Source: Deltaproteobacteria bacterium
GTDB lineage: Bacteria > Myxococcota > SpSt-1050
DNA: 24,097 nucleotides
Assembly (NCBI GenBank): GCA_037441045.1
Contig: JBBISZ010000004.1
Location: forward strand, 1-24,097
Direction: 5' to 3'
The notes under the pieces: model-generated
Databases searched by the model: none
Seen by the model: only the letters and a program-made list of their open reading frames with translations
Told to the model about the DNA's origin: nothing
Part shown: one piece after another, positions 1 through 24,097 of the stretch
How the letters are laid out: every line of letters starts with the position of its first letter
Position numbering within the stretch: position 1 is the stretch's first letter
Translations under genes and position numbers: made by a program

Positions 1-3000
1 AATATATATTTACGCAATCGCAACAATACCGAAATAATAAATATTCTTGATCAGTTGAGTCATCAGAAGTTAAATGAATTTTATTTAAGAACCATCCTGT
101 TTTTTATGGGACGGATATTTGAAGAGAGGCTCAATGATCCGGAGATGGCTCTCAAATCCTATGAACGGATATTCATTATAGACCCCTCAGATGCAGATGC
201 TGTAAAGTCCATTGAAAATATACTTCTGGTAAAAAGGGCGTATTCGGAGGTAGTATCTGTTTTAAAACAACATTCAAATGCGCTTCCGCCAGACAAGAGA
301 GTGGATATATACGGAAAGATCGTCTCCCTGTACAGAGATCGTCTTGCGGATACAGATTCAGCAATATACTTTCTCAATGAGATACTGAAGATAAAATCAG
401 ATGATATATCAGCGATGGATATTCTTCTTGAACTGTATGTAAAGAAAAATGATTATCAACAGATAACGGATATACTCAATCGTATTTCAAAACTCACCAC
501 CGATAAAAACATTCTGGCAAATATATATTTTAGACTGGGGACAATCTTTGAGGAGAATCTTTCTGACGAAGTGCAGGCGATCGAATATTACAAGAAGATA
601 GTTGAGATCTCTTCTGCATATCAACCTGCCTATGCTGCACTTGGGAGACTTCTTGCCAAGCACGGCAAATGGGAGGATCTGGTAAATCTTATGGAGATGG
701 AGATTGCACAGACTGAAGATGCTCTACAGAAGGTCGCCCGTTATTATAAAATGGCAGAGATTATAGAACTCAGAATTCAGGATCTTAATAGAGCAATAGG
801 TGTTTACAAGAAGATTCTTCAGATAAGATCTTCATATCTGCCCGCCCTCAAGGCACTCGGTACACTCTACGGCAAGCTTGGTATGCATCAGGAACTCATA
901 GATATGTTTGAGGAGGAGATAAAAATAACTGAAGATAAGGAACAGATTGCCTTTCTTCTGGACAAGATCGGGATTACATACGAGGAGAAATTAAACAATA
1001 AGGAGAAGGCAGCAGATACATACAGGAGGATTCTGGAAATAATTCCCGATCATCTCCCTACCATCAGGACACTCGCCAGACTCTACGCCCGACTCGGTAG
1101 ATGGGAAGATCTTATCAAGATGTGTGAGATAGAATCAGAACTCATAAAGGATCAGATCCAGATTGGTGAGACTTATGAGGAGCATCTCAGGAACATAGAT
1201 GAAGCAGTCAGGTATTACAAGAAGGCACTTATGATATCTCCAAATTATCTACCTGCCTTGAAATCGCTCGGAAATATTTATTTATATCAGGAGAGATATG
1301 AAGAACTTATAGATATGTATAAGAGAGAGATAGAGGTTACAAGGAATCAACCTCACAATATTTCTCTTTATCACAAGATTGCACAGATTTATGAGGATAG
1401 GCTCAATATGCCTGAAAGGGCGATATCTACCTATGAAGAGATATTGATGCTGGATCCTTATAATCTCCCCGCCATCAATGCCCTCAAGAATATCTATCTC
1501 AAAATGCAGAACTATGACAGGTACATTGAAATCCTGATAAAGGAGGAGCAACTGGTTACTGATGTCAATCAGAAGGCATACATTTTATATCAGATTGGTG
1601 GGATATATATAAATAGACTTTCCAACTTCAACAAAGGTATCGAATATCTAAAAAAGTCAATTACTATCAACAAAGATAATAGTAGCGCAAGAGTTTCATT
1701 GCTTGATTCACTAAGACAGAATGGAAGATATTCAGAACTCGCTGATATGTTGATTGAATTTGCAGGACAGAAGAAGACAGAGGCGGAGAAGATAGAGATC
1801 TACTGGGAACTTTCGCAGATATTCTACTTTAAACTCAAAGAGATAAATCGCTCAATAATGTATCTTGAAAAGATAATTGCTATACAGCCGAACTATATAA
1901 GGGCACTTATGATGCTGGCGACAATATACAGAGAGGAGAAGGATTATATCAAGCTTATAACTGTATTGCAGAAGATTGTTAATCTTGACCTCAATCCCGA
2001 TATTCTGGTCTCATATCATCTTGAGATTGCGGCGCTCAAAGAGACTGTGATGAAGATGCCATCCGAGAGCTATATACATTATATAAAAGTACTTGAGATT
2101 CAGCCCGATAATCAGATTGCCATTGATGCACTTGAACGTGCTTACAGTAAAAATATGGATAATCGTGGGCTGGAAATTCTCCATTCACACTTCCTTTCGA
2201 AAACCATTTCTGATAAAGAAGAGAAGGCGGTATTAAATTTTAAAATTGCAGCAGTACTTGTAAATTACCCTGAGACATCTGAAAGGGCTTATAACATTCT
2301 TATGGAGACCATAAGAGAGAAGCCCGATTACCTTCCTGCTCATGTTCTTCTTCTGGAATATTACCGCAATAAGGGTAAATATGAAGAGTTTGTAAATGAA
2401 TCTCTCGATCTTTGTGAACAGATATCCAATACTGGAATAAAGAGAAATATACTGAATCAGGCGGCAGTGGTTTTGAAGGAGAAACTCAATAATTCTGAAA
2501 AGGCAACAGAGCTTCTTATGAAGGCTTTTGAGCTGGCTCCATCGGACGGGGTGGCTTTTTCTCATCTGGAGGGACTGCTTATATCACGGAATAAGACTGA
2601 TGCGCTTCTCTCTATTTACAGCAGGAGAATTTCTGCGATCAACGATAATACAGAGAGGGCGTTACTATACATTAAAATGGCTCGCCTCCTCGAAAATGAT
2701 CCGTCAAGGATTAATGAGGCAATCACGGCATATCAGAGCGCAGTTGCTATAGATCCTTATAATGAATATGCGCTTATTCCTCTTTCCAATCATCTTATAG
2801 CAGGTAAGATGTATGATGAGGCTATAAACTGTCTCAATGCAATAGCATCATGCTCAAAGTCTCAGGAGGTACTGAAAAATACATATCTCTACCTTGGAAC
2901 GCTCCTGTATAATCACAGACAGGATTTCAGTAATGCTCTAACCAATTTTCAAAAGGTTGTTTCAATAGAACCCAATAATATCCCGGCGCTTGAATATATG

Positions 3001-4515
3001 GCACTCATTTATTATTCACAGAATAACATTGAATACTCTTTGAAGACTTATCAATATCTTCTTGGTCTAAATATAAGTCCTGAAAAGAATCTGGAATATT
3101 CCTATACAATAGCAGGGATATATGAGAATAACCTCTCCAACATAGATGGTGCTATAGAAGTCTTAAAAAATGCACTCAAATATGACCCAACAAATGAGCA
3201 ATTACTCAATAGACTGGTATCGCTCTGTGAGAGAGGAAATAAGATCGAAGAATTGTTGATCATCTATGAAAGCGTGATTCAGTCTTTTGAGGAACATGAG
3301 CGAATTAATGCAATACCGCTTATGATTAAAAAGGCAGAGATTTACCAGAATATTCAAAAAAATCTGAAAGATGCAGAAAAGGAGTTGAAGAGGGTAGTAC
3401 AGATTGCACCAAATAACATACTTGCCCATGTAATGCTGGCAAGACTCTATTCTCAGGATCCATCTACATATCAAAATGCAGTTTTAGAATATCGAACGCT
3501 CATCCAGATAGATCCGTTCAATGTGGATAATCTGAGAGCCATCTCACGCCTTTTCAATCAACTGCAGCAGAAGGATGCCCTGTTCTGTACAATAGGGACA
3601 TTGATCAGCCTCAAGAGTGCCACCAATGATGAAGAATTTGCATACGGAGAGAGCAGACACCGGGTAGATTCCATAACCGAAATAATTCTCAAGAATGAAG
3701 ACATTGATATAAGTATAATTAACCACCGTGCAAGAGGGTTGTTAAGAGAGATAATAAGCATAATCAATGATGATCTACGCGATATATACCCCATAAGTAT
3801 TGAAAAATATGGACCTGAAGTAAAGAAGACCAGAATGACTAAAAAGTCAAACGACAGGATAAGATCAAGGTGTGATGATGTATCAAGAATGATGAATGTT
3901 GGAGACTATAATCTCTTTATTGCGGACAAACAGGGGATTCAATCTTTTGTAGAACCTACAGACCCTCCTTCTATAATTATTGGAGGTGATTATGTAAAAC
4001 TGCCGCCTGAAGAACAGAAGTTTGGGTTTGCAAGGATGCTGTATTTCATAACAGACAGACAGATGGCTGTTGCATCACTCTCAAATGAAGAATTGCAATT
4101 CCTGGTTAATGCCCTTCTGCTTTTGGTTAATCCAGATAAATATTCAAAAGAGATAAAGGATGAACCATCTCTCAATATGGCTAAAAAACTCAGTAAGGGT
4201 CTCAGTAGAAAGACCAGAAATATACTTATGAGTATGCAGGACAGGATATCTGAACTATCTAAGATAGATGTAAAGATCTTCAGGAAGGCGACATTTATGA
4301 GCGCAAACAGGCTGGGACTTTTTATAACATCCTCTCCTCTATCTGCTATCTCATATATTTACAGAGTCTCAAATCCACAGAAGCAACTTCCAGCAAATTA
4401 TGAAGCCATTGTTCAGGAGTGTACCCGCAACGACGAGATTAGAGATATCATTGCATATTCTATTTCAGATGAGTTTTTAAGGTTGAGAGAAAAGGTAGGT
4501 CTGTGTATAAAATGA
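1..4515 (+). CDS. Giant tetratricopeptide-repeat (TPR) protein, 5'-partial; C-terminal M48-peptidase-like domain lacking HEXXH
   Basis: Frame 1 is open from base 1 (NIYLRNRNNTEIINILDQLSHQ...), so the ORF-track TTG at 55 is probably not the start. Continuous TPR-like helical units (e.g. AIGVYKKILQIRSSYLPALKALGTLY) recur with a 72-aa period. Stop TGA at 4513-4515. Confidence 0.9.
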   Translation, partial: NIYLRNRNNTEIINILDQLSHQKLNEFYLRTILFFMGRIFEERLNDPEMALKSYERIFIIDPSDADAVKSIENILLVKRAYSEVVSVLKQHSNALPPDKRVDIYGKIVSLYRDRLADTDSAIYFLNEILKIKSDDISAMDILLELYVKKNDYQQITDILNRISKLTTDKNILANIYFRLGTIFEENLSDEVQAIEYYKKIVEISSAYQPAYAALGRLLAKHGKWEDLVNLMEMEIAQTEDALQKVARYYKMAEIIELRIQDLNRAIGVYKKILQIRSSYLPALKALGTLYGKLGMHQELIDMFEEEIKITEDKEQIAFLLDKIGITYEEKLNNKEKAADTYRRILEIIPDHLPTIRTLARLYARLGRWEDLIKMCEIESELIKDQIQIGETYEEHLRNIDEAVRYYKKALMISPNYLPALKSLGNIYLYQERYEELIDMYKREIEVTRNQPHNISLYHKIAQIYEDRLNMPERAISTYEEILMLDPYNLPAINALKNIYLKMQNYDRYIEILIKEEQLVTDVNQKAYILYQIGGIYINRLSNFNKGIEYLKKSITINKDNSSARVSLLDSLRQNGRYSELADMLIEFAGQKKTEAEKIEIYWELSQIFYFKLKEINRSIMYLEKIIAIQPNYIRALMMLATIYREEKDYIKLITVLQKIVNLDLNPDILVSYHLEIAALKETVMKMPSESYIHYIKVLEIQPDNQIAIDALERAYSKNMDNRGLEILHSHFLSKTISDKEEKAVLNFKIAAVLVNYPETSERAYNILMETIREKPDYLPAHVLLLEYYRNKGKYEEFVNESLDLCEQISNTGIKRNILNQAAVVLKEKLNNSEKATELLMKAFELAPSDGVAFSHLEGLLISRNKTDALLSIYSRRISAINDNTERALLYIKMARLLENDPSRINEAITAYQSAVAIDPYNEYALIPLSNHLIAGKMYDEAINCLNAIASCSKSQEVLKNTYLYLGTLLYNHRQDFSNALTNFQKVVSIEPNNIPALEYMALIYYSQNNIEYSLKTYQYLLGLNISPEKNLEYSYTIAGIYENNLSNIDGAIEVLKNALKYDPTNEQLLNRLVSLCERGNKIEELLIIYESVIQSFEEHERINAIPLMIKKAEIYQNIQKNLKDAEKELKRVVQIAPNNILAHVMLARLYSQDPSTYQNAVLEYRTLIQIDPFNVDNLRAISRLFNQLQQKDALFCTIGTLISLKSATNDEEFAYGESRHRVDSITEIILKNEDIDISIINHRARGLLREIISIINDDLRDIYPISIEKYGPEVKKTRMTKKSNDRIRSRCDDVSRMMNVGDYNLFIADKQGIQSFVEPTDPPSIIIGGDYVKLPPEEQKFGFARMLYFITDRQMAVASLSNEELQFLVNALLLLVNPDKYSKEIKDEPSLNMAKKLSKGLSRKTRNILMSMQDRISELSKIDVKIFRKATFMSANRLGLFITSSPLSAISYIYRVSNPQKQLPANYEAIVQECTRNDEIRDIIAYSISDEFLRLREKVGLCIK
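454..2160 (+). repeat. Protein-level tandem repeat of 72 aa (216 nt, paired TPR-like units) inside the giant TPR gene
   Basis: Equivalent residues at 454, 670, 886, 1102, 1297, 1513, 1729, 1945 and 2161: all steps are 216 nt except 1102->1297, which is 195 nt. Confidence 0.85.
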
Positions 4516-4534
4516 TGGATTGAGGCGATTTTTT

Positions 4535-4912
4535 ATGGTATACAAAAATAGTGGTGATTTCTCCTGTGTTCAGAAGGAGAGAAGGAGAGAACTCAGGGTT
4601 CCATTGAGGGTAATCAGAGTGAAGATAGAGACAAATACAGATGTGTTTTTCGGATATGCAAAGAATATAAGTGCAGGTGGACTTTTTATTTCTACTGTAA
4701 ATCCAAAGGGAGTAGGAGAGAAATTTAAACTCAAAATTACTTTGCCCAATTCAAAAAAAGAGATTGTTGTTATGGCAGAGGTGGTCTGGAGCAGGAAATT
4801 CTCTGAATCTAAAGAGTATGAGCCCGGGATGGGTATCAAATATATAGAGATAACGGATGAGGATGCCGAGCTTATCAGGCAGTTTGTAAACTCTGAAAAA
4901 AAGGAGAAATAG
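4535..4912 (+). CDS. Single-domain PilZ protein (myxococcal TIGR02266-like), predicted c-di-GMP binding
   Basis: RRRELR (RxxxR) and NISAGG (D/NxSxxG) motifs; PGMGIKY C-terminal strand. ATG 4535 follows GAGG at 4522-4525 and is preferred over the TTG at 4520. Confidence 0.88.
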   Translation: MVYKNSGDFSCVQKERRRELRVPLRVIRVKIETNTDVFFGYAKNISAGGLFISTVNPKGVGEKFKLKITLPNSKKEIVVMAEVVWSRKFSESKEYEPGMGIKYIEITDEDAELIRQFVNSEKKEK

Positions 4913-5221
4913 ATGATAAGAAAGATTATTTTTCTTTTTATTGTTTTTTTGATGGTTGTTGCAATGACAATATATGTCACATCATGTGGAGATTCGGGCT
5001 CTGCCTGTGAAGATCTTCTGCATCGAGCCTGTGACTGTCTATATGGTGAAAATCCATCCCAGAGGGAGGATTGTCACTCAAAGATAGATGAGGAAGTCAA
5101 CAAGAGCCCATTTACAGCCGAGCAGGATAGTAAATGTCAGCAGTATATTGATACCTGTAACTGCGATGCGATGAAGAGTGCCGACAAAAATGCCTGCGGT
5201 GATGTGCTTGACTCGCTATAA
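4913..5221 (+). CDS. Small cysteine-rich lipoprotein, unknown function
   Basis: SD AAGGAG 4901-4906; basic-hydrophobic signal ending in lipobox-like VTS-C; 8 further Cys in the mature part. Confidence 0.8.
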   Translation: MIRKIIFLFIVFLMVVAMTIYVTSCGDSGSACEDLLHRACDCLYGENPSQREDCHSKIDEEVNKSPFTAEQDSKCQQYIDTCNCDAMKSADKNACGDVLDSL

Positions 5222-5237
5222 AGAAAGGAGATTGAGT

Positions 5238-5966
5238 ATGAAAAAATTCATTATTTCTCTATTCTTGTGTTTATTTATATTCTACACAAAGGTTTCAGTC
5301 TCTGAGGAACTGGATATTGAGGCACTCTTAAAGGAGGCTCAGGAGTCTTACAATAGGATTAACGATTATACAGGAATAATGCACAAGCAGGAGAGAATTG
5401 GTAAAAAGATGATGGAAAAAGAGACCATATATTTTAAGTTTATGAAACCATTCAAGGTCTATATGAAATGGATAAAAGATCCTTTTAAGAATCGAGAGAT
5501 GATATATGTGCAAGGATGGAATGATAATAAGATAAAGGCGCATGAAGGTGGCATTATGGGAGTTGTCTCTGTAAATCTGGATCCAAATGGCTCAATGGCG
5601 ATGAAAGGCAATAGACACCCCGTCACTGATATGGGGATAGGAAATCTTCTAAAAGTAGTCTCCTCCAATGTCAACAGGGCAAAGAAGAATGGTGATTCAA
5701 TCAGTGTTATCAAACTTGGAGAGGAGAAGGTATTCGGTGTAGATTCTATAAAACTTGAGGCTACATTCCCTCAGGAGAAAGAGAAGGGCTACTACTGTTA
5801 CAGGGCGGTTTTCTGGGTCAATAAAGAGACAAAATTACCTACCAAGATAATGGTCTACGACTGGAATAATCAACTGGTGGAAGATTACGCCTACGAAAAC
5901 TTAAAATTCAATGTAGGACTTACAGAAAAGGACTTTGATCCATCCAGCAGGGAATACAACTTTTAG
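5238..5966 (+). CDS. DUF1571 / LolA-like fold exported protein
   Basis: SD AAGGAG near 5225-5230, ATG 5238 (MKKFIISLFLC signal peptide). DYTGIMHKQERI, PFKVYMKW, LDPNGSMAMKGNRHPVTDMGIG and C-terminal LVEDYAYENLKFNVGLTEKDFDP match the family as I recall it. Confidence 0.75.
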   Translation: MKKFIISLFLCLFIFYTKVSVSEELDIEALLKEAQESYNRINDYTGIMHKQERIGKKMMEKETIYFKFMKPFKVYMKWIKDPFKNREMIYVQGWNDNKIKAHEGGIMGVVSVNLDPNGSMAMKGNRHPVTDMGIGNLLKVVSSNVNRAKKNGDSISVIKLGEEKVFGVDSIKLEATFPQEKEKGYYCYRAVFWVNKETKLPTKIMVYDWNNQLVEDYAYENLKFNVGLTEKDFDPSSREYNF

Positions 5967-5972
5967 GATTAT

Positions 5973-6539
5973 TTATCTATCTACAAACGGTTTGAAGCAT
6001 TTACGACATCGAGCCTCATAACTATCTGTCGCTCCAACCAGAATCTGCTTCTCTCCACCACTCACTCTCTGTGTAAATGAGGCAGGATTGCCACACTTCA
6101 TACATATAGCCAGATTTTTGGTAATATATTCTGCAATACACATAAGTTGTGGCATTGGCCCAAAAGGAATTGCTCTGTAGTCCAGATCCAGACCTGCAAT
6201 TATTACACGAAGACCACTTTCGGCAAGATGTTGAACTACCTTCACTATGCCCTTATCAAAAAATTGTGCCTCATCAATTCCAACAACATCGGTTCCGAGT
6301 GGGACAAGCTTGAGTATCTCTTTTGAACTCTTTACTGCTATTGAGTCAAGTTCCTGAAGAGAGTGTGAAACGATCTTTTTTGAATGATATCTGTTGTCTA
6401 TAGTAGGTTTGAAGATTATTACTTTCTGTTTTGCAATCTTTGCCCTTTTGAGTCTCCTTATAAGTTCTTCAGTCTTGCCTGAGAACATCGGTCCGCATAT
6501 AACCTCTATCCAGCCTACATCCTTGGGTTGTAAATGCAT
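5973..6539 (-). CDS. tdk: Thymidine kinase (type II, TK1-like)
   Basis: [11 protein letters not shown] Walker A, VGIDEAQF Walker B, AGLDLDY, Zn-binding CMKC...CRKC; SD AGGAG upstream. Confidence 0.96.
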
Positions 6540-6547
6540 AAATACTC

Positions 6548-7366
6548 CTAAGGTTCAAAATAGTATTTACCTTTGAATCTATCGTCATCAAATATCAGAA
6601 TTGGCTTTGCTGATTCATTCTTCTCAAATCTGCCTTTTATTTGTTCATTTTTATAATTGATAATAATTTCGTTCTCTTTTAGTCTGTATGTACCACTCCC
6701 CCTGAGTCCCTTTAGATCTGGATCAAACGGGGCGTATATAAATATATAATTGCCTTCAAGACCAAGGAATAAAAACTTCTCATAATCGCCTTCTGATGTT
6801 CCACCCTGCCATCTTCCCCAGTACTGCGAATCATCCACCTTTTGCTTGAATATCCTATTGATACCGGATTGAATAAGATTATCAGGTATTCCAGAGAATT
6901 GTATGTCCCTTATGCAGATATGATCTGATTCTTTATTATAGACATCCGTAATCGTAATTAAGAGACGATTTGTAGTAATGGGTGGGGAGAGTGAGAGTGT
7001 CTTCGATAATAGTCCTTCATCCAGATATAAGGTGTTCTTTGAGAACTCACCTGCTATCTCAACCTCTTTTGCTCCACCTGCCAGTATGTCCTTATTCACC
7101 TTGGGGTTAATTCCATTCTTTATTGTAACTTTTTTTATCTCAACAGTCTTTGCAAAATAAAGTATTATTTCCTCTCTTCCGCCAGGTGAGTGTTCAAAAC
7201 ACCAGAGAGTCTTTTCATCATTATCGAAGGCATTGGAATAATGGAATTTCATAGGATCTTCTGAATCCTTCTTGAAGTCTGTAGAATATAGATACATCAG
7301 TTGTGCCGCAGAACTGACTCCTGAACCAATTGATAATAAGAAGAATATCATAAGTATCTTTTTCAT
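6548..7366 (-). CDS. Exported protein with a discoidin/F5-8-like (glycan-binding-type) N-terminal domain and a beta-rich C-terminal domain
   Basis: Signal peptide [20 protein letters not shown]; [12 protein letters not shown]...IILYF...IKKVTIKNG...ICIRDIQF is typical of discoidin-like domains. ATG 7366 preferred over the TTG at 7405, which coincides with a -35-like hexamer. Confidence 0.6.
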
Positions 7367-7377
7367 AGCGAAAAGCA

Positions 7378-7405
7378 AATATATCCTAAAAATAAGAGAT
7401 TTCAA
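7378..7405 (-). promoter_or_regulatory. Putative sigma70 promoter TTGAAA-N16-TATATT, 11 nt before ATG 7366
   Basis: Read directly on the minus strand; no SD before the ATG. Confidence 0.45.
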
Positions 7406-7468
7406 CTAAAAATATTCTCAAAGAACATAGAATCCACCTTGTTAAATAAGCAAAAAGATACCACAGAC

Positions 7469-8215
7469 TCACTTAAAACATTTGCATATAAGAGAAACAG
7501 AGATAGCGATAAGGGCATAAAATGCAACAATCGTATATCCAGTTGGCAAATCCATTAAGTAAGAGATAATAATTGCAATCAGATTAATGACAATTCCGAG
7601 AATCCATGCACCCATGAGTTTTATAGAGAATTTATCAGTAAAAAAAGACATTATATATGCGGGGGCAACCAGAATTGAAAATACTACCAGCACTCCTGCC
7701 AGATTTACGGAGCTTGTAACAGTTACTGCAAATGAGACAAAGAATAGTATCTCTCGTAGATTTCCATTAAGTTTTTCAACTACAAAATAGATAAAGAGGG
7801 CAATTATTGCATAGAGAATAGATGTCTTAATAAGTTCAGCCTTTGTTATAAAGAGGATGTCTGATGCTGTAAGCTTCTGAACCTCCTCCATTCCGTGTGG
7901 ATTTTTTGAAAGAAGGACAATAGACATTGAGATTCCGAGTGCATAGATAAGACCTATAAAAGCCTCGTGGCTTATATTCTTTCTGGATGTGAGCGCAATG
8001 AGGAGCGCCCCTATAAGTGCAAAAGTCAATGATATTGGATAGACATATTTTCCATCAAAGAGTAAAAAGGCGATGGCGGTTCCTAAAGCCGCCATCTGCC
8101 CAATTGCAAGGTCAGTAAATATTATCCCGCGTCTGATGATATTGATGCCATAATAAGAATGAATTCCCAGAAGGACAGTTGCAAACAGAAAGCTGATAAA
8201 AAGGATATCTATCAT
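7469..8215 (-). CDS. Metal (Zn/Mn) ABC-3 family permease, ZnuB/TroD-like
   Basis: Highly hydrophobic; RRGIIFTDLAIGQMAALG and LAGVLVVFSILVAPA motifs; ATGA overlap with the upstream binding-protein gene. Confidence 0.88.
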   Translation of the reverse strand: MIDILFISFLFATVLLGIHSYYGINIIRRGIIFTDLAIGQMAALGTAIAFLLFDGKYVYPISLTFALIGALLIALTSRKNISHEAFIGLIYALGISMSIVLLSKNPHGMEEVQKLTASDILFITKAELIKTSILYAIIALFIYFVVEKLNGNLREILFFVSFAVTVTSSVNLAGVLVVFSILVAPAYIMSFFTDKFSIKLMGAWILGIVINLIAIIISYLMDLPTGYTIVAFYALIAISVSLICKCFK

Positions 8216-9108
8216 CTGGTTAACCTTTCAATAATAATATCATACATTGAAAATATATCCTTTGCCTCAGTAATACTCTTTACATCATAAGGGAGAATTA
8301 CAAATGGAATTTTGGTGGTTTCAGATAGTTGTTTTGTGGATTTTGATTCATGATAGTTATCAGTAATTATCTTATATACCTTCTCAGACTTAACCATGTT
8401 TGTGATCTCTTCTATATGTTTTGCAGTGGGAGGTATGCCAGGCTTTGGCTCTATCTCTGCTATTATTTTGCAATTGAGGTCCTTTGCGACATAGTTAAAC
8501 ATTCTATGGTACTGGATTAGTTTGCAACCCGAAATATTCTTAATCTTTTCATCCCATACTTTCCTCTTTTCATTAAATTTTTTTATTAGATTGTCATAAT
8601 TGGAGGCAAACAGGTCCTTCTTTTCTGGTCTTACCATTATAAGCGCATCTTTGACCCCTTCAGCAATCTTTGGAAAATTATTATAACTTAGATGATAATG
8701 CGGGTTACCTTCTGGATGAATATCTCCCTCTGATCTACTCACATTTTCAGGCTTATTAATAAGTTCTACTTTCTTTGATAGGTCAATCAGAAAGTTAGCG
8801 CCGGGATTTATCTTTGGATTGTTTGCCTGTTTTAAGAGAGGTGGAATAAAACCTATTTCAAGAGATGCTCCGTTTATAATCAGCAGGTCAGCCTGTCTCA
8901 GTTTTCCTATCAGGGATGGTTTGGGAACTACAAAGTGTGGATCCTCTGTCCCCTTTGCAAGAGATGTTACTTCTACATATTCTTTTCCAATCTCATGCAC
9001 AATAGATTCAATGTAGGGATATGATACCACCACTCTTATTTTCTCTTGTGCAAAAAGAGAGGAAATAAACGCAAAACAGAACAGTAATACAAATATCGTT
9101 TTTTTCAT
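8212..9108 (-). CDS. Metal ABC transporter substrate-binding protein, ZnuA/TroA (cluster A-I) family
   Basis: SD GGAGG then ATG 9108 (MKKTIFVLL signal peptide); EDPHFV, GDIHPEGNPHYHL, YHRMFNY and EPKPGIPPTAKH motifs. Confidence 0.92.
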   Translation of the reverse strand: MKKTIFVLLFCFAFISSLFAQEKIRVVVSYPYIESIVHEIGKEYVEVTSLAKGTEDPHFVVPKPSLIGKLRQADLLIINGASLEIGFIPPLLKQANNPKINPGANFLIDLSKKVELINKPENVSRSEGDIHPEGNPHYHLSYNNFPKIAEGVKDALIMVRPEKKDLFASNYDNLIKKFNEKRKVWDEKIKNISGCKLIQYHRMFNYVAKDLNCKIIAEIEPKPGIPPTAKHIEEITNMVKSEKVYKIITDNYHESKSTKQLSETTKIPFVILPYDVKSITEAKDIFSMYDIIIERLTR

Positions 9109-9124
9109 AGATAACCTCCATAAG

Positions 9125-10387
9125 TTAAAATGCATGGGCACCGTGAGGACCAATTGCAAAGTTGAGACTGAATATAAACTCCTGAATCGGGAACATTCTA
9201 TCTTCAAAATATCTACTATGGTCATAATTGTACTGCAGTCTCAGGCGAGAAAATTCAGTAAAATAGTATTCAATCATATATGAAAGCCTGTAAAGATTTA
9301 CAAGATCCATTTTCTCCTTTTCTCCATTTATCTTTATATCGGGCGAAAAAAGATAATCTCCTCTTATACCTGTTCTCCAGAGTTTATCAAACTTGAAGAC
9401 CAATTGTGCATAAAGTCCTGAGTTAACTTTCTCAAGTTTTAGTCTCTCTATATCACCATCTTCATTCATCTTTAAAAGGTCTCCGTCTATAATTCTGCCC
9501 AGATATTCGCTTTCAAAGGATAGATATCTGTAAGCATCAATGATATATTTATATGTAAATTCAAATCCATAAATAATAGTTCCATCAGCATTAATTGCAT
9601 GATCAGGTGTCTCGTCCATTTTACCTTCATCATGATGGGAATCCAGAAGATTTGATTGACCGTACATTATTGCACTGCCAAGAAGGAATACATTATCTCC
9701 AATATCAAAGGATGTCTTCAGATATCCTGTAAAGAGGGACGGTCTTGGTGAAGATTTTATCTCTTCTGAGCCAAAAACATAGCCATCAGCATTGAAAGAG
9801 ACAGCCTCGTCAGAAGAACCCTGATAGATTTCAGTTCCTAATTGAACAAAAGTATCTATTGGTAGTGTATAGGTAAGTCTGAGTCCTACATCTGTTAGTC
9901 CCTCACTCCCGAGAAGTGCATCATAAATAATTGGCGAATCATAAAAATCCCAGTTGTGTGCATGCTTCTGACTGTGCCTTAAGGCTCCACTCTTAAATTT
10001 GCCTGCTCTCAGAGCGAATCCATAAGGGAGAAATTTTGTGTCTGTATAGACCTCTTCAAGTTCAATGCCATGCCCAGGGGCTATAGTTGTAACAGCAAAA
10101 AAATCAAAAAAAGGATCCACCGGTGCTGAAAATGCGAGTTCGAGATAATTAAGGTAAAGACCTCTATTCTTATTCATATGCGAGTGGGGCGGATGGTGCA
10201 TAAATTCTGGTATTTCCAAACTCTCTCTCGATTCATCTTTAATGTCACTACTTATAAATGCCATATCGGCGATAAGAGAGAGATCGGGATTAAATTTATT
10301 CTGAATAAAAGGGTTCTCAGTAGCGTTTGAATAAAAAACTACTGAGATATACATAATACATACAAAGAATATTATCCTGCTTCTCAT
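9125..10387 (-). CDS. His-rich outer-membrane beta-barrel of the family often labelled 'zinc-regulated TonB-dependent receptor' (porin-sized, no evident plug)
   Basis: SD GGAGG at 10400-10396; signal peptide; alternating beta-strand pattern; FNPDLSLIAD, LEEVY, HSQKHAHNWDF, FTEFSRLRLQY and C-terminal GPHGAHAF motifs. Confidence 0.8.
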   Translation of the reverse strand: MRSRIIFFVCIMYISVVFYSNATENPFIQNKFNPDLSLIADMAFISSDIKDESRESLEIPEFMHHPPHSHMNKNRGLYLNYLELAFSAPVDPFFDFFAVTTIAPGHGIELEEVYTDTKFLPYGFALRAGKFKSGALRHSQKHAHNWDFYDSPIIYDALLGSEGLTDVGLRLTYTLPIDTFVQLGTEIYQGSSDEAVSFNADGYVFGSEEIKSSPRPSLFTGYLKTSFDIGDNVFLLGSAIMYGQSNLLDSHHDEGKMDETPDHAINADGTIIYGFEFTYKYIIDAYRYLSFESEYLGRIIDGDLLKMNEDGDIERLKLEKVNSGLYAQLVFKFDKLWRTGIRGDYLFSPDIKINGEKEKMDLVNLYRLSYMIEYYFTEFSRLRLQYNYDHSRYFEDRMFPIQEFIFSLNFAIGPHGAHAF

Positions 10388-10438
10388 TATTATAACCTCC
10401 TTAGAACAGGATAGTTAGACAAAAAAGTTTTAAAAGAA

Positions 10439-10717
10439 TTAATTAATTGCTGGAGGGCCTCTAATGAGATTTGATTTTGAATTGTTGTTCTTATAAAGTA
10501 CAATCTCGCCGTTATTTACAACTTCAGCGAGAATTGGAAGTTCTGAATTATTTATTTCCGATTCACAGGTATCGTTATTGTTCTGATATGAATGAAACTG
10601 ACATACAGGACAATTCTCCCGGGAATCAAAATTGTGAGAGGGGTGAAGCAGATCAAAAAGATTTAAATGGAAAAGGATAGGAAGTATAATGAAAAATTTT
10701 ATTGCTTTTCCATACAT
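10439..10717 (-). CDS. DUF2946-like leader ORF (CruR/CutF-like): signal-like N-terminus, His + CPVC, C-terminal RGPP arrest-type motif
   Basis: 92 aa: K4/K7 + hydrophobic F8-F16, H17/H25/H28/H42, C36-P-V-C39, R86-G-P-P89 three residues before the stop; 52 nt upstream of a metal-uptake OM barrel gene. Confidence 0.75.
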   Translation of the reverse strand: MYGKAIKFFIILPILFHLNLFDLLHPSHNFDSRENCPVCQFHSYQNNNDTCESEINNSELPILAEVVNNGEIVLYKNNNSKSNLIRGPPAIN

Positions 10718-10723
10718 GGCTTT

Positions 10724-10754
10724 AATATATAAACATATATGTCCGGTTTGTCAA
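10724..10754 (-). promoter_or_regulatory. Putative sigma70 promoter of the metal-uptake unit: TTGACA-N17-TATATA (or N19-TATATT), ending 8 (or 6) nt before ATG 10717
   Basis: Perfect TTGACA at 10754-10749; palindrome ACATATATGT (10733-10742) inside the spacer. Confidence 0.6.
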
Positions 10755-11203
10755 GTTGCTGGCGTTCCCCCAAAATAATCTCTATGAAAATAGTCTGTTT
10801 CCTCAAAATAATTGAAATAAAGGCTACCATCCATTATCCTTTTTTGAATAAGAATTTTAAATGAGGTTGGAATGGTGAAATGGATACACCTTTAAATTAA
10901 ATGCTCAAACACAAATCTGCTTTTAACATGCTAAAAAAATGAACTTATAGGACTAAAATATAATATTGACACTCTGAAACTACCTAAAGTCATAGAGTAT
11001 ATGACAGATCAGTTTGATAATGTTTAAAAAATAAGAGAAAGAGAAAAATAAAAAATGGTAAATATTTTGAATAGATTTAATTATGAGGGAAGACGCCAGT
11101 TGTGGAGTAAAGTAATTTAGGCGTTTGTAATTTGTTTGTTTTTAAAACCTACTATTGTGTCGCTTTAATTGTGTGGTTTGAGCCATAGTTTATTATTCTT
11201 TAC

Positions 11204-11221
11204 TTATCTGGTTTATCTGGT
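11204..11221 (+). repeat. Perfect 9-bp tandem duplication TTATCTGGT x2
   Basis: 11204-11212 and 11213-11221; spans the spacer of a possible TTTACT-N16-(TG)TATATT promoter for the 11255 gene. Confidence 0.7.
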
Positions 11222-11254
11222 ATATTTATTAACACATATTTTAAGGAGGTTCTG

Positions 11255-11893
11255 ATGAAGAAAGTATTTGTACTGTTGGTAGTAATTTTTATGGTAGCCT
11301 GCGCGGGGCAGTTAAAACAGACTCCGCTCAGGATGGTGGATGTGTCTGAAAAACTTGGAGAGTTTGATAAAAATCCTGATATGAATTTTGTATCAAAAGC
11401 AAAACTCTCTTATGCTACAGTGGATGTAAATAAATTTGATGAATTTTTCAAGAAGGCTACCGCAGTCAGGGGGACAATGGTTGTTGCAAAAGGGATGATT
11501 GAACATGAAAAGAACCTTATTATGAATCTTGGAAAAGAAATGGGAATCTCCAATCTTACAGATATCAATAAACTCGTGGAGGAATTAAAAACTAAAAAAG
11601 GTAACATTGCAAAGGAGAAAATTGAGCCTATCAAGAAGGGTCTGGATAATATGATAATCGTAAAAGATCTTCTTATGGGGCTTGAGGGAAGGGCAAAAGA
11701 TCTTATATCTGAAGGGACAAATCTTGTCAGTGTAGCACCGGATGAATTGAAGTCTGATCCAAAGAAAGCAATGTCTGTGCACGGCGCCTTAAAAGAATCA
11801 GTTAATAATCTTGAAAGTGCTATAAAAGAGATTCCTGAACTGGCAAAATCATTTTCAGAATTTGTAGATATTATAAAGCCACTCGTTGAATAA
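11255..11893 (+). CDS. Helical (coiled-coil-rich) lipoprotein, unknown function
   Basis: SD AAGGAGG 11243-11249; MKKVFVLLVVIFMVA-C lipobox; amphipathic heptad pattern in the C-terminal half. Confidence 0.82.
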   Translation: MKKVFVLLVVIFMVACAGQLKQTPLRMVDVSEKLGEFDKNPDMNFVSKAKLSYATVDVNKFDEFFKKATAVRGTMVVAKGMIEHEKNLIMNLGKEMGISNLTDINKLVEELKTKKGNIAKEKIEPIKKGLDNMIIVKDLLMGLEGRAKDLISEGTNLVSVAPDELKSDPKKAMSVHGALKESVNNLESAIKEIPELAKSFSEFVDIIKPLVE

Positions 11894-11901
11894 AATTTAA
11901 T

Positions 11902-12002
11902 TATTTCTTCTTGAACCGAAGAGCCGGTTGTTCAAATTAAGAAATATTAGTCGGGCAGCATTTTCATAAATAAGAAGAAGGAGATATAGGTTGCCCGATT
12001 TT
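11902..12002 (+). terminator. Two successive hairpins after the lipoprotein gene (possible terminator / RNA structure)
   Basis: TATTTCTT/AAGAAATA (11902-11909/11939-11946) enclosing TTGAAC/GTTCAA; then AGTCGGGCAGC/GTTGCCCGATT (11949-11959/11990-12000) followed by only a short T run. Confidence 0.45.
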
Positions 12003-12069
12003 GAGACTACGAATTAGCTATACCCAATACATTGTTTTGTAAGAATAAATCTTATAATACAGGATGATG

Positions 12070-12097
12070 TTGAATAGCGGTCATTTGGGCTTATATT
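12070..12097 (+). promoter_or_regulatory. Putative sigma70 promoter TTGAAT-N16-TATATT for the OM barrel / large lipoprotein genes
   Basis: Hexamers read directly; SD GGAGG at 12151-12155 lies downstream. Confidence 0.4.
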
Positions 12098-12162
12098 ATG
12101 AAATTTGTTGACTTATTTTTTTTTCAGTGTTTTTATCAAAGTTTGATTTAGGAGGTTGTATT

Positions 12163-12780
12163 ATGAAAAGGTTATTATGTTTTTTGATTATGATACTATT
12201 TTTTATTTATGCAGGAAATTTATTTGCTGAGGAAACAAGAGTGATCAGTGCAAATAAGATTACTGAAAAAGATAAGTTACCTGTTGCTGAAGAGAAGTCC
12301 ACATTGCTAAAAGAGAAATTAAATCTGGAGAACCACATATTTATTAATGGCGTATACAATTCTGAATCAGGTGCATCTATCGGAGTGGGATATTATTTTC
12401 ATAAATATTTTGGAGCAGGGATTGATTTTGGTATATCTATTTCAAATAAAAAAGATGTTTTTCAGGATTATGGAATAATAGAGCAGAATTCATACAGATT
12501 TCTACCTTCGATAAAACTATTTGTACCCGTGCATTATTCCCGATGGTCCACACTTGTGCTTTCTGCATATAGTGGTCTCATTATAGATAAGCCGGTAAAA
12601 CAGGATATGGGTCTGGGCAACAGGTCTGGAATTGATATAAATATTCAGGTTTTTCCATTAAAAGAGCTTTCAGCAGCAGTTGGATTCGGCAGCGGGATAG
12701 GATATTATAGTTATAAATCCGCATCTCGGGGAAGTGGCTTCGAGTCAGATTTTAATATAGCATTTTATTATTATTTTTAA
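12163..12780 (+). CDS. Small outer-membrane beta-barrel protein (about 8 strands, OmpA-TM-like), unknown function
   Basis: SD GGAGG, ATG 12163 (preferred over GTG 12127); signal peptide ending LFA; Gly/aromatic alternating strands; C-terminal FNIAFYYYF is a BAM-type signature. Confidence 0.72.
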   Translation: MKRLLCFLIMILFFIYAGNLFAEETRVISANKITEKDKLPVAEEKSTLLKEKLNLENHIFINGVYNSESGASIGVGYYFHKYFGAGIDFGISISNKKDVFQDYGIIEQNSYRFLPSIKLFVPVHYSRWSTLVLSAYSGLIIDKPVKQDMGLGNRSGIDINIQVFPLKELSAAVGFGSGIGYYSYKSASRGSGFESDFNIAFYYYF

Positions 12781-12795
12781 GAGGAGGATTGGACT

Positions 12796-15700
12796 ATGAA
12801 AAAAGTGAAAATTATTTTTACAATTTTGGCGCTATTGTCTCTGAGCCTCGCCTGTTCGGAGGAGACAAAACTTCCGCCCGAACTGGTAGTATTGGCTCCA
12901 GATACAGCACGGGTTAACACACCCGTTGTATTTGATGCCACTCAGTCAAAAGACAAAGATGGAAATATTGATGAAAGTACATTCTCATTTGATTTTGGGG
13001 ATAGCACAGCTCAAGTGACAGGTGCCGCAAAGGTGACACATACATACACAAAGACTGGAGATTTTAAGGTTACTGTAAAGTGTACCGACAATGATAAACT
13101 GGAATCTACAAAGGTTGTTATGATCTCTATAAAGGATAATCTTTCACCTGTTGCAGTTCTGGCGTCACCAGAAAAGGGGAGAATAAATACATATATTACA
13201 TTTGATGGGAGTGGCTCATCTGATCCGGATGGTCGAATCGTCTCCTATGCATTTGACTTCGGAGATGGAAGTGAAAAGGTTAGTGGTACAGCGGTTGCGG
13301 TTTATAAGTTTTCAAAGACAGGAATATTCAGTGTAACTCTTGAGGTAACTGACAATGAAGGGTCAAAGTCTTCAATAGTAAAGCAGATAGAGATTGTGGA
13401 TAATCTTCCACCTGTTGCGACATTTGCCCTTCCTCAGATTTCAACAGAAGGTGAGATAATTACTGCCGATGCATCCTCGTCAACAGATGCTGATGGGAAG
13501 ATAGTAAAATATGAATTTGATTTTGGAGACAATTCTGCTGTTCAGGAAGGAATGGTGGTAAATCATGTTTTTGCAACGGCAGGAAATTACAAAGTTACAC
13601 TTAAGGTTACTGACAATGAGGGTGCAGAGTCCACCCTCACAAAGGAGATTACCATCAACTCACTCGTATCTCAGAGTGAACCTCCAGAAGCGATCTTTAC
13701 AGCACCTGATAGGGGTATTGTAAATTCACCAATTACATTTGATGCAACTTCATCAAAATCTGGCTCTGGTAAGATTACAGAATATAAATGGGAATTTTCA
13801 GATGGTTCTCAGGAGGTCAAAGGGACGGAGAGCATAATAACACATACATTTACAAATACAGGTGTTTATAAGATTTCTCTAACTATTACATCACTTCTCA
13901 AAGATGGGAAGAGTACACTTACTGATAAAACAAGCAGGGAGATACTAATAACTGAAGAAGGGATAGCTGTTGAGAAGATAGAACCAGATTCTGGTCCGGC
14001 AACAGGATATACAGAGGTATTGATAACCGGGAAGAACTTTAATGAAAAAGCCTATATGAATATATATTTTGGCAGTTATAGTGCAGTGTCGGTAAATGTG
14101 ATAGATTCGACAAGGATAAAGGTGGTAACACCCAAATCAAGTCCAGGAAAGGTAGATGTTCTAATTCAGAATGGTGACAATTCTGTACTTCTCAATGAGG
14201 CATTTACATATTTCGGCGCAGATAATTATGCCGATACTATCTTCTGTCCTCAGGCACTTGTATCAGGAGGAAATTCTCTGGGAGTAAAATCCACAGATGA
14301 TGATGCAATGTATTCGATAAGTCTCCCATTTGACTTTGAATTCTATGGTATTCTGTATCCTGCTGGTTCCAAACTTTATATCTCTACCAACGGCTTCCTT
14401 TCTTTTGATAATGTGAGTTCAAATTTTATGCACTCTCCGATTCCATCTTCAAACAATCCACCAACTTTAATTGCGCCATTCTTTATGGATATGAAGCCTG
14501 GTTCAGCAGGTCAGATATACACTGATACATCCGGGACAGCGCCCAATCGAAAGTTTGCAATTTCTTATAGAAAATTTACTTCAAATGCTGCACCGAATGA
14601 TGAATATAACTTTGAGGTAATTCTCTATGAATCTTCAAATGATATAAAATTTCAGTACCTCAATAATTTTGATGGGACATATACAGATGGTACTCAGGCA
14701 CTGATAGGTATTCAGGACATAAACAGAGGTGGTCTGCAGGTCTCTCGAAATACTTCAATAAGAGGAATTGCACCTGGCGGAAGGACTTATGTTCTGAAAT
14801 ACGACAGAGATTCATATACGCTATATTCTGATACTACGCTTACGATATATTCTCATCAGCCCGCAAACAATGGTGATGTTGGGATTCAGGGTAATTTCAC
14901 TATTGACTTTACGAAGGAGTTGAACTCAAATTCGCTTAATAATATTACAATGGTTGATCTTTCTAATAATAATGCCTCGGTCGCATTAAATCTTACGCTA
15001 TCCAATGATAAGAGAAGGGTTACTGGAACTTCTCAAAATCCTCTTGTTGTAGACCACAAATATAGAGTAACTATCTCATCCAATCTAACTGGAATGAATA
15101 ATGCAATATTTTCTTATGATCCCACTAAAGTTGCCTGCAATCAGACTAATTCACCCACATCTTACTCTTTTGATTTTACTGCAAGGGCAGCATTATCTCA
15201 GGTAATTAATCTCGGAGGCGGTTCACAACCTATGCAGGTAAAACATGCAAAGAATTCAAGTTTTGCATTTATAGCAAAATCAAATGGAAACAGGTTAGAG
15301 ACATTAAATACCAATGCATTAAATATTTACAATAATTTAAGCCTCCAGGACTGCAACAACCCTTCATACCTTGTCCTATCCACTGATGATATGATAGGTT
15401 ATATATCCTGTCCAAACAATAGGGTAGCAGTAGTAAATCTTGATATCCAGAATATTCATCAGATAGACGTAAATAATACAGTACCGGGGACACAATCAAT
15501 AAATGTTGGAAATAGTCCAGCAGGAATAGATATCAGAGGCACAAATGATAGAGTATATGTAGCAAATTACAATGGAGACTCGGTCTCTGTAATAGACACC
15601 TCAAACTATCAGGTGATAACAAATATCAATGTGGGAGATAGTCCAATCGGCGCAAAGGTTCATAATCAGAAAAATCTCCTTTATATTACAAACAGGTTTT

Positions 15701-16131
15701 CAAATAATATTTCTGTAATTGATATCAATAGTGGTTCACCTACTGAAAATACTGTTATAGATACAATTGCATTAAACAATTGTGAAGAGCCATATATGAT
15801 GGAGCTATTGCCGGATGGTTCAAGACTATTCGTTACCTGTAATAAAAATGACAGAGTTGTAGTAATTGATACGAGCAGCTTAAATCAGGTTGCATCTATT
15901 GATGTTGAGGATTCTCCTGTCGGAATAGATATCACTTTTGATGGTAAACTTGCCTATGTAGCAAACTATAATGCAAATTCAATTTCGATTATCAATATTG
16001 GTAATCTCTCAGTATCTCAGACGATAGATCTGCAGGGGAACCCCAGACCTTTCTTTGTAGTGTTTATCCCGAACACGTATACAGCACTGGTAACATACTA
16101 CAACACAGATCAGGTAGCAGTTATTAAGTAG
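12796..16131 (+). CDS. Large modular lipoprotein: 4x PKD, IPT/TIG, nidogen(NIDO)-like, Big_5/SbsA-type Ig, YVTN/YncE beta-propeller
   Basis: SD GAGGAGG 12781-12787; lipobox LSLA-C; three FDFGD and one WEFSDG PKD cores; IEPDSGPATGYTEVLITGKNF (IPT); ISLPFDFEFYG...ISTNGFLSF...IAPFFMDM (NIDO-like); repeated RVYVANYNGDSVSVIDT-type blades. Confidence 0.88.
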   Translation: MKKVKIIFTILALLSLSLACSEETKLPPELVVLAPDTARVNTPVVFDATQSKDKDGNIDESTFSFDFGDSTAQVTGAAKVTHTYTKTGDFKVTVKCTDNDKLESTKVVMISIKDNLSPVAVLASPEKGRINTYITFDGSGSSDPDGRIVSYAFDFGDGSEKVSGTAVAVYKFSKTGIFSVTLEVTDNEGSKSSIVKQIEIVDNLPPVATFALPQISTEGEIITADASSSTDADGKIVKYEFDFGDNSAVQEGMVVNHVFATAGNYKVTLKVTDNEGAESTLTKEITINSLVSQSEPPEAIFTAPDRGIVNSPITFDATSSKSGSGKITEYKWEFSDGSQEVKGTESIITHTFTNTGVYKISLTITSLLKDGKSTLTDKTSREILITEEGIAVEKIEPDSGPATGYTEVLITGKNFNEKAYMNIYFGSYSAVSVNVIDSTRIKVVTPKSSPGKVDVLIQNGDNSVLLNEAFTYFGADNYADTIFCPQALVSGGNSLGVKSTDDDAMYSISLPFDFEFYGILYPAGSKLYISTNGFLSFDNVSSNFMHSPIPSSNNPPTLIAPFFMDMKPGSAGQIYTDTSGTAPNRKFAISYRKFTSNAAPNDEYNFEVILYESSNDIKFQYLNNFDGTYTDGTQALIGIQDINRGGLQVSRNTSIRGIAPGGRTYVLKYDRDSYTLYSDTTLTIYSHQPANNGDVGIQGNFTIDFTKELNSNSLNNITMVDLSNNNASVALNLTLSNDKRRVTGTSQNPLVVDHKYRVTISSNLTGMNNAIFSYDPTKVACNQTNSPTSYSFDFTARAALSQVINLGGGSQPMQVKHAKNSSFAFIAKSNGNRLETLNTNALNIYNNLSLQDCNNPSYLVLSTDDMIGYISCPNNRVAVVNLDIQNIHQIDVNNTVPGTQSINVGNSPAGIDIRGTNDRVYVANYNGDSVSVIDTSNYQVITNINVGDSPIGAKVHNQKNLLYITNRFSNNISVIDINSGSPTENTVIDTIALNNCEEPYMMELLPDGSRLFVTCNKNDRVVVIDTSSLNQVASIDVEDSPVGIDITFDGKLAYVANYNANSISIINIGNLSVSQTIDLQGNPRPFFVVFIPNTYTALVTYYNTDQVAVIK

Positions 16132-16167
16132 AGAATTAAATAAACTAAATAAGGTATGATTAAAATC

Positions 16168-16200
16168 AGGCACCCATAGAATATGTGGTGCCTTTTTTTT
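16168..16200 (+). terminator. Rho-independent terminator
   Basis: AGGCACC...GGTGCCT stem (inner CATA/TATG) followed by T8. Confidence 0.85.
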
Positions 16201-16209
16201 GCCAAATTT

Positions 16210-16237
16210 TTGACAGAATCTATTTCTGTTTTATAAG
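16210..16237 (+). promoter_or_regulatory. Putative sigma70 promoter TTGACA-N16-TATAAG, 6 nt before ATG 16244
   Basis: Hexamers read directly; no SD before the ATG. Confidence 0.6.
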
Positions 16238-16243
16238 TAAATT

Positions 16244-17587
16244 ATGATGAGGGACTCAATTATTAAAATAGTCAGACAAAATACAGAGAAAGGTAAGAGG
16301 ATATTCAGGTTTTATCTCTTTTTTATAGCAATAATAATAACACTTTCATCTGTCTGGGGCTTTTTTGGAATCAAGACAGATCCACCTATAGAAAAGATTA
16401 TAATTAACTATGTTGAAGATGATGATATTAATGAATATTTTGAGTCGCAGAATATGGTATGTGGAATAGATTTTTCAAGTTATAGAATTGATCCAGAAAA
16501 GATATATGTTGAAGATGATGAGTATCTTTATAAATTGTCTGATAATTATATTGCAAGATTAACTCTGAGATCAGATGTCCAGAAAATCCTCAAAAAAAAT
16601 ATGGATATTTACAATATCCCGTTTGTTGCAGCAGTTGTGATGGAGGCATCTACTGGAAAAATAGTAGGGTTGTATGAAAAAAAATCGGATGGCAGCCCAT
16701 ATTCTATATTTAAGACATATAAGGCTGCATCGATATTTAAGGTTATTACCATGGAGACGCTCCTTTCCGAGAAAAATATAAGTACTGATGAAAAGATGTG
16801 TTATCACGGTGGTAAGAGGAGCCTTAATAGAAATCATCTTATAGAGAATCCCAGAAAGGATTACAGGTGTATGGAAATTGACAGAGCCCTTGGGTTCTCT
16901 GCCAATGTGATATTTGCCAGACTGGCTTACAGGTATCTGGATAGAGAGATCCTATCAGATCATATAACGAGATTTGGTTTTGGAGAGATCCTGCCGGTTG
17001 AATTTAATGTCGAAAAAAGCCATATAATAATTCCTATGGAGAGAGAGGAGCTCGCATATACTGCAGCAGGTTTTGGAGAAACCTATATAAGCCCTATTCA
17101 CGGCGCAGTCATCACCTCAATAGTGGCAAATAATGGTGTATATATAAAACCCACATTAATAAATGAGATATTGGATGCGAATGAAAATGTCCTCTATTCA
17201 CATTCAAGGATTGAATTGAGGACTGTATTTTCCGAGGATGTTGCATCAAAACTCAAAAAGATGATGAGAGTAACAGTCTCAGAAGGTACAGCACATAAAT
17301 TCTTTGCAAGGAAGAGACCTATTGATTTTGTAAAGGAAATTCCTCTTGCCGGGAAGACCGGTTCAATTGCAGACAGAGGTAGTAAATATACTGAATATAA
17401 CTGGTTTGTGGGATTTGCACCTGTAGATAAACCAGAATATGTAATATCTGTATTGTCCATCAATTCTGAAAATATCTCTGCCCGAGCCACTCTCTATGCA
17501 AGACACATCCTTGATGATCTATTCAAAGATACAAAAAAAATCTCCGTTTATAGATCGCATAAGAAGAAGATTATAGGTAAAAGATAG
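16244..17587 (+). CDS. Penicillin-binding protein, membrane-anchored, essentially transpeptidase domain only (class B-like)
   Basis: N-terminal TM helix; catalytic motifs SxxK (ASIFK), SxN (SAN) and KTG (GKTGS) all intact; no transglycosylase or full dimerisation domain. Confidence 0.88.
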   Translation: MMRDSIIKIVRQNTEKGKRIFRFYLFFIAIIITLSSVWGFFGIKTDPPIEKIIINYVEDDDINEYFESQNMVCGIDFSSYRIDPEKIYVEDDEYLYKLSDNYIARLTLRSDVQKILKKNMDIYNIPFVAAVVMEASTGKIVGLYEKKSDGSPYSIFKTYKAASIFKVITMETLLSEKNISTDEKMCYHGGKRSLNRNHLIENPRKDYRCMEIDRALGFSANVIFARLAYRYLDREILSDHITRFGFGEILPVEFNVEKSHIIIPMEREELAYTAAGFGETYISPIHGAVITSIVANNGVYIKPTLINEILDANENVLYSHSRIELRTVFSEDVASKLKKMMRVTVSEGTAHKFFARKRPIDFVKEIPLAGKTGSIADRGSKYTEYNWFVGFAPVDKPEYVISVLSINSENISARATLYARHILDDLFKDTKKISVYRSHKKKIIGKR

Positions 17588-17614
17588 TTGTAGTCTGGCT
17601 TTTTGTGGTCGGGG

Positions 17615-17649
17615 ATAGTCCATAGTCGGCAGTCCACGGTTTACAGTTT
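17615..17649. repeat. Degenerate 7-bp tandem repeat (5 units) between convergent genes
   Basis: ATAGTCC ATAGTCG GCAGTCC ACGGTTT ACAGTTT. Confidence 0.6.
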
Positions 17650-17658
17650 ACTTAAACC

Positions 17659-18654
17659 TTATAATTCAATATATGGACTGGCTGAGAGGGTTAGAGGGTT
17701 ATCGTATGAATTCTTCTGTATCCTTCTAATTGAGGCAGCGGCAATCATTGCTGCATTGTCCGTACAGAATCTCTTTTCGGGGAAGAAGACTTCCAGATTG
17801 TTATCCATTGAGTGTTTTGTAAAATATTCTCTAATGTAATTATTGAAGGCAACTCCACCCGAGAAGAGAATCTTTTTTATGTATGTTCTATTTGATGCAA
17901 GCACAGCCCTTCTGAAGAGAGTCTTTGCAACTGCCAGCTGAAAGGCTGCAGCAAGATTTGCTCTGTCAGTGTTGTCTCTTATAGGATTTTTTTTCAAGTA
18001 ATCTATTACAAATGTCTTTAGCCCTGAGAAACTTACATCTATTCTATCTGGCATGATCTCTGGAAATTTTATTGAATCCGCATCTCCGGACTTTGCAATC
18101 TTCTCAATCTCAGGCCCTCCAGGATATCCGAGTCCGAGCACCCTTGCTACTTTATCAAAAGCCTCGCCGGCAGCATCATCAAGTGTAGTTCCAATATTTT
18201 CATAGACGCCCCAATCCCTCACCACATAAATATTTGTATGTCCTCCAGATACTACCATAGCTATAAATGGAGGGTCAAGTATATCATCTGAAAGCCTTAT
18301 TGCAGATAGGTGTCCCTCGATATGATTGATGCCTATTATCTTTTTATTTCCACTATAGGAAATACCACATGCAAAGACTACTCCAACCAGTAGAGAGCCC
18401 ATAAGCCCGGGACCTGTTGTAATAGCCACAACCTCTATATCAGCAAGGCTGATATTTGCATTCTTTAGAGCCTCATTTACTACGGGATATATCTTTAGAA
18501 TATGATTTCGGCTGGCTATTTCAGGTACTACCCCACCATATTTTGAATGTATATCTACCTGTGAGGCAACTACATTGGAATATACATTGAATTCTATATC
18601 TATGACTGATGCAGAGGTCTCATCGCAGGATGTTTCAATTCCAAGAATATACAT
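17659..18654 (-). CDS. tsaD: tRNA N6-threonylcarbamoyladenosine biosynthesis protein TsaD
   Basis: ILGIETSCDETS, GGVVPEIASRNH, NHIEGH, SGGHT, DDAAGEAFDKVARVLGLGYPGGP and TDNAAMIA. Confidence 0.96.
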   Translation of the reverse strand: MYILGIETSCDETSASVIDIEFNVYSNVVASQVDIHSKYGGVVPEIASRNHILKIYPVVNEALKNANISLADIEVVAITTGPGLMGSLLVGVVFACGISYSGNKKIIGINHIEGHLSAIRLSDDILDPPFIAMVVSGGHTNIYVVRDWGVYENIGTTLDDAAGEAFDKVARVLGLGYPGGPEIEKIAKSGDADSIKFPEIMPDRIDVSFSGLKTFVIDYLKKNPIRDNTDRANLAAAFQLAVAKTLFRRAVLASNRTYIKKILFSGGVAFNNYIREYFTKHSMDNNLEVFFPEKRFCTDNAAMIAAASIRRIQKNSYDNPLTLSASPYIEL

Positions 18655-20240
18655 TATTTGAAATATTCAACATTGATTGCAGGGAAGATATTGTCTCTCT
18701 CTTCTACAGATTGTAAGAAATTAAGATTTACTGAATTTGATTTGATCTCATTGTAGAGCCTTGTAAATCTCAAAATGTGATCTGTAAATCTCTTGTGGGC
18801 ATATCCAACGGCAGTACCTGTCTTCATAATAAATGCCCAGTCGCTACTCTGTGCAAGGAGTAGTTCACGTGCAGCCTGTTTAATGGCTCTATCTATGATC
18901 CCATTTCTTCCGTAATAATTTCGCGCCAATTCATTCATTCTTCTCTCAGCCATATGGAGGTGAGGATAGATCCAGGAGTTTGAACCCTCTACCCAGACTT
19001 CATAATAACCTTTGTTCCCCCATGAGGAGCGTGAAGGGTTTACAATCTGTTGAGTTGGATATCGGCGCAGATAATCGGAAAGGGTAATGGTCTTAAAGAA
19101 CTTCTGGTCATAACAGGATTTTCTAAAAAAATAGTTGAGGAAATCTGGACCCTCAAACCACCAGTGTCCAAATAACTCTGCGTCATAAGGTGCAAGTACT
19201 ATTGGTTTTATACCGAGCTTCGAGGATAGGTATTCAATCTGCTTTTCGCGATTAAACATATAGTTTCCCGCATGAATGGCGGCTTTTTGAAGTGCTACAT
19301 CTCTATTATAAGGTTGTTTGTGCTTCGTCTTGCCGGTAATCCTGTAATATTTTACGCCCGTAAATATCCTGATCCCATCCGGGTGAATATATGGTTTGAT
19401 ATAATCATAATCCAGGTCAAAGCCTATATCCCTGTAGAACTCTCTGTAGTCAAAATCGCCAGGATACCCCTCTTCAGCACTCCAGACCTGCTTTGAGGAT
19501 TCGGGGTCTCTACCGTATGCAGCAATCCCGTAAGGTGTAAAAATAGGTGCATAGACACCATATATAGGAGTCGGTGTTCCATATAGTATCCCGTGTGTAT
19601 CCAGAATAAAATATCTAATCTCCGCTTCAAACAGGTACCTCTCAACACCGTTGAAATACGCACATTCAGGAAGCCAGATACCCTTTGGATCTCTACCAAA
19701 ACACTGCCTGTGATAATCCCTTGCAGTCATTATCTGACCCCTTATTGCCCAGGGATGCTCTTCCATAAGAGGTAAAAAGCCGTGAGTGGCACCGACTGTC
19801 AGTATGTCCAGATATCCAGCATCAGCAAATCGCCTGAACTGGGCAATTAGATCCCTGTGATATTTTTCTTCAAACAGATATCTCAACCTCTGAAAGCGGG
19901 TATGATAGAACCATGCAATGGAATTAAATTCTGGCTGATGTCTTGTCCTTTCAATCTCTTTACCCGTAAGTTCAATAAGCCTGTAAAGGTGTTTTAAGTA
20001 TCTTGACCTTAAAAGCTCATCATTCATCATTGAGGCAAGTGAAGGAGATATTGTGATATTTAAATGAAATTGAACGCCATCCTGAGCAAGTCCTTCAAAG
20101 ATTTCCAGAAGTGGTAGATAGGTTTCAGATATTGCCTCGTAAAACCAGTCCTCTTCCAGAAATTCATCATACTCTGGATGCCTTACAAAAGGCAGGTGGG
20201 CATGCAAGAGAATTGCTACATAACCCTTTTCGTCAAACAC
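18654..20240 (-). CDS. GH57 family 1,4-alpha-glucan branching enzyme-type protein (with DUF1957 C-domain)
   Basis: LHAHLPFVRHP, GIWLPECAY (nucleophile Glu), PYDAELFGHWWFEG (acid/base Asp) and ARELLLAQSSDWAF; GTG start after SD AAGGAG. Confidence 0.92.
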   Translation of the reverse strand: MFDEKGYVAILLHAHLPFVRHPEYDEFLEEDWFYEAISETYLPLLEIFEGLAQDGVQFHLNITISPSLASMMNDELLRSRYLKHLYRLIELTGKEIERTRHQPEFNSIAWFYHTRFQRLRYLFEEKYHRDLIAQFRRFADAGYLDILTVGATHGFLPLMEEHPWAIRGQIMTARDYHRQCFGRDPKGIWLPECAYFNGVERYLFEAEIRYFILDTHGILYGTPTPIYGVYAPIFTPYGIAAYGRDPESSKQVWSAEEGYPGDFDYREFYRDIGFDLDYDYIKPYIHPDGIRIFTGVKYYRITGKTKHKQPYNRDVALQKAAIHAGNYMFNREKQIEYLSSKLGIKPIVLAPYDAELFGHWWFEGPDFLNYFFRKSCYDQKFFKTITLSDYLRRYPTQQIVNPSRSSWGNKGYYEVWVEGSNSWIYPHLHMAERRMNELARNYYGRNGIIDRAIKQAARELLLAQSSDWAFIMKTGTAVGYAHKRFTDHILRFTRLYNEIKSNSVNLNFLQSVEERDNIFPAINVEYFK

Positions 20241-20243
20241 AAA

Positions 20244-21368
20244 TTACCTCTCCTTTATTAGATTGTCAGATGAAAGATTCCATTTGAGGGACCTTCTGAG
20301 CCTTTCAAGGATCTCCTCTGACCCCTTAAGATATCTTCTCACGCCTTCGCCATCAGGACCCCAGAGTTCCTCTATAAGTACTGCACCTTCAGGAAGTGGA
20401 GAGATATAAGGGAATGGAAGTTCTGTACCCTCAGACTGCAGTCTGGATAGTAGATATGCAAGCTCTGAGATATCTTTCAGTCTTGGACCGAGTATCTCCT
20501 TGATTCTTGCAAGAGGCAGATCAAAGGGAATAGTTACAAATCTAACTTCTCCTGTGGATGTACTTGCAGGTGGCATTTTTATAGCCCGCGATCTAAGAAT
20601 GGGTAAAAACCCTTGTTTGCTTTTTACTACTATCTCTACCACAAAATCTTTTTCAGGGGCATCTACAAATGCATACCAGTTTCTTGTCCCGTATGGTATT
20701 TCATAAAGCAGATATCTATTTGCATTCTCGCCGTCATATATAACATTGGTTACATCGTTTATTTTGATATACAATCTGTTGTCCAGACTCTGAGTAAGGT
20801 AGTGTTTTACAGTCTCTTTTGAGAGATCCCAGTAACAGAATATCCATTCAGGGTCTCTTGGAACTACATAGATGGTGTCAATATCATACGACTCAGGAAG
20901 TGTGCCCAGAGCCTCCTCGACAAACTTTCTTCTGGACATGTCTCCCATATCAAACTTGGAGGGCTCAACCTCTCCTGTGCCGTGTACAGGTTTGTCGAAA
21001 ACCTGTTCAAGAACTATCCTTGTCGCTGATTCTTTCTTTTGCTTTTTTTCAGATTCAATGGGTTTTTTCTTCAATACCTGAATACTCTTCTTAATCCCCT
21101 TTGCGACCCTATCTATCTTTTCTACAGCCTTGCGACTCATTTCAATCTGTTGCTTCGCAATCTTCTTAGTCATCTCAACTCCACCTACCGCTGATTTTTT
21201 TACCTCATCTACTTTGTTATTCATTGAATTTATTATATTTACTATTTGCGACTTTGTAAGATTCTCTTTAATTTTTGAACCAAAACTGGATGCGATCTTT
21301 AAGAGTTCCTCTTTTGATTTTTTCAACAATTCAGATTTTGTAAGTATCTTTTTTTTCTTCTGAGGCAT
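20244..21368 (-). CDS. DUF4912-domain protein with an N-terminal Rho-N-like helical domain
   Basis: ELLKKSKEELLKIASSFGSKIKENLTKSQIVNII (Rho_N-like); LPESYDIDTIYVVPRDPEWIFCYWDL and RNWY (DUF4912); SD AAGGAGG; GTG 21371 is an alternative start. Confidence 0.82.
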   Translation of the reverse strand: MPQKKKKILTKSELLKKSKEELLKIASSFGSKIKENLTKSQIVNIINSMNNKVDEVKKSAVGGVEMTKKIAKQQIEMSRKAVEKIDRVAKGIKKSIQVLKKKPIESEKKQKKESATRIVLEQVFDKPVHGTGEVEPSKFDMGDMSRRKFVEEALGTLPESYDIDTIYVVPRDPEWIFCYWDLSKETVKHYLTQSLDNRLYIKINDVTNVIYDGENANRYLLYEIPYGTRNWYAFVDAPEKDFVVEIVVKSKQGFLPILRSRAIKMPPASTSTGEVRFVTIPFDLPLARIKEILGPRLKDISELAYLLSRLQSEGTELPFPYISPLPEGAVLIEELWGPDGEGVRRYLKGSEEILERLRRSLKWNLSSDNLIKER

Positions 21369-21393
21369 CACAACCTCCTTTTATGAGGTGGAA

Positions 21394-21422
21394 ATACTAA
21401 GTCCACAAATTCAAAGAGTCAA
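21394..21422 (-). promoter_or_regulatory. Putative sigma70 promoter TTGACT-N17-TAGTAT for DUF4912-GH57-tsaD
   Basis: Hexamers and 17-nt spacing read directly on the minus strand; an SD follows. Confidence 0.6.
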
Positions 21423-21431
21423 TACAAAAAT

Positions 21432-21806
21432 TCAGGCAGGGTTGTCAGGTCTTTCATCTCTGATAAGTGCCAGAATAGAATGATGCGGCACAATGAGATA
21501 TCTTGTCTGTTGAAAGTCAATCTCTACAGATGAATCCTTGAGAAAGATGGCGTAGTCTCCCTCCTGAGCCTGTAAGGGAATATATTTGATATCCTTGAGC
21601 TTTGCACCGCTTGAGAGTTCATATACCGATCCTGGATCATATACTGCATACCCGGGTCCTGTTTTTATTACCCTCCCGGAAAGTACCTTCTCCTTCTCCT
21701 TTACTGTTGGCGGTAGATACAATCCACCATCGGTCTTTAGATTCTCCTCATCTGGTTTAATAAGCACCTTGTCTCCAACAATAATTATATTTTTTTTCAC
21801 ATCCAT
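21432..21806 (-). CDS. groES: Stand-alone atypical co-chaperonin GroES/Cpn10 family protein
   Basis: VGDKVLIKP, mobile loop KTDGGLYLP, GRVIKTGPG, EGDYAIF and YLIVPHHSILA; contains an insertion; no groEL in the window. Confidence 0.8.
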   Translation of the reverse strand: MDVKKNIIIVGDKVLIKPDEENLKTDGGLYLPPTVKEKEKVLSGRVIKTGPGYAVYDPGSVYELSSGAKLKDIKYIPLQAQEGDYAIFLKDSSVEIDFQQTRYLIVPHHSILALIRDERPDNPA

Positions 21807-22169
21807 AGCGAATTAAAGAAGTAATCACAATTTTAACAATTTTCAAGGTAAAAATAAAATTTGAGCAGATAAAAAATTTTTTTTCTCTAATGTTTTGTTT
21901 ATCTTTAATGATCATTAATAAGATACTGATTTAATATGATAATATAAAATTACAACAAAAAATAAAGACAATCTGGTTTGAAGATGCGAATTAATTATAC
22001 CTGACAGGTTGTTTAATAAGAATAAATTCTATGACTCCAGATTATTTTGTACAAAAGTAAGTTAAATGTATAGTTTACTAACAGATATAGTGAGCAGGTG
22101 TATCAAAATTTTCAAAAGAATTTTGCTTACTTATTGTCAGGATACTGAGTGTTAAAATACTAAAACAGA

Positions 22170-23330
22170 TCAGTAGGCTGCTTTGAGGACGGATAATATC
22201 TCCTCAGGATCTGAGACTGCTCTGCCATTGTAGACTATTGCTCCATCGGTAAGAGCTATCTCTGCACACTCCATAAGTTCATTCTCAGGTACTTTTACAT
22301 CTCTTAATCTTTTGGGTAGATTACAGCTTTCTGCAAGTTTGAGAACGGCATCGGATGCGAGCAATCCAAGTTCTTTATCCGACACACTCGCCTTTATACC
22401 AAGAGCCTCTGCAATCATTGCCTGCTCTTCAAACACTACTTCATTGTTGAACCTCATAACATGGGGTAAAACGATAGAGTTGGCAAGTCCGTGATGAATT
22501 CCGTATCTGGCACCGATTGTGTGGGCTATTGCATGTGCCAATCCCACCTGTGCATTTGAAAAGGCGATGCCTGCAATATTCGATGCGAGGAGTAACATAC
22601 CTTTTTTCTGAATATCAGACACAAGAGTTGCCTCAACAATATTCTGCTTTACAAGCCTTATTGCGTGAAGTCCAAGCGCATCTGCTATGGGTTCTTTCTG
22701 AGGAGATGTGATTGCCTCAATAGCGTGAGTTAGCGCATCCATACCTGTTGCTGCTACGAGTTTTGCAGGGAGAGAACGCAGGAGTTCAGGATCCAGAATT
22801 GCGACATCTGGAATGATGTTATAGTCGCCAAAAAGGAGTTTTCTATGATTGTCCCAATCCTTAATCACTGCCACATAGGTAACTTCTGAACCTGTACCGC
22901 AGGTAGTAGGGATTGCTATATGTGGTGTCTGTTTCCTTGAGAGCATCTGAAAACCTTCATAATCAGAGATCTTCCCTCCCTCTTTTAGTAGTATTGCAAT
23001 CCCCTTTGCCGTATCTATTGCCGAACCTCCTCCAAGTGAGACTATTGAATCTGCGCCCAGATCTCTGCCTATCTCTGCGCCTTTGTTGACAATGTGTAAT
23101 CCACTATCAGGGACAGCCTCATCGTATACACCCACGCATTTATCTCCAAGATACTCTCTTACCCGTCTTGTCAGATCGGTATTCTTGCTCAAATCTTTAT
23201 CTGTAACCAGAAGCGCCTTACTGCAACCAAGTGCGGAGAGTTCTACTGCTATATCCTTTACTATTCCCATCCCGTAGAGAATTTTTGTAGGGGAATAATA
23301 GATGAAATTTAGATCAGAATTGTATCCCAT
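22170..23330 (-). CDS. Iron-containing (group III) alcohol dehydrogenase
   Basis: LGGGSAIDTAKG, IPTTCGTGSEVT, GMDALTHAIEA and AHAIAH...GIHHGLAN metal ligands. Confidence 0.93.
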   Translation of the reverse strand: MGYNSDLNFIYYSPTKILYGMGIVKDIAVELSALGCSKALLVTDKDLSKNTDLTRRVREYLGDKCVGVYDEAVPDSGLHIVNKGAEIGRDLGADSIVSLGGGSAIDTAKGIAILLKEGGKISDYEGFQMLSRKQTPHIAIPTTCGTGSEVTYVAVIKDWDNHRKLLFGDYNIIPDVAILDPELLRSLPAKLVAATGMDALTHAIEAITSPQKEPIADALGLHAIRLVKQNIVEATLVSDIQKKGMLLLASNIAGIAFSNAQVGLAHAIAHTIGARYGIHHGLANSIVLPHVMRFNNEVVFEEQAMIAEALGIKASVSDKELGLLASDAVLKLAESCNLPKRLRDVKVPENELMECAEIALTDGAIVYNGRAVSDPEEILSVLKAAY

Positions 23331-23338
23331 CTCTTACC

Positions 23339-23758
23339 TCATTCATCCAGAAATTTTGCGTCAATGCTGTTGGTTGCCTTTACAAGTTCCTGTGCTGCCT
23401 TTACAAATCTTACAATTGTGGGGAGATTTCCTTTTAGTTTTAGTTTCCCCTGCATCATGCCCTTAATTGGTTCAAGTTCTGCCTTGATGACTGCCTTCCA
23501 CCTGTCATATTCACCCGTAATACAGAACGGAGCCTTATTTGCCTCCTCAGGAGTTACTATCCTTGCATCTCTGCATACACCCTTTTCCAGGTCCAGCCAT
23601 ATTCCTATATCCTTCTCCAGAACAGGTGGTTTTGCCTTACAGATGAGTGCTATTACTCCGTAGGTCCAGTCTTTACCCGCAACCTTGTAATCAGCACTTG
23701 CGTTGATCGCATCTTTGTACTTTGCTACCCATTCTTCTGATGGAAATGGTGTTGGCAT
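23339..23758 (-). CDS. SCP2 sterol/lipid-binding domain protein
   Basis: FPSEEW...YKDAIN, ITGEYDRWKAVI and LEPIKGMMQGKLKLKGNL; SD GAGGAGG. Confidence 0.88.
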   Translation of the reverse strand: MPTPFPSEEWVAKYKDAINASADYKVAGKDWTYGVIALICKAKPPVLEKDIGIWLDLEKGVCRDARIVTPEEANKAPFCITGEYDRWKAVIKAELEPIKGMMQGKLKLKGNLPTIVRFVKAAQELVKATNSIDAKFLDE

Positions 23759-23772
23759 CTTATACCTCCTCG

Positions 23773-23988
23773 TTAATTATTTTTTGCCTGAAAAATGAGC
23801 AATAAATCATTTTTTTTCAGGTAGATATTACTCTTATAGATTTTTTTATTGTTCAGGAAGATAAATCGATTTTTGGTTATTAAATATTTTTTTATCAGTT
23901 CAGATATTGTAATCCCCTGTACATCTAATTCCTTATCGAGGTGAATAGAATGATCATTGTAAATATTGTAAAAGAAGACCTTTGCCAT
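23773..23988 (-). CDS. MoaD/ThiS-like ubiquitin-fold small protein lacking the C-terminal Gly-Gly
   Basis: KVFFY...ITISELIKKY...FIFLNNKKI...LKKNDLLLIF follows the beta-grasp pattern; ends QAKNN; the stop abuts the SD of the SCP2 gene. Very AT-rich, so some risk it is spurious or decayed. Confidence 0.55.
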   Translation of the reverse strand: MAKVFFYNIYNDHSIHLDKELDVQGITISELIKKYLITKNRFIFLNNKKIYKSNIYLKKNDLLLIFQAKNN

Positions 23989-23996
23989 TAAAAGTA

Positions 23997-24025
23997 AGAA
24001 TATATTATATTTTTTTTTAATTCAA
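23997..24025 (-). promoter_or_regulatory. Putative sigma70 promoter TTGAAT-N17-TATTCT, 8 nt before ATG 23988
   Basis: Read on the minus strand; a perfect TATAAT also lies within the spacer, so the register is ambiguous. Confidence 0.4.
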
Positions 24026-24054
24026 GGCGAAAATTGCTACGATGTGGTTTCAAT

Positions 24055-24094
24055 TTTAAAATGTCACACTTAATTCCAGATTTAAAATGTCACA
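24055..24094. repeat. 14-bp perfect direct repeat TTTAAAATGTCACA x2 (26-bp period), probable regulator sites
   Basis: 24055-24068 and 24081-24094; upstream of the MoaD-like/SCP2/ADH unit; the window ends immediately afterwards. Confidence 0.7.
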
Positions 24095-24097
24095 TTT

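Follow-up and report, generated by a model that had tools for sequence, protein, structure and literature searches.

Metal-sensing arrest peptides are a recent discovery, and those described (CruR and CutF) have hitherto been tied to copper and mostly to Proteobacteria. The prototype of the DUF2946 (PF11162) family is CruR (Bp2923) of Bordetella pertussis, in which the stalled state turns the uptake genes on and metal releases the stall (PMC9426467). The coupling to the downstream genes has been demonstrated and is Rho-dependent, with the stalled lead ribosome blocking Rho (PMC9426467). The published criteria for CruR and other DUF2946 leaders are an export signal, a CXXC motif, a CXXC-RAPP spacing of 45 ± 1-2, and a position as the first gene of a metal operon (PMC9426467). 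The DUF2946-like CutF of Rhodobacter capsulatus, from the cutFOG operon, needs its signal peptide and is undetectable in cells; in this case a stem shields the Shine-Dalgarno (SD) sequence and is proposed to be opened by the stalled ribosome (PMC9973294; bioRxiv 10.1101/2025.02.05.636593). More generally, ordinary proteins strongly avoid RAPP and RGPP, and both motifs are enriched where small exported uORF products end, at their C termini (PMC12992588, PMC10951233). In several model peptides the most robust arrest comes from RGPP and is refractory to EF-P (PMC12992588), and the Arg of RAPP is irreplaceable in ApcA, ApdA, ApdP and SecM (PMC12992588, PMC10951233).

The locus considered here lies in a stretch of 24,097 nucleotides, called the window, and all features described below are on its (-) strand. 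A leader ORF of 92 amino acids plus a TAA stop (10439..10717) is a candidate CruR-like arrest peptide. An initial reading of this locus, made from the sequence alone, had noted the 92-residue ORF with H17, H25, H28 and H42, a CPVC motif at 10612-10601 and RGPP at 10462-10451, and each of these held. It had also put the CxxC motif about 47 residues from RGPP; R86 lies 47 positions beyond C39, so that 46 residues intervene. Its gap of 52 nt to the next gene was off by one, because the ATG of the barrel gene (10387) follows after 51 nt. The peptide ends with R86-G-P-P89, then A-I-N and the stop. Every published architectural criterion of the CruR/DUF2946 class is met: there is a membrane helix, a CxxC motif, a spacing of 46 residues to a motif that lies three residues before the stop, and first place in a metal operon, with a conserved promoter upstream, no terminator, and ZnuA and ABC-3 genes following.

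The expected logic is that of CruR, in which stalling keeps uptake on and metal frees the stall, but the two systems differ in many particulars. CruR has RAPP and the window leader RGPP, and the latter has no detectable sequence match to PF11162. The intergenic spacer of CruR is 162 nt long, GC-rich and a site of Rho-dependent termination, whereas that of the window is 51 nt and AT-rich. CruR precedes genes for a TonB-dependent transporter and a PepSY protein, while the window leader precedes genes for a porin-like barrel, a ZnuA-type protein and an ABC-3 permease. The window leader has an extra conserved His cluster, its likely metal is zinc rather than the copper of CruR, and its lineage is non-proteobacterial and AT-rich. 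With CutF it shares the design of a small exported leader that combines a Cys motif with a Pro motif at the C terminus. However, CutF has CxxxC and an EF-P-dependent PPP-type motif, and copper induces its stalling to turn on a detoxifying oxidase; the window leader has a candidate anti-SD inside its arrest codons and heads an importer operon, so that the opposite polarity is expected.

The core R-[A/G]-P-P with Arg that defines the RAPP/RGPP class is met by the RGPP of the window leader, and one genus homolog has HGPP. ApdA, ApdP, ApcA, SecM and the Streptomyces lividans set likewise carry R-[A/G]-P-P near their C termini and are small membrane or secreted products of uORFs, and the Ile before the Arg is as in the G-I-R-A-G-P of SecM. 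Those peptides either report on the activity of Sec or YidC or precede other genes, whereas the window leader heads a ZnuA-type importer; no importer of this type headed by a RAPP/RGPP arrest peptide is described in the texts consulted on these peptides. A role in monitoring Sec or YidC was considered for the window leader and rejected, because no such gene lies downstream. The sequence-only reading had treated RGPP as an uncharacterized variant. This part failed, since its robust arrest has already been shown in model peptides (PMC12992588) and RGPP is also found in a DUF2946 protein described below.

The leader ORF is a real conserved gene, beyond chance. Homologs were found in all three other species of the genus that were examined and in further metagenome contigs (n = 7 in total). 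Among these seven, the N-terminal part has 71% identity, CPxC and I[R/H]GPP are kept (IRGPP in six, IHGPP in one), the CXXC motif and the C-terminal motif are separated by 46 intervening residues in every case, and the stop codon follows 2-3 codons past I[R/H]GPP. The conservation check that the earlier reading had suggested was therefore passed for the ORF, CxxC, RGPP and the linker length in homologous loci; the sequence of the linker is not conserved. A hidden Markov model built from leaders outside the genus finds the leader ORF with E 3.6e-9 among the 226 ORFs of the window, and the runner-up has E 0.3. A profile search of 1.84 billion representatives with the genus profile returned only close relatives, as did a word-indexed search with the leader ORF as a single sequence. 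The word-indexed search with a 54-leader profile added four weak matches from other lineages, none of them annotated as DUF2946. A search for transcript data from the organism found the sequence only in DNA metagenome runs (subsurface and sediment).

One might still suppose a chance ORF without function in an AT-rich spacer, as the leader has no Pfam match and is unannotated in several public records. This explanation is refuted by the comparative data and is all but excluded: conservation of the ORF extends through the genus and over many phyla, with invariant motifs, fixed spacing and a conserved promoter.

The relationship to DUF2946 is less direct. The comparison with PF11162 that had been suggested at the outset was run and was negative for the leader ORF, which had no match to the Pfam model at E<=1 and did not reach its gathering score of 23.7 bits. 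When 151 genomes of the phylum were searched in six frames for DUF2946, the matches were mostly sub-threshold and in other families, and none fell in the four genomes of the genus. Among 54 leaders from many phyla, eight reach DUF2946 at E<=0.01, the best at 1.9e-5, and one syntenic leader from another phylum (L031) scores 18.8 bits (E 0.003). A DUF2946 protein at threshold level (L112, 24.8 bits) carries RGPP. Bona fide DUF2946 loci collected from a set that included 81 genomes numbered only two (L112 and L113), too few for a useful profile with which to make a profile-profile comparison. Because the leader ORF has no DUF2946 match and the profile search gave only close relatives, its homology to CruR is not supported by any direct sequence match; the link runs via syntenic intermediates, and rests on architecture, on synteny and on those intermediates, whose own matches are borderline. 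A further resemblance is to the LIC10965 family of Leptospira (NCBIfam NF047702). The match is weak (E 0.016, 15.5 bits, far under the cut-off of 130), but it aligns leader residues 31-89 with the last 59 profile positions and ends exactly at the second Pro. LIC10965 is host-induced and adjoins the gene for the TonB-dependent receptor LIC10964 (PMC3953431). The resemblance is offered as a lead only.

ORFs of the same design recur ahead of the barrel gene in 61 of the 82 loci that hold it, and are often unannotated. The design was defined as a same-strand upstream ORF with CxxC-(42..48)-x[AGS]PP-(1..6)-stop; since this motif search restricted the second position to A, G or S, the frequencies of those residues are partly set by the search. 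The spacing between CxxC and the C-terminal motif is 44, 45 or 46 in 52 of 59 family members (n = 24, 9 and 19, respectively). With a looser pattern, CxxC-(40..50 aa)-x[AGS]PP within 8 residues of the stop, 62 matches were found among 6713 stop-to-stop ORFs of at least 40 aa in 84 related loci. As many as 56 of these 62 lie directly upstream of the barrel gene, and the background rate elsewhere is about 0.1%. Leader and operon occur together in records labelled Spirochaetota, Bacteroidota/Ignavibacteriota/Chlorobiaceae, Aquificales relatives, Campylobacterota, Acidobacteria/Aminicenantes, Thermodesulfovibrionales/Nitrospiraceae, Verrucomicrobia, Gammaproteobacteria and Myxococcota. The deltaproteobacterial setting proposed at first was thus too narrow.

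The peptide can be divided into four parts. The first is an N-terminal hydrophobic helix (residues 2-24, 10646..10714), predicted by AlphaFold2 with a block pLDDT of 91-93, which has the character of a signal anchor with K4 and K7 on its N side. A hydrophobic window is present in 59/59 members of the leader family, and the requirement for an export signal or N-in/C-out segment, met by >95% of DUF2946-class members, is met here as well. The second part is a candidate metal site, H25-P-x-H28 ... C36-P-V-C39-x-F-H42 (residues 25-42, 10592..10645), inferred from conservation; a predicted helix begins at its CPVC. C36 and C39 are invariant in the 54 leaders, along with P88 and P89, and 90% or more of them have H25; H28 and H42 are invariant in the genus alignment of five sequences. 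The third part is a spacer (residues 47-84, 10466..10579) that is fixed in length and free in sequence: it has 38 residues in all seven homologs, with a mean identity of 14% as against 71% for the N-terminal part, and AlphaFold2 predicts it to be disordered. The last part is the candidate arrest motif I85-R86-G87-P88-P89 (10451..10465), which is conserved and lies three codons ahead of the stop.

These properties bear on the possibility that the ORF encodes a stable small membrane-anchored metal-binding protein, perhaps a metallochaperone or an accessory subunit of a transporter lacking its ATPase, with x[AG]PP as a structural or interaction motif. In favor of this idea, the membrane helix and the His and Cys residues are the best-conserved parts of the leader, and an ATPase-less module might need extra parts. 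In addition, the Arg position is occupied by H, N, Q or K in 21 of the 59 family members, and such changes abolish RAPP arrest in the model peptides, where Arg is essential. Against it, a spacer that is predicted to be disordered, constant in length and free in sequence suits a ruler and not a folded protein. Without exception, the motif is placed 1-6 residues ahead of the stop and the ORF immediately precedes the barrel gene. Moreover, RAPP and RGPP are shunned by ordinary proteins and favored at the ends of small exported uORF products, and CutF itself escapes detection in cells. A stable protein is considered unlikely.

The operon downstream begins with a gene for a 420-aa porin-like outer-membrane beta-barrel (9125..10387), which belongs to no Pfam family but is supported by an AlphaFold2 model (pLDDT 81.5) and porin-like matches, and which has invariant His residues at H142, H144, H415 and H418. 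The barrel family is uncharacterized and widespread, and includes Aquifex aq_2168. The second gene (8212..9108, ATG at 9108 behind GGAGG) encodes a ZnuA-family (cluster A-I) substrate-binding protein (Pfam ZnuA, E 8.7e-45). Alignment to AdcA and MntA places a His at its third ligand position, as in zinc-specific relatives. The third gene encodes an ABC-3 family permease (7469..8215; Pfam ABC-3, E 3.7e-18), and its start overlaps the stop of the binding-protein gene. This importer module has no ATPase, and the combination of barrel, ZnuA-type protein and ABC-3 permease recurs in many phyla. Because the binding protein is of the three-His ZnuA type, the metal sensed is inferred to be most likely Zn(II), with Cu as the main alternative. 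The characterized DUF2946 members so far sense copper, not zinc. Zinc-dependent folding of a nascent zinc finger is reported to release SecM arrest experimentally (PMC4571824).

The nature of these genes also bears on polarity. With the polarity of CutF, periplasmic metal binding would slow export and induce the stall, and the operon would be metal-induced and handle an excess. CutF, a DUF2946 member with an SD-shielding stem, behaves in this way and depends on its signal peptide, and the window leader has an export-type helix. However, the downstream genes form an uptake set (porin, periplasmic binding protein and importer-type permease) that should be metal-repressed, and in one lineage the place of the leader is taken by a Fur-family repressor gene, as is typical of uptake systems. 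The intrinsic strength of RGPP, with its indifference to EF-P, likewise suits stalling by default. This alternative appears very unlikely.

The operon is apparently transcribed from a promoter just ahead of the leader. A putative -35 box TTGACA (10749..10754) and a putative -10 box TATATA (10726..10731), 17 nt past the -35 and 8 nt ahead of the ATG, were assigned by conservation. CTTGACA is invariant in four aligned loci of the genus, TTGACA is present in six loci, and six loci share the geometry TTGACA-17 nt-TAnAnT-7..9 nt-start codon. No Shine-Dalgarno sequence was found ahead of the leader start in six loci. The conserved promoter geometry suggests that the operon mRNA is leaderless or nearly so, with the transcription start site inferred. 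The promoters of the four genus loci showed no palindromic operator (Zur or Fur box) in common; a palindrome in the promoter spacer of the window, ACATATATGT, was considered as an operator and rejected because it is not conserved.

Between the leader and the barrel gene lies the 51-nt spacer (10388..10438), which measures 46-58 nt in seven loci. It contains the Shine-Dalgarno sequence AGGAGGT of the barrel gene (10395..10401), invariant in 7/7 loci. The codons for Pro88 and Pro89 contain CCUCC (10452..10456), which is complementary to this SD and thus a candidate anti-SD. The Pro88 codon is CCT (CCU) in all seven homologs, as against 39% expected from the genes of the window; Arg86 is encoded by five different codons. 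CCUCC is partly expected from any Pro-Pro pair. CCUCC-GGAGG pairing appears in the minimum free energy fold of five of seven loci, and the ensemble pairing of the SD with the Gly-Pro-Pro codons is 0.65-1.0 in four loci, 0.33 in one and about 0 in two. For the loci L003 and L116 the prediction gives the SD a different pairing partner. When the footprint of a stalled ribosome is masked, SD pairing in the window falls from 0.90 to 0.29, but the window is the only locus in which the SD is clearly freed. The local RNA fold shows no excess stability over shuffled sequence (z 0.11). Both arms of the candidate helix are invariant, so that no covariation signal is possible. A stall-opened SD switch is thus predicted by the model and only partly supported by folding.

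The main alternative for the coupling step is the CruR mechanism, in which the stall would block Rho, release would let Rho terminate before or within the barrel gene, and the CCUCC-GGAGG complementarity would be incidental. That mechanism has been demonstrated for CruR, which follows the same uptake-gene logic. The window spacer is G-poor (three of the 37 nt ahead of the SD are G), many family members have spacers of 200-360 nt, a range to be compared with the 162 nt of CruR, and SD sequestration is not uniformly predicted. On the other side, the spacers of the genus are short (46-58 nt) and AT-rich, without being rich in C. The leader-barrel spacer shows no evident rut-like C-rich tract, so a long spacer with a Rho utilization site, as expected for Rho-dependent coupling, is lacking, and no terminator-like site was found in or near it. 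Rho coupling would also leave the constant CCU of Pro88 and the invariant SD unaccounted for. It is considered unlikely for this genus.

Based on these data, the leader ORF is likely to be a regulatory leader of the CruR/CutF (DUF2946-like) class that has diverged beyond the reach of the Pfam model and shuts off uptake by arrest release on metal binding. The conservation of the ORF, its motifs, spacing, synteny, promoter geometry and codon choice is shown; arrest, polarity, metal and coupling are inferred. In the arrest-leader model, the operon mRNA would begin at or beside the leader start codon, and a ribosome translating the leader would arrest on I-R-G-P-P, Pro88 then occupying the P site and Pro89 the A site. 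Because the fixed-length spacer sets CxxC 46 residues from the motif, the helix (residues 2-24) and the His/Cys cluster (H25, H28, C36, C39 and H42) would at this point be just out of the exit tunnel. The stalled ribosome would cover CCUCC and leave the barrel-gene SD, 51 nt downstream, free, so that the barrel, the binding protein and the permease are all produced. Under metal-replete conditions the metal would bind the nascent His/Cys site, and the resulting folding or compaction would pull on the chain and free the arrest. The ribosome would then terminate three codons further on, CCUCC would pair with GGAGG, and uptake would be turned off. The original proposal of CruR/CutF logic at a ZnuA-type operon is supported in that all of its in silico predictions held, with arrest, metal dependence and metal identity still a matter of inference.

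Set against the arrest-leader reading are the non-Arg residues in 21 of 59 members and the IHGPP homolog; the family may not depend on classical RAPP arrest.

A bolder reading is possible. The leaders would then represent a largely unannotated class of nascent-peptide metal sensors, spread over many phyla and controlling an ATPase-less porin/binding protein/permease module. In this class a His2Cys2 knuckle 44-46 residues from the peptidyl-transferase center would sense Zn(II) rather than Cu and act as a metal-triggered force generator. In the window the mRNA would be leaderless and the arrest codons (CCU CCN) would double as the anti-Shine-Dalgarno. If this is true, sensor, ruler, brake and RNA switch are all contained in one 92-codon ORF.

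The version in the window is compact, with its probable leaderless start, 51-nt spacer and possible anti-SD within the arrest codons, and would make a convenient minimal system in vitro. The 44-46-residue ruler shared across phyla amounts to a direct, testable prediction of where the metal site sits in the exit path. The leader sequences escape both Pfam and gene callers, and the survey gives a regulatory context to an uncharacterized barrel family and to an ATPase-less ABC-type importer module. Together, the locus and its relatives suggest that the design of CruR and CutF is used far more widely than had been recognized, and that it serves another kind of transporter, one that has a zinc-type binding protein.

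The candidate CruR-like arrest peptide gene (the leader) is a minus-strand ORF of 92 codons ending in TAA (10439-10717). It encodes four histidines (H17, H25, H28 and H42), a C36-P-V-C39 motif (10612-10601) and an R86-G-P-P89 motif (10462-10451), followed by A-I-N and the stop codon. The gene directly downstream encodes a porin-like outer-membrane beta-barrel; its ATG is at 10387, 51 nt past the leader stop, and its Shine-Dalgarno sequence (SD), AGGAGGT, occupies 10401-10395 on the minus strand. The sequence-only reading had placed all of the leader residues and motifs correctly, its sole discrepancy in observation being a spacer of 52 nt, which was off by one.

The leader ORF is a real, conserved gene. 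In a six-frame search of 41 related genomes, it was present in all three other species of the organism's genus and absent from the rest of this phylum sample; metagenome copies added by protein searches bring the total to seven homologues. Mean identity is 71% over residues 1-46; residues 47-84 are only 14% identical but number exactly 38 in every homologue, and the distance from CxxC to the C-terminal motif is 46 residues in all seven. The end reads I-R-G-P-P (I-H-G-P-P in one homologue), with two or three variable residues left before the stop codon. Conservation of motifs and linker length at homologous loci had been proposed as a check on the leader, and it held: the linker is kept in length and not in sequence, and RGPP is kept save for the single HGPP. 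AlphaFold2 was given 54 aligned sequences; its model has a high-confidence helix at the N terminus (residues 2-24, pLDDT above 90), a second helix at 37-49 that begins at CPVC, and disorder from residue 50 on. Based on this prediction and the conservation pattern, the leader is predicted to comprise a membrane anchor, a His/Cys site, a fixed-length spacer of free sequence and a stop-proximal Pro-Pro motif.

The downstream genes, also on the minus strand, form an uptake set. The 420-aa barrel protein (9125-10387) belongs to no Pfam family, but its AlphaFold2 model (pLDDT 81.5, pTM 0.79) has porins such as chitoporin, OmpT and OprP as top structural matches. Its nearest reviewed relative is the uncharacterised Aquifex aq_2168, and four of its histidines are invariant among 16 diverse homologues. 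A terminator-like site was looked for in the leader-to-barrel interval and none was found. Next come a ZnuA-family binding protein (8212-9108; Pfam E 8.7e-45), with its own SD and an ATG at 9108, and an ABC-3 permease (7469-8215; Pfam E 3.7e-18). The binding protein aligns a histidine (QYHRMFNY) with the His of AdcA (TQHAAFNY), where MntA has Glu (TSEGAFKY). AdcA is zinc-specific and MntA manganese-specific. The alignment points to what we take to be a three-His, zinc-type site, with ligand positions inferred by analogy with cluster A-I structures and without binding data.

The barrel/ZnuA-type/ABC-3 module (7469-10387) has no ABC ATPase gene. Among related loci spanning at least 7 kb (within L027-L111), 61 of 64 show no ORF that combines Walker A with the ABC signature in the roughly 3.5 kb flanking each side. 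Either the ATPase gene lies elsewhere or no ATPase is used. Downstream of the permease, on the same strand, is a 285-aa ORF (6548-7405) with an F5/8 type C / NADase-translocation-type glycan-binding domain; it lies outside the conserved module of other phyla.

Barrel homologues occur in many phyla, and in every case a ZnuA-type and an ABC-3 gene come next. For a survey of 80 loci taken from genome contigs, the region upstream of the barrel gene was scanned for a same-strand ORF containing CxxC, 42-48 residues, x[A/G/S]PP, 1-6 residues and a stop. This pattern was matched in 61 of the 82 loci with enough upstream sequence, and pattern ORFs away from the pre-barrel position were nearly absent (6 of about 6650, in 84 loci). 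The originally suggested setting, a probable deltaproteobacterial lineage, was therefore too narrow. Among the 59 leaders left after removal of duplicates, the spacing from CxxC to the motif is 44 in 24, 45 in 9 and 46 in 19, and the motif is RAPP in 31, HAPP in 9, NAPP in 7, RGPP in 5 and something else in a few; these frequencies in part reflect the search, which limited the second position to A, G or S. Several pattern-negative loci have variants, namely RDPP, a single Cys or a frameshifted copy. Only C36, C39, P88 and P89 are invariant in the 54-leader alignment, with H25 kept in at least 90%. Many leader ORFs are unannotated in public records (those at L026, L029, L030 and others are not called as genes), and so surveys of annotated proteomes will undercount the class.

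Some loci depart from this design. An Elusimicrobiota MAG has a Fur-family regulator gene (L101:2967-3398; Pfam FUR E 3.2e-23) and no leader ORF before the barrel gene, seemingly placing this module under transcriptional control instead. The leader of an Ignavibacteriota MAG (L055) is split between two frames, one piece stopping after a CVIC region and the other containing SHAPPQFS; this could be a frameshift, an assembly error or a decaying leader. In three high-GC relatives labelled delta proteobacterium or Myxococcales (L028, L033, L035) the leaders are longer, at about 140 aa, and contain an additional CPEHG...H motif besides a C-terminal K-N-S-P-P; they constitute a distinct subtype whose motif lacks Arg or Ala.

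Members of the CruR class contain CXXC, stand first in metal operons and, for more than 95% of them, have an export signal (PMC9426467); the leader satisfies each of these architectural criteria. The proposed HMM search against DUF2946 (PF11162) was nonetheless negative, with no match at E<=1, and an exhaustive search with the genus profile recovered only close relatives. The case for a distant relationship rests on three observations. First, the DUF2946 model matches 8 of 54 syntenic leaders at E<=0.01 (1.9e-5 at best), and one, L031, scores 18.8 bits with an alignment running from CxxC to the profile end. Second, an HMM whose leaders all came from outside the genus aligns to the window ORF end to end, at E 3.6e-9. 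Third, two threshold-level DUF2946 proteins share its build: L113 has CPFC, 47 residues and IRAPP, and L112, whose gene precedes one for a barrel, has PRGPP and three further residues at its end. The leader is thus likely to be a very distant DUF2946/CruR relative, with Pfam membership not demonstrated. The proposal of CruR/CutF-like logic on a ZnuA-type system holds as architecture; that the leader works like CruR is inferred from that architecture, neither arrest nor metal response having been observed.

The leader (10439-10717) also gives a weak tail match to NCBIfam NF047702, the Leptospira LIC10965 family. LIC10965 adjoins LIC10964, the gene of a TonB-dependent receptor, and a host model induces the two of them (PMC3953431); LIC10965 is possibly another leader of the CruR-like class. 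Two Leptospira MAG loci (L058, L081) have RAPP- or RSPP-type leaders before the barrel module.

RGPP had been put forward as an uncharacterised variant, and this claim of novelty failed. Both RAPP and RGPP can bring about arrest in several settings unrelated to one another, and the arrest by RGPP is the most robust and is refractory to EF-P; the two motifs are depleted from proteomes, yet over-represented close to the C-terminal ends of small membrane or exported proteins whose genes lie ahead of a variety of others, metal genes among them (Fujiwara et al., PMC12992588). CruR arrests in vitro with the third motif codon in the P site and the fourth in the A site, and Arg is irreplaceable in model arrest peptides (PMC12992588). 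The Arg position is His in one genus homologue and H, N, Q or K in 21 of 59 family members; these might stall more weakly or in some other way, or the motif may have an additional role. The Pro89 codon (10451-10453) is CCC in 5 of 7 homologues, compared with 18% of Pro codons in the window's genes. This preference is unexplained by SD pairing, and a rare A-site codon might favour stalling.

Six genus loci (the window, 10718-10754, and L002, L003, L004, L114 and L115) keep a TTGACA box (window 10754-10749, minus strand), a 17-nt spacer, a TAnAnT box (10731-10726, minus strand) and then 7-9 nt to the leader start codon, with no SD before that codon in any of them. Because this geometry puts the transcription start at or beside the start codon, translation of the leader probably begins on a leaderless mRNA, a conclusion with conservation as its only support. 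Upstream of the leader, no operator-like palindrome proved to be conserved. The leaderless reading would give two homologues GUG starts.

The arrest codons may also act as RNA. Gly-Pro-Pro is encoded by GGN CCU CCN. All 7 homologues use CCU for Pro88, a codon that accounts for 39% of prolines in the window's genes; the five different codons found at Arg86 show that the remaining silent sites are saturated. GGAGG, the exact complement of CCUCC, lies within the invariant AGGAGGT 46-58 nt downstream, and the two are paired in the minimum-energy fold at 5 of 7 loci. With longer context the SD is predicted to be paired in all seven (0.64-1.0), its partner being the Gly-Pro-Pro codons in four (0.65-1.0), partly so in one (0.33), and elsewhere in two. 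When the footprint of a ribosome stalled on Pro88 is masked, the SD is clearly freed only in the window (0.90 to 0.29). Local fold stability is unremarkable (z 0.11), and covariation is uninformative since both helix arms are invariant. The main alternative is Rho-dependent termination, as in CruR, which may better suit relatives with 200-360-nt spacers. For the genus we rank SD unmasking, a model prediction that could as easily prove wrong as right, above Rho.

CruR polarity, in which metal shuts the operon off, fits best with a downstream set of uptake genes and with an arrest motif, RGPP, that is intrinsically strong; this is inferred, with no step observed and no RNA data for the organism. 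Without metal, a ribosome would stall at Pro88/Pro89, leaving the SD free (or Rho blocked), and porin, binding protein and permease would be made. With metal present, the nascent-chain His/Cys site, set at the tunnel exit by the 46-residue ruler, would bind it just outside the tunnel; the chain would compact and pull, releasing the arrest and turning the operon off. SecM arrest is reported to be released by Zn-dependent folding of a nascent zinc finger (PMC4571824). The three-His binding protein and the His2Cys2-like leader site favour Zn as the sensed metal, and family precedent favours Cu; without binding data, Zn is an evenly balanced call.

A class of metal-sensing arrest uORFs and the RGPP core were already known. 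The CruR and CutF papers do not mention the porin/ZnuA-type/ABC-3 module, and searches of the open-access literature found no paper combining a CruR/CutF-type term with ZnuA, which does not exclude prior description elsewhere. What appears to be new is a leader subfamily undetected by Pfam, the consistent association of this subfamily with an importer module of porin, ZnuA-type and ABC-3 genes, its spread over many non-proteobacterial phyla and, within the genus, a compact layout predicted to combine a probable leaderless start with a candidate anti-SD inside the arrest codons.
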